Position numbers and translations under genes: made by a program | From: Diplonema japonicum | Lineage: Eukaryota; Protista; Euglenozoa: Diplonemea | Length of the DNA: 64,000 nt | Direction: 5' to 3' | Assembly (NCBI GenBank): GCA_964019335.1 | Contig: OZ025724.1 | Span: forward strand, 397,001-461,000 | Notes under the pieces: generated by a model | Told to the model about the DNA's origin: nothing | Database searches by the model: none | The model's input: the letters and a program-made list of their open reading frames with translations, nothing else | Shown: positions 1 through 64,000 of the stretch, one piece after another | How the letters are laid out: every line of letters begins with the position of its first letter | How positions within the stretch are numbered: the first letter of the stretch is position 1

Positions 1-42
1 GAGAGAGAGGGAGAAAAGGAAAAGAGGGAAAAAAATATCAGT

Positions 43-480
43 CTAGTTCTTCACAAGCTCAACACCACCGAAGATGGTCATCAGAAGCCCGGCCACAAAG
101 GAGAAGGCCCTGTAGGGCTGCACGCCGAGGATGTAGGAGAAGGCTTGGATGTAGCGTGCGATGACGAAAGCCCAGATGAGTTTGATGTGCTGCTCGGTGG
201 TGTTCTTCGTGAGGCCGATCATAAGGTAGATGGCAAAGAAGATGGACTCGTTCTCGAGGGAGTTGGACACCACCCCGTGCAGGCGGCCGATGTCGATGGG
301 AGGCCCGTAGGCACCCAGGGTGACCTTGAACATGGTCCCGATGAGAGGGTGCATGGTGGTGTCCTCACCCACTTTGTACGAGCTCGTGATAAGCCTCGTC
401 CTCACAGTCAGAAGGTGAGTCACGCACATCTTGAGCCCGAGGAGCCCAGTCGCCTTACCAAGGGTGTTCATGTAGTCAGA

Positions 481-483
<3 letters not shown>
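43..483 (-). CDS. MAPEG family membrane protein (microsomal GST / prostaglandin E synthase-like)
   Basis: 146 aa with about 4 hydrophobic segments; motifs 'SNSLENESIF' and 'FVIARYIQAFSY..GVQPYR'; ATG directly preceded by a poly(A) run. Confidence 0.8.
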
Positions 484-515
<32 letters not shown>

Positions 516-1183
516 TGTGTGTTATGTGCTGTCATTTTTTTTTTTACATCAAACTCATGGCTTACAACAAAAAAAGAAAAAAAAAAAAAGAGGGGGAGGG
601 GATGAGTGGGGAACACCCCGTTGCAACATGCATGTCAATGCACGAGAAAAAAAAAGAAGAAAAAAAGAAGAAAGAAAAGAGGGGGAACATCAACGTATGA
701 ACCCTGTGTAAGGTAACCAGTGTCGGTGTGGGTTTGTGGTCGTAGTACTTACTTAGCACCACGGGTTACATGAGACCTCAGGAAACGGGGCTTTATCTTC
801 TTAAAAGAGGAAGAAGAACAAGCATCTCTGGACGTTCACTCACGCACGGTGCCCTCTCATGTTCTCATTCCTCACCTTCTCCTTGTTAGCAGACACCATT
901 GCCTTGAAGACCACCGTTGTAAAGGATCGATGTCCGGCATGTTGTGTTGCCTGAGGAACAGGTGGGCTGTGCAGGGTAGAGCTTAGCAATAACCCACCAT
1001 AAAGAAAGCGAGTGAGAGTGAGGGAGAAATAAAAGAGAAAAGAAGAAGAAGAGTATTCATAAAAAAAGGGGGGACGCGAAGAGGGGTGTGATCACAAAAA
1101 AAAGGGGGGGGGGGAAGAAGAAGAAAAAGGTGTCTTTGAAGGGAACCTGCAGTATGTGACAGGATCGCCTAACGACAATCAAC

Positions 1184-2839
1184 TCATCTAGTGTTTGATC
1201 CCTTCTGTCGTGGTAGTGCCTTAGGCCCGTCGTAGTATCTCATCAGCAGCTTGGGCGTGAAACCGACTAGCGAGTTGTTGAGGATGCAATGCGTTCGCAG
1301 TTGCTCCTCTAGGATCGGGTGGGTTGCCTTCGGGGACGCGAAGACCGGACGAGTGGAGTATCCAATGATGGAATGGCTGTGGAGCCCCAGGGTACGCAGT
1401 GAGTGTACTGACTTCTTAGTTTCTGCTGGAATCAGGTGATTCCCCGTTCCTGTTCTGTGTGCCCTGTCCAGGACGTTGAGGATTCTTCCGATTTTCCTAG
1501 CCCAGCATGCCAGGTCTTCACCACCCATGTGGATTCTCTCCGTTGCTATGAAGTCGACAGCAAGCTCCGCCTTGGACACTTGCCCTCCATCCTTGCCCCA
1601 TTTCAGGGCACTCAGCCATTTGAGGACAAACGGGATCAGCCCCGGGAAGTACTTCTTCCCCAGCCCGTGCTTGTGATACCAAATGAGGGGTTTCGGTTCT
1701 AATAGGTTTCCCGGTTGGAATGGTCTTTTCCAGAAGTGCAGATTGTCGTATCTGACCTGCTTCTCGGTGTGCAGGCTCTCGAGTTTCCCCGCAATTTCCG
1801 CAAACATCAGGTGTAGTTCCTTGACACTTGTCAGGCTTATGTCCATATCAGAGGTAATAATGCCGTGTAGTCGGGCGCAGCTTGGCCAGCTGACGTGGTC
1901 TTGCACCAGCCGAATGCGGTCAGTGTTGGTCGTTCTGCAGTCGGCGTGCGCTGGGCATTGCCAGATCGTATGTTGTAGTAGGGAGCTGGTCCCGTTCCCA
2001 ATGTTATATGGTGTGCCACACCCCAGGCATTTCGTATGTGAGCCGTTCATGTCGCCGTAAGCTCTGGGGTGTAGGGGAAGCATCGCGCCCGCAATGGCAC
2101 AAAGTATCCTCCTTGCTTTCTGTGGGTTGGTGGTCGTCACCTCGTTGTGGAGGAAGTTCGTTTTCTCCTCGTCAATGCCTGTTTCGACCCCCTGGTAGGT
2201 GTCTCGCTCTTCGGCCAGATCCTCACGTAGTTTGGCTTTCAGCAGCGTCCTGATCTCGTGTTTCAGGAGCTGTTTGCCTTGCGGTAGTATCTTCGTCTGG
2301 AAGTCCTTCCACCTTGACCCTATTTCTCGGAGCCATAGGTCTGCATTGGCAAATGGTCCCATCGGAAATGATGGAGAGCCTTGATCCCTTGCTCTCCTGT
2401 ACGCTTCCCAGCATGATATGAAAAGGGACTTGTTCGAATGTCGTGTGCAAAGTCGTCCCAGAGTAGAGATGGCCTTGTAGATCGCAGTAGAGTACGGGTC
2501 CAGGGTGTGTCCCTTATGGGCAATTCCCAGCAGGGCGCTGGAGGAGCGCATTGGGTTGCGGGCACCCCAGACGCAAAGAGTGATCCGCTTCTTCAATTTC
2601 TCCAGCCAAGAGTCCGGGATCGGGTCGAACAGGATGCCGTAGAAGGCGGATGGCAGGATGTTCTCTGCGATGATCCGTACCTTGCGATCGTGGTATAGCC
2701 TAGTTGAGGCGAGGCGTTCTATTTCGGCCAGGGCTTTGTGGACCCTCGAGTTATCCCTCCTGCTCGGCTGGAAGTAGATTTGTACCCCTAAGATTTGCAG
2801 ACTACTGGTCGTGGCAAAGGTCTCTCCGTTCAACTTCAC
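1184..2839 (-). mobile_element. 5'-truncated non-LTR retrotransposon (RT thumb and C-terminal CCHC zinc finger)
   Basis: ORF starts at the RT C-terminal motif 'LQILGVQI', then 'ILPSAFYG' and 'CLGCG...LLQHTIWQCP' (CX2C..HX4C); RT core absent; no TSD found. Confidence 0.75.
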
Positions 2840-3371
2840 ATTCCCCCGGAAAAAGAAGATATTTCATGTGACTCTTCGCCCACACATATGAAACCGTCCC
2901 GTCACGCCAGCTTCTCGTCGCACCTTCGGGTGCACCCTCGCTTCGTCCGGACGGCTACATTTTTACTCACAAAAAAGAACGGTGAAAAGAAAGAATAATA
3001 GCGCCCCATAGCCCCATATCTCTAAACCCTGTTTGGTCAATCCTGAACTTGCTCTGAGGGGAGGGGGCATCAGAGGGAATTTCAAGGAAACCTTTCTCAA
3101 GAATTATAGCGTTCAAGAACCAACCCTTCTGAGAGAGTTTTGTAAATGATTTTCGGGGGAGGGGGACTTATTTGTGGTCAGCACAATTCTTCTGCATCCT
3201 CCTAACGGAAGGGCACACGGGTTTTAGAGATATGGGGCGTAATAAGAAAGAGAAGGGGGGAAAAAAAGGGCGGGGAAGTAAGTGGTTTTCGTCTGGCAAT
3301 TCCTGTAAAGGCTTTGCGTAAAAAAGAGAGGGGAGGGAAATGAAGGGAAAATGCAATTTTTTTTTTTTTTC

Positions 3372-5764
3372 TTATTCTTTTTTACCAGTCAGGATTCGCA
3401 TGCTCTTCCCCTTGATGAGCACTGTACGCGTTGCCTGTCGTAGCCGTTCTTGCGCCCCCGACCCACCCGGACATGGCTCTTCTCCGATGAGGGTGACCAC
3501 TCTGTTATTCTCTTGGCATGCCTGGTTACGGAGAGTGAGTGAGAGCTTCCTGGTGGAAGGTTTCCGCGCGTCGAGTGTGGGCAGCTCGAGCCGACCAGCA
3601 CCATTTGTGGGGGAGAATACGGCACCGGAAGAGGTCACACGGCTAACTATACCCGGAACGTCCGGGGGTTCATCATCGATCACAAAGCTTTTTCGAGACT
3701 GGCTACGGGCAGACTTCGGCGAGGCATAAGAACCTCCTGAGAACGTTGACTGGTGTAGCTGTAGCTGCTGCTGCGACTTTGGGCTGGCGTTCTCGCCCAA
3801 GTCGTCCAAGGAAAAGGTAGCTTCGTTAACAAGATGCGACACCGACGGCGCCGGCGCCATCTTCGGAGACAACGGTTCGAAGGTCGCTACGGAACCCGTC
3901 AGCTTCACCACGTCCATGTGTGCCATCCTCCGGTCAAGTTCTTCGTTGATCGCATTTTCGAAATTCGAATTTGGGTACATCTCAAAGATGTTCAAGAAGT
4001 CCTCTTTTGTGAGCATGAACAGGTCGCACACTGTAACCGTCCGTACCGCGGCGGTACGCTTTGTCTCCCTTAGAATCGCGATTTCTCCAAACCAGGACCC
4101 GTCTTGCAGGATCACGACTTGCTTCTCCACTCCGTCCACTGGAACTAGCACCTCTACAGCACCGGAGGCAATGAAAAACATCTCCTTCCCTGTCTCTCCG
4201 ATTTCAATAACATGCATGTTCGGCTCCAACACGATCCGCATCAGCTTCTCTGCAAGCTTCGCCAGAATATACCCCTCTGCCGCTTGGAACATCGGTACTT
4301 GTCTCAAAAGCTTCAATCTTATCTGGATCCCGATCTTATTCTGCATGTAAGGCGGGAACAGCTCCAAGATCTCTGCGTAGTTAGACGTCGCTCCCTCACC
4401 GAAGATGAACGGGTAGATGCAGAAGGCTTCCTTTTGAACGGAAAGGGGGACCTCGTACCGCTTCATGAGCGACAGAAGCATGGATTTGATGTGCTTTTCC
4501 TTCTGCTCGACATGGTCGAGGGCCATGAAGTACACCGAGATGTTACCCAGGAACCACCCGAAGAACCCACTCCCAATCAGCATCAGGACGATCGAGAAAG
4601 ACTTCATTCGCGTGGAGTCGGAAATCACATCACCATACCCCACAGAGGTGGTGGTCTGGACCGCCCAGTACAGGGACTCGATGTAGTCGCCCATGTTGTG
4701 GTTCCGCTCGGCTGTCATCATATGGATGCAGGCTATGGTGTGGTGCATGCAGACTATCCAGACAACGCAGAACAGCGGGACGTGTCTTCGGTCGTACAAC
4801 GGGTTCGACGTCCTGAAGAGCGAAATACTGCGGATCATCTTCAGTGTCCTGACCAACCCGGTGATCCGGAACACGTTCACTGAGACGCCCAGCATCAGCA
4901 GGTCATACGGGATGGCCACGAAGACGTCGAATGCGAACCAGCTCTTTACGTACAACCGTTGCACTGCTGCCTTATCGTCGTCGATCAGCTGCCATCCTAT
5001 GAGTCTTGCTGTGATCAGCGTGGCATGGATCAGGACTAAATACATCAGTGTACTGGCGCTCAAAATGGCAAGCTCCACACCCGAAGGAGTTCGGTCTATC
5101 TGGTACGTGCAGACGAAGTAGGTGGTCACAGTGTACTCCACGACAGCGAAGAGGAGCCCTGCGATCTCGACACCTGTGATGTACCGGCACTCGGGGAGCA
5201 TTAATTGTGGCTCAACCTCCACTTCGTCATGCGTGGTGAGCTCGGATGAGCCTGACGTTTCGCCTATCGACCGCGCATCGGTGTCGTCGTTGTTCTGTTC
5301 CGTTTGTTGGTCGCGTTCCAACCGGTAGTTTCGGATTGATTCGTGCCGTGGAACGGGAAACGTGTCTGGTGTGCTGAGCTGTGCTGTGAGATCGCTGTTG
5401 ACTACGCTGCTTCCAAGGTCTTCGTAGTCGGCTGAGCAGAGGGACTCTCCTCTTTCAACTGACCCCCCCACAGACGGTGGGTGTGCTGAAGGTGGCGCCT
5501 TCGGTGCCATGGTTGCGAAGATGCTCCCGCGCTGTGAGCCGGATGCCTTGGAGCGCATGTCTTTGATCCCGCCTGTCTTCCACAAGGTCTTGCCCCATGT
5601 CGTCGTCTTTGAGGGGGTCACGGCCTTCGGGCCGTCTACCCGTTCGAGCAGCACTTCCAACGCATCCTCGATCTTGTTAAACTTTGCTGCCGTCCATTTC
5701 TTCACCTCGCTCAGCGTTGTCTGCCGCAGGTCGGGCTGCGACTCGTGTCGCAAGGCTTCTTGCT

Positions 5765-5809
<45 letters not shown>

Positions 5810-7433
5810 TATATACTGTAAAACAAAAATCACCGGAAGATAAAATGTCCGGAAGCTCTGGCGGTCCGGATATTTTTTCTTCCGGACATTTTTTTCCTGG
5901 GACCCCCCTTTTTTTTTTAAAGGGCTGGACCCGAAAACAGATGAAACTAGTGTCTGTAGCAAGAGAAAATCAAACGAAAATCAGAGAATTGAATTACGTA
6001 CTTTTCCAGATCCTGATTGTTTGCTTCTACCACAAGCTTGTTGAACCGAACCACTGTGCTTGCTTTAGGGTTGTTCTTATGCTTTGCGGGTTTGCGTCAT
6101 GGAGCCAATGTCCAGTATATCAGACTGGAAGCACCGCTTTGGTAGCTCCAAGGTCGATCCCCCTGCCGCACCCGTTACTGCGGGTCGCAAGCCTCTTCTG
6201 AACTAGGAAGAAACAACAAAGCTCTTTGTTTGGATCAGGTGCAGAACGGAAGGGGGTGCCGGTAGCAGCGTCGGGCATCTGCCTGTATGCAGAGGGCCAA
6301 CCAGCTGTGCTCCAAGCATGGCATCACAAGCCGCCGCCCAACAATAGGCGAGTCTAGCAGCCCCAAAGACACCCAACCAGCGAGGAGGTTCACAGGGATC
6401 AGGCCGGTTGACCTGGAACATGGACCAGCTGCTGCCACTGGGAAGAAGACGAAAAGGGGTCCCAAGGTTGTCAAGGTTAGGGATTTGGGACAAGCGTGCC
6501 GTCACCGGACAGTTTTGCGTTTCCCTGTCTGGTGGCAAACTGCACCCGCAGTTAATTTACACGGGAAAAACAGAACCAGCTCGCGGCAGGAAATACCCCG
6601 GGTCCGTCCCTCGTGTTGCACACCCCCCAAAAGGCTGGAGTTTAACAGCTTCGAAATCTCACTGGGCCACCCAGGAAACGCTTCGGCTCTGGGTAAAAGA
6701 TTTGTTTCTCCCCTTTGCTACAACCTCATCGAGTCATCGGGCTGAGCACCCACCGAGCCCATCCTACTCATCATTGATGACTACAATGTCCACACTACGC
6801 AGGCTTTTGTGAACCTGTTTTCAGAAACAAACGTTCACTTAGCGTTTGTCCCCCAGACCTCACCTATTTGTGCCAGCCCAAGACTTGCTGAGGCCGAGGC
6901 CAGGCGCACTGCCAAGACTGCGAAGGCAGCTGAAATGATTGTAAGTTAAGCAGCAAACAAGACGGCCAGACGTGCGGACAGGTAGCCCTTTCCTCGCCCC
7001 TTTTTTTAGTTTTATTGGTCGGGAAAAGTACTCTCCAACCTGCTGGGACGCAGCCATTGAAGGGTGCCTCTCACCTGAAGATATTCCCACTTGCAATATC
7101 ATTTCAGTCACCTGAAGAGGTCAGCATCTGGAGGAGTCGCGAGATATATCCTTCCCCTTTTTCGCTTTCGTCGGATTTGAATTTTATTTTTGCCGTTCTT
7201 AAGACTCCTGCAACAGAAATATAAGTTTTCCAGACACAGGGTACAGTCGTAGGACAGGCTAGGTACCCCCTTAGAAAAGTGCCCAAAAAAAAATGTCCGG
7301 AAGAAAAAATCACCGGATGTTTCGGCGGTCCGGATATTTTATCTTCCGGTGGATTTTTGTTTTACAGTATTTTATATTTTGCCCCCAATACCAGGATTAC
7401 CGGCTCTTCTGGCGTCCCAACACCATCAGACAT
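3372..7433 (-). CDS. Cyclic nucleotide-gated / HCN-like K+ channel; predicted join(7401..7433, 3372..5762)
   Basis: TM segments, S4 'RITGLVRTLKMIR', filter 'TTTSVGYGD', CNBD 'GSWFGEIAIL..RTAAV'. The long ORF has no ATG start and runs into a CAG acceptor (5765-5763). Exon 1 ATG at 7433 (MSDGVGTPEEP) with GT donor at 7400 joins in phase 0; an alternative in-phase donor lies at 7391. Confidence 0.85.
5816..7367 (+). mobile_element. Degenerate pogo/Tc2-like (Tc1-mariner superfamily) DNA transposon in intron 1 of the channel gene
   Basis: TA flanks at 5814-15 and 7368-69; long TIRs CTGTAAAACAAAAATC(C)ACCGGAAGATAAAAT; frameshifted DDE_1-type remnants 'WNMDQ', 'KLHPQLIYTGK', 'SKSHWATQETLRLWV'. Confidence 0.85.
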
Positions 7434-7591
7434 CGGAAGATATCGTGCCCCCCCCCCCCCCCCCCTCTTAGGTAAGAAAGTGTGAGAAAAGCTAAATATG
7501 AACGGGGGGGGGAGAAAAATAAAAGCAGTTTTTTTTCTTCCTCCCCCTAATTGTACCCAACCCTTTTTTTTTTGATTTTTCTTTTCTTTCA

Positions 7592-8071
7592 TCACTCTGC
7601 CACGCTTACTGTCACAGCCTGGCCAGCCACGCGTTTGTTCTGCAGCGTCTTAATTGCAACGCCTACTGAGGGGAGGAAATTGTATGTCAGCAAGGCACAC
7701 GTTTCGAACAGCCTGATGTCAGCTATTGGTCCAGGAGCTGAGAAGACTTGCCTGATGTCCCCGGTCCCCGTGCCAGGAGCCAAGCCCCCGATTAGGATAG
7801 TTTTTGAAAAATGGCGTTTTACCTTCTTGGCGCCTGGTGCATCTCCCAGCCCCATCCATGAGAAGGCTTCCTCACCTCCGCACGAAATATCACTGTCTGA
7901 ATCGTGCCTTGTGCGCTTTTGGTCAATCTCTATGCTGTCAGACCTCCTCCTCTTTCTCTTCTTCTCTTTCTTCTTCTTTTTCACTTTTTTCTCCAACCCT
8001 TTCAGCTCATCCAGCAGCCTCTCGCGTTCTATCTTCAACAACTCCTCTTGTGCATGGTCCCTGGTACTCAT
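7592..8071 (-). CDS. Small RRM-domain protein with Lys/Arg-rich N-terminus
   Basis: ATG at 8071 (MSTRDHAQ); C-terminal RRM-like 'TILIGGLAP..DIRQVFS..GPIADIRL..AIKTLQNKRVAGQAVTV'. Confidence 0.75.
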   Translation of the reverse strand: MSTRDHAQEELLKIERERLLDELKGLEKKVKKKKKEKKRKRRRSDSIEIDQKRTRHDSDSDISCGGEEAFSWMGLGDAPGAKKVKRHFSKTILIGGLAPGTGTGDIRQVFSAPGPIADIRLFETCALLTYNFLPSVGVAIKTLQNKRVAGQAVTVSVAE

Positions 8072-8627
8072 CGTCCCATATCTTTTTTTTTTCTTCTTCT
8101 TTTTTTTTACCTTTCTATTTTCGCTGGAGACGCAGAGAGAGAAGAAAAACAAAAAAGCCAAGAAGAAAATAAAAAACAAAAGGAGATACAGGATGTCTAA
8201 AAAAAAAGGGAGGGGGGGATTTCATTTTGCGTGTATAAACGAAAAAATGTTAACAAGGCTTGCTTTTGAGGTTAAAGGGTGTGAGCGCAAATTAAAAAAA
8301 AAGAAAGAAAGAAAGAAAAAGAGGGGAAAAAAAAAGGGGGGGGGATGGGGATGGTAAAGAAACCAGTGCGGGAAAAAGAAATACAAGAGACAATAAAGGA
8401 GCCCAGTGTTTAGTGGCGGCCTGCACAAGCACTGTCTACTTGACTACAGGATGTACTTCCTTATATCTTCGTGTTACTCCCACAACTTTAAAAGAAAAGA
8501 CCCATCGCATGGCTCGGGAGCTCCCCCCCCCCCCCCCCCCCCCCCGAGGTTGCCTTGAACACTATAGTATGAGGGGAAAGATTTATTTGCAAGAAAAAAC
8601 TACATTCAAAAGGAAAAAAAAGCCGCC

Positions 8628-10541
8628 TTATTCACCGCACTCAGGGAAAGAAGTGCACCCGGGAACCCATTTAGGCTCAGTCGACTGCACTGCGCCAATG
8701 TCGGGCTTACCCTCAGTGTAAGGAGGGTGAACAGCACCCGACCCACGTAGAGGTGAGGAAGCTGTAGGGGTAAAATCGTAACCAGCAGGGTCAGTCAGAG
8801 CGAAAGTAGCCTCCGGTTCGGTGTAAAGCCCTGCTGTGTAAGCTGCAGACTGGTTAAGGGGCGTGAAGTGCGTGGCGATAACGGTAGCTGCAATATTAAA
8901 AAACTGCGAGTGCTTGTTCATAGGTTTACACTGCGACCCTTTACACGAAGGGGGCGGGGGGCCGGGCGCAGTAAAAACAACAAGGTCTCCCTGTGCAGGG
9001 AGCCCCACGTCTGTGACGTTGAACACAGTGATGTCGTACACCACGTTGTAGTCGCCCTTCATGACAAGGCCTGCTGCGGCAGACCCGCAGGTAGTGTCCC
9101 TCAAAGGGTACCCGCAGTTCCATGCCACGTTGTGGTGCATAGTCATGTTGACGGTGGCATCGTCGCCCCTGATGCACTTCTCTCTGCAGTCGTGCACCCA
9201 GTTGTGGTGGAACTCCTTCGTGCAGTTGCTCAGCGATGTGTTGTACATGCAAGGGGTTGGCTTGTTGTCAGCGTGGATCCCAGCATGGTCGCATCCTATG
9301 AGCCCCCCGCTGTGCACGTGGTTGTAGGACACCTCAATGCTTAGCTGCGAGGTGACGATGCCCGAGTTCCCGAACTGCTTCACCGTGTTCCTCGTGATCA
9401 CGTTGTCTTCGCCCTGCACCTTACCCAGCGCGCCCCCGCAAACGCCGCCTGTGCAGTCTAGCTTCCCGAACCCCACCAAGACAGGGGGGTAGTCCAGCGA
9501 CCCCACCCAGTCCACGTTCATGATCAGCGAATCCTGCAGCGTGTTCCTGCTTCCTATCATTTGGACTCCCGCAACGTTCGTGTTCTTGATACTGACACGC
9601 TGCAGCACGGAGTTGTTCCCCTCCACAAGCGTCACGTTTGGTGTCGGCCCCGCAGGCACCATTCTGTTCCGAAGCTGCCTTGCATACGTCGGGTACGTGA
9701 TGTTGACATCATGCACGTCGGCCCCGTCCACACCGTGCAGTGTGAAGGTGCACGACTTGAAGGCCATGTTGCTGATGGTCATCGGGTGTGCAGGGTCCGC
9801 CTGCATGCCTGTGAGACAAATGTCCTTCGTACGGTAAGACACACGACTCCCGGGAGGTGACGAGTCGGGGGACCACATGTAAAGCTTCTTTGTGCCAGGC
9901 TCAAAATACCACTCCCCTGGGGAGTCCAGCGCATCGAGGATACCGAACAAGTAGTACGGGGAACCCACGTACTTGAAGAGGGGACGGGGCTTCTCACCCG
10001 GAAGGGGGGTGTCGTAGTTGAAGGAAGTGCCTGTGAAGTTGACGACTGTCCGTGTGTAGGAGAGCACACGGTCGTCCGAGTTCAACACTGCGATGGCACC
10101 CGTCCAGTTAATGTTGGTCTGCTGCATTGCAGGGTCGAACACGTACCCATAGGAGGTGGTGTTCTTCGCTGTTGCCCACGTCTTGACGTCGAGCATCTCG
10201 GTGTACTTTGCGTTGGGCCATCTGGCTTCGGGTACGTGCGTGCCTTCGAAGAAGATCTGCTCGATTTGCTCCATCTCTGTCTCCACTGTTGTGACATAGA
10301 TATCCCTCTTCCACACAGACCAGGGCCCCGTGACAGGGAGCGACCCATCAAGCACAGTGCCTTCTTCTCCTTCAAGTCGGATACCTTTCGTCATCATAAC
10401 GTTCTCTCTGTACACCCCCGAAGGTACTTTGCAGGTGTCGTCGTGTCCAGAAGCATCGATGCAGTCTTGTATGCTCCCGTGGCGTTCGACAGTTCGCGTT
10501 ACCGATATTGCTAAATGTATGAAATAGAGGCCCGCAAGCAT
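8628..10541 (-). CDS. Secreted right-handed beta-helix (pectin-lyase fold) protein, putative glycan-active enzyme
   Basis: Signal peptide; 'SIQDCIDA...GVYRE', 'PEARWPN', 'LDALDSPGEWYF', repeated HHNW/HHNV beta-helix turns, C-terminal 'PDIGA'. Confidence 0.75.
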   Translation of the reverse strand: MLAGLYFIHLAISVTRTVERHGSIQDCIDASGHDDTCKVPSGVYRENVMMTKGIRLEGEEGTVLDGSLPVTGPWSVWKRDIYVTTVETEMEQIEQIFFEGTHVPEARWPNAKYTEMLDVKTWATAKNTTSYGYVFDPAMQQTNINWTGAIAVLNSDDRVLSYTRTVVNFTGTSFNYDTPLPGEKPRPLFKYVGSPYYLFGILDALDSPGEWYFEPGTKKLYMWSPDSSPPGSRVSYRTKDICLTGMQADPAHPMTISNMAFKSCTFTLHGVDGADVHDVNITYPTYARQLRNRMVPAGPTPNVTLVEGNNSVLQRVSIKNTNVAGVQMIGSRNTLQDSLIMNVDWVGSLDYPPVLVGFGKLDCTGGVCGGALGKVQGEDNVITRNTVKQFGNSGIVTSQLSIEVSYNHVHSGGLIGCDHAGIHADNKPTPCMYNTSLSNCTKEFHHNWVHDCREKCIRGDDATVNMTMHHNVAWNCGYPLRDTTCGSAAAGLVMKGDYNVVYDITVFNVTDVGLPAQGDLVVFTAPGPPPPSCKGSQCKPMNKHSQFFNIAATVIATHFTPLNQSAAYTAGLYTEPEATFALTDPAGYDFTPTASSPLRGSGAVHPPYTEGKPDIGAVQSTEPKWVPGCTSFPECGE

Positions 10542-11098
10542 TTTTTTTTTTTTTTTTTTTTTTTGCTATATTTTATTTCGTGCATTGTACGGAGGACAAC
10601 AGAGGAAAAAAGAGAAAAAAAATGAGTTAGGTTGTATGCTCGAGGTGTTTTAATTTTAGAAAATAAAAAAGCCGACGGTGACCCTTTTTTTTTTTTTTTT
10701 TTTTTTTTTTTGCCTAAAAAACCCCGTCCTTTAATGGTTAAGAGCGTAAGTTATTAAAGAAGAAGGAAAAGAAGAAGAAGAAAGACTAAGACTAGAAAGA
10801 AAAATTAAGAGAAAGAACACAAGGCAATATGAGCTCTCCGTCCGAAAATAGTGCCCACGATTGGCCCTGCCTGCGAAGAAAGACACGAAGAGATGCTGCC
10901 ACCTTCTACTCCCATATTTTCTTTTCCAGCCTTATGCGGGGGATATATTCCGGGGGATTCCCTTTTCTTTTTTTTTTTTTTTGCAGTAAATAAAATATGA
11001 TCGGCAAGTGTTCAGAGGTCCTATCATAGTCTCTTCTTTTAGCGAGATATCTCCCTTCTTACCGTACATCTTTAAGTCCTATGAATTGACAAAGATAT

Positions 11099-11860
11099 TC
11101 ACAATAATACATGAGCCTCGCAGTGTTGATCAGGACTGTCGACAAGGATGTGGTGCACAATGGTGGAGCTGAGCTGGGCTTGACGGGTGAAGGACTCCTT
11201 TTTGTCTGTCTCCTCACTCATCAATGTAACCACCGTCGGCAGCAGTTCTTTTCTTTTCAGGGATCGCAGTGGAACGCAGGAAGGAACACAGGAGGGATGT
11301 TGTGGAATTCCTCAGACTACGCAGATATCAACAGGAAGAGCAACCAGCACGGCAGGAGCGACCAACAAAACCAACAGAGTTCCTGGGTCCCCCCTTTTGT
11401 ACCTTTTTACCTTTGCTTTTGCACCGGCGTCGGTCGAAGTGTTGGCTGGGGTGTTGGTGTTCCAGGGTCGAGTGTCGCGGGTGCAGGTGTGTCAGGAGAC
11501 AATGGCTCAGGAGTCGGTCGGAGAGTTGGCTGGGGTGTTGGTGTTGCAGGGTCGGATGACCAAGGGGCAAATGTAAAGGGTGCCCCTGAATCAGATGTAG
11601 GTGTATCAGGCGGAAACGTTTCGGGAGCTTCGGTGCGCACAGTAGGTGTTCTTGGTGCAAATGATTTGCCGGGCGCTTTGTTTTGGCGTGGGCGTGGGCG
11701 GAGTGGGTGTCCAAGGTGCTGATGTCGGGGGTTCCGGTGTTGGGGATGCTGGCGCGTCAGATGTTGTAATCGCAGGTTCGAGTATGTCCGGCTCTGATGT
11801 GTGCATGCCACAAGTGCCCCTCATACAAGCCAGTAACACTAGAACTATACATGCATGCAT
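11099..11860 (-). pseudogene. Disrupted mucin-like (Pro/Thr-rich) type I membrane protein
   Basis: Signal peptide (ATG 11860), PT-rich stalk and a hydrophobic TM-like segment fall in different frames, with an in-frame TGA after the TM segment; could also reflect sequencing errors. Confidence 0.5.
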
Positions 11861-12289
11861 GTGACCCCCCTAACTGTGGTTGCGATAGGAAGAAAACAAA
11901 AAGAGGAAGGTGTAAAGTAGGAATTGTTGCTTACAGAATTCGGGTTAACTCTTTGCAGCACCTACCCAATGCTTTGTTAACTGTGGACTCAGCAGGACTA
12001 CGCGGAACAGCAACCTTGTGGCCGGCCCTTGCTAGGGTGCATTTCTTTGACAGCAAAAGCAAGATGTCCTCTGCGACCCAATGAGTCCAGGGTGTCCTCA
12101 AGTGCCTCCTCTTACTTAGATGGCGCAGGACCGGGAACCTTACCCCGAGCTACGCCGATCACATTTCTCTTATTCTATGACGGCATGTGGTTTCCAAAAA
12201 GGAGAAAAGAAGGGGGGGAGAGAGAACAACAAACAAGGTACAAAGAGAACGAGGAAGAAGAAAAATACAAAAACAAAAAGATCGATATC

Positions 12290-12964
12290 TCACAATATTA
12301 CCCTGTCGCGTGGTGGGGTGCTTTCAATGATAGCACTGAGCCGGTCGATGCACTCATTCTGGTTAAGGATGATCTGCTTGAGGGAGGCGACCTCCTCCGG
12401 TACGCTAGTCTGAGGTGTCAGCGAACGCTCGATAGAAGTGAGGCGTGTGTGGTTGTGCTGAAGAGCTCTGCCGGACGCCTCGAGGTCTGCTTTGATACGT
12501 TCGAATTCTGTTTGGATACGATCGCCTGCTGACGGCGTGGCATATGAACGCGACAGGACAGGAGTCTCAGATGGACACGGTGTTGCAGAAAGCACAGGCG
12601 TAACAGGGGTAAAGACAGATGGTGCCGGCGTCGCTATAGGCATTTCCAACGCAACAACATCAGGAGCTACAGGTACAGGGAGCGGGGACAACACAGGTGG
12701 CTGCACAGCGGCAGGCACCGCAGGCGGCGGCGGGGTTCTCTGCATCGATACCAACGCTTGCTTCCTCTTCGGCGTAAGCAAGCAAGGGCTCTGCTCCCCT
12801 ATCCTCCTCGTCACTCCATACGCTGGCTCCTTCTCTTTCCCCTCTCCTCCTTTCCCCAACCCATTTATCACTTTTCCCACCACACTGAACCCTTCCAACC
12901 GGTGCAGCTCTTTATCTTCCGCCGTCCGCTCGGTCTCTATCTCTTCCACCTCCACGGTGTACAT
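12290..12964 (-). CDS. Hypothetical protein, Pro-rich centre and C-terminal coiled coil
   Basis: 224-aa ATG ORF co-directional with neighbours, with an AG shortly upstream of the ATG. Confidence 0.6.
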   Translation of the reverse strand: MYTVEVEEIETERTAEDKELHRLEGFSVVGKVINGLGKGGEGKEKEPAYGVTRRIGEQSPCLLTPKRKQALVSMQRTPPPPAVPAAVQPPVLSPLPVPVAPDVVALEMPIATPAPSVFTPVTPVLSATPCPSETPVLSRSYATPSAGDRIQTEFERIKADLEASGRALQHNHTRLTSIERSLTPQTSVPEEVASLKQIILNQNECIDRLSAIIESTPPRDRVIL

Positions 12965-13236
12965 CGTGGGGCCTGATTGTGCTTAGGGGATGAAGTGGGG
13001 GAAAAAAGTGTTCAATATATATCGGAAGGCAGGGGTTCGAAATAAAGAAGAAAAAAAGGAGAAGAGGACACGGTCATTTCTTCCGCAACTTTCTTCCACC
13101 TGTCACATCCTTTGTGCAGATTATAACTTCGGTGGAGAACAAACGAAAAAAAGAATACTGCAAGTTAGGTTTGAGCGGCGACAAGCTAACAGCTCGACGA
13201 TACGCCCTGGGGCTGTGAACTTGTGTCAGTACAGAA

Positions 13237-13336
13237 GGGGACAACTGCCCATCAGCTGCTCAGCGCCTCATGTGAAACGGGTGCATAAGTTGCTTAGACC
13301 GCCTCGAGGCACTGCGCAGCGTCACACAGGCACCCC
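13237..13336 (-). promoter_or_regulatory. Candidate SECIS element in the 3' UTR of the selenoprotein gene
   Basis: Minus-strand hairpin: GUGAC (13325-13321) opposite UGAU (13254-13251) gives the non-Watson-Crick GA/GA quartet; 15-bp helix GCUGCGCAGUGCCUC/GAGGCGCUGAGCAGC with one mismatch; lower helices GCCU/GGGC and GGGG/CCCC. Confidence 0.6.
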
Positions 13337-13515
13337 TTAGTGCCCTGCACAAGCCCAGCCAGGGACCACCGGCTCCTACTCTAAAGATAGAAAAGTAAAG
13401 AGGGTCATGTGACTGTGCTGCACAGCGTCCCTCGGGAAACAAAAATTAACTAAGTATCCAGCAAAGAAAAAAGGGGAAAGGAAGAAAACCCATTAAACTG
13501 CAGCAGAGGTCAGGA

Positions 13516-14163
13516 CTACTGCTCATCATCACTATCATCCAACTTTGAGTCCCCGCAGGTGCAGCAGCAGCAGAACAAGCTAAGGTATCCCAGTGTTCTG
13601 GGCTTCACAACACCCCTTGAGCCATTCGCTAACGGCGTTCCCTCACTCCCCTTCGCTTTGATTTGGTTCCAAATGTCAATGATGTCGGGCCTCCCTGCAG
13701 CACCTCCCATAGTGCTGGCTGAAGGGACAACCTTCCAGCTGTACAGGACTGCCATCGACTTCAGGTCCATGAAGAACATAGCTGGCTGGACGCAGCCGTG
13801 AGGGTAGTACTTCTTGGAACCAATCTTCGGGTGCCACGGCTGGTCCTTGTGCGTCAGCACGGGAACCCCTTCAATGTACTTCTTCGCCATCACCTGATTC
13901 ACGATTATGTTCTCTGGGTCACCTAAGAGCTCCACCTCCACACCCCAGTCTTTCATTGTTTTCGTGCATGTCTCCTGCGGTTCGCTGCACACTCCGTACA
14001 CCTTCATCTTCCTCTTCGCCATAGACGCCTTCAAGCTTTGCAGCTTTTGGAAGAACGTCTTGCAGGCAGGTCACCAACCTCCCCTGTAGAACACCACGCC
14101 CACCATCGCACGCTCTTCCGTCAGCGTGATTTGTTGCTCCAACCAATCCTCCTTGTAACTCAT
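13516..14163 (-). CDS. AhpC/TSA (peroxiredoxin-like, thioredoxin fold) selenoprotein with a UxxC motif
   Basis: ATG at 14163 after poly(A); reads MSYKEDW...VVFYRGGW-TGA(14073-14071)-PACKTFF in frame with the downstream 172-aa ORF; TGA replaces the first Cys of the FYRGxWCPxC motif; Cys-cluster tail. Confidence 0.8.
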
Positions 14164-15210
14164 TTTTTTTTTTTTTTCCCTGTTGTGGTTTCAGTGTGGT
14201 GATGAACGAAGCGGGAGGGGGAGAGGAATGCCAAGAAAAAAAAAAGAAGGGAAACAAACAGAAATGAGACGCGTGAAGAAATGAGACGCGGAAGTGAGAG
14301 GATAAAAGAAACTATTTCATTGTCGTGATGTCCCCACTCAAAGAAATGGGGGGGGGGGGGGGGGGGGGGTAGGCAGGCTTCCCCCCTTTGTTTTTCGTTG
14401 TGCCTGTTTAAAAAAAACCTTTTTACCAACTAACATAGCTTCCGCGATTTAGTTCCATAAATTTTGACAAATATGTAATGTGTCATAACTAGTCCCGATC
14501 CCATCATTGCCGACTGCATAACACTGGGCAAGAAAAGAGAAACACCATACCATGCCCCATGTATCGAGATTTATTTGGCATTTATCAAAACAAATTCTTG
14601 ACTTCGAAGTACCGTGGCAACCACGCGACCTCATTAGTTCCAAAGAAGTGTTTCCTACCTCTTGTTTCCTACCTCTTGTTAACACTTCTTTGCCCCTTTG
14701 GACTCGAAATAAATCGCGGAAACTACTGCGGTAAAAAGATGATTTGTAACGCTGCCAAACATTTTTGTCATAGTTACAACAACAAGTGTTTCTATTCACA
14801 TATAGCAAGAGGAAAAAAAAGGAAAAAGAAATTGGAACGTTATTTGCCAACCACGATGAACGATGGACACAATGCACAGAGAAGCCCCCAAGAGACCCAA
14901 GGGTTTGGGACGTAAGGGTTGGGGGAGGGGAGGGTGGTGACCCAGCAAGCCTTGTGTGTGGGAAGAACACACAGGAAGTAGGGACACCACAAGATATTAA
15001 GAGAGAGCCAGTGCAGGGGAGAAAAAGGAGAGAGAAACTCATCACCTTTGCTGATGCATGCAGCACGTGTGACTCAATCACATCACATTCTGGTGTGTTT
15101 TTTTTTTTTTTTTTTTCTTTTTGTTAAATATCAGAGCATGTTCATCTCACTTTCCTTTCCTTATCTTTTCTTTCTTGTTTTGCTTTCTCTTTTTTTTTTT
15201 TTTTTTTTTT

Positions 15211-15377
15211 GTTACAAATATTTATCTTTCAAAAAATGATTTTATAACTATATGCAACTTGTGCCGAGCAAAAAACTTTCGCAGCTTTTTAAAAATCTTT
15301 TTTGCTCGTGCGAACAACAAAAAAGTAAAATGCCGCCGAAGACTGCCAAAGCGGGTGGAGAGAGGGTTGGATCACCC
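15211..15377 (+). mobile_element. Solo 5' fragment of the VIPER/TATE-like element
   Basis: Near-identical to 43518-43684, including the gag start MPPKTAKAGGERVGSP. Confidence 0.75.
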
Positions 15378-15412
15378 GCGAACAACAAAGACATATAGTC
15401 ATAAAGAATTAT

Positions 15413-15455
<43 letters not shown>

Positions 15456-15461
<6 letters not shown>

Positions 15462-17192
15462 CTCAACACCTGCGATGCCTGCTGCCTTGTCCCTTGCGAT
15501 CTGGGCAACCTTCTTCACAGCGGCCTTGAAGGCTGGACCCCTCTCTGTGTAGTAGGCTTCGAGGGCGGCCTCCATGTCGAAGGGAGGCAGGTCGCTCTTG
15601 GAGACGATGGGGAGGCTGAGGTAGGAGGACTTGATGTGCACCGTGTTCTGGGCCAACAGCTGCTTCCCCTCGAAGTCTTCCGTGAGGGGGAGCCCGTTGT
15701 TCGGGTTGGGCTGGAAGCGTGGGGCGTTCGACGATGACACTGAGAGGCGCACCCTGTGGCCCTTCGGGATGATGTACGAGGTGTTCCACATGCTGATCTC
15801 CACACCGTACACGGTCCCAGGAACCATCGGCTTCGGCGCCACCCCTCCTGTCGTCCCGTCCCTCCACCTCATCCGTGCGATCCCGTCGTTGATGAGCAGA
15901 GCCCGCCCGTCTGGGTACAGGTGCGTCAGCTTCGCCGTGAAGTCCGTGTCTGTCGCGTTGCTCTCCACCTCCAGCCAGGCCCGCAGGGGCCCCGTCATCA
16001 CCAGGTCCTCCCCCAGAGGGCTCGACGCGAACACCAGAACATCCGTCCGGTTCTGCTCCACCACCCGCTGGTCCATCGCCCCACACTTGATCATCAGGTT
16101 GTTGCCCCCTCGTGTCTCCACAGGCCTCGACGGGTCGTACACATAGGAAAGTGGCGCCTCCTCTGTAGCCTGCTGCTCCGACAGCACCCCTCCACTCCTC
16201 AAATAGTACTTCCTCTCCGTGAAGGACGGGAACCTCTCCACAGTGCTCCAGTAGTTCCCAGGCCCGCTCTTGTCCATGCCCCCAGATGAGTCCGCCGACC
16301 CCAGCACGAACAGCGTGATGCCCTTGATGCCTTCAGGGAGCGGCTTCCCCCCGAAGAGGTCGAGTGCCATTGAAATCCCCAACTCTGACTTCGGGCTTTC
16401 TGCCTCGTACACAGGGCAGCTCCACACGTCGCAGTGCCCACAAGGACCTACCACCATGTAAGTCTTGCTGGGCCCTTCATTGTAACAATCGTAGGCTGCC
16501 AGGTTGCCTTGCAAAAAGATGTCGTACCACCCGGCGAGCAGCACGGCAGGGAAGTCAACCAGATCAGCACACTTCCCTGTCATGTTCACGGGGTTCCACC
16601 ACTCTCCCGGGAATTCATTTGCACGTGCTTCATGTCTCAAAGCTGGGAACTGCCTGGGGAAGATCGCAGCAAGCCAGCCATTCGTGAGGGAGTCTCTGAA
16701 GGCCCCACCGGGGAACACAACGTTATGTGCAAGCATCGAAGCGAGCATCACGAACTGCTTCTTCAGCCACTGTGGCTTGTCCATCACAGAAAAGATGGAA
16801 CCCAGTCCGTCCGAGGAGACACCTGTTTGGTAGACGTCGCCGTTGGCCCAAGGCTGGCCTGCCAACCACCTGAAAGAGTCGTAGCTGTCATTACCTGAGG
16901 TCCTCCACAAGGAGAAGTCCTGACCTTTCGAGTCGCCACTCCCACGCATGTCTTGCCTCACTGCACAGTAGTCGGGGCCCAGTGCCTCCTTCATCGCCAC
17001 TACGATCTCCTCTGTCCCATGGTGCGTGTAGGTGCTCGTCTCGAAAAGGATTGTCTTCTTCGTGCTCCCCTTGTCCAGGTCGCAGTTGATCCACGTCGAC
17101 AGGTTGAACCCATCACGCATCGTGATCATCACCTTCTGCTCCTCGCATAATGCTGTGCACAGCAGCGCAGCCACAGCGGTCGCTCGCAACAT
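15456..17192 (-). CDS. Secreted CocE/NonD family serine hydrolase (peptidase S15-like), copy 1
   Basis: Signal peptide; 'MRDGFNLS', 'QDMRGSGDSKG', nucleophile 'GVSSDG', 'GWYDIF', C-terminal 'DTDFTAKL', 'GHRVRLSVSSSNAPRF'. Confidence 0.9.
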
Positions 17193-18050
17193 TCTTGTGT
17201 TCTACTGTGAGGCGCGTTGAAAGAGGTAAGAAGATCCATTAGAAAATCACAAAGGGCTATCATGGGGGAAACCGTAGGGGTAAAACAGTTCAGGTGTTCA
17301 AGTTGCTATAAAACTATTTATAAAGTAGCAAAAAAAAAAAAAAGAAAAAAAAAAAAAAAAAAAAAACTCAATCACATAAAAATAAGCAGGGGTGAGACGA
17401 AAAAAATATAAAGAAAAAAAGAGAGAAAAAAAAAAAGCAAGGGGGCAGGGACAGGGGACTTTTTTTACGTGTGGAAAAGAAGAAAAAAAGGGGGAAACTA
17501 AAGTTTTGTCCTGAAAGGGAAGTTTTTTTTAAGTTCCTTTTTCCAACCCCTCTTCCCTAGGAAAAACAAATCACAAAGAACGAAGGGGAGGGGGACAGTA
17601 CGGTACGGAAAAGACGCATTAACTTCTTCTTCTTTTTTTTTTCCCCCTTCTTCTTATCTTCTTCATCCCCTTTAGTACTATCTTTCATCACGCGCGAAAT
17701 GTTCCTCTTTTTTATTTGTTCTTGTTTCAGGCACAGCTAACACAATATGAGTGCGAGTGCCGCTACTGTAGATACTAGCAAAAGTCAGAGACTAGCGTCA
17801 CCCGTGCCAGGTTATCCAGCGGCCGAAGGGCGGGGGCATGATGAAAAACCAGGAGGGGGGCACAACATACTTTGTGTGTGATATCACCCAGTAAAAGGGA
17901 AACACACAAAGGGGGGAAACTAATAAAGAACACAAAAAAAGGGGGGGGAGAAGAGGAGGGAAAGAAATACACAATCAGAAGAAGAAAGAACTCGTGTTTT
18001 AATAAAATTGCAACAGGGCTGCCGAGGTCGAGAAGCGCAAGTGTGTCTGC

Positions 18051-21000
18051 CTACTCAGCAATCACATCATCGTCACCGACGTCGTGTTCCTGTGGTGGTG
18101 TCTGCTGCTGGGTGTGGTGGCTGCATACCTTTTGCTGTAGTTCGGCCTCGAGGCCTTCCGCCAAGAAGACGTGTTCCTGCAAAGGTTGTGTGTGTCATAA
18201 GCTTGCATACATATTCATTAATAGCGTTGCCTGTGTAGGTCGCCTTCGGTGCCTTCCTCATCTTAACGAACAGCAGGACGGTCCCTACAAGCACACACGC
18301 AGCCATCCCCCCGATCACCGCATACAGCACCCATCCCTTTTTGCTGTTATCATCTTCTGCAGGCTCCTCCACAGGGGCCTCTCCAGTGGTGTTTGGCGAC
18401 ATCGTCACTGGGATGTGCGTCCCAGGTACCGCCGTCTGCATAGGGGCGTAGGTCTCATTGTCAGAAAGTGGGGCCAGCGTGGAAGGCGTTACAGTCCTAG
18501 GTGCTGCAGTTGGAACAGTCGTGTGGGGCGGCATCGTCTCCGGGATGTGCGTGGACGGCACTGCTGTCTGCATGGGGGCGTAGGTTTCATTGTTGGAAAG
18601 TGGGGCCAGCGTGCTGGGTGCTACAGTCCTGGGCGCCACAGTGTTAGGAGCCACAGTGTCAGGGGCAACAGTGGTAGGTGCCATGGTGTCAGGTGCACCT
18701 GTCGGTGGTGCATTCGTGTGAGGCGGCATCGTCACTGGGATGTGCGTGAACGGCACTGCTGTCTGCATGGGGGCATGTGTCTCATTGTCAGGAAGTGGGG
18801 CCAGAGAGCTGGGTGTCACAGTCCTGGGCACCATGGTGTCAGGGGCCACAGTCTTAGGGGCCACAGTGTTAGGAGCCACAGTGTCAGGGGCAACAGTGTT
18901 TGGTGCCTTGGTGTCAGGTGCACCTGTCGGTGGTGCATTCGTGTGAGGCGGCATCGTCACTGGGATGTGCGTGAACGGCACTGCTGTCTGCATGGGGGCA
19001 TATGTCTCATTGCTAGGAAGTGGGGCCAGAGAGCTGGGTGCCACAGTCTTGGGCACCATGGTGTCAGGGGCCACAGTCTTAGGGGCCACGGTAGGAGCCA
19101 CAGTGTCAGGGGCAACAGTGGTGGGTGCACCTGTCGGCGGTGCATTCGTGTGGGGCGGCATCGTCTCCGGGATGGTCGTCGGCACTGCTGTCTGCATTGG
19201 GGCCACAGTAGGGGCTAAGGAAGAACTAGGCTCACTTGTCGGTTGCAGGCACGGCATAAGCTTCCCAGATTCTGTCCCTGCCACGCTGTGGTGCTGCCAC
19301 GTGCCATCCTGTGGGCTGCCATTGCCCGCCGCCCAGATAAAAGTGATATCTTTTGCAAACTCCATCGTGTAGGGCAATTCAGCTGTATCCCCTTGTGCTT
19401 GGAGGGGCCTTGCGAATATCACTGTCTCTGTGCTTGCGAAGATTTCATTCTTAGGAATCTGAGTTGTCTTTCCCAATTGAGGCCGCCCATTGCCCGTCCC
19501 ACTGAAGAAGAAGTTCAGGAGGCTAGGGTCAGTACGCTGGGCGTCATTCCATGAAGCAACGTACATGCTGCGTTGGCTCATCCCCGAAGCAACGTTGCCG
19601 AACCCGATGCCTATCCAGTCGAAGGCCCGGTCCCGGAAGCTGATTTCGAACTGAACGGCTGGCCGACCGTCAAGGATGCCTGACGTGTAGGACACAGTCA
19701 TGTAGTTGTTAGACATCAGTGGTGTCAAATAACCGCAGTCGGGAACAAATAGGCTCGGGCCTGCTGTTGGGAGGAAGTGCGGTGCAGTGGTCTCGGGTGT
19801 CTCTGTGGCCAGAAGAGGCGACAACGAAGGGATCAGTGTCATTGGTGCAGGCGTGATGCTGGCGAGGCAAGGGCCTGTGGTGCATGCAGGTTCCAGGTAC
19901 TGTCCACACCCACCTGCCACCTCGAGGATCTCTACAATGGGCTCAGGGCTATTGGGATCACAGCCGCCTTGGAGGATGTACTGAGCAATGCAAAGCTGTG
20001 CATCATCAGAAGCACAGTCACCATGGGGCGCAGCTGTCATGTTGGTCGTGTTGCAGTACCCGCCTGCAACACAGTCAAGAGTATCAAGGCATTGGCAGAG
20101 ACCCTTGGAGTCCATGGTGAGGTTCATAATTGGCTCATTCCCCGTCACATTCACGTAGTGGCTAGAGCACTGCTGGTGCATGACAGGCTTCGTATTGCAC
20201 TTTGGGATGAAGGTTGTGCTGAGGTCGCAGACCCTCATCGTGTTGCACTGCTCGTCGTCTTTCGAGTACCAGATGTCGCCTTGTGCCAGGCAAGAGTACA
20301 GAGCGTTGCCCCTAACGGCCCACTGGTTGTCAAAGCTCCACGTCTGGCAGTCGGTATCCTTCTTGAACTGGTTGGGACCGTCAATCAGGCTGCACGACTG
20401 GTCGAAGGTGTACATGAACTCCAAGTCATCGCATGTCATGTACTTGTGTTCGAGCTTCTTAGCTGTTTGGTTGTATGTCCTCTGGTAGATGGTCTCGTTG
20501 TGCGTCATGCAGCATGATGGTTTCGTGGGGTCGCTGGTGTCACAGTTCGCCACAAAGCTCCCCCTCCCAAACACCTCACAAGTCTTCTTCGCACAGTAGG
20601 TTTTGACGGAGGGAAGGTAATCGTTCTTTTCGCTCATGATCTCACCGTGGTCCACAAAGCACGATCGGTTCCCAGCGGGGATCTCCTTTGCCACACCGTT
20701 CAGATTGGCGCACATCTTGTCCGCGTCACACGTGGTGCCGTCCATGTCCGTTGTGACATGGTTCTTCGCACAGCCGGGGAGCCACTCTGCGATGTTGTCC
20801 TTGATGCAACTGAACATAGCGTCGCAGAGGGGTTTCCATGACGCTTGGGCTCCGTAGATGTTGACGAAATCACGCAGAGCTGCTACTTGGCATGCTGACG
20901 AGTCATCGCAGTCTTCTATGGTGCCGCACACTGCCGTGTTGTAACTGTCGGTGTAGGTGTCAGTCGTCGTGTTGTGCTTCGTGTCCACAGTGTTCCATAT

Positions 21001-22167
21001 GCACGCACCGCTCTTCCCGCAGTTCGCTGTGCCTCTCCTGTTGTTCTCGCAGTACCAGTCGTTGTACTTTTGGAAAGGCACACCGCAGGCGCCGTTTGCC
21101 TTATTGTCCTCCTCCAGCCACCACGAATCGGGGTCGATGTCGCCGCCAGCACAGGTCGCCGGGTTGCGCAGCCCGTAGTACGCGATGCGGTAGTACTTGA
21201 CGGAGAGTGCGGTGGCCGACGGGCACCAGTTGGGGTTGCAACTCTTATCGCAGTGGTGGCTGTACTTGCATGACGGGCAGAAGTCTGCTGCACATGTGAA
21301 GGACCCTGCGAGGAATTTGGCGCACTGCCCTTCACCGTACTGCTTGTCGTACACGTTGACACAATAGTCTAGGTTCAAGGCAGAGGTTTCTGTATTCCGT
21401 GTGAGCGGGATCATAGTTCCATTAACGTCATCGATGATGCCGATTGTGGTCCACTTGTCATTGTCCGAGGAGCGCTGCACCGTGAAGTAGACAGGGTCCC
21501 TGTTGGGGTGGTCATTAGCCGTCACGAGCTTGATGGACGAAATGGCAACTGGGGAGGCGAACTCGAAGTTAAGCATCGTGATTTTGGGGTCGAAGTACTT
21601 TGTGTTGAAATCGCCGTCCACAACCATAGAGGGCTCCTCCCCATCAGGGGTCGTACCGTTGATGGAGGCGCTGGGTGAGAGAACCGGAGCGCCGGTGGTG
21701 TCGAAGAACATGACTTCGGAGAGTTGGACGCCTGCTTCACGCAACCCGCTGGTAAGCCCGCAGGTGTCGACTCTGCACTTATCGATTTGCTCTGCTGTAG
21801 GAAGGGTGCTGCAGGTTTCGTTGCATGACAGGACACTCTTCGCAGCGCACCCACATGATGAGTTGTCGCACTGCAAGAACGCAAAGTCCAGCAGCGGCGC
21901 CGCTTTCAACGCGAAGGCCCTCCCACTGCATTCCCCAAACGACTTCGCACAGTTGAAGTGGATCTGCGTCTGCGGGGTGGCAATCCTTGCCTTTTCCTCT
22001 TCCGTCTTGTTCGCCATTTCATATGCGTACCTTGCAGCCTCCCACGACACACCCCTCGGCGCCAGCAGTGCCTGATGCATCCTCTTCAACCACACTTCCT
22101 TCTGCGGCGTGAGGTCGAACCCCGCGCATGCAGTGAGGACTGCAAGCAGTACCAACACTACTTTCAT
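18051..22167 (-). CDS. Large type I surface protein (discoidin/F5-8C-like, Cys-rich, DOMON-like, mucin stalk, TM); join(18211..22167, 18129..18176, 18051..18089)
   Basis: Signal peptide; 'DGDFNTKY..TANDHPNRDP', 'DWIGIGFG..FARPL..FIWAAG', TVAP repeats, TM 'WVLYAVIGGMAACVLVGTVLLFV'; two GTATGC..CAG phase-0 introns give an acidic tail ending at TAG 18051. Confidence 0.8.
18400..19215 (-). repeat. Coding tandem repeats of the mucin stalk
   Basis: Repeated 'APMQTAVP..HIP.TMPPHT' units with nested 15-bp TVAP(D/N/K/R) subrepeats. Confidence 0.85.
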
Positions 22168-22417
22168 ATTTTGTTTCTTGTCTTAATCCGATAGTCCTGA
22201 GTGTGATGGAATAAAAAAAAACCCAGTTTACAAGGACTAGTAGAAGCAGTCACGGCCATGTGAAGAATATGTCGAATGCGATTTGTTGCTCAAGTGGGTT
22301 GATATGTGTGGGGACCGTCAGGAGAACCAGAAGTTGCTCGAGAGGAAGCTGAAAACAGCCTTAAGACTGAACTATGGACGATTTCATTCTTGATATCGCG
22401 CCTCTCTCAAACGATAT

Positions 22418-22468
<51 letters not shown>

Positions 22469-23347
22469 GGCTTTTTTATAACTCAAAACAATAAAAGAAA
22501 AGATGAAAAAAGGCACATAACACATAATAAGCTATGAAATGGCTGATGGAGCAGACTGCAGGTTTAGGGCAATGAACCCCTTTCCTATAATGAATATTTT
22601 TAAATAAAAAAAAAAATAATAATACCTGTTCAGCGACAGCATTTAAGGTATGAGGCCGAAAACTCTTTACATCGTAGAGTGCTGCTGGACAGTGTGGCAC
22701 TAAAGAATGGAGCGTTGGCAGAAGGAGGAAAGAGACAAACGAAAAAAGAAAAGAAAAAGGTGTCCGACGTGCATCACACGTGTGCAGATTGCGAGTCCCT
22801 TTTGCTTCGGGTTTCTTGATCGCTCGATGTCTTCATAAAGTGCAATCACTTTATTTCAGTACAATGCCAATACAATCCAAGAAAACTGAAAAGAAGAAGG
22901 GAAGGGGGAATTCACTATGGGGGGGGTGTAAAAAAAGGACAGAGTTGTGTTGGCGCTTGTATGCAACCTGCTAGGGAGGTGCAGCAAGCCCACTTCTTTT
23001 ATTTTTCGTTTTTCTTTTTTTTGAATTGCCTTACCACGCCTCTCTTGGCGAGGACAACTACTAGATGGAGTGTTCGTTCACTTACTATGTAAAGTGAACT
23101 CAAGAAGAAGAAGAAGAAGAAGAAGAAGAGAAGAAGAGAACAGAACGAAGAAATAACAATGGACCGCAGTACCACGTTCCCTTCCAGACACGCACGAGAA
23201 CCACTTCCCACTTCAGCATAGGTAACAACTCTAAACGCTTGCAAAGAGAAGGAGAAAAAAAAAAGAAGAAAAAGCCTTATTGAGGTAATAATAGTACCAA
23301 GTTGACTTTAGACATTACAGGGGCCGAATGAGCACTCTCAAATATTT

Positions 23348-25102
23348 TTACTGACCCATTCTTATTGGCACAGGCACCCTGCCTGTCAAGATTAAGCTCT
23401 TGAGCTCTTCAGTATGTTTGTTCAAGGTGCAGATGCCGAGTAGTCTTAGGGCCTCCTGTGTCTCGCCTTGGAGGTAGCGTTTCCCTGCCTCATTATAGAG
23501 GGCCCAAGGGTTCTCCTGTATTTCATACATCCACTCCAGTGAAACAGAGGTGTCCATGGAAATTTGAGCTTTGTGCTGATATAGCACTTCATAGAGGTGG
23601 GTGTGCACCGTACTTGTCTTGTAACAAATGGGGAGCAGCACAAGCTTGCACATGACGAGGTGTCCGACTTCTATTTGCACGGTCGCTGTGCACACCAGCG
23701 GCAACTCATTGGCCCGCCCATAGCTCTCTGCATACGACGCGAGCACAACAGCTTGCCCTAAGGATAGGAGCGACATGAGCTCATTACACCCAAAAGGGCC
23801 GGAGTGTACCTCACCACTCGAGACTCCCACATTGACGCTTTGCAGGCTGGTCAGCAGCTCTCCTGCCGCGGCAACTGCGCCCATGCAGTGTCCTGTGCAC
23901 TTCTTTGTCGTGTTGAACGCTCCATGCACGTGGTCGCCTACCACGAGGCTCACCACACCTCTGTGTGTCGCGAAGCTTCTCAAGATCGCCTCGATGTATT
24001 CCTTGTACTCCACACCATATTCCCTTGCGTCCTGCAGCACACGACTGTGTGACTCGTGCATGTTCATCACCACAAACGACGCTCGCCGCCGCTCCACTGT
24101 ACTGAACAAGGGGTTTGGCGGGGCGTAATCTAAGTCAGACAGGCAGCTCAACGGTGTGGGAGGACGCGGCCCAACGTGCTCTTTGAATTCCTTGTCTTCA
24201 GATGCCGCGAAGTGTGACCCTGCTTCGAGGTTGCTCAGTTCGGGCGTACTGTCTTGTAGAAATGACTGCGGGAGGTATGGCCTGTACTGGTGGAGGTTGT
24301 TAAGGATGCTCTTAAAAGCGGACGACAGATCGGGGGGGAGAACAGGGTCAGCAAGGCACTCCTCTGCGGCCTGGAGGTCGAAGTGCGACAGGGTATTGGC
24401 AATCTTCTCTGCAGTGGCAATGGCGTGGGTCATCCTGTTGTGCTCATGCCGCATGCCATGGGCGAAGCCCCTTGTGAGCTTGAAATCGAGCATGAAGACA
24501 CCCAACTGGGATAGCAGTTCAAGGATAGATGTGATGAGGGGCTGGCCACAGGGAGGCTCTTGGCAGTGGGCATAGGAGCGTCTGGTTGCATGATCCTCCA
24601 GAGCTGGGATATCATAGAAGCCTAAACGTGCAGTGCTCTCGATGGCAGTGACGATGAGCCAGACAGTGAGCAGACAGATAAGGTTCTTACTAACACGACC
24701 CGGCACGTCGCACAAGAGGACGACGTCGAGGAGTACCACAAACAAAGGCCACCCACGTGTGCCTCTACCCGTAGCGAGGGCCGTGAGGTCTGTACTGAGG
24801 AATAGCAATGCCCAGCAATACAGGATGCCCTCTAACAAGAGCCTTGGAGCCGACTTTGTCATGAGAATATAAAGCAGCCCCCCAAGACTGAGCATCACCC
24901 CTACCAGCCCGTTCACGTCGTTGATCAGCACCGTGTTCCCACTCCCTAGAGCCAGCGGCAACCGCACTGTTGCCGCTATAGTCACTACTAACGTCACCGC
25001 GTGGTACAGCACCATCACCTCTTTCTGTCTATGCATCTCATGTGTGTCAGCCTCGGTCTTCAGGTAGGTTGACACCCGAGCTATACATTTTGTGGAAAAC
25101 AT
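23348..25102 (-). CDS. Multi-TM receptor with a degenerate class III nucleotide-cyclase-like domain
   Basis: About 6 N-terminal TM helices, 'LHQYRPYLPQS' linker, 'GVVSLVVGDHVHGAFN', 'VNVGVSSG', 'EWMY'. Confidence 0.7.
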   Translation of the reverse strand: MFSTKCIARVSTYLKTEADTHEMHRQKEVMVLYHAVTLVVTIAATVRLPLALGSGNTVLINDVNGLVGVMLSLGGLLYILMTKSAPRLLLEGILYCWALLFLSTDLTALATGRGTRGWPLFVVLLDVVLLCDVPGRVSKNLICLLTVWLIVTAIESTARLGFYDIPALEDHATRRSYAHCQEPPCGQPLITSILELLSQLGVFMLDFKLTRGFAHGMRHEHNRMTHAIATAEKIANTLSHFDLQAAEECLADPVLPPDLSSAFKSILNNLHQYRPYLPQSFLQDSTPELSNLEAGSHFAASEDKEFKEHVGPRPPTPLSCLSDLDYAPPNPLFSTVERRRASFVVMNMHESHSRVLQDAREYGVEYKEYIEAILRSFATHRGVVSLVVGDHVHGAFNTTKKCTGHCMGAVAAAGELLTSLQSVNVGVSSGEVHSGPFGCNELMSLLSLGQAVVLASYAESYGRANELPLVCTATVQIEVGHLVMCKLVLLPICYKTSTVHTHLYEVLYQHKAQISMDTSVSLEWMYEIQENPWALYNEAGKRYLQGETQEALRLLGICTLNKHTEELKSLILTGRVPVPIRMGQ

Positions 25103-25336
25103 GTCACCTGCAAGTTACTGGGTGCAAATGGAGCGTGAGGGGGAATAGTCATGTGCACAGTGAAGCGCAAAAGGAAGATACAAGAACTTACTGGACAGCA
25201 GTGGTGTACGTACTTATCACTCACGACTAGGTTGTGCCTGACTAATGCTTGTCTTACTCTTCGCGGTATTCTTTGTCGCTAGCTTCGTTGAGGTACAAGA
25301 GGCCTGGAGGACCGGGGAGACGAGAGGAAACTTGAT

Positions 25337-25575
25337 CTACTCATCACCGCTATCATCCAGCTTTGCATCCCCGCAGGTGCAGCAGCAGCAGCAGCCAGTG
25401 TTCCGAGCTGGCAGCTTTTGAGCCATTCGTCAATGGTTCATTCGGCGATTCAAAATGTCAATGAAGAACACCACTGTATGCAGTTGAGGGTACTCTCAGA
25501 ATCGATCTTCATGGAGCCACGGCTCGTCCTTGTGTGTCAGCATGGAACCCCTTCAATGTACTTCTTCGCCATCAC
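25337..25575 (-). pseudogene. Decayed paralog of the selenoprotein gene (3' part)
   Basis: Blocks match 13516-13893 (e.g. ccccgcaggtgcagcagcagcag, ggaaccccttcaatgtacttcttcgccatcac) with deletions. Confidence 0.8.
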
Positions 25576-26164
25576 TTTACCTCACGATTGGGCATCTGCC
25601 TTTTTTTTTTTTTTTTTTTTTTATATAACTCCAGTCAGATTTTCAAGGGTGGGAGTGAATATAATATTTCACATTATTTCACGCTTCACTTTATTTTCAT
25701 TGCAGATTTCAGGCTTGTTTTAGGAAGAAAACAGGGGCAGAAATGAAAATTACTTTATGAGTGAATATAAAGTACTTTATATTCACGCTTGCCCTATTTT
25801 CACTGCACAGCAAGGGGTTGGGGGCGCAAACACGGAAAAGAAATCACCTAAGTGGTTACCACACAGGCCTCTTGTTTTGGAAACCCCGGTTCGAATCTGG
25901 GAATCTCACTTTTTACGTCACTCAAGGATCTGGTCACCTCTCTCAACAGAAGGGGAGAGAGGTGGGCTTGGCAACCCAGGCAACAGCCTCACAGGTCCAG
26001 ACCGAGGTCCTGTCAGCACTCATGGACGCACAGCCCGCACCACACAGGATATGCCTTGACAATCAATATCAACCATAAGCACCCCCAGTAAAATTTTAAC
26101 TTGTAACTTGTAACCTGTAATACCCCACCCTTTCAAATCTGACTGACGTTAAATAAAACAACGG

Positions 26165-26313
26165 ATTTAGTGAAAATAGATCCGATTTTCACTTGTGGTG
26201 GCATGTTTAACTCGTTGATGTTACTTCACTCGCTTCGCTCGTGAAGTCATATACCCACTCGTTAAACCACTGCCACCACGCGTGAAAATCATACGATCTT
26301 ATTTTCACTAAAT
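26165..26313. repeat. About 150-bp foldback palindrome / MITE-like element
   Basis: Arms atttagtgaaaata/tattttcactaaat, gattttcac/gtgaaaatc, gtggtggca/tgccaccac, acttcac/gtgaagt around the apex tcgcttcgctc. Confidence 0.8.
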
Positions 26314-26318
26314 AAATA

Positions 26319-27939
26319 CTGTAAACGAAAAACTCCCGGACGGAAAAATGTCCGAGTTTTTTTGGCGTCCGGGAATTTTTCCGTCCGGGAGTTTTTCCGT
26401 CCGGGAATTTTTTTTAGGTAAGGCCGTCAGGGGGCCTGGTCCACTACCACCTACATACTGGCCTGGGCTGCAAACGGCAACCGTGCGAAGAAACCCCCAG
26501 GGTTCCCTTTCTGCATCTTTGTCCTGAGGCAATCAGCTTGTCGAGCCTTCGTGTGGCCTACTACCTTTCTTAATAGATGCTTTACAGCTGCGTTCAACCC
26601 AATATCCATCGGTTGAACCATGTAGGTGAGCCCAGGGGGACAAAAGCAATGTGCACGTTTGCGCCTGCGAACCACTCTACGAACCCATAGGCATAGGTCG
26701 TATGAGAGTTGTGGTCGCCGACAAGCAGCAGAATCGGCCCGTTCGGCAAAACCATGGGAATCGATGATTTATAGCAAAAAGGAAGAAACAGCTCCGTAAC
26801 CCAGATACCGAGTATAATAATTAGCCCAATGATTGGGCGATGCCGTTAGGCTCCATTCGGTGGGCGGGTGCTTGACCGGGGCACGGATAATCCCTGCCGG
26901 TTGCGTTTCCGCTTTGCCTTTGTATTTAACCATCCAGCCAAGGAAACAGCCAGCTGTTCGGTTATAGCCCGTTTTGTCCCCCAAGCCATGGACTTTTACG
27001 ACCTTAGCACCCCTTTTTGTTTTGGTTTTTAACCCCGTATTCCAGACCAATTCCGGCCTTACTTTATGGGTGTCGATTATGGACCTGAATTCCATGATGA
27101 AACAGCGTGCCTTCTCGTTGTCCTTCTCGTTTCCGGGCTTTCCGGAGGTGGCTTGCGGCTTTTGTCTTTCTTGCTGCAAAATTTTGTCAGCCTAGCCAGT
27201 GGAAAAGGACAGTGCCCCACCAAAGTCTACCAGGTCTGTCTTTCGGGCTGGATTGGCGCACAGCAGCCCTTCTGCATAGGTGCATATTTGTTGTGCTGGG
27301 ATAGGCTCACCAAGCCCGTTTACCTATCGACTCAAGTAAAAATCTTTCAGCCCCCGAAGGATGCTAAATCCCGTATTGGGCGATACGCGCTATCACGGCG
27401 TCGCGGCGGCCAGGGTGTGGTAGGGTGGAATAGCAACGTCCAGTATTTCCGTCTGGAAGAAACCGGGGGCTCTGTTGAACCTGTTGCTGCCGTCTTCTGA
27501 CCGAGGCAGAGGCCGCCAAGCTGCTTTCGGGGGTTTGTACTGGCCCGGTGTAAGGAGTTTATCTCGGGGGTGAGCTGGCCGGGGGTGTCAGCACCAAAGT
27601 TGGGCCCCTCACAAGCCAGCTGCTCAACGTGCCTTGGGTAGTCGAACTGGTCAATCTGACGAAAGAAGTACGGGTTTATGAGAAGTTAAAGATCCCGTGG
27701 GTGCTGTTTGTTGGTGCATTGAAAGGGGAAGAAAAATTCAAACTGCCACGCAGGGTGACATTTTGGCTCTGCACAAGGAATAAAGCCCTTCCAGGCAAAC
27801 GTGGTGGGAGCTGCTACCCCCCTTAAGTAAAAAACTTCTTCCCAGAAAAACTCCCGGACGGAAAAATGTCCGGGTTTTTTTGGTGTCCGGGAGTTTTTCT
27901 GTCCGAGAATTTTTCCGTCCGACATTATTCGTTTTACAG
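26319..27939 (-). mobile_element. Degenerate pogo/Tc2-like DNA transposon, related to 5816-7367
   Basis: TA flanks 26317-18 and 27940-41; CTGTAAA termini with TCCGG subrepeats; remnants 'RPELVWNT..KRGAKVVKV', 'WSLTASPNHWA', 'PPGLTYMVQPMD'. Confidence 0.85.
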
Positions 27940-27943
27940 TAGT

Positions 27944-27983
<40 letters not shown>

Positions 27984-28617
27984 CACCCCTTTCTCCTGAG
28001 GTTCCCCCTTTTTTGTTGCTAGTTTCATGTGGGAGAAATCGAGATAAGAACAAGCAGGGGGACGGATGTCAAGAGATTGTCAAGAAAAGAAACAAAAGAT
28101 AAAAAGAAGAACAAACAAAGAGCAATGTGACGCGTGAAATAAAGGGGGAGAGGGGGGGGGGGGGGGGGGGGGGGGTGAGAGGAGACAAGACGCCTTCAGG
28201 CTTCGGAGGAACGTCACGAAGAAAAAAGATCAGAACGTTATTTGCTTCCCAACCACGATGAACGATGGACACAATGCACAGAGAAGCCCCCAAGAGACCC
28301 AAGGGTTTGGGACGTAAGGGTTGGGGGAGGGGGGAGGGTGGTGACCCAGCAAGCCTTGTGTGTGGGAAGAACACACAGGAAGTAGGGACACCACAAGATA
28401 TTAAGAGAGAGCCAGTGCAGGGGAGAAAAAGGAGAGAGAAACTCATCACCTTTGCTGATGCATGCAGCACGTGTGACTCAATCACATCACATTCTGGTGT
28501 GTTTTTTTTTTTTTTTTTTTTCTTTTTGTTAAATATCAGAGCATGTTCATCTCACTTTCCTTTCCTTATCTTTTCTTTCTTGTTTTGCTTTCTCTTTTTT
28601 TTTTTTTTTTTTTTTTT

Positions 28618-28784
28618 GTTACAAATATTTATCTTTCAAAAAATGATTTTATAACTATATGCAACTTGTGCCGAGCAAAAAACTTTCGCAGCTTTTTAAA
28701 AATCTTTTTTGCTCGTGCGAACAACAAAAAAGTAAAATGCCGCCGAAGACTGCCAAAGCGGGTGGAGAGAGGGTTGGATCACCC
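28618..28784 (+). mobile_element. Solo 5' fragment of the VIPER/TATE-like element (duplicate of 15211-15377)
   Basis: Appears identical to 15211-15377. Confidence 0.75.
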
Positions 28785-28822
28785 GCGAACAACAAAGACA
28801 TATAGTCATAAAGAATTATTAT

Positions 28823-28868
<46 letters not shown>

Positions 28869-28874
<6 letters not shown>

Positions 28875-30605
28875 CTCAACACCTGCGATGCCTGCTGCCT
28901 TGTCCCTTGCGATCTGGGCAACCTTCTTCACAGCGGCCTTGAAGGCTGGACCCCTCTCTGTGTAGTAGGCTTCGAGGGCGGCCTCCATGTCGAAGGGAGG
29001 CAGGTCGCTCTTGGAGACGATGGGGAGGCTGAGGTAGGAGGACTTGATGTGCACCGTGTTCTGGGCCAACAGCTGCTTCCCCTCGAAGTCTTCCGTGAGG
29101 GGGAGCCCGTTGTTCGGGTTGGGCTGGAAGCGTGGGGCGTTCGACGATGACACTGAGAGGCGCACCCTGTGGCCCTTCGGGATGATGTACGAGGTGTTCC
29201 ACATGCTGATCTCCACACCGTACACGGTCCCAGGAACCATCGGCTTCGGCGCCACCCCTCCTGTCGTCCCGTCCCTCCACCTCATCCGTGCGATCCCGTC
29301 GTTGATGAGCAGAGCCCGCCCGTCTGGGTACAGGTGCGTCAGCTTCGCCGTGAAGTCCGTGTCTGTCGCGTTGCTCTCCACCTCCAGCCAGGCCCGCAGG
29401 GGCCCCGTCATCACCAGGTCCTCCCCCAGAGGGCTCGACGCGAACACCAGAACATCCGTCCGGTTCTGCTCCACCACCCGCTGGTCCATCGCCCCACACT
29501 TGATCATCAGGTTGTTGCCCCCTCGTGTCTCCACAGGCCTCGACGGGTCGTACACATAGGAAAGTGGCGCCTCCTCTGTAGCCTGCTGCTCCGACAGCAC
29601 CCCTCCACTCCTCAAATAGTACTTCCTCTCCGTGAAGGACGGGAACCTCTCCACAGTGCTCCAGTAGTTCCCAGGCCCGCTCTTGTCCATGCCCCCAGAT
29701 GAGTCCGCCGACCCCAGCACGAACAGCGTGATGCCCCTGATCAGTTCGGGTACCTTCCCCCCTGCGAAGGTGTCAAGTGCCATGGCAGCTGCCAGTTCCG
29801 ACTGAGAGCTCGCAGAATCGTACACAGGACAGCCCCAGATTTGGCAGTGTCCACAAGGACCTACCACCATGTAAGTCTTGCTGGGCCCTTCATTGTAACA
29901 GTCGTAGGCTGCCAGGTTGCCTTGCAAAAAGATGTCGTACCACCCAGCTTGGAGTATGGCAGGGAAGTCAACCAGATCAGCACACTTCCCTGTCATGTTC
30001 ACGGGGTTCCACCACTCTCCTGGGAATTCATTTGCACGTGCTTCATGTCTCAAAGCTGGGAACTGCCTGGGGAAGATCGCAGCAAGCCAGCCATTCGTGA
30101 GGGCGTCTCTGAAGGCCCCACCGGGGAACACAAAGTTATGAGGCAGCACTGATGCCCACATGACGAACTGCTTCTTCAGCCACTGTGGCTTGTCCATCAC
30201 GGAGAAGAAAGAGCCCAGTCCGTCCGAGGAGACACCTGTTTGGTAGACGTCGCCGTTGGCCCAAGGCTGGCCTGCCAACCACCTGAAAGAGTCGTAGCTG
30301 TCATTACCTGAGGTCCTCCACAAGGAGAAGTCCTGACCTTTCGAGTCGCCACTCCCACGCATGTCTTGCCTCACTGCACAGTAGTCGGGGCCCAGTGCCT
30401 CCTTCATCGCCACTACGATCTCCTCTGTCCCATGGTGCGTGTAGGTGCTCGTCTCGAAAAGGATTGTCTTCTTCGTGCTCCCCTTGTCCAGGTCGCAGTT
30501 GATCCACGTCGACAGGTTGAACCCATCACGCATCGTGATCATCACCTTCTGCTCCTCGCATAATGCTGTGCACAGCAGCGCAGCCACAGCGGTCGCTCGC
30601 AACAT
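28869..30605 (-). CDS. Secreted CocE/NonD family serine hydrolase, copy 2
   Basis: ATG at 30605, 578 aa; matches copy 1 except for a central divergent block. Confidence 0.9.
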
Positions 30606-30761
30606 TTTCACTTCGTTTACAATCAACTGTCAATAGGAGGTGAACATCCATATGTACAAAGAAAAAAAAACCCAAGAAATGCTTAAAAAGAAAACTGAAA
30701 CATAGTCAGTTAGCTATAGGAACACATGACACATAAGTAGTGAACCCTGAAATGTTAACTT

Positions 30762-33700
30762 TTATCCAGGACCTTCTACTAAATAGTTGGTGTTCTGGAA
30801 AGGTGGATAACCACACTCGGTATTCGGTTGTAGCCCATGGTTTTGAGCTGGTTGGGACACTTCTGGTGGCTGGGAGAACCCAGGTTGGTACTGTGGCATG
30901 TACCCTACTGGATATACTCCCTGCTGTGTATAGCTCTGGGGTTGGTCAACTGGAAGCGGCTGCCCGGATACAGGTGACATGTGCTGTGGAACTGATGGCG
31001 AAGTTGGGTCCTGGTGCTGTGGCGTGTACTCAGCTGGATATACTTCCTGCTGTGTATAATTTTGTGACTGGTTCAGCGGAATAGCTTCCTGATAATGCGT
31101 ATAACTTTGCGGATATACTCCCTGCTGTGTATAGCTCTGGGGTTGGTCAACTGGAAGCGGCTGCCCGGATACAGGTGACACGTGCTGTGGAACTGATGGC
31201 GAAGTTGGGTCCTGGTGCTGTGGCGTGTACTCAGCTGGATATACTTCCTGCTGTGTATAATTTTGTGACTGGTTCAGCGGAATAGCTTCCTGATAATGCG
31301 TATAACTTTGCGGATATACTGTTGGTATGTGCTGCTCCAATAGTTCGACACGGTGTGTGAGCTGCTTGACGATGTCTTCCCATTGCTTATCTCTCTTCAT
31401 CAGCAGTTCAATGGCAGCGCGTGTGTCTGATACTTGTGAATCGATAGTTGGTTGACCATGCTCCACGGACTGCCAGTTGCCGAGATGCGGGTTTACTTGG
31501 TGTGCAATGCTAGGAAAGTGCGATGCATCAACTTGTGTCTGTGGAGATGTACCAGTAGCACGAACGTTCACGTGTGGAGGGTTTAGTTGTGGGTGCACGT
31601 CGGGAGGGGCTCTTACTTTTTTAATTTTCCTCATTACAGGTGTGTGCTCCACATCTGTGACTTGATATTGTGCAGTGGCCACTGGCAAGGTCTCACGTGT
31701 TAGGCCGCCTGCCGAAGACTGTGCTGTAGTTGCCATTGGTGTCAAGTTGCTTGCAGAACCGGCCGAAAGAGGTACTGAGGGATCCATGCTGGCAGTATTT
31801 GAGAGCAAATCGGGAACTGGGGATCGTGCTGCCTGAACTGGAAGCGTTTGCCCATTGGATACAGGTGGCACGTGCTGTGGAACTACACTGGATGTCGAAG
31901 TTGAGCTTGGCGCCACCGCTGCCGTTGTTTGGGACATTGTTGGGACAGAGGTGGGAATTGCCGTCCGTGTGAGGGTGTCAGAAACTGCTGATGTGGGTGG
32001 CGTAGCTGTAGTTTGCATTCTTACTAGTGCCGAAGTAAGGGGCTGTGTTGGAGCAACTGTGGAAGGTGCCAACGTGTCGGGGGACTGTGTTGCGGGGGTT
32101 GTTGGAGCGACTGTGGAAGGTGCCAGGGTGTTAGGGGACGGTGTTGCAAGCGCATTGACGTAGGGGAAGGGTGCTGCTGGGGCTGCCGTTGATGACAAGG
32201 GTGTCGGCGGAGCTAGAGGCTCTGTAGGTGAGTCAAATACATAATCCATAGATCTGAGCTGGCTCCTTGTGACCTCCCGAAGTTTACTATTTGACGCGTT
32301 GACTGCTGCACTCGGAAGTGCTTCAGTTGCTGAGACATTGGGTTCAGCTGCCATAGTCACTGTCGTATGTACACTCTCTGCAGCTTCGGGGATCGTCTCC
32401 TCTCTTTTACTTGGAGAGAGCCCGGCTGATTTCTGCAAGTTCTCCGCCGTGTTGTCCGGTTCAAAAAAATCTAAAACCTTTTTCCCCTTTTTCTTCTTCT
32501 TCGTCCCACTCTGTTCAACACCACCAGTAACGATCTTTGTGTCAAGGATCGTCTCTTCTCTTTTACTTGCCGGAGAAGGCCCGGCTGATTCCTGCAAGTT
32601 CTCCGCCTCGTTGTCTGGCTCAAAAATATCTAAAACCTTTTTCCCCTTTTTCTTCTTCTTCGTCCCACTCTGTTCAACACCACCAGTAACGATCTTTGTG
32701 TCAACTCTTGTTGGGGATGGTTGTTCCTCTACTATCCTGGCACGCTCCCTGTCTCCACATGACTCACCCCACATGTCTAAAACTGCCTGCACCGCTTGGT
32801 CGCATGTGTCCTCGCTTGTGTAGTAACTGCAGTATTGCTTCGCGGCTTCCGGCTCGAGCATCTTGACTACTTCTATTTTGAACTTCTGTTCAACTCTACT
32901 GTGCCGCTCTACGTACAGCAGCATTTCGCCATGCTGCCAAAGCTCTTTCCTGTCGCTTCCAATTGTGACCTCGAACATTTTATTAAACGTATCGCCTGCA
33001 TAGACACTGTATGGTTCGGTCCATTCGTTCTGCTTTTTTTCGTAGTCGGCAAAAGAAACCGTAATACGTTTGACGTCGCCTAAAGTGATAGCAGATGAAT
33101 ACAGGGCATCGATATTCGGTCCTTCGAATGTGTCCTCTTTCTGCACTTCCACATTTTCGGGAAGAGTTGCCGGGTGCCAGAACCCATCCCCAGAGGTACA
33201 TTTGTGGTGATAGCTCATCATATATGTCGGGTGTCTTAAGCTCGCCAGCCGCAGCATGTCCATGTGTGGAACCGGCACCCCGTTGGTGTGGTGCACAGGC
33301 TTCTCGTCATCGAAGTTGTAAAGCAGCTCTGGCTTCACGTCAGGGCTGCCTGGTTTAGTGTGCAGGTAGATCTTCTTCTGATGCACAGGATACCCCTTTG
33401 GTCTGGGCGGGTCGACATCTTCGTCGAACTTGTCACTTAAGTACATTCTCAGCTTCCTGCTGACGAACATACCTGCATCGATGTAATCGGCCCATTTTTT
33501 CTCCAAGTGTGCTTTGAAGGCTTCTTCTAGCTGGCACTCTTTAATTGCTTTAAACGCTTTTTTGGCATAACTTTTTAGTTTTATACATTCCTCGCATTTG
33601 AAGATTCTGATATTAGGTTCATAGTATTCTGCAGTTTTTGGTTCCTTCTGGGCACATCCTTCACATCTCATGTTTTCCAGAACACTGAGTTTGTACTTCG

Positions 33701-36700
33701 GACCCTCGTGCAGCGACACATAGTCCTCCTCGATAGTGCAAAACTCCTTTTGCAGATCACAGAGCAGTGAATAGATATCTGCAGCCCACATCGGGATGAA
33801 CGGCCAATGCATGTGCTGCGATGCTTTGTCTGGTCTACTGATATCAAGCAGGATTGTCATGTTGTAGTGATTCGGGATCTTGTCTGCGACTAAGCGGTGG
33901 ATGATCTCTGCTATGGTCCATGTGCCGTACTTCGGGTGGTGGGGGAAGACGATCTCCTCAGAGGATATCCCGTCTAGATCAATAGCCAGCCGTGACATGA
34001 GTGATACAGCCTCATTCGTGTACCCAACGACGCTTCGGGTAAGCGCCTCCGTCATCCTGGTGTGCACTTCAGTGCTTGTGAAGCACCTGCTGTATGATGA
34101 CTGCATGCCTTGGAACCTGAAGTGCGTTGTCCATGCTGGTTTGTTCTTCTTCAAATCGATGGTCTTCAGCCCGTGCAGGATAGAGACAGCCCCTGTGTCC
34201 TTCGCACCCATCTTCGTCACTTTCGCCTTTGTGCCTTGCTTCGCCTTCTGCTCGTTGTATGATGCTAGCTGCGATTCTTCAAACAGCTTTCCGCTGAATG
34301 TGAACACTGGGCAGTCCTCAGGGAGGGTCTTCATCTTGTACAGATTTCCCAAGCGTGTGTCCTGCCTGCCGTACTTCGCAAAGAGGTACCGTACCCTCTC
34401 ATGCAGTGTTGCCAGACCCATGTCCAGGTACATCCCGCCAAGGAGGGACTCCAAGAGGTCACCATGCACCTTTTCGTTGCGTTCAGCGAGAGGAGTGACA
34501 CCGAGCACAAGAGAAGACCTGTTCTCGAAGAGCTTCTTTGCGATGGGCAGCAGGCCTGCGTCTTTGTACTCGTCACCGTGGCCGTTGGTAACTGTCGTTG
34601 TGAAGTACGTGATGTGTGTTGTCCATTCCAGAGGGTTGTCATGTTTATCAATAGTGTGACAGTCACACGCCACACAAAGGTCCAGGGCAGCGTCACCGAC
34701 AAATTCCTGGCGGTTGAACTTCACTGTGTTAGGCCGCAGAGCATCGGTGACATGGCTAGTGTTTGTGTACTGTGAGTGAGTGCCTTCTAGTAAATGAGGT
34801 ACAAGATCACTAGGCCACTGCTGCCTCTTAAGAAAGAGCATTACGTTCTTGTCTTCTAAATCTTTTACAGTAAACTCGTATTGCTTTTCCTTAGTTACCG
34901 CTTCAATGGCTTCGCGTACCCCGTCCCATGCCACGCGACTGAGTTCATAGTGCGGCATTGTCTCACCGGCTTCGTACCTCCGCATGTCATCGTCAATCAG
35001 CTGTACCAACATGTTGAGCTCACACCTCTCCATCGCCTTGGCACTACTAGGCCCCTGCTCACACTTAGTCACGTATTTTTTATGATTCTCTTTGAGCATC
35101 TCTGGATCGATGTTTATCGCTTTTTCGCCGTCGTCCCTATGCCAATATCTCATGGTTGGGAGGTAAACTTCTCTCTTGGTCGACTGTACTTCTTGAATGT
35201 GAGTGTTATCTTCGAACCGCACCAGCACGATGGGATCGGTCCTGTTATGCACTTTGCATTTGCGAAGCACCCATCCCTCCCGGAGTAGGTCCCTGACATC
35301 TAAATACACGTGGTAGTCGAGCTTGCCATAGATCGTCTCCGACTCCCAATAGTCCTCCATTGCGTCGACAGTACAACGCGTGGCGAGAACTACCTTGCAG
35401 TAGGGGGCACACTTGATCCCTACTTTTTGGTTCTTATTTGCGGCAGTGATCCTCTCGATGTTTGTGACCGAATGGTAGAGCACGTCCTCGAGACCATGCT
35501 GCTTCATGTACTGCTCCAGGACTTCCTCATCCGTATTGTCGAACTCCAGCTTCTCGTAAACCTTGTCACTCTCCTCGAGGTTAACTCTGCTGTCGCTAGA
35601 GTGGTGGTATAGTGCCCTGCCCTTCCCTTCTTTGAAGTCCAGTCGTCCCAACACATCGTGCATAGACATGAATTCGGCAAGCGCCTCCTCCGAGGCAGCC
35701 GGCTCACCACCCTCTTTGAGCTGTGCTACGATTAAATCCAAGGGCACCCACCCATTGGTTTCAAAGTCGACTTTGTTTTCTTCCGATAGATCAAATTTGT
35801 CAACAATTCCCTTCTCTCCCCGAAAGATCACTTTTACATGCTTCCAGACATTTTTTGGATTTAGTGGAAACTCGCCGCGTTCCTCCTGAGGAAGGCCATT
35901 CTCACTTTTAATCCTCTTCTCCCTGGGGATCACTATGTCGGAATCTGCAGTTACTTGAGCATCTTGTTTTGCAATTTTCATCTCACGATCTAGGTACATT
36001 GTGATGGCCATTTCTTCGGCGTAAGAAGGATCGTCGCTTTTGTGGGGACACTCATAGACCACTTTGTTGTTAGCGAATATACTTGCTTGGCCGTCTTTGT
36101 ATTTGCACTCCAGCTCCTGAAAGTAGTGCTTAAAGATGACATGGTGAACTCTTTTTGTCAAGATCCTTTTCGCAGAAACCTTACTATCTTGCAACCCAAC
36201 ACGTATCAGTATATTCTTCTGCTTCTTGATGCTCAGAGTGATCTCGCAACTGGTTTTCCCGTCCTTCTCTACGTACTTGTCACCGTTGTTTACCACACAG
36301 TAATGCTTCACTAGCTGTGTCCCATACAAGTTGCCTAGCGACTGCTCGCTGTGGCACGACAAGTAGCGCTTGTGGAGGACGCAAGCGCAGGCTTGTAGAT
36401 CGGTATGGCCCAAGCAGCTAAGGAGGACATAGCCAGTGGACACACAAATCTTTCTTGTCGTGGAAGAAGCTAAAGGGGACATGTTCCAATCCCTCGTGAA
36501 AAGGCTGTCGCAGTTCCTGTTAGCCATCAGCTCCATGTGATATTCTGCAAGTTTCCCAACTTTACTCGGAAAGCTGTCGTGCAACCATACCGCGCAGATA
36601 AGCTTCATGAACCTTATCCCGCACCTCTCGTGGCTCTTGAAACATTCCTCTGACTGTGCCGCTTCTATAAATTGCTGCGCCGCCTCCTCCGCCACACCTG

Positions 36701-36770
36701 GTGGTATGTCATCTTGTGTCAGGAAGTCCACCACATTCACCTTCTCCACTTGCCTCGGGGGCTCTGCCAT
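30762..36770 (-). CDS. 2002-aa multidomain protein: Tpt1/KptA-like + RNase III + AEP (PrimPol-like) primase-polymerase + low-complexity tail
   Basis: Tpt1-like 'NGWVPLD..GRLDF..RALYHHS..LYHSVT..VYLDV' (about 35200-35850); RNase III 'RQEFVGDAAL..GDLLESLLGG' (about 34370-34820); AEP 'AIDLD', 'KASQHMH', 'YIDAGMF..RKLRM' (about 33400-34000). Confidence 0.8.
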   Translation of the reverse strand: MAEPPRQVEKVNVVDFLTQDDIPPGVAEEAAQQFIEAAQSEECFKSHERCGIRFMKLICAVWLHDSFPSKVGKLAEYHMELMANRNCDSLFTRDWNMSPLASSTTRKICVSTGYVLLSCLGHTDLQACACVLHKRYLSCHSEQSLGNLYGTQLVKHYCVVNNGDKYVEKDGKTSCEITLSIKKQKNILIRVGLQDSKVSAKRILTKRVHHVIFKHYFQELECKYKDGQASIFANNKVVYECPHKSDDPSYAEEMAITMYLDREMKIAKQDAQVTADSDIVIPREKRIKSENGLPQEERGEFPLNPKNVWKHVKVIFRGEKGIVDKFDLSEENKVDFETNGWVPLDLIVAQLKEGGEPAASEEALAEFMSMHDVLGRLDFKEGKGRALYHHSSDSRVNLEESDKVYEKLEFDNTDEEVLEQYMKQHGLEDVLYHSVTNIERITAANKNQKVGIKCAPYCKVVLATRCTVDAMEDYWESETIYGKLDYHVYLDVRDLLREGWVLRKCKVHNRTDPIVLVRFEDNTHIQEVQSTKREVYLPTMRYWHRDDGEKAINIDPEMLKENHKKYVTKCEQGPSSAKAMERCELNMLVQLIDDDMRRYEAGETMPHYELSRVAWDGVREAIEAVTKEKQYEFTVKDLEDKNVMLFLKRQQWPSDLVPHLLEGTHSQYTNTSHVTDALRPNTVKFNRQEFVGDAALDLCVACDCHTIDKHDNPLEWTTHITYFTTTVTNGHGDEYKDAGLLPIAKKLFENRSSLVLGVTPLAERNEKVHGDLLESLLGGMYLDMGLATLHERVRYLFAKYGRQDTRLGNLYKMKTLPEDCPVFTFSGKLFEESQLASYNEQKAKQGTKAKVTKMGAKDTGAVSILHGLKTIDLKKNKPAWTTHFRFQGMQSSYSRCFTSTEVHTRMTEALTRSVVGYTNEAVSLMSRLAIDLDGISSEEIVFPHHPKYGTWTIAEIIHRLVADKIPNHYNMTILLDISRPDKASQHMHWPFIPMWAADIYSLLCDLQKEFCTIEEDYVSLHEGPKYKLSVLENMRCEGCAQKEPKTAEYYEPNIRIFKCEECIKLKSYAKKAFKAIKECQLEEAFKAHLEKKWADYIDAGMFVSRKLRMYLSDKFDEDVDPPRPKGYPVHQKKIYLHTKPGSPDVKPELLYNFDDEKPVHHTNGVPVPHMDMLRLASLRHPTYMMSYHHKCTSGDGFWHPATLPENVEVQKEDTFEGPNIDALYSSAITLGDVKRITVSFADYEKKQNEWTEPYSVYAGDTFNKMFEVTIGSDRKELWQHGEMLLYVERHSRVEQKFKIEVVKMLEPEAAKQYCSYYTSEDTCDQAVQAVLDMWGESCGDRERARIVEEQPSPTRVDTKIVTGGVEQSGTKKKKKGKKVLDIFEPDNEAENLQESAGPSPASKREETILDTKIVTGGVEQSGTKKKKKGKKVLDFFEPDNTAENLQKSAGLSPSKREETIPEAAESVHTTVTMAAEPNVSATEALPSAAVNASNSKLREVTRSQLRSMDYVFDSPTEPLAPPTPLSSTAAPAAPFPYVNALATPSPNTLAPSTVAPTTPATQSPDTLAPSTVAPTQPLTSALVRMQTTATPPTSAVSDTLTRTAIPTSVPTMSQTTAAVAPSSTSTSSVVPQHVPPVSNGQTLPVQAARSPVPDLLSNTASMDPSVPLSAGSASNLTPMATTAQSSAGGLTRETLPVATAQYQVTDVEHTPVMRKIKKVRAPPDVHPQLNPPHVNVRATGTSPQTQVDASHFPSIAHQVNPHLGNWQSVEHGQPTIDSQVSDTRAAIELLMKRDKQWEDIVKQLTHRVELLEQHIPTVYPQSYTHYQEAIPLNQSQNYTQQEVYPAEYTPQHQDPTSPSVPQHVSPVSGQPLPVDQPQSYTQQGVYPQSYTHYQEAIPLNQSQNYTQQEVYPAEYTPQHQDPTSPSVPQHMSPVSGQPLPVDQPQSYTQQGVYPVGYMPQYQPGFSQPPEVSQPAQNHGLQPNTECGYPPFQNTNYLVEGPG
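30910..31320 (-). repeat. 201-bp coding tandem duplication (Q/P/Y-rich)
   Basis: Two near-identical 67-aa units 'VYPQSYTHYQEAIPLNQ...'. Confidence 0.85.
32390..32703 (-). repeat. 159-bp coding tandem duplication containing a basic NLS-like motif
   Basis: Two copies of 'DTKIVTGGVEQSGTKKKKKGKKVLD'. Confidence 0.85.
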
Positions 36771-36877
36771 GCCCAGACCTGTCTGTGCAAGGTAACACGC
36801 TGTAATAGCCTTTGCATATTTGAAATATAAGCACGCCAGAAGGCTGTGTAGATAAAAATAAAAAGGAGTAGTTGAAT

Positions 36878-36914
<37 letters not shown>

Positions 36915-36950
36915 GCTGTGTACAGAGTAGGGAAGAGGGTTGTGCCGTTT

Positions 36951-39737
36951 CTACAGCTCTCCGCAGAGGATCCAGAAGTCAGGGTTATCACCTGGGCCCA
37001 TCTCTTTAATCCAATCGCTAGAGGCTGTCTGTAGGGTGTTGCGATTGGTGCAGAACATCTCTGCGAGCTTAACAAGGATATCGTGCAGGATTGCAGGCGT
37101 GAGTGAAGTGTTGCTTGCCAGGCGCTCGTACTCTGCTTGGATGGTTGGAGACACGAACTGCGGTTTATCTGTCACGATATTGGTATCATCCGCATCATCG
37201 TCGATCACCTCCAGCACATCTGCTTGCCTCGCTGAGTTGCCTCCTTCCCAGCGGCATGTGCTCGAGCACCCGTCATTGTTGTTCCTGTTACCATCGTCGC
37301 ACTGCTCAGCAGGGTCGGTCGTACCGTCCCCGCAGCATGTCTTCTTGCTCAAGTATCCTGCCACCAGCCATTCCCAGTCGGGGGGGCTGTTCCCTTCCAC
37401 TTGCAGTGCTAAGTTGTCCACCCCATATGTGTACGAGTGCCCATCGGGGAGGTCGGTAATATCCCACATGTCTCGAATGGTTACACGCGTCCCGAACAAG
37501 TTCCACAACTTGCCTCCGTTAGAGTTATACACGAAGGGCATTTCAGAATCAAGCTGCACTCTGGACAAAGGGATGATCCCCGACGAGGCACCGTTGACAG
37601 CAGGGTAGTAGTGCTTCTGCGCGAGGTTTGACTTGTCAACCTTATCATATTCGTGGTAGTCTTGCCACAAGGCGTACAGCCTATCGATATTGGCATGATG
37701 CACGAAGAAGAGTGGGTCGTCTGGCGACCTGCGTGTCGCCATTTGGCCCCCAATAAAGTTGTGGGGTGCTGCATGTGGGCCAGCTTCAAGGCGTGGGCGG
37801 AAGTCTTTGTACTTGTGGTGTGCAGTGATAACTGTCCCGACCTCTGCTTCGCTTGCGAAGGCGTAGGTGTTAACGTTGCCATTCGACCTCTTCAAACACG
37901 TCCCCTCTGAAGTGGCCCAGCTGGCGGCGATGCCCGAGTTGACGCACTGCAGTGTCGACGTCATGTGGTGCTCAAAGTCGCCGAAAGTCTTGTGCCTCAG
38001 CGGCGTGGACTTGCGCTCATCATCTGCATCGCGCTCCCAGTCCCAGTATGGTACAGTGATACACTCGTAGCCAGTGATACTCCTCAAGAGATTCTCGTAC
38101 TGCAGCAGATACCACCTGTGCCAAGGAAGGAATGCAGACGTGCTGTGCGCATATTTCATCATGTAGCTGTGCGTGTCGACCAACTTGTTGTAGTCCCACG
38201 GCTTCTGTCTCTTCAGTTCGTCGACTGCATTGACGTAACGCATCCTCTCGCTGCACAGAAGGGTGCTGTAGGATTTCCTCACTCTCGGAGGGCAAGTGTT
38301 GGGCAATGGAGGGGGTGGCGGCGGAGGGGGCTCAATAGGTACACCTCCAGTGTGGTACTTCACCACCAGCTTAGCTCCCACGCCATCTCCGTCGATTGAC
38401 TCAGCCACTCTCCTACGATTCCCTACCACATTCCTTATAACCACAGACACGGCATTGCCAGCTGACCACCCCTGCTTGTCAATGACTGCTTGGAGTTCCG
38501 CTGCCATGTCAGGCGACTCGAAAGTAGTGCCCACTGACCAAACTGTGCTAGTTTTCCATGGCACACCAGCCCCCAACGACCTGCCCGAGGGACGCCTCGA
38601 AGACGACCAACTTCGTGAATTTGTTGAGTCATCGAACGCCAGCTCTAAGTGGATTGCACCTGTTTTTCTCTCGTCGCACTTGAAGACTACTTTCGCTTCT
38701 ACAACAGTAGCGCCTTTGGGTACGTTCACACGCCTCCAGCGGATGCCCACCTTCTGCGCTGTGCCTTTCTCGGTGGCCAGCTCAAGGTCGGAGCTGTCGT
38801 AGATCATGCCGTTGGGCTTCTCCTCAACATCGTCGTTGCAGTTGGCGATGTACGACGTACAGGTGACTACGTCAACCTTTGTAGGCACAGGGGTGGGCTG
38901 TGGAGTAGGCTGCGGAGTGGGAAGCGGTGTCGGTAAAGGCGTGGGTGCTGGTGTCGGAGGTGGAGTGGGCCGTGGGGTAGGGTTTGGTGTAGGTCCAGGT
39001 GTAGGTGCCGGTGTTGGGGGTTTAGTAGGCTGTGGGGTGGGAGGTGTCGGTGTTGGGCTGGGGGTGTACTCAAGCTCGTGATCTGCGCACTCGCGACAGA
39101 TCTCAGGCGGTGGGTGCGCTTGAAAGCGACGCGGGCACCAGTTGTCCTTACATTCCACATTACCGTTGTCCCACAAGCACAAGGGAAGCCTGCCGCACTC
39201 CTGAGGATCAACTGCAGAGCTACATAGCACAGACCTCGCGGAGCCTGCCATACCAAGGAACCTGGCAGCACTTGTAGTGGTAATAGAAGTGGATTCTCCG
39301 GGGGATAGCTGCTTGCGGAAAATGCTCATCTTGTGTCCCTTTGCGACAAGCCTGAAAGATGGTGCACACGCACTTCCGATCCACCCTTCCGCTAGCAGTG
39401 CTGCAGGCAGCCCCCCTATCTGATCACAAGGCGGGCAGTGATATAGGAAAACATAGATCTCGCAAACGTATCCACCACTCAGCCCAGCGGGACAGGTGAA
39501 CGTAATGGTGGTGTCAGCGTTGAGGGGTCCCTGTAGTACCCAGCCCTTCATGTCAGGCTCCTTTAAGTTGCTTGGGATGCTGTAAAATCTCGAGTCTGGG
39601 AGATCACCCCATGCATTCATGTTCTCGGTCATGGTCACTTCTTGCGGTACCCAACCAGGGTTGGGAGCGATCGTTATATCTGGGTACTCGAGAGCATGTA
39701 CCGCACAAAAAGCTAATCCTAGTAGTAGAAACCGCAT
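36951..39737 (-). CDS. Secreted multidomain tyrosinase (type-3 copper)
   Basis: Signal peptide; CuA 'H....AH..SAFLPWHR', CuB 'PHAAPHNFIGG..SPDDPLFFVHHANID'; Pro/Thr linkers; 'CGDG..EQCDDGN..GCSSTC' Cys repeat. Confidence 0.9.
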   Translation of the reverse strand: MRFLLLGLAFCAVHALEYPDITIAPNPGWVPQEVTMTENMNAWGDLPDSRFYSIPSNLKEPDMKGWVLQGPLNADTTITFTCPAGLSGGYVCEIYVFLYHCPPCDQIGGLPAALLAEGWIGSACAPSFRLVAKGHKMSIFRKQLSPGESTSITTTSAARFLGMAGSARSVLCSSAVDPQECGRLPLCLWDNGNVECKDNWCPRRFQAHPPPEICRECADHELEYTPSPTPTPPTPQPTKPPTPAPTPGPTPNPTPRPTPPPTPAPTPLPTPLPTPQPTPQPTPVPTKVDVVTCTSYIANCNDDVEEKPNGMIYDSSDLELATEKGTAQKVGIRWRRVNVPKGATVVEAKVVFKCDERKTGAIHLELAFDDSTNSRSWSSSRRPSGRSLGAGVPWKTSTVWSVGTTFESPDMAAELQAVIDKQGWSAGNAVSVVIRNVVGNRRRVAESIDGDGVGAKLVVKYHTGGVPIEPPPPPPPPLPNTCPPRVRKSYSTLLCSERMRYVNAVDELKRQKPWDYNKLVDTHSYMMKYAHSTSAFLPWHRWYLLQYENLLRSITGYECITVPYWDWERDADDERKSTPLRHKTFGDFEHHMTSTLQCVNSGIAASWATSEGTCLKRSNGNVNTYAFASEAEVGTVITAHHKYKDFRPRLEAGPHAAPHNFIGGQMATRRSPDDPLFFVHHANIDRLYALWQDYHEYDKVDKSNLAQKHYYPAVNGASSGIIPLSRVQLDSEMPFVYNSNGGKLWNLFGTRVTIRDMWDITDLPDGHSYTYGVDNLALQVEGNSPPDWEWLVAGYLSKKTCCGDGTTDPAEQCDDGNRNNNDGCSSTCRWEGGNSARQADVLEVIDDDADDTNIVTDKPQFVSPTIQAEYERLASNTSLTPAILHDILVKLAEMFCTNRNTLQTASSDWIKEMGPGDNPDFWILCGEL

Positions 39738-39816
39738 TGTTGTTTAGTAAAACCTATATGAAAGTTGGGTGGATAATACAAGGTTGTGTAGAGTCAGGTA
39801 CAAAGGGAGACCAGCT

Positions 39817-40110
39817 CTATGCTACATGGAGCTTTTCTCGACTCTTTTCCAGCTGACGTACGAACTTTCCTTTCCACTCAAAATCTTTCGGCTCTGGTGT
39901 CAACGCGCCGATCACTTCGCGCATCCCACGCACAATCACACACATAGCCAGCATTCCCACTTCTTTCCACACCATTCCGACCTTCGAGAGATACAATACT
40001 AAGACAGCTAACACGGTGTATACAGCCCACCTTATAAAGAAGCCTTTTCTCTCATGTGGCTCTGGTGGCTTTGGTTTGGGTGACACCTTCTTCGCAATGG
40101 ACATTATCAT
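39817..40110 (-). CDS. Small two-TM hypothetical protein
   Basis: ATG 40110 just downstream of a TAG acceptor; two hydrophobic segments; co-directional with the cluster. Confidence 0.5.
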   Translation of the reverse strand: MIMSIAKKVSPKPKPPEPHERKGFFIRWAVYTVLAVLVLYLSKVGMVWKEVGMLAMCVIVRGMREVIGALTPEPKDFEWKGKFVRQLEKSREKLHVA

Positions 40111-40454
40111 ACTGAACACCTAATGTGATAGGTACAGGAGAGAGGAAGAAAAGGGGGGCTAAGATTGGTAAAAGAAAAAGAAAAAATAGATTCATTTGTT
40201 TGCCGCGTTTGTAGTTTCCCAAGATTTATATATTTACTGCCAACAAGTAAAGACCTCACCATCCTCAGGTTCCACATTTACCATCTCGGGCCTTGCCCAC
40301 GAGGCGTGATCTCGAGTTCTTCATTCATCTTTTGGGTTCGGGTTTGCAGGCTCCTGAAAAGCAAACAAGAAAATAAATCAAGCCACTTAACTGGGGGCCT
40401 CACTGCTCTTAAGAACACACACCACAAGTAACTAATGGCACAGAAATGAGACTA

Positions 40455-40644
40455 GTCACGTATCTCTCTAGACTGGGTTCTGGCTTAGAGGCGTTCAGCC
40501 ATAATCCATCCAGTGGTAGCATCACGGCACTGTCCGATCGGACAACCGTAGATACCAGGGACCAGAAATGGGAGTTCCTCTCATACTACCCCATATTGCT
40601 GTTGAGATACGCTGGCCTGATAGGCTCTCTTTCCATCAGTAGGG
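40455..40644 (-). rRNA. Isolated fragment (pseudogene) of LSU/28S rRNA 3' domain including the sarcin-ricin loop
   Basis: Minus strand has CCCTACTGATG, GGGGTAGTATGAGAGGAACTCCCAT (SRL with C>T) and GGATTATGGCTGAACGCCTCTAAGCCAGAA; no other rDNA flanks it. Confidence 0.85.
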
Positions 40645-40970
40645 GAGGTGTACTAGAAATTTAGAAGCTATCAGACTAGAACAATCGCCTTGGGGTACCT
40701 CTGCTCAACCCAGCAGACGTGGAGGCAGTTGCTTCATAAGTGTCGGCGAATGCTATATTTTATACACATAGCAAACGATATCGAAAGAAGAAGTAGAAGA
40801 AATACCAAGAAATTTAGAAGTCTATTTTACTACAACACAGTGGTCTAAACAGGCTTTAGACATATCTTTTTTCAGAGAACAGTGATATCCCTCAGAAGTT
40901 CGAAGCGTTACGCCCGCCGGTCCATTCGGACTCGTATAGACCCGGTTGGGGATACTGGATCTGGATGTGG

Positions 40971-42323
40971 TTACCTTTCCTTCCTTTCCAAAAGCTGCAC
41001 GATGCAAGGGTAGCCCCCTAACAAGGCTTCATCTTTTGCCATCTCCCTCGCAGCAGGTGTGGTGCCACTATCTAGAATCAGCTTCACAGAAGCCCTGTCG
41101 CCCCTGCCTGCAGCCTGAGCCAGTGCTGTTACCCCTCTTCTGTTGACGATTGTTGAGTTGGCTTTGTACTCAAGTAGCAACCGTGTAACTGCATCGTTTT
41201 TGGCAAGGTGGAGGGCTGTGTTGTTGCTCCTAGCACACTTCACGTTGGTGTCAGCCCTGTTTTCTAACAGGATCTGTAAGATGCTCACGAAGCCTTTCTC
41301 GGCAGCACACACCAGGGCAGGGTTCTCGTCGCTGCTCCAAGTACCTAAGTCAGGGTCCGCTCCTTGTTCTAAAAGTAGACACACAGCAGCCTCTTTGCAG
41401 TTATTAACAGCACCCTGCAGTGGTGTGCCTGTGTCGCTTATAGCGTTAGGGTCCGCCTTCTTATTAAGCAACATATGCATGACACTCAGGTATCCTTGTG
41501 AGGATGCAGCGTGCAGGGCAGTACATCTCGTGCGATCTTCCAGGTTCGGGTTTGCATTATGTTTCAGAAGCAGCCGAACAACCTTTGTGTGTCCCCGTTG
41601 GGCCGCTAGGTGAAGTGCCGACTCGTCTGCTTCATTTGTGATGTCAGGATTACTGTTGTTCAGTAGCAGCATGTCGACGATGCAGGTGTGGCCCTCACGT
41701 GCTGCATGGTGGAGTGCTGTCTCGCCGTCTTCAGTGCTTCTCAAGTCGCTTTTGGCACCGTTTTCAAGCAGTAACTTCACAACACCGCTGTGGCCTTCGT
41801 AGGCAGCATTGCATAGTGGTGTGGCCCCGTTGTGCATTGTGTTGACAATATCCCGCTGCAATCCCAGCAAGAAGGCAGCACAGTCGTAGAGGCCATGCAA
41901 TGCAGAGACTGCTAACAGCCCCTGGAGACAATCATTGGTGTACCGGTTGCACTTCACCATGTACTCAACTAGCTGTCTGTACTTTTCATCTTGCTTCCTA
42001 ACGTGTTCTTGCAACAAGGGTGCACTGCTTTCTAAATCTCGAAGGAGATGAATGGCCTCCTTGTTACCATATCCCAAGGTGTCGAGATCTATCGCTGCCT
42101 GCTCTTTAGGAGACAAAACAACCTGCACCTGCTCATCACCAACAAAGTACTCGTCTAGCAGTCTGTCCCCTTCTAACTCTTCGTCGCAGTGCACTAGAAT
42201 AAAAGCATCAGGATGGAACCCCCTTAGGTGTGACACCTTCACCTTCAGCTCATTGACAGTGCTGTTCTCTGTGTCAATAGTTTCGATGCCCCCAGGGTAC
42301 TTGATGTGAAGAACTACAGACAT
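40971..42323 (-). CDS. Ubiquitin-like domain + ankyrin repeat protein
   Basis: N-terminal Ubl ('TVNELKVKV..L..CDEELEGDRLLDEY'); about 8 ankyrin repeats (TPL/TALH.AA..GH). Confidence 0.9.
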   Translation of the reverse strand: MSVVLHIKYPGGIETIDTENSTVNELKVKVSHLRGFHPDAFILVHCDEELEGDRLLDEYFVGDEQVQVVLSPKEQAAIDLDTLGYGNKEAIHLLRDLESSAPLLQEHVRKQDEKYRQLVEYMVKCNRYTNDCLQGLLAVSALHGLYDCAAFLLGLQRDIVNTMHNGATPLCNAAYEGHSGVVKLLLENGAKSDLRSTEDGETALHHAAREGHTCIVDMLLLNNSNPDITNEADESALHLAAQRGHTKVVRLLLKHNANPNLEDRTRCTALHAASSQGYLSVMHMLLNKKADPNAISDTGTPLQGAVNNCKEAAVCLLLEQGADPDLGTWSSDENPALVCAAEKGFVSILQILLENRADTNVKCARSNNTALHLAKNDAVTRLLLEYKANSTIVNRRGVTALAQAAGRGDRASVKLILDSGTTPAAREMAKDEALLGGYPCIVQLLERKER

Positions 42324-43335
42324 GTTTACTGTGATGGAGGTGAGTAGACAAAAATGAACAGATTTATAATAAAATTTTTAAAACTAAATTTAACCAGAAG
42401 AAGGAAACGCTTTTCCATAAGAGTACCTATAGCTTCAGAAGGTGCCTGTGGGTCAAGGGGTGCAACTGCCAAACATATTTTCTCCTGTGTATTTTTGGCA
42501 TTGCAGATATGCTAAAACAATACAATATAAAAAAGGGTACTCGTGAACAGGGGATTTCGGACAGATCACTGTATGGTAAGTAACACTGCCAGAAAAAACC
42601 ACAAATAGGATCAATGAATATAAGAGTATAAAAGTATGAATAAAACATTGAAAAAAGCGAAAAGTAAAAAAGCAGAGAGGGATGAAAGAAAAAGCTTTCT
42701 GGTCCTCCTTGACCCTTTCTCACGCCTGTTCTTTGCACGTCCCAGGTGGTACTCCCTGAGTAATTGAGAATTACTTTAGGAATTTTGAAAAGTATGGAAA
42801 CGGAAATGGGAACGTTTCCACGTTTCCTGCCAGCATAGCCCTAGGCATAGTGGTGAGTGAGTCGCATTCTCGCATTCTTGCACAAAAAAGATCTGAGCCG
42901 AAATTCTCGCAAAACGACTTGCATTCTCACACACTCTCACATTCTCGCACATGCTAGTGTGCACTTCTGATGTGCATGTGTCAAAAATAACCCCCCCTCG
43001 ACCTTCATACTCCTCCCAAACTAACGTGATCAGTGCATCCACATCCACCCCCATGTGTGTGATTCACCCTCCTTGATGTCCAGGTGGAGGGCTCCTCTGA
43101 GTATCTGACCAGCCCAGAAATGTTTGGCACTGGTGGCATCTGTGCTAACAGCAACAGCAGTGTTGTTATATCCTGCATTTCCTGCACATCATGTGGAACA
43201 TCAGGTATGCGAAATATGGTGTAAAATATGTCACAACACACCACATGGTGTGGTCGAAAATTTGCAGTGTTGGGGTGGTTTGTGGGCCAGACCCCTCAGA
43301 CCCCACCAGTCTGGCCAACACTGCCCATCCCTTTT

Positions 43336-43387
<52 letters not shown>

Positions 43388-43462
43388 ATTGTACTTTTCT
43401 TGCAAAGGCCTCTTTTTAATATTTTTTTCAAAGCAGGTCTCCAAACCCCCTGACATTTTTAT

Positions 43463-43516
<54 letters not shown>

Positions 43517-43517
43517 T

Positions 43518-46500
43518 GTTACAAATATTTATCTTTCAAAAAATGATTTTATAACAATATGCAACTTGTGCTGAGCAAAAAACTTTCACAGCTTTTTAAA
43601 AATCTTTTTTGCTCATACAAACAACAAAAAAGTAAAATGCTGCCAAAGACTGCCAAAGCGGGTGGAGAGAGGGTTGGATCACCCACCTCCCCGCCTCCAT
43701 GCCAGACACCAGGCCAGAGTGAGGCGACCCCTAAGAGAACCAGGGTCGACCGGCTCATCAAGCAGGCTGTTCAGAGGGCCATCTCTGAGCTGCTCCCCAT
43801 GGTTAGGGACTGGGTGGAGAGTTCGCACCTTGGGTTGGGACATCGGCTGGAACTCTCAGCCAACCAAGCTGATCGAGGGCCAAGCACCGAGGGTACGACT
43901 GGGGTCAACCTCCCCAGAATTCGCAACGGAAGGCACAGATGCCTAGCCTCACAGTCTTCTGCAGACTCGGGGTTTTCACAACGAGCCAAGCACCAACGAC
44001 TCACCACAGGACAACCCCAACACTCAGGCTCCCCCACTGCTATGGGGTCTGCAAGCCTTAGAGCCATCGAAGTGGGCATGGTTAGAGCCAGGCAAGCACC
44101 CCATGGTGGTAGCCAACATCGCCATGCAGTACAGGCAGCTGACCGTCAGGCCCCATGCTTGGGAGGCAGGCATGCGGGTCAAGGACCTGCAGGAGATCGT
44201 AATGGCCATTGGCTGTCAAGACCCGGTGGAGCTAAACTCAACACTTGTCCACCTCACCGAGCAAGCCATCGACTGCCTGCAGGCCCTAGAGAGGGGCAGC
44301 AGGGACAACTGGGAGGCCACCAACGCGATCCAGCAGGCGTTCGATGGGCAGTCGGTCCCTACTTTTTTGAGAAAGGGAGAACACCTGGCCAAAGAGCTCA
44401 CCCATCAACACAGGAAGCGAAAGCTCACAGACAGTGCTACAATGAGGGGAGGCAAAAGCCACAGGGAAGGCAGGGTGTCTGGGGAGAACGAGGGCAGATC
44501 CCGCAGAGGAGGCAGGTCTGGATCGAGGGATTGGCATAGGAAATGACAGCGTTGACAGCCTCTCCCCCTGCACCCCACATACCCCACACCCCTTATCCAA
44601 ACTCACATTTTCTTCCTCTCTCTCCCTCTCGACAAACAAACAATGTTCCCTCGCTAGGAAGGCCGAAAGTCACCAAACTCCCACTCACTGCAAAGCAGAA
44701 GGTCAGGGTCTTGTGGGAAGCCAGCCGGCACATGAGGAGCGCCCTCAGCAAGCAGTACTGGGCTAGCATCACATCAGTCTACAGACGTTTCCTGGAGTTC
44801 AGGAAGCACTGGGACATCCCCTCCACTCCTTGGGCCATCATCCTTTTCATCACCAAGTTGATGACACTGAACAACCTGAAGGTGCAGTCAGCACTACAGT
44901 ACTGTGTGAACATCAGGGCAGCCAAAGCCAGGTATGGACAGGGCCCTGTTCAGAGCAGAGTGCTCCAAGATTTCGAACACAGCCTCCGGTGCCAAGGGGC
45001 TTTGTGGCCACAGAAGTAGGTGATTCCTGCTACTCCTATACAGCTTTGGAGGGCAATGTGCAAGACATTGAGTGAGAAGGTTTGAACCATCCTCAAACTC
45101 GCCTGGTATGGGGTGGCCAGGTGCTTGGATGTCATCTGCCTGAAGTGTAAGGATGTGATGGTCATGCCAGGACACATTGCCATGAACTGGTCCAACACCA
45201 AGTTGGACCCTTTTCGACTGGGCATCACAACAGGGGTGGCCATCTTGGAGAGGGCCAGACTTTACATTGGACACATGCTGCTGGAGGCTGGGCCAGACGA
45301 CCTCCTGTTCAAAGGTGTGAAATACCCCCACATGAACAGAGCAATGGGCAAAGCTTTGAAAGGCCTCATGGCCCACTCCATTCGCAGGGGTGTGCTTCAC
45401 ATGCTAATGCACAGGGGGGCTGCACTGGAAGAATTGCAGGCTGTCTCCCATCACTCATCGATGATGGCATTGATGCACTACCTCCCCCAGACCAAGGTAC
45501 ACACAGTGAGGGTGACTGCAAAGACCTCTTCTTTGCTCAGGTGAAATTCCCTTTTTCTTTTTTCCACAGTTCCACCAAGGTCAGCCAGGGTGCTGACTAC
45601 AACCCTTTGGATGGTTTCGAGACTTTCCCATCAGCTGACCCCTTCATTGGATATGATGCAGAACCGCGTTTGTTTGGCGTCTTGCCTCCTGCCCAGTGGG
45701 GTTCAGATGGTGACATTGTGGTGATATTGAGAAGCAGGATCAGTGTCCCTGCCCTCAAAGTTGGACGAGCATGGGATCCTTGATGGTGTCATCAATGTCA
45801 TCTGCTGTGAACATGCTTTCCAGGGTGTGCTGAAGGAAGGGGCATTGACAGAGATGGAGGCTCTGAGGTACTTGAGGGCACATTGTGGGGCATGCTTCAC
45901 CACCTCCTAATGCTCAGAGATTATGGAGTCCTGAGGAAAGTGAAGATTGACCACCCGAAGGTCATCCTCCCCCTGTTCACCATGCCAAAGAAGTCGGGAG
46001 ATCTCCATCTGGTTCAGGATGGCAGGAAGCTGAACCTCTTGATGAAGCCACCCCCCCAGATGTTTTTGCCACCAATCTTGGAGGTGATTGAGTGCTTCCT
46101 ACACACAAGGTATGTTGTGACAGCAGATGCAAGGAGTTGGTTTTACCAGTTCCCACTGTCACCCATGGTAGTGAAGTTCTTTGGGGTGAGAGTTTCTGGC
46201 TGGAGGGGCCAGTTCAGCACCGTGGTGATGGACGTGATGGCAATGGGGTGGAGTTGGGCACCAGCTATCATGCAGAGGACTGCCATGGTGTTGCTGCTGG
46301 AGGAGCAGGGTGTGTGCTGGATTGACAACTTCTTCATCCTAGCACAGAGCTGCGAGGAAGCTCTTGGGAGGTTTGGTTGCTTTTTGCAGAGGTGTGAGAA
46401 GGTCAGGGTGGACCTGCACTTCAATGAGGCTGGTGCAGGTGTGCCAAACCAGGAGTTCAAGGCTTTGGGGCTTACTTTTGATCTTGTGTCCACACGGTAC

Positions 46501-46677
46501 AGGATGGCTCCAAAGTGGGTAGAGAAGGTTCTGCAGGCTGAAGAAATGACAAAGGTTGTCAGTGACAGCAGGTGTACCCCGAGGGAGTTTTCTTGGCTAT
46601 TTAGCAGGGTCTGGCACTGATACACAACCAGGCATCCTCTCTGTTTCCTTCCCCATGCCATCAGTTTCCAAAGCATA
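43518..46677 (+). mobile_element. Degenerate tyrosine-recombinase retrotransposon, VIPER/TATE-like (gag-YR-RT order)
   Basis: gag-like ORFs from 43637; YR R..HxxR..H..Y ('ARCLD','HSIRRG','HHSS','HYL') at 44543-45544; RT 'PKKSG..QDGRKLN','DARSWFYQ','MGWSWAP','WIDN'; stops and frameshifts; truncated before RNase H. Confidence 0.85.
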
Positions 46678-47049
46678 GCCTAATTTTGGGTGATAATAAG
46701 CAAAATGCTCCTTGAAGTAGGCTTCCCAGCTGTGGTTACCTAATCGAATTTTTTTTTCTTCAAGGAATCAACTTTCTTCTGAAAATTTAAGATTCATATC
46801 ATTCTAGCACCTTATAACTCACTTTTCAGGAAACACACAATTTCACACATTTGAATTTATTCTTTAGTTTTTTTCTGAACCTATTTAATTTTTAAACCTA
46901 ATAAAGAAAGTGTAAATCTCCTAATCAAAACTTTTTAGTACCAGTGTTGCCAAAATGGGTTGAAAATTAAAGTACCCAGCTGTGGTTGCTTAATCAAAAA
47001 AGAATTTAATAGTCCATTTAACCTATGTATTCAAACCTTTTACCTCTTA

Positions 47050-47080
<31 letters not shown>

Positions 47081-47114
47081 TCATCTTTGGTTCTTTGCCC
47101 AGCAATAGCAGTTG
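46678..47114 (+). repeat. About 440-bp dispersed direct repeat, copy 1
   Basis: Highly similar to 53525-53968; contains a CAGTGTTGCCA hAT-like terminus at 46942. Confidence 0.8.
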
Positions 47115-47185
47115 GTCTTTCTTCTTGGCTGCAATCAGTACTTTGCCAACAATAGCAGTGTGTCAGTGGTGGCACCTTCTTCACC

Positions 47186-49721
47186 CAGTGATGGGTGAAT
47201 CCGGTCCGGTCCAGTGTACCCATTTTACCGGACTGACTGGACTGACCGGATCAGCTGGACTGACCGGATCGGCCGGACTGACCGGACTCAAAAATTTTCT
47301 GCAATTTTTGACACACCTGCAAACACTTTTTTTCAAATATTTTTGGACAATGATTTTTTTTTTTTTTTTTTTTTTCTTCTTCTTCTTCATACCACAGACA
47401 TGCACAGCTCCATCAAGCCATTTGCACCTATCTACTCCGGTGCACTGCAGCTGCAGGTATGTACAAATGTCCAGAAATGTTGTATTTGGATGTAATACAA
47501 CCTGGCTGTGGTGATCGATGCGGAACACAGAAGAAGCTACAACCCGGCCGTAGTGAGAGATATATGAGTTAAAGGACCTGCACAAGACTACTTGATTACA
47601 GGGGGTACACCACAGCTGAGTTGTAGCTTCTTCTGCGTTCCGTGTCGTGTCCTTAATGTGTGTGGTGTTCAGCTCAACCCCAGCCGGGGTGTCCTGGGTA
47701 ACCAAGATTCTGCTTGTGCAGGATTGGGTTGTTCCATTCCCTTCTGCCAAACTGAAAGTCGGAACTTGGCAGAATGGCAGAACCGGAACTTGGTGGAACA
47801 GGGAATTCCTTACTTTTTTTTTTGTTTTAACAATATTATTGTTGAGACTAAAACTAGTTGATGGCAGTGTAATGAGCTATTTTATTAGGTAAAATTCCAC
47901 TCGTGCACACAAACAAATGGAGTGTCAAACTAGTTTCCCCCCCCCCCTTTTTTTTCCTCTTTGCATTATTAAGGTTGAAAGTGGTGACTATATTACCACA
48001 ACACTGACAGCACAATATTCTGTGTCGTGTCCTTAATGTGTGCAGTGTGCAGCTCAACACCAGCCATGGCCCTGGTAACTAAGATTCTGGGCCTGTGTGG
48101 TTTGCTGCCAGTTCATCACCCTGAGCATCTGCAATACGTTCCTCCACTCGGGCACAACCGGTGATGACCAACATGGAGGTCAACAGCGAACAACACATCT
48201 GATGTACTTCTTATATTTCCATATTTCTGTGATCCCCACCACCAAATAACATGAAAGAGGTAAAGGAGACCAGTGACAGGGGGTGCACCTTGGCCGCTTC
48301 TGCGTTCCGTGTCGTGTCCTTAATGCATGCGGTGTGTAGCTCAACCCCAGCTGGTGCCCTAAGTAGTTTACTCACCCTGAGCATCTGCAATTTGTTCTTC
48401 CACTCAGGGTGCTACAGGTGATGACCAGCCAAGTGGATGGAGGAAATGCCTGTTCATCGTGTTGGCACCACCTGCACAAGAACTGTTAACTTGATACAGG
48501 GGGGCACTGCAGCTGAGTTGTAGCTTCTTCTGTGTTCTGTGTTGTGTTCTTAATGTGTGCAGTGTGCAGCTTAACCCCAGCTGTAGCAACCCAGGGTAAC
48601 CAAGATTCTGCACTCATGCAGTTTGCTGCCAATTCATCACCCTGAGCATCTGCATTATGTTCTCCACTTGGGTGCTACTGGTGATGACCAACATGGAGGT
48701 CAACAGCAAACAACACATCTGATGTACTTCTTATATTTCCATGTTATCCCCACCACCTGAATGATATATATATGAGTTAAAAGAGGCCGGTGTTGGTGGT
48801 GCCCTGCACAAGAACTGTCTGCTTGATTACAGGGGTGCACCGCAACCGAGTTGTAGCTTCTTCTGCATTCTGTGTCATGTCTTTAATGTGTGTGGTGTAG
48901 TTTGCTGCCTGTTTGTCACCCTAAGCATCTGCATTATGTTCTTCCACTCGGGAGCTACCAGTGATGACCGATGAGGAGGTCAACAGTGAACAACACATCT
49001 GATGTTTTTTCATGCTATCCCCACCACCTTTGGAATAATATACAAGAGTTAAAGGAGGCCGGTGTTGGCAGTGCCCTGTCTACTTGATTACAGGGGGTGC
49101 ACCGCAGCCGGGTTGTAGCTTCTTCTGCGTTCTGCATCGTGTCCTTAATCACTGTGGCCGAGTTGTAGCTTCTTCTGTGCTCCGTGTTGTGTCCTTAATG
49201 TGTGTGGAGTTCAGCTCAACCCTAGCCAGGGCGCCCTGGGTAACCAAGATTCTGCACTCGTGTGGTTTGCTCGGTGATGACCAATGAGGAGGTCAACAGC
49301 AAACAACACATCTGATGTTTTTCTTATATTTTCATGTTATCCCCACCACCTGAAAAAGAAGATAAAGGTTTTTTTTTTTTTTTTTTTCTTCTTTGTTTCT
49401 CGTTGTTTTTGTTGTTGTTGTCGTCTCTCAGTACCTGTGTAACATCTTTTCTTGTAGACATCTGTTTATATGTTTGAACTCTGTAGCAAAAAAAAGGGGG
49501 GGATGTGGTGTTGTGGTTGTATCTTGTACGGTCCGGTTCAGTCCAGTCCAGTCCAGTCCAGTCCGGTCCGGTCTGGTCTGGTCCAGTCCAGTCCAGTCCG
49601 GTCCAGTCTGGTCAGTCTGGTCAGTCCGGTCAGTCTGGCATAATTGGGTTGAAATTCATGCCAGATCCGGTCTGGTCTGGTCCAGTCTGGTCTAGTCCTA
49701 ATTAGGATTCACCCATCACTG
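47186..49721. mobile_element. Non-autonomous hAT-like DNA transposon with internal satellite
   Basis: 17-bp TIR CAGTGATGGGTGAATCC at both ends; flanking direct repeat CTTCACC (47179-85, 49722-28); subterminal GTCCA/GTCCG/GTCTG pentamers; internal degenerate tandem units. Confidence 0.8.
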
Positions 49722-49872
49722 CTTCACCTCAATCCTGGGACCTTTCAACCCCAATATTGCCAGCCATACCCCCTTTCCACCCAAGGTAGGCTATCAGGTA
49801 GTCTTTTCTGACAGATTTTCTGGTTCTATTGGGGTGTCTTGTTGGGTTAGGTTATTTTTTAAAACAACCTGC

Positions 49873-49885
49873 CAATAAAGTACAG
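49873..49885 (-). other. Relic of the spliced-leader 3' end (CTGTACTTTATTG)
   Basis: 13-nt exact match ending at the SL 3' end seen at 54287-54299. Confidence 0.5.
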
Positions 49886-50346
49886 TAAAAACAGGGGGGG
49901 TAAATACAAAGAATGAGAAGGGTAAGTCACAAAGGAGAGAAAACCAACAGGTAGACCATTACTAGGCCTGATATAGGTACCCTTATGGAAAAAAATCAAT
50001 TTTTCTAAGGTAAAAAACCACTTTTCAGGTGTTTTTGACCACTTGTTCATGTAAAAAATAATTTTTTTTGGGCACCTTTTTTTTTGACCCCCAAACATCT
50101 CACTTTCACCCCACTTCACTAAAAGCCTCTATTAAGGCCTAGGATAGGTACTTTTGAGAAGAAAAAAAAATTTTTTTGGAAAAAAAAATCAATTTTTGGG
50201 TGTCTTTAACAACTTTTTTTGGGTGGAAAAAAATTTTTTTGGACACTATAAAAAAAAATTTTTTTTACCCCCCCACCCCCCCAGATTTGCCCCCCTGTAC
50301 CCCCCTGAAAATCTTGGGGGGGCAACCCATTCTCATAACAACACTG

Positions 50347-51302
50347 ATAATGAAAGACATAGCAACAAGATTGCACAAAGCAGGTGTGGACACTGGACTG
50401 ATTACATCACTGTTTGCAGACGACATGGCTATAGTGGCAAGTGGAATCAGTATGGAAGAAGCAGAGGCACAAGCACAAGAAGTGCTGGACATGGTGTGTG
50501 GGTGGTCAGAAAAGTGGGGCCTAAATCTATCAAAGATGAAGACATGCATAATAGCATCAGGGCCAAATAAAAAGACAGAATGCAGACCAGTCATGTACTA
50601 TAAGGATGTGGTGGGGTAGCAAACACTGGTAATGTACCAAGAAGAGCCAGTGTTCCTTGGGGTGAAATTCAATGAGAAGATGAACTTCAGGGCACACTTT
50701 GTATTCATAATCAAATACTTCCAACAACGCACAGCAGTCATGAAGGCACTTGCAGGCACCAAGTGGGGGTGCAAGGCATCAACCCTCCACACTGTCTACC
50801 TCACCTATGTCTTACCTGTGGTGAGATACACCCTTAGAGTGTATGGACCCACCCTGACAGCCAGAGACATTGCAACACTGGAAGCAGCACACAACACAGC
50901 AGCATGCATCATAACAGGCTGCCTTCCTACAACACCTATCCAAGACCTCCTGAAAATCACAAGGCTATGGCTGGTATAGGAGATGATAAAATACAAGACA
51001 TCATCCATGTATGAGAAGCTTGTAAGGATGGAGGGGACAAGTGGGCACACTGCAGCAATGGGGGTAGGGACAGCAAGAGGAACCTGGCTCTTTAAGGCAA
51101 GGAGCAGGGCAATCAATGAGAACAAATTGAATAAGTACAAAAGAGCACCTCTTCACAACTCATCACCCTTTCCCCCATGGGAGTGGAGTCTGCTGGTGCA
51201 ACTGGATGTTGGAATAGAAGGGCAAGGCATAAAGAAGAAAAAGAAGGATGAGCAGAGGACATATAGAGAAGAAGTACTCCAGAAGCTGCCCAAAGCTGAC
51301 AT
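50347..51302 (+). mobile_element. Ingi/I-like LINE reverse-transcriptase relic
   Basis: 'LFADD', 'WSEKWGLNLS..KT', 'FLGVKFN', 'WG..Y..YVLPV.RY', 'IITG..TTP'; stops; bounded by CAGTG-type termini. Confidence 0.8.
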
Positions 51303-52375
51303 CAGTGATGGGTGAATCCTAATTAGGACTAGACCAGACTGGACCAGACCAGTGTTAGTCCAGACCCTTAAGGGACTCAGGGGACTCCAAGGGACAGGAG
51401 TTACAACCTGGCTGCAGTGATTAAGGGCATGATGTAGAACACAGAAGAAGCTACATCCTGGCCATGGTGATTAAGGAAACAATGCAGAATGCAGAAGAAG
51501 CTACAACTCAGCTGCAGTATACCCCCATAATAAGTAGACAGTTCTTGTACAGGGTGCTGCCAACACCAGCCTCCTATAACTCATATATTTATCTCCTATA
51601 TATTATTTTCAGGTGTGGGGGGGGGGATACAAGAACATGAAAATATGTGCAACAAACAGGCAGTGTGATGCAGGGGTTGAGCTGTACATTGCATGCATTA
51701 GGGGCATAGTGCTGAAAGCAAGGAACCAATCTGTTTACACAGGTTGTATAAACATACACACCCTCCTCTTATACATATTATTTATTATTTCCCCTTTTCT
51801 ATTACAACATTTGATGTGGAAAGCAGAAACAACAGCTTGGCTTAGGTGTGTGAAAAAATGTGAGAAGACAAGAAAAAAAGAAGGGAAAAAAAAAAAGGTA
51901 AACACATCATGTATGTCAATCAAGGATTTTTCTCTTTTTTTTTTTTCCCCATTTTTTTTTTTTTTTTTTTTTCCAAAGGGAAAAAAAGAGAAAAAAAAAA
52001 AAAAAAAAGTTGCAAAACTATCAAAAATAATGACAGTGTTGGGGAGAGTCCCATGAGTCCTGTTGAGTCCCATCCTGTAGAGTCCCGTGAGTCCCATCCA
52101 GGCCTGTATTCCGTTTTAGGGGATGGGATGACTGACCAACACTGGACTGACTGGACTGGACTGGACTGGACCAGACCAGACTGGACCAGACCAGACTGGA
52201 CTGGACTAGACCAGACCAGACCAGACTGAACTGGACTGGACAAGATACAACCACAACACCACATCCCCCCTTTTTTTTTGCTGTGGAGTTCAAATGTATA
52301 AACAGATGTCTACAAGAAAAGATGTTATACAGGTACTGAGAGATGACAACAACAACAACAACAACAACAAGAAGA
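51303..52375 (-). mobile_element. Second, rearranged inverted copy of the hAT-like element
   Basis: Starts with CAGTGATGGGTGAATCCTAATTAGG (reverse complement of 49697-49721); 52140-52370 is the reverse complement of about 49390-49630. Confidence 0.7.
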
Positions 52376-52929
52376 AGAAAAGAAAAAGGAGTAACAGTAC
52401 TGGTTCCTGTTTGTCTTCATCTTCCTCCTCAAAGCCATGTGCCACTACTAAAATTGAAGAACTACTCAGTCAAAAACCCGAATGTGGCCCTACTTTAACC
52501 TGCACCCAGAAGAAAACTGGGCTTTCTCAGTCTGCAATGTTGCAGTTCATCAGTGGTAAAGGTAGGAGAAAGAAAAAAAAAAGAAAAAAAAAAAGGCATT
52601 GGCAGTACATTTAAAGCATTCTTTTGGGAAACTGGTGGTAAAAACACGATACCAACTGCAACTGACAAGGCAGTGGCTTGGGATGGTATGATTGTTGGTG
52701 TCATTCCTAGGGTTGCAGCTGCTTGTGTATGTTAGTAGGAGCCTGGAATCATTTTCCACTTCCCTCCCAAAACTGTGGATGAACGAGTGTACAACCTTGT
52801 AGAAGTTACCTCAACCAACCCCAATCACCTTTCTGAGACGGAAGCAAAGCTGAGGCTTGCACAGCTTAAGGTGAAGGAGCTGCAGGAAAAGCTGAAACAC
52901 TTTCAGAGTTCCACATCCAGAGACCTGCT

Positions 52930-53321
52930 CAGTGTTGTTACAGGAAAAAACCTGGGGGGGTGGGGGGGCTGGGGGGGCAGGGGGGTGGGGGGGCAAAAAA
53001 AAATTTTTTTTTCTAGGGACCCTCACTCCTATAGCACCCTCAAAACAGACTTTTTTGGAAATTTTTGGCCAAAAAAAAATTTTTTTTTTCCCAGGGGACC
53101 CCAAACTTGGGGTCACTTTAGCCATTTTTGACCCTAAAATTTTTTTTCTGGAAAAAGCCAGAAATCATGAAATTTATATTAAAAACACCTAATAAACCCA
53201 TTTCTGCAAACCAAAAAGTTCAGAAAGGTGTTTAGGTGGAATACACATCTCTAAACTATATTCTGAAGTAAGTAAAAATCCAAAAATTTCAGGGGGGTAA
53301 CTCATTCTCATAACAACACTG
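52930..53321. mobile_element. Possible MITE with CAGTGTTGTTA termini
   Basis: cagtgttgtta at 52930 and taacaacactg ending 53321; the same right end also ends at 50346; no TSD seen. Confidence 0.45.
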
Positions 53322-53524
53322 GGAGGGTAAAAAAAAATTTTTTTTTTGAACACCCAAGTTGGTCCTGAAAATGGAATTCTGAACAGCCAATGGAAAGTTT
53401 TGACCCCACTTGGACTGAAAAAAATCTTTCAAAAATCACTTTAGGAATTTTCCTTAGGGTCTAAATGGCCACCTGAAAATCACAAAATCAAGCTTCATTT
53501 TAGAATGGTATTTTTGGAATTTTG

Positions 53525-53968
53525 GCCTGATTTTGGGTGATGATAAGCAAAATGCTCCTTAAAGTAGGTTTCCCAGCTGTGGTTACCTAATCGAATTTTT
53601 TTTTTCTTCAAGAAATCAACTTTCTTCTGAAAATTTAAGATTTATGTCATTCTACCACCTTATAACTCACTTTTCAGGAAACACACAATTTCACACATTT
53701 GAATTTATTCTTTAGTTTTTTTCTGAACCTATTTAATTTTTAAACCTAATAAAGAAAGTGTAAATCTCCTAATCAAGATTTTTTAGTACCAGTGTTGCCA
53801 AAATGGGTTGAAAATTAAAGTACCTGGCTGTGGTTACTTAATCAAAAAAGAATTTAATAGCCAATTTAACCATGTATTCAAACCTTTTACCTCTTACTTG
53901 CTTTTTTTTTTTTTTTTTTTTTGGAATTTATTTCACTTATTTGGTTCTTTTCCTAGCAATAGTAGTTG
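53525..53968 (+). repeat. About 440-bp dispersed direct repeat, copy 2
   Basis: Highly similar to 46678-47114. Confidence 0.8.
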
Positions 53969-54260
53969 GAGGAGTCGTCCAAGAGGGAAGTGAAGGGACA
54001 GGGAGGTGGACCCCCAATCACGGTGGCCCACCAGCTGGATGCCCTTCTGGAGCAGATGAAGAAGGACCTGGACACCTGAATGCAGCAGCAGTGAAAGGTG
54101 GAACCGGTGGAGGGTGGAACACAAGGGAAAGCGGGAGCAGGACTCGAAGCAGCCTCACTGGGAGGAGAAGACACGGAGATGGCCGGAACAGGATCCAGCG
54201 AGAGGGCTGGGCAGGGAGGGGAGCTTGACCCGAAGGCCCAAGAAGATGGGAAGAGACAAG
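53969..54260 (+). repeat. CpG-decayed duplicate of 60610-60901
   Basis: 292-bp ungapped match with 13 substitutions counted by eye. Confidence 0.9.
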
Positions 54261-54299
54261 CACCAACGATTCTAAAGCTACAGTTTCTGTACTTTATTG
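54261..54299 (+). other. Full-length 39-nt spliced-leader (mini-exon) sequence, diplonemid type
   Basis: cACCAACGATTCTAAAGCTACAGTTTCTGTACTTTATTG matches the euglenozoan SL core ACAGTTTCTGTACT.TATTG; followed by GTCATT, not the GTATG donor of an SL RNA gene. Confidence 0.9.
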
Positions 54300-55345
54300 G
54301 TCATTCGTGTTCTGCTGGTGCCTGCCGCCTCTGCCTGGGTTTGCTGCTGCGTCCGTTGTCTGTCGTTGCCGTCGTCCGGGGGGGTTGTTTTGCCCGTTGG
54401 CCTGCCTGCCGCTTACCAAAAGGATCCCCTCCCCCAACACACACTTTAAAAAAAAATAAAAAAAATAAAAAATGGATCCAAGACAGAACGCAAGAGGAGG
54501 TGACTGTGCAAACCGCAGGGAGAAGGAACCCCAACAGGCCGCCAGGCTGCACACGACGCCAGGGCCGACCCAACCAGACTATCTGGTTGGGCAGTATGAA
54601 TCCCCACCCCCACCCCCTAGATCCCCTCACCCCCCTTTAGAAAAAAAAAATAAAATAAAAAAATCACTAGCAGAGACTGTGGTTTTGACCGCTGCTGCTA
54701 CAGCCACGGCCACCCCAGCCACCCTGAACGCCGCAGCTGACCCTGCCACCCTGATTGCTGCAACTGAGACCGCTACAGCCACCCCTGCTGCAGCCACGAC
54801 CGCCGCGACCACGACCCCTGCAGCCGACCCTGCTATTGTTGAAGAGGGAAGAAAAGAGGGAGAAAAAAAGGGGTGGGTACTGGTGTATGGTGAACACCCT
54901 CCCGGGTTGAGGACGGGCCCTGCCCCTGCCTTCCCGAAAGCCCTGCTTTCAGGAAAGTGGGAGGCCCTGTCTGGGAACTCAGGGAGGGAGACCCTCCAAT
55001 ACGGGTACCGGTGGGAGGGGGCGAACGCCAAGGTGTGCCCCACCACGGGGATCCCAGGGTGGGTGAGGGAGGTGGCCGCCACCACAGGACTCAAGGTGGT
55101 CCCCAACCAGGTACTTGTCAACAAGTACAAGTCTGGTTGTGGGATTGCCACCCACAAGGATGATGTGAGGCTGGGACCGATTGTCCTAGTCCTCTCATAC
55201 AGAGCCAAGACCACAATGGTCATGAGGAGGGGGACAGGGTGGCGAGATACCTGGTGCCCCCCTTCTCATGGGCACTGTTGGAAGGTGAAGCGAGACACCA
55301 GTGGACGCACCACATCCCGTCCGGGATGTCCATGACGTTTCGTAG

Positions 55346-55740
55346 GAAAACAGACCCTCTTCGGAGGAAAATAGAGAGAAAGGGGAAGAGGTGGCACTCC
55401 CGAGAGAGGGTGGTGCTCCTCCCCCCCATTTGTCCCCCCCTTTTTCATTTTTAGAGCCCTCTCCAGAGGAACCCTCCACGGAGGTAAAAAACAGATCCTC
55501 TTCGGAGGAAAACAGAGAGAGAGGGGAAGAGGTGGCACTCCCAAGAGAGGGTAGTGTTCCTCCCCCCCATTTGTCCCCCCCTTTTTCTTTTATAGAGCCC
55601 TCTCCAGAGGGACCCTCCACGGAGGTGAAAAACAGACCCTCTTCGGAGGAAAAAAAGGCAGAGGGAGAGACAGCACGCCTGAGAGAAGGTAGTGCCCCTC
55701 CCTCTCTGCCCCCCATTTTTTCTGGACCCTCTACGGAGGT
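55346..55740 (+). repeat. 141-bp tandem repeats (about 3 units) within the retrotransposon ORF
   Basis: Repeated 'NRPSSEE..EEVALPREG..PPHLSPPFSF.EPSPE.PSTEV'. Confidence 0.8.
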
Positions 55741-58700
55741 GTACACCCTGGTCCCCAAGGGCCGGGGGCTTTTTTTGAGGGTGGAAGGGAAAGAAAAAAA
55801 AAAAACAAACAAGGAGGAACCTTTTTTCTTTTCAAACAACCAGGGGGGCCCAGCATCCACCCCCACCGCCCGCCAAGGTGTGGTTGGGGTGGAGGCTGTG
55901 AGCAACGTGAGAGCACCACTGCACACCCTTGTGAGAAGACAGAAAAGAGCCCCCTGGATTGCTATGGGTGGCAGGGAACCTAAGCCAGCGCCCAAGCGGA
56001 AGAAGAACAGGAGGAGGCACAGGAGCGAAACGGCCCTTCAGAGGCGTCGGGAGAAGAGGACCAAGGCGAGGGAGGGGGCGAGGGAGGCTGCCAGACAGGA
56101 GAAGAAAAGGCACTGTCGTGCGAGGAAAGAAGGGAGGAGGAGGACCCGCAGAGAGGAACACGAGGCCGCCCTGGAACAGAAGCCAGATGACCCTGCAATG
56201 GGGCTGAAGCAGACCGAGGTGGGAATGCCTGGAGCCCAACCCCTGGCACCCAGAATCCCGGCACCTGGGGCTGCAACCGGCACAAGGAGGCACCGCAGAC
56301 GGACGGGACACAGCAAGGAAGGGGTGAGATGGGAGCACCTGGGGGCGTGGGCCTGGGTCGCCCTGTTCTCCCTCTTGCTGATCCCAGGGGTGAGGCAGGT
56401 GCTGGGGGCGGGCATCGGGATGGCCCCCTCCTTCCTGCATGCAGCAGTGTTGTGGAAGAGGCCGGGGAGCGACAGGAGGACCACCCGCAGGTCAAGGGTA
56501 CAGGTGGGGCCCCGAGGGGATGAATGGTCCACCGGGGAGCTCGCTTGGCTAGCGGTAGGGGGCACTCTGGTGGGAAGCACTTCAGTTTGGATAGGGGGGC
56601 TGATGTCACTCTGGGCCATGGCGGAAGTGATGGTGGGGAAAGCTGGTGCTGGCCCGACCCAGAGATTCGGACCGGTAAAGCTGAAGAAGACAAGACGCGG
56701 ATTGAGAGGTCACTACCGGCCGGTGTACTTGGGCCCGCCTAGAAGCTCAAGACGCAGAAAAAAGAAGGAGGACGCCAAGCAAGCGGCGAAGGAACGAGCT
56801 GAGACGGAGGATAAGCTCTTTCAGGCCGAACACCTGGACCCCTTTGTGGACTTGACGCTGGCAGGGGACGCGTTGCAAGGAGGTGGTGACCCTCCCCCCA
56901 TGGATTTGGATGATGAGCACATGGAGGCGCAGAAGGAGGGGGAAAAAGAAGGATCAGACAAACATCAATGCCGGATGGAAGACTGCTCTTTCCGCACCAG
57001 TGTGGCAAGCTGTCTAGTTAAACACCTCAATGCGGTCCACCATCATTTTGTGAAACAAGAGCAGGCGAGGAGCATGAAGGTGAACCTCTGTGGAACGTGT
57101 GCTGCGGCGTGCTCGTCGAACCAGACGCACTGTGCACTACACAGGCAGCGGAATCTGTGGAACCCCGACAAACAACCCAGGGCCGGCAAGTCAGTGGACG
57201 AGATCATGAAGAGCTTCAAGCTGACGAGGAGATCGACGGAGAAGGACGGGAACTGCATGTTCCACGCCCTGGCCGGTTCGCTAGGGGAAGCCTACGGCGA
57301 CCACACCCACATCAGGAGCGAGGTTGTAGAATGGATGAAACACCGGGAGGAGCACTATGCCCCGTTTTGCAGTGAGGGTTGGGACCGGTACTTGGAAGGG
57401 ATGGGCACAGCAGCGACGTGGGGAGACCACTTGTGCCTGGCAGCCGCAGCACAAGCGTTTGGCCGCACGATACTCGTGGTTGCTGGGGGGAACAACCCAG
57501 TCCTGATGATAGGGGAGTACAACTCCGACCACGAGAAGGTGGTGGTGCTGGCGTACAATGGCAACCACTACGAGTATGCAGTCGGAGAGGAGGAGTCGAT
57601 GATGATGCTCCTTGATGAGTCCCAATCGGTAGCTCTACAAAAGGCAGGTAAGCAACCCTCCGAGGCCCCGGGTGAGGACATCGGGGAGTGGGACATAATA
57701 GACCGTGCGATCCCTGGATACGGGAAGGCAGGAGTGTTGGACCAGATGGGGGCAAGGAACCAGCAATTCCTGTACTGTCCGGTGGCGAACTGCGCTAGGT
57801 CGAAGTGCAAAAGCACGACCCTGTTCAACTCAACAAGGGTATGGAAGTGTCACCTGGATGGGCACCTGGAGAGTGATGAGATCCCGGAGAGCGTTCTGAG
57901 GAGACTGGACCTCGAGAGGTGCCTGGTGTGCAGGGGCTGCGTGTGGAAGGGTCAGGGGTGCCATGACGAGTGCAAAAAGGCGGTGCGAAGGGAAGGGGAA
58001 TACACGACCCCCCCGCCGGCCCCGACGAGGACCGAGTTACCCAGCCTGGAAGCCATAGCCGCCATGAACGTCACGACCATGGGGTCGATCCCGACGAGCC
58101 TTCAAAGACTGTGGGGGCTTACCCTTAAGCACACTCTGGGCCGGGCGGTGAAGGACAACACAGAAGAGGCTTGGCTGCTGGTGGCGATGCTCCCCAAAGC
58201 CTGCCTGTGGAAGAAGAGGGGAGGGAAGAAGCGGGACAAGGAGACGGAGCTGAGTGTCCAGGCCAGATTGGAGGAGTGGGAGAAGGGAAATTACATGGCC
58301 CTCTGGAATAAGCTGGAATCAGGTGAGAAGGGGGAACCTAAGAACGACGAGGTCTCTAAGGTCGCCAGGGCCACGGAACTGTGCAGCAAAGGGAGGTTCT
58401 CGGCAGGAAACGCGGTGCTTGTAGCCCAGGGGCTGGCGGAAGACAATGAGGATTGCTGGAGAGCGCTGCAGAGCAAACATCCAGAGCCACTACACCCCCA
58501 ATGGGACAACCCGGCGAAGACGAAGGAAGCGGTAGAAGTCTTGCCAGAAGAAGTGCTGGACGCAATCAGGGACTTCCTGAGGGGGACTGCTGCGGGACCG
58601 ACTGGTCTGAGAGCCCAGCACATCAAGGACGCGGTGGACGGAGCTTTTGAGTCTCAAGGCTGTTTGATGTCGGTGGCGAGGGCAGTCAACGCATTAGCTA

Positions 58701-60450
58701 GAGGCACGGCCCCTAGGGAGGTGGCTCCGCTGATGGCAGGGGCGAACCTTGTGGCCCTCAAGAAGAACGACAGGGACGTGCGGCCCATAGCCGTTGGGGA
58801 TGTGCTGCATCGGCTGGTGGGGAAATCCCTTGTGAAGAAGATCGCTCCGGAAGTGGCCTCTTCGTACCTGAAGAAAGGCGGCCAGGTGGGGGTATCGGTC
58901 CCTGCTGGAATGGAGGCGGCTATACACACCATCAGGCAGTATGTGGACAGGGAACGGGGCAACAAGCAGGAAAACAAGGTGATCCTCAAGATCGACTATG
59001 CCAACGCCTTCAACAGTGTTTGTCAGAGACAGCTGTGCTCACAGGCTTATGAGCAAGCGTCGGGGCTGTATGCGTGGGCCGATTGGTGCTACAGGGTGCC
59101 CTCCCAATTATACTACAACGGAAAGGTGATTAAGTCCCAGGAAGGGGTGCAACAGGGGGACCCGATGGGACCGCTGCTGTTCTCTCTGGCCATCCAACCC
59201 CTGGTGAACAAGATAAGTGAAGATTGCAACCTGGACATCCTCCAGTTCTACCTGGACGATGGCGTCCTTGTGGGGAATGTGGATGAAGTGAGAAAGGCGT
59301 ACAACATCTTGTGTGAGCTGAGCGGAATGATAGGGCTGAAAGTGAAACCCCAGAAGTGCGAGCTCATATGGGTTAGTGGCGACCTCCCCCAGACAGTGGA
59401 GGACACAGGCTTCGATGGCCTGACAGAAGAGAATTTCCACAAAGAGAGGAACTTCATGCTCCTGGGCTAGAAGAGAACTTCGACATGCTGACCAAGGTGG
59501 GGAGGCAGACAGGGTACACACTTCTCCGGTATTGCAGCTCATACAGCAAACTGGTGTTTTACATGAGAGTGGTCCCAGACTCGCATGTGGGAGGGGTCAT
59601 GCACAGGTTCGACGAGATGGTGCGGAAGACGATGTCGAAGGTGTGCGGCATGCAGTTCGAGAACGGGTCGAAAGAATGGCAGCAGGCGAAACTGTCCGTA
59701 AAAGTCGGTGGGCTTGGGATGAGGAGCTGCCAGGAGCACCTGCGCACGGCCAACATGGCTTCGAGGGCGTCGACGATGAAGCTGTGCAAGGAGCTGGATC
59801 CCAAATACGAACATGGGCTGGAAGGGGGTGTATGGGGGAGCTGGCTCGAGTGGTTCAACAGGACGAAGGGCGGCATGCAGATTACACCCGACATGGTGGC
59901 CAAGGCCCCCCACATCTGCAGCCAGAGGTGGCTCTCTAGGGTGCTTGATGAGAAGGCGCTGGAGGACCTCTTGGCGAAAGCAGATGCACACTCGAGAGCG
60001 AGGTTGATGTCGGAGTCAATGCACTATGCGGGGGCGTGGTTGACGGCGACGCCTGACTTCTACAACCAGCTGTCGGACAACGAGTTTGGGGCTCTGATCA
60101 AGTGGTGGTTGGGGGCTCCGGTCTACAAGCAGGGTGAGAGCTGCCACGACCCGAGGTGCAAGACTGAGGGGATGGGCATATGGGGTGACCATGCCCAGGG
60201 ATGTGGCAACGCCAGGATTGCGAGGCACGACCGGGTGAAGGAGACCATCCACAGACACTGTCAGTGGGCCGGGGTGAGCGCAACGATGGAGAAGACGGGG
60301 CTGATCCCGGGGTCGTCCCAGCGCCCGGCGGACGTGTTCTTCCCAGGTGGGGTGGGGGGTTCCCGCCCAATGGCTATGGACGTGGTCATCGTGCACCCGA
60401 GGAACGAGTCTTGTGTCAACCAGGCGGCGATGAGATCGATAGCAGGGGCG

Positions 60451-62303
60451 CTGTTAGTCAAAGGGCCTGTACAGTTGGATCCAGGGCCCCCGGTACCGGA
60501 CGGCGAAGAGGAAAAAAAGGACAACGAGGAAGCGAACAACGAACCCAACACTGAATCCAACACTGACCTCACAGAGGACTCCTTCGGCAATGAAAAAACC
60601 ACCGAAGCTGAGGAGTCGTCCGAGAGGGAAGTGAAGGGACAGGGAGGCGGACCCCCAATCACGGTGGCCCACCAGCTGGATGCCCTTCTGGAGCAGACGA
60701 AGAAGGACCTGGACGCCCGAATGCAACAGCAGCGAAAGGCGGAACCGGCGGAGGGTGGAACACAAGGGAAAGCGGGAGCAGGACTCGAAGCAGCCTCACC
60801 GGGAGGAGAAGACACGGAGATGGCCGGAACAGGATCCAGTGAGAGGGCTGGGCAGGGAGGGGGGCTTGACCCGAAGGCCCAGGAAGATGGGAAGAGACAA
60901 GGGGCGACTGACGCTGCGGTGAACCGGACCTTGGACCAGTGTCCTAAGGGGGATACGGAGGCCCAGAGGGACTCGAACAAGGGGGACCAGAGTGCGACAA
61001 CTGCTACGAGGAAGATGACCGTGAGCGAGTTCTGTAGGGAACAAGCTGCGAAGAGACAGGGCGGTGGGAGGACTCTGAAGCCGCAGGCGGATGACGCCCC
61101 CGAAGGGACCAAAGAGGGCGGGAACGCACCGAGCGGAGGCAGCCAGTCGGGGCCTGACACACCTAGGGGTGGGATCCAGACGCCGGAGGGAGATCAGCTG
61201 ATGGGAGTCGGGGCACCGGAAAGGGAACAGCAGGTGGAAGTAGGGGGAGACTTCGTTCAGCTTGACCCGATTGATGTGGTGATGGGCATCCCAATTCCGA
61301 GAGCGATGGTGCCACTGAGGGCGAGGCCGGGGGACCGACTGCTCAAGTTCATCATCCAGTTCGAGGGCCGGGTGGAGATCATCCTTGAAGAAGGAACGGA
61401 CCCTGGAAGGGAGAGGACTGAGGAGATGCTTCTTGCGAAGGCCGAGTCGCTGGGTGTTCCACTGGAGGTGGCTATGGCTGGCCAGATTGGTATCGCTGGA
61501 CTTGGATACATGATGGTAAAGCAGTACTTCGCAAGCTTGGAAGGTGGGTCGGACGGAGAGCGCCGCAGCCGCATTGTGGGTTGTGAGGTGCAGAAGTCGG
61601 AAACATACCGCGAGTTCGAGTTCCCGAGGACAGTCCAGGATTTCCAGATCACGTACGCGTGTGGGTGTTCGGCGGTGCAACCTGTTCGTTTCAAGGGTGG
61701 CGTGCTCAAGGGGACTCTGGAAACGGCATGGAGGGTGGTCAAGTTGCAGACCCGGGGGTGCAGACACCACCCGACACCGGGGAAGGAAGGGGTAGTGGGC
61801 ATTGCGGCGGGAGCCGGCGCTACCAAGGTGACACTACGTGAGTTCTTGGAGAGGTGCGACGCAAGGATAAGGGCCCCAGTGGGAAAGGTCAAGGACCTGA
61901 TCAAAGTGAAGGCGTGGGTGAGGGATGGAAGGAAGAGCTGAAGTGGAGCAAGAAGGACAAGAAGCGGGCCCGGGCCCGATCGGCCAGTACTGACTCGGAT
62001 TGTGTGGAGGGTGGCTACATCTATCTGAAGGGTACGGGGGCGGATGGCACCGTGGTCGAAGCCAACATATGCAGGGGTGAGCTCAAGGGGATGACCGAGC
62101 CCCAGTTCAAGTTCTTGGCGGAGCACAGGTTGATGGAAGAGCTGGGGAGCGACGACCTGGTGCGGGACACGGTCAAGGTGCGCGACAGGGAGAACTGGGC
62201 CCCGGTGAACAGTGCGGTGGCTTGGCTGCAGCTCGAGTCGGGGAGGGCACGGGTGGGGCCCATACCCCACAAGAAGAGGTCCAAAGGCTCGCTGGCCAGA
62301 TAG
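60451..62303 (+). mobile_element. Unassigned ORF fused in frame to the truncated RLE, probably part of another retroelement
   Basis: Abrupt change to low-complexity acidic sequence; part is duplicated at 53969-54260; apparent frameshift at about 61935. Confidence 0.45.
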
Positions 62304-62979
62304 GCCAGCGGGGGTGTGGGGGGCTGGCCCCCCCCCCCCCCCCCCCCCCGCCATAGGAAGATGTGAATTTTTTTTTTTTTTTTCTGAGAAAAAAAAAAAG
62401 GGAAAAATAAAAGAATAGGGAACAGGTGCTACAACGGCCAGGCTAGATAGAACCACTTAGATTTTTTTTTTTTTTTCCTTTTTCTTTTTTCTTTTTGTTT
62501 TTCTTTTTTTTTTTTTTTTTTTTTTTTATTTTTCTGTTTTTCTTTTTCTTTTTGAAGTGGAACCATCTCGGTCGACGTTTTTTTTTTTTTTTCTTTTTTC
62601 TTTTTCTTTTGTGGTGATGTGTTTTTCCTGTTTTTGATTTTCTTCTTCCCCCGCTCTATGCTTTTTCGCATGGACATTGGTCACTCTGCCCCTTTCCCCT
62701 TTTTTGATTCTCCCTCTTTCCCCCTCCTAAATTTTACCCCCTGCCCCACTCATTCCTCCCTAGTATGTTTTTGAATTTGCCTCTTCTTCTTTTAAGCCTT
62801 TTTTGAGATTTCTATTTTTGAATTTCTATCATTTGGAGTTGCTTCTTCTTCTTCCCCTCTCCCTCCCATAAAGAAAAAGAGAAACCCATGCCTTCCTCCC
62901 AGGTTGGAACTTGATTGTCTGTTTTGGAATATTTTTATTTTCTCTTAAGGTTTATCGTGCCTTGTGTGTCTTTTGAAGG

Positions 62980-63010
<31 letters not shown>

Positions 63011-63011
63011 A

Positions 63012-63127
63012 TTCTCAAGTCCCCCTTTTTATTTATTTTCTCAAGTCCCCCTTTTTATTTATTTTCTCAAGTCCCCCTTTTTATTTATTTTCTCAAGTCC
63101 CCCTTTTTATTTATTTTCTCAAGTCCC

Positions 63128-63134
<7 letters not shown>
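63012..63134 (+). repeat. 26-bp minisatellite, about 5 copies
   Basis: Unit ttctcaagtccccctttttatttatt, with tcaagt at 63015, 63041, 63067, 63093 and 63119; flanked by poly(A). Confidence 0.9.
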
Positions 63135-63173
<39 letters not shown>

Positions 63174-63944
63174 GAAGTAAATAGAATAGTAAAGAAAAAA
63201 AAAGAGAAAAAAAAACGGGAACAGAGAACAAAAAGAAAGGAAATAGTGTGAGAATTGAAATAATTAATGGGATGAACAGGACAAATGAGAAAAGAAAAAG
63301 AAAAGGGAAAAGAAAAATAGAGAACAAGTGTAGGAATATAAATACGGATAAGAAGAGCGCCATGAAGAGAAGAAAGAGGAAGAAAAAAAAAAGTTTGTGA
63401 GCAGCAGCCTTATCTAATCCCGTTTACCCAAACAACCCAACTCGTTTACCCCCAGAAAAAGAAGAAGAGGAAAAAAAGAGAACAAGTGTGAAATAAGAAG
63501 AGCACTACGAAGAGAAAAAATAAAAAGAAAGGAACAAAGAAAAAAGAAAAGAAAGAGAAAAGAAACAGTGAGCAGCAACCTTATTTAACAATACCCAAAT
63601 TTACCCACGTTTTACCAACAACCCCACCCCCAGAAGGAAAAAAAAAAAAGGAAAAAAAAAGAAGAAAAAAGAAAGAAAAAAAAAAAAAAAAAAAAGAAAA
63701 ACATAACCCAAGGCAAAACTTGTAGATAAAGACCCTGCAAATGTGCAGTATGAGTTGCTCACCCCCCTACCCAAAAGTGAGCAAAGCGTCCGTTAAAGAA
63801 AAGCAAGCCAGGATAGACTTGTGTACCCCCTCTTTCGCTCCTCTTCACTTTCACCCACCCGGGCCCCACCCACCCCACCCCTACCCGAGGCCAGGGAGGG
63901 AGAAAAAGAAAGGAGAGGGCTTGGCCAGCCAAAAAAAAGAGGTT

Positions 63945-64000
63945 AACCCGCAAACCCGCAAACCCGCAAACCCGCAAACCCGCAAACCCGCAAACCCGCA
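63945..64000 (+). repeat. (AACCCGCA)n octamer array running off the window
   Basis: 7 perfect copies. Confidence 0.9.

What the first reader, a model, noticed from the sequence alone, without database searches (positions are those of the whole stretch)
33200..35850. Tpt1/KptA-RNase III-primase/polymerase (AEP) fusion: a candidate RNA cut, heal and synthesize enzyme
Seen: one 2002-aa ORF carries a Tpt1-like domain (LRH appears as FRG, so possibly inactive or binding-only), a single RNase III domain with its acidic residues (EFVGD, DLLE), and AEP motifs I-III (DLD, SQH, YID). A CxxC..CxxC zinc ribbon is inserted between AEP motifs II and III, and the tail has duplicated NLS-like motifs. Established: RNase III cuts dsRNA, Tpt1 removes 2'-phosphates or ADP-ribosylates ends using NAD+, and AEPs synthesize primers. 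Inference: a non-canonical Dicer-like enzyme in which the AEP might replace RdRP in small-RNA/TE silencing or RNA repair. I recall RNase III-AEP fusions noted computationally in kinetoplastids but cannot verify this, and I know of no functional characterisation.
Basis: partly seen in the sequence, partly recalled or inferred. Interest (0 to 1): 0.85.

Follow-up and report, generated by a model that had tools for sequence, protein, structure and literature searches.

The report
Diplonemid Dicer-like 1 with Tpt1 and primase domains
This expressed gene is a diplonemid-type version of the unusual trypanosome Dicer (DCL1), and its RNase III, Tpt1-like and primase-polymerase domains are real, but Pfam already catalogues this combination for kinetoplastid Dicers, so it is a new member of a known and biochemically unexplored kind.

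Summary
The ORF at window 30762-36770 (minus strand, 2002 aa) carries a two-lobed Tpt1/KptA fold at about aa 300-540. The 19 matches at Foldseek E <= 0.001 are all Tpt1/KptA, best E 5.6e-7. It also carries one catalytically complete RNase III domain (aa 664-800). An AEP primase-polymerase domain follows at about aa 880-1200, with VIA-align Z 9.6 to ASFV PrimPol and 8.8 to human PrimPol, and the DxD, H and D motifs intact.

The architecture is not new. T. brucei DCL1 hits the Pfam families La_HTH_kDCL, KptA_kDCL ('KptA in kinetoplastid DICER') and PPL4 ('Prim-pol 4'), plus RNase III. A kinetoplastid DCL1 profile matches the window protein at E 1e-23 in three colinear blocks.

The closest relatives are Diplonema japonicum and D. 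ambulator Dicer-like proteins. Euglena also has the fusion, so it probably dates to the euglenozoan ancestor.

The gene is transcribed. Contigs from three runs carry a spliced leader joined about 12 nt before the ATG.

My own residue analysis:
- The Tpt1-like module keeps only two of the four catalytic residues, so it is probably an RNA-end binder.
- The N-terminal RNase III-like domain is catalytically dead.
- The AEP active site is conserved across Euglenozoa, so it is probably an active polymerase of untested role.

The scan had already noted this same stretch once before (s1-861307). That is the same DNA read in another window, not a second locus.

The parts
30762..36770 (-). Complete ORF of 2002 aa plus stop: euglenozoan Dicer-like 1 (DCL1-type) protein
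   Evidence: ORF list and translation. It is single copy in the 62.5-Mb genome. Homologs are Diplonema japonicum and D. ambulator (44-45% identity), Rhynchopus, Namystynia, D. papillatum 'Dicer, partial', Euglena gracilis and T. rangeli 'Dicer 1'.
36783..36784 (-). AG spliced-leader trans-splice acceptor. The exon starts at 36782 or 36783, giving a 5' UTR of about 12 nt before the ATG at 36770.
   Evidence: Contigs of runs X7, X8 and X9 stop matching the genome at 36783. They continue with letters whose reverse complement is AGCTACAGTTTCTGTACTTTATT, a euglenozoan spliced-leader 3' end by my recollection. The minus strand reads ...ttgcacAG|acaggtctgggcATG.
36351..36653 (-). N-terminal RNase III-like domain ('IIIa', about aa 40-140), catalytically degenerate
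   Evidence: It aligns with the N-terminal domains of Namystynia P0005 (aa 70-168) and P0008 (aa 52-104), which Pfam scores as RNase III (alignment). In the window protein the positions of D44, D107 and E110 (Aquifex numbering, from memory) are non-acidic. That placement is my reading of the alignment.
35151..35873 (-). Two-lobed Tpt1/KptA-like module (about aa 300-540). Pfam splits the kinetoplastid counterpart into La_HTH_kDCL and KptA_kDCL.
   Evidence: AF2 pLDDT 79.6. All 19 Foldseek PDB matches at E <= 0.001 are Tpt1/KptA, E 5.6e-7 to 6.5e-4. Family profile against PDB gives Tpt1 6ede at E 0.02. hhalign of the diplonemid against the kinetoplastid module gives 96.5% probability, E 7e-10. 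R317, R376, R385 and H390 are invariant in 15 sequences.
34371..34781 (-). Catalytic RNase III domain ('IIIb', aa 664-800) with E689, D693, D771 and E774
   Evidence: Pfam Ribonuclease_3 at E 4.8e-4 on the window protein (below the curated cut-off) and 2e-11 on the D. japonicum ortholog. The family profile hits plant, fly and human Dicers at up to E 3e-18. The acidic residues are at least 90% conserved.
33171..34133 (-). AEP primase-polymerase domain (about aa 880-1200; Pfam PPL4 'Prim-pol 4' in relatives). Motif I is D931/D933, motif II is H986, motif III is D1098, followed by SRKLRMYLSDK.
   Evidence: VIA-align Z 9.6 to ASFV PrimPol (206 residues aligned), Z 8.8 to human PrimPol, Z 6-7 to poxvirus D5/E5 and LigD-Pol. 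Foldseek top hits in PDB and BFVD are all NCLDV AEPs. Pfam AEP_C962R scores E 0.015 here and 4.2e-5 in P0001. D931, D933, H986, R1108 and D1113 are invariant in 17 euglenozoan sequences, and D1098 and K1114 are at least 90% conserved.
33585..33665 (-). CxxC...CxxC insertion (aa 1036-1062) between AEP motifs II and III
   Evidence: CEGC at aa 1036 and CEEC at aa 1059. The insertion is present in Diplonema spp., Namystynia and D. papillatum. It is absent in Rhynchopus and replaced by a long unrelated insert in kinetoplastids. Model residues 167-250 align weakly to ArfGAP zinc fingers (Z 6.5).
32841..32987 (-). Three strands followed by a helix (about aa 1262-1310) after the AEP core; possible dsRBD-like element (inference only)
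   Evidence: AF2 secondary structure shows strands at aa 1265-1270, 1274-1279 and 1282-1288 and a helix at 1293-1305, with pLDDT about 75-85. The ELW..GE.L motif is conserved in diplonemids. No Pfam dsrm hit.
30765..32768 (-). Low-complexity P/Q/S/T-rich tail (aa 1335-2002) with two tandem duplications, each first-repeat copy carrying a KKKKKGKK stretch
   Evidence: Translation. TRF finds 159 bp x2 at 32390-32704 (92% matches) and 201 bp x2 at 30910-31320 (99%). The roughly 450-aa C-terminal domain shared by other diplonemid DCLs is missing here and was not found elsewhere in the genome.

Best explanation
The gene encodes the organism's single Dicer-like 1 protein of the euglenozoan (kinetoplastid DCL1) type.

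Shown here: the protein has, in order, a degenerate RNase III-like domain, a two-lobed Tpt1/KptA-fold module, one catalytically complete RNase III domain, and an AEP/PrimPol-fold domain with an intact active site. A low-complexity tail follows. The gene is transcribed and SL trans-spliced. The same genome encodes three Piwi-domain proteins.

Known from kinetoplastids (papers): DCL1 is the cytoplasmic Dicer that makes siRNAs from retroposon and viral dsRNA.

Inferred mechanism, in three parts:
1. The RNase IIIb domain cuts dsRNA. The IIIa partner lacks three of the four core acidic residues, so each polypeptide offers one cutting site. Cutting both strands therefore needs either a homodimer through IIIb or two successive cuts.
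2. No PAZ or helicase domain is detectable. The Tpt1-like module keeps the two phosphate-contacting arginines (R317, R376) but has lost the catalytic His, and I could not place the fourth Arg or the HGT motif. It most likely serves as a non-catalytic binder of a phosphorylated RNA end that positions the substrate.
3. The AEP domain is probably an active nucleotidyl transferase acting on the RNA substrate or product, for example by complementary-strand synthesis or 3' extension. Its actual reaction is unknown.
For: Orthology:
- phmmer over 1.84 billion representatives finds only 11 relatives, among them T. rangeli 'Dicer 1' and D. papillatum 'Dicer, partial'. All that could be named are euglenozoan.
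- A kinetoplastid DCL1 HMM hits the window protein at E 1.1e-23 in three colinear blocks.
- T. brucei DCL1 carries La_HTH_kDCL, KptA_kDCL, Ribonuclease_3 and PPL4 in the same order.
- hhalign of the Tpt1-like module gives 96.5% probability.

Folds. Catalytic residues. Expression and SL junction. Piwi-domain genes in the genome.

DCL1 function in trypanosomatids: PMC3359990 and bioRxiv 10.64898/2026.08.09.743808. The latter also reports blunt-ended vsiRNA duplexes, which it calls unusual for canonical Dicer cleavage.
Against: - The window protein does not itself reach the Pfam KptA_kDCL, La_HTH_kDCL or PPL4 models. Membership rests on profile, fold and colinearity evidence.
- The assignment of the fourth Tpt1 arginine and of the HGT motif rests on a MAFFT alignment plus AF2 secondary structure, not on a residue-level structural superposition.
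- The AEP model is only moderately confident overall (pLDDT 66).
- No activity of the AEP or Tpt1-like domain has been measured in any member that I could find.
- The IIIa-dead conclusion depends on an alignment of a very divergent domain.
Confidence: 0.8

Rival explanations
1. The AEP domain is a built-in RNA-templated RNA polymerase. It would replace or supplement the cellular RdRP, so that one polypeptide both makes dsRNA from target transcripts and dices it (coupled synthesis and dicing, amplifying siRNAs).
For: The AEP catalytic residues are invariant or nearly so from euglenids to trypanosomes, which argues for a retained enzymatic role. The domain is always fused directly after the active RNase III domain. 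Kinetoplastids are reported to lack RdRP (supplement of PMC10161547). Pfam RdRP found nothing in this genome.
Against: The RdRP search had no positive control, because the control genomes are prokaryotic. It therefore does not show absence. D. papillatum is reported to have both this Dicer type and an RdRP, so the AEP is not a simple replacement. The nearest structural relatives, PrimPol and the NCLDV primases, are DNA-templated enzymes. No biochemical data exist.
Confidence: 0.2
2. The Tpt1-like module is catalytically active. It would use NAD+ to remove 2'-phosphates or to ADP-ribosylate phosphorylated RNA ends of Dicer substrates or products. This is the 'heal' step of the first reader.
For: The complete two-lobed Tpt1 fold is present. 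Two tetrad arginines (R317, R376) and the RA..H motif (R385, H390) are invariant. From memory, Tpt1 enzymes can also cap 5'-phosphate ends with ADP-ribose. PDB entries 9ld*, listed, show KptA bound to DNA and ADP-ribose.
Against: The catalytic His of LRH is replaced in every family member: G here, D, T, A, F or L elsewhere. The fourth Arg and the HGT motif have no conserved counterpart. PF01885 does not score this region. The genome-wide PF01885 search reported only two other loci, one of them with canonical HGT and RRHVHF motifs.
Confidence: 0.1
3. The accessory domains are evolutionary relics. The AEP and Tpt1-like domains would be only structural scaffolds in a Dicer whose sole chemistry is RNase III cleavage.
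For: The Tpt1 catalytic set is already eroded. The region between AEP motifs II and III is highly variable in length and content. The window protein has also lost the C-terminal domain shared by other diplonemid DCLs, which shows the architecture tolerates loss.
Against: The metal-binding DxD, the His and the motif III Asp, together with the SRKLRMYL(S/N)DK segment, are conserved across very deep divergences. That is hard to explain without catalysis.
Confidence: 0.1
4. It is not an RNAi enzyme but an organellar nucleic-acid enzyme, for example a mitochondrial primase plus an RNA-processing RNase III, as with kinetoplastid PRI1/PRI2 and the editing endonucleases.
For: From memory, kinetoplastids use AEP primases in kDNA replication and pair active with degenerate RNase III domains in RNA-editing endonucleases.
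Against: The protein is homologous over its whole length to DCL1, which is described as the cytoplasmic RNAi Dicer in T. brucei. I saw nothing resembling a mitochondrial presequence at the N-terminus MAEPPRQVEK..., though I ran no predictor.
Confidence: 0.03

Closest known systems
Kinetoplastid Dicer-like 1 (TbDCL1, Tb927.8.2370 from memory; here P0015, T. rangeli 'Dicer 1' P0011). Pfam architecture: La_HTH_kDCL (PF18177) + KptA_kDCL (PF18176) + Ribonuclease_3 + PPL4 (PF18188).
   Same: Same domain order: degenerate N-terminal RNase III-like domain, Tpt1-like module, active RNase III, AEP. Both lack PAZ and helicase domains. The conserved residues are the same: R317, R376, R385 and H390 in the Tpt1-like module, and DxD, H, D and SRKLRMYLxDK in the AEP.
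   Different: Only about 14-24% identity. The window protein does not reach the Pfam models trained on kinetoplastids. It has a hairpin insertion in the Tpt1 C-lobe, a CxxC...CxxC insert instead of the long kinetoplastid insert in the AEP, and a low-complexity duplicated tail.
Diplonemid Dicer-like proteins (D. papillatum DpDCL1 and DpDCL2, D. japonicum, D. ambulator, Rhynchopus humris, Namystynia), reported in the supplement of PMC10161547
   Same: These are the closest relatives: 37% (BLASTP) to 45% (phmmer) identity over aa 1-1330, with all domains shared. That paper states that diplonemids other than D. papillatum have a single Dicer resembling DpDCL1, as found here.
   Different: The window protein lacks the roughly 450-aa C-terminal domain that the D. 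japonicum, D. ambulator, Rhynchopus and D. papillatum proteins share. The supplement's text does not mention KptA or Prim-pol domains.
Tpt1/KptA RNA 2'-phosphotransferase (PF01885; PDB 8tfi, 1wfx, 6ede, 9ldg)
   Same: Two-lobed fold over about 220 aligned columns. The Arg of LRH, the Arg of KRF and the IRA..GHS-like motif are kept.
   Different: The catalytic His and the fourth Arg are absent. The HGT motif is altered and there is an extra beta-hairpin. The module is embedded in a 2002-aa protein.
PrimPol / NCLDV-herpesvirus AEP clade (human PrimPol 5l2x, ASFV C962R 8iqb, vaccinia D5, MPXV E5)
   Same: AEP fold, with motifs I-III and the basic segment after motif III.
   Different: No conserved UL52-type zinc finger is visible after the core and there is no helicase partner. 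The domain is fused to an RNase III domain, and its template and substrate are unknown.
Canonical Dicer (human, Drosophila Dcr-2, plant DCLs, Giardia Dicer)
   Same: The RNase III domain is most similar to the Dicer IIIb domain (E 3e-18 to DCL3). There are two RNase III-like domains in one chain.
   Different: No helicase, DUF283, platform or PAZ domain was detected. The first RNase III domain is catalytically degenerate. The Tpt1-like and AEP domains are additions.

Membership tests
Kinetoplastid-type Dicer-like 1 (DCL1) | Full-length sequence homology to DCL1 proteins | tested here: met
   T. rangeli 'Dicer 1' is among only 11 hits in 1.84 billion representatives. An HMM of nine kinetoplastid DCL1s hits the window protein at E 1.1e-23 in three colinear blocks.
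Kinetoplastid-type Dicer-like 1 (DCL1) | Domain order: La-HTH/KptA-like module, then RNase III, then Prim-pol 4 | tested here: met
   T. brucei DCL1 Pfam layout, compared with the fold-verified domains of the window protein at aa 300-540, 664-800 and 880-1200.
Kinetoplastid-type Dicer-like 1 (DCL1) | Scores above the curated cut-off on Pfam PF18176, PF18177 and PF18188 | tested here: not met
   None is listed for the window protein even at E <= 1. D. japonicum P0001 reaches La_HTH_kDCL only at E 0.0014, below the cut-off. Namystynia and Euglena relatives do pass PPL4, at 26.0 and 27.9 bits against 25. The profile-profile link for the Tpt1-like module is 96.5%.
Kinetoplastid-type Dicer-like 1 (DCL1) | Produces siRNAs from dsRNA in vivo | not testable with these tools
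   Only expression is shown, through SL-joined transcripts. Function is known for T. brucei and L. guyanensis orthologs.
Tpt1/KptA RNA 2'-phosphotransferase (PF01885) | Two-lobed fold (winged-helix N-lobe plus ADP-ribosyltransferase-like C-lobe) | tested here: met
   All 19 Foldseek matches at E <= 0.001 are Tpt1/KptA, best E 5.6e-7, TM 0.53-0.62 on the target length for most of them.
Tpt1/KptA RNA 2'-phosphotransferase (PF01885) | Arg-His-Arg-Arg catalytic tetrad | tested here: not met
   R317 and R376 align with E. coli KptA R21 and R69 and are invariant. H22 aligns with G318 and is non-His in all 15 family members. No conserved Arg aligns with R125. The E. coli numbering and the roles of these residues are from memory.
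Tpt1/KptA RNA 2'-phosphotransferase (PF01885) | Sequence match to the family model | tested here: not met
   PF01885 is absent from the Pfam hits. The genome-wide PF01885 search reported two other loci and not this one. PDB Tpt1 sequences reach only E 0.02-0.9.
RNase III / Dicer | RNase III signature with the four acidic catalytic residues | tested here: met
   For domain IIIb: E689 and D693 in QEFVGD, D771 and E774 in DLLE. The family profile hits Dicers at E 3e-18. The window protein's own Pfam score of 21.3 bits is below the 27-bit cut-off.
RNase III / Dicer | Second catalytically competent RNase III domain forming the intramolecular processing centre | tested here: not met
   A homologous N-terminal domain exists; Pfam scores its counterparts in P0005 and P0008 as RNase III. 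In the window protein and in kinetoplastids the D44, D107 and E110 positions are not acidic. The dimer arrangement itself was not modelled.
RNase III / Dicer | PAZ/platform and helicase domains of canonical Dicers | tested here: not met
   No such Pfam hit at E <= 1.
AEP superfamily, PrimPol / NCLDV-herpes clade | AEP catalytic fold | tested here: met
   VIA-align Z 9.6 (ASFV PrimPol, 206 aligned), 8.8 (human PrimPol), 6-7 (D5/E5, LigD-Pol), 5-6 (PriS). Foldseek top hits in PDB and BFVD are all NCLDV AEPs.
AEP superfamily, PrimPol / NCLDV-herpes clade | Motif I DxD/DxE, motif II sxH, motif III hD | tested here: met
   D931-L-D933, S984-Q-H986 and I1097-D1098. These are invariant or at least 90% conserved in 17 sequences.
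AEP superfamily, PrimPol / NCLDV-herpes clade | C-terminal UL52-type zinc finger needed for priming in PrimPol | tested here: inconclusive
   No conserved Cys/His cluster follows the core in the alignment. The CxxC...CxxC element lies inside the domain and is not conserved in Rhynchopus or kinetoplastids. No dedicated search was run.
AEP superfamily, PrimPol / NCLDV-herpes clade | Primase or polymerase activity | not testable with these tools
   Needs biochemistry.

The most novel reading that the evidence does not exclude
The AEP domain fused behind the only active RNase III domain is an RNA-templated polymerase. It would make euglenozoan DCL1 a self-contained 'synthesize-and-dice' enzyme, a non-RdRP route to dsRNA or siRNA amplification. 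The eroded Tpt1 module would act as the end-measuring device that replaces PAZ.
Probability: 0.2. Interest if true: 0.8.

Novelty: new member of a known kind. Interest (0 to 1): 0.38.

Why it matters
Trypanosomatid DCL1 is a working Dicer that controls retroposons and Leishmania RNA viruses. No paper I could reach, including experimental ones from 2012 and 2026 and five full-text searches, discusses what its Tpt1-like and primase-polymerase domains do. Only the Pfam family names record them.

This locus adds a free-living, diplonemid-type member. Together with the Euglena sequence it shows the fusion is probably ancestral to Euglenozoa. It also shows the AEP active site has been kept throughout while the Tpt1 catalytic set has not.

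That contrast tells experimenters which domain to test for chemistry (the AEP) and which for binding (the Tpt1-like module). The locus does not by itself reveal a new kind of system.

Tried and rejected
Literature:
- Burroughs, Ando and Aravind 2014 (PMC4066877), Iyer et al. 2005, Shi et al. 2006 (PMC1664728), Patrick et al. 2009 (PMC2764927) and Matveyev et al. 2017 (PMC5744689) are not held. The attribution of the Pfam families to that work is therefore from memory.
- Full-text searches for RNase III, Dicer or DCL1 combined with AEP, primase, Prim-Pol or KptA found nothing relevant.

Sequence searches:
- The window protein alone against Pfam and PDB gave only sub-threshold hits.
- The family profile against PDB found no AEP chain at E <= 1. 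The AEP call therefore rests on Pfam hits in relatives and on the fold search.
- Foldseek E-values for the AEP model are modest, with the best at 5e-3. VIA-align was needed.

Genome searches:
- Pfam RNase III found nothing, not even this gene, so the method is too insensitive to count Dicers.
- Pfam RdRP found nothing, but no control genome rang, so that result is uninformative.

Other attempts and limits:
- The ESM Atlas on aa 1-300 gave no usable hit.
- I considered that the downstream ORF 28869-30626 might encode the missing C-terminal domain. It is an unrelated S15 peptidase.
- I considered a split or second gene copy. None was found.

Full report
**1. What is in the sequence**

Window 30762-36770 (minus strand) is one uninterrupted ORF of 2002 aa.
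- FRG at aa 316-318
- EFVGD at 689-693 and DLLE at 771-774
- DLD at 931-933, SQH at 984-986 and YID at 1096-1098
- CxxC at 1036 and 1059
- KKKKKGKK at 1371 and 1424

The flanking genes on the same strand are unrelated: a tyrosinase-domain protein, an S15 peptidase and an ankyrin/ubiquitin protein.

**2. Is the gene real and expressed?**

Contigs of three public runs (X7, X8, X9) cover the ORF in pieces and stop matching the genome at 36783. They continue with letters whose reverse complement reads AGCTACAGTTTCTGTACTTTATT. I recognise this as the 3' part of the euglenozoan spliced leader, from memory; it resembles the diplonemid and kinetoplastid SL.

The genome has an AG at 36784-36783 on the minus strand, about 12 nt upstream of the ATG at 36770. 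The mRNA is therefore SL trans-spliced, and the first ATG after the acceptor is the ORF start. A deeper run (X3) reads through this point as genomic DNA.

The gene is single copy in the 62.5-Mb assembly.

**3. Relatives**

A scan of 1.84 billion representative proteins with aa 281-1270 found only 11 relatives. The named ones are:
- Diplonema japonicum and D. ambulator, at 44-45% identity and full length
- Rhynchopus humris and Namystynia karyoxenos
- D. papillatum 'Dicer, partial' and DIPPA_00339
- Euglena gracilis
- Trypanosoma rangeli 'Dicer 1'

Searching with the T. rangeli protein returned the trypanosomatid DCL1 set, including the T. brucei protein of 1648 aa. An HMM of nine kinetoplastid DCL1s hits the window protein at E 1.1e-23. 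It does so in three colinear blocks: aa 263-377, 640-938 and 1090-1183. The protein is therefore the diplonemid-type ortholog of kinetoplastid DCL1.

The supplement of the D. papillatum genome paper already reports diplonemid DCLs. It says that other diplonemids have a single Dicer resembling DpDCL1 (PMC10161547).

**4. The architecture is already catalogued**

Pfam scores T. brucei DCL1 as follows:
- La_HTH_kDCL (PF18177, E 9e-36)
- KptA_kDCL, 'KptA in kinetoplastid DICER domain' (PF18176, E 5e-52)
- Ribonuclease_3
- PPL4, 'Prim-pol 4' (PF18188, E 3e-50)

One T. melophagium ortholog is even named 'Prim-pol 4' in NCBI. I believe these families derive from Burroughs, Ando and Aravind 2014, but that paper is not held here.

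The window protein itself does not reach these kinetoplastid-trained models, so I tested each domain independently.

**5. The Tpt1/KptA-like module (about aa 300-540)**

- An AF2 model of aa 286-570, built with 14 homologs, has pLDDT 79.6 and pTM 0.78.
- Foldseek against the PDB gives 19 matches at E <= 0.001. All are Tpt1/KptA, from E 5.6e-7 to 6.5e-4, covering both lobes over about 220 columns.
- The family profile hits Tpt1 6ede at E 0.02.
- hhalign of the diplonemid module against the kinetoplastid module gives 96.5% probability, E 7e-10.

For catalytic residues I aligned the family with E. coli KptA taken from the K-12 record:
- R317 aligns with the Arg of LRH and is invariant in 15 sequences.
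- R376 aligns with the Arg of KKRF and is also invariant.
- R385 and H390 match IRA..GHS.
- The catalytic His of LRH is G here. It is D, T, A, F or L in all other members.
- No conserved Arg aligns with the fourth tetrad residue.
- The HGT motif reads FDNT or FTGS.

The last two assignments rest on a sequence alignment plus AF2 secondary structure, not on a residue-level superposition.

The genome encodes other Tpt1-family genes. One has canonical HGT and RRHVHF motifs.

I conclude that the fold is Tpt1 but the canonical 2'-phosphotransferase chemistry is unlikely. Retention of the two phosphate-contacting arginines suggests binding of a phosphorylated RNA end. This is an inference.

**6. The RNase III domains**

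Domain IIIb (aa 664-800) has the full acidic set: E689, D693, D771 and E774. The family profile matches plant, fly and human Dicers at up to E 3e-18.

The N-terminal domain (about aa 40-140) is homologous to the N-terminal domains of Namystynia P0005 and P0008, which Pfam scores as RNase III. In the window protein, the other diplonemids and the kinetoplastids, the positions of D44, D107 and E110 are not acidic.

Each polypeptide therefore appears to have one cutting site. I detected no PAZ, platform or helicase domain.

**7. The AEP domain (about aa 880-1200)**

The AF2 model of aa 851-1330 has mean pLDDT 66, with the catalytic core at 80-96.
- Foldseek's top PDB hits are all ASFV PrimPol, D5 or E5 (best E 5e-3, prob 0.98).
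- VIA-align gives Z 9.6 to ASFV PrimPol (206 aligned), 8.8 to human PrimPol (192 aligned), 6-7 to poxvirus AEPs and LigD-Pol, and 5-6 to PriS and HSV primase.
- BFVD hits are NCLDV D5-like and C962R-like primases.
- Pfam AEP_C962R passes its cut-off in the D. japonicum ortholog, at 24.2 bits against 23. PPL4 passes in Namystynia and Euglena.
- D931, D933, H986, R1108 and D1113 are invariant in 17 euglenozoan sequences. D1098 and K1114 are at least 90% conserved.

Such conservation over this depth argues for an active nucleotidyl transferase.

The CxxC...CxxC element lies between motifs II and III. It is lineage-variable: absent in Rhynchopus and replaced in kinetoplastids. Three strands and a helix follow the core at aa 1265-1305 and could be dsRBD-like. 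That is untested.

**8. The tail**

From about aa 1335 the protein is low-complexity. It contains two tandem DNA duplications: 159 bp x2 at 92% matches and 201 bp x2 at 99%.

The roughly 450-aa C-terminal domain shared by other diplonemid DCLs is absent here and was not found elsewhere in the genome.

**9. How it most likely works**

- Shown here: identity as a DCL1-type Dicer, the folds, the residue status and expression. Three Piwi-domain genes are present in the genome.
- Known from relatives: DCL1 is the cytoplasmic Dicer for retroposon and viral dsRNA. The 2026 Leishmania preprint notes blunt-ended siRNA duplexes, which it calls unusual for canonical Dicer cleavage.
- Inferred: IIIb cuts, with the dead IIIa as a structural partner or with a IIIb homodimer. 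The eroded Tpt1 module binds an RNA end in place of PAZ. The AEP is catalytically active on the RNA substrate or product.

Whether the AEP acts as an RdRP substitute is untested. D. papillatum is reported to have both this Dicer type and an RdRP. My RdRP search of this genome was uninformative.

An earlier unchecked note in this scan (s1-864720) mentions a catalytically dead RdRP fused to a helicase elsewhere in this genome. I did not test it.

**10. Verdict**

The interpretation as an unusual Dicer-like enzyme is right. The 'heal' function is unlikely.

The architecture is already catalogued for kinetoplastid DCL1, and diplonemid DCLs are already reported. What is new here is:
- the fold-level verification
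- the extension of the full Tpt1-like, RNase III and AEP arrangement to a diplonemid-type genome and, through P0006, to Euglena
- the contrast between an eroded Tpt1 site and a preserved AEP site
- the loss of the C-terminal domain in this species

Noticed in passing
window 34770-34771 (minus strand): One contig of run X8 ends at 34770 and continues with the same spliced-leader letters (AATAAAGTACAGAAA on the plus strand), with an AG at 34771-34770. This is a possible internal alternative trans-splice acceptor just upstream of the RNase IIIb domain. The next ATG (34753) is out of frame. It is seen in one contig of one run only.
   Followed up: partly
window 30910-31320 and 32390-32704: There are two tandem duplications inside the coding tail: 201 bp x2 at 99% identity and 159 bp x2 at 92%. 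Contigs of all four laid runs fork at 31111, the repeat boundary, so the copy number of the 201-bp unit may be uncertain or polymorphic.
   Followed up: partly
P0001 about aa 1480-1964, P0002 about aa 1560-2023, and the C-termini of P0003 and P0004: Other diplonemid DCLs share a conserved C-terminal domain of about 450 aa (YVPKGP.RLYYMLG ... ITYKDL..PPCRYF) with no Pfam hit. It is missing from the window protein and was not found elsewhere in this genome.
   Followed up: partly
G000:C21:255295-255765 (L004) and G000:C100:283246-283521 (L005): There are two other Tpt1-family genes in the same genome. The C21 gene (701-aa frame) is itself divergent, with LLLK in place of LRH. The C100 match has canonical HGT and RRHVHF motifs.
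   Followed up: partly
G000:C67:478454-479350, C38:187400-188311, C35:70000-71013: Three Piwi-domain (Argonaute/Piwi) genes are present, so an RNAi effector arm exists in this organism.
   Followed up: no
window 33417-33668 (about aa 1017-1100 of the protein; model residues 167-250): The Zn-binding insertion in the AEP domain aligns weakly with ArfGAP-type zinc fingers (centaurin alpha-1 Z 6.5, ArfGAP2 Z 6.1). This may be only a common small-domain arrangement.
   Followed up: no
window 28869-30626, 36951-39737, 40971-42323 (all minus strand): The neighbours on the same strand are an S15/PepX-type peptidase, a tyrosinase-domain protein with DUF4215, and an ankyrin-repeat protein with a weak, sub-threshold N-terminal ubiquitin-family match. 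This is a head-to-tail same-strand array typical of euglenozoan polycistrons, with no functional link to the Dicer.
   Followed up: partly
window 36881-36900 (minus strand): A run of about 20 A lies on the minus strand roughly 100 nt upstream of the SL acceptor, in the intergenic region between the tyrosinase-domain gene and the Dicer gene.
   Followed up: no
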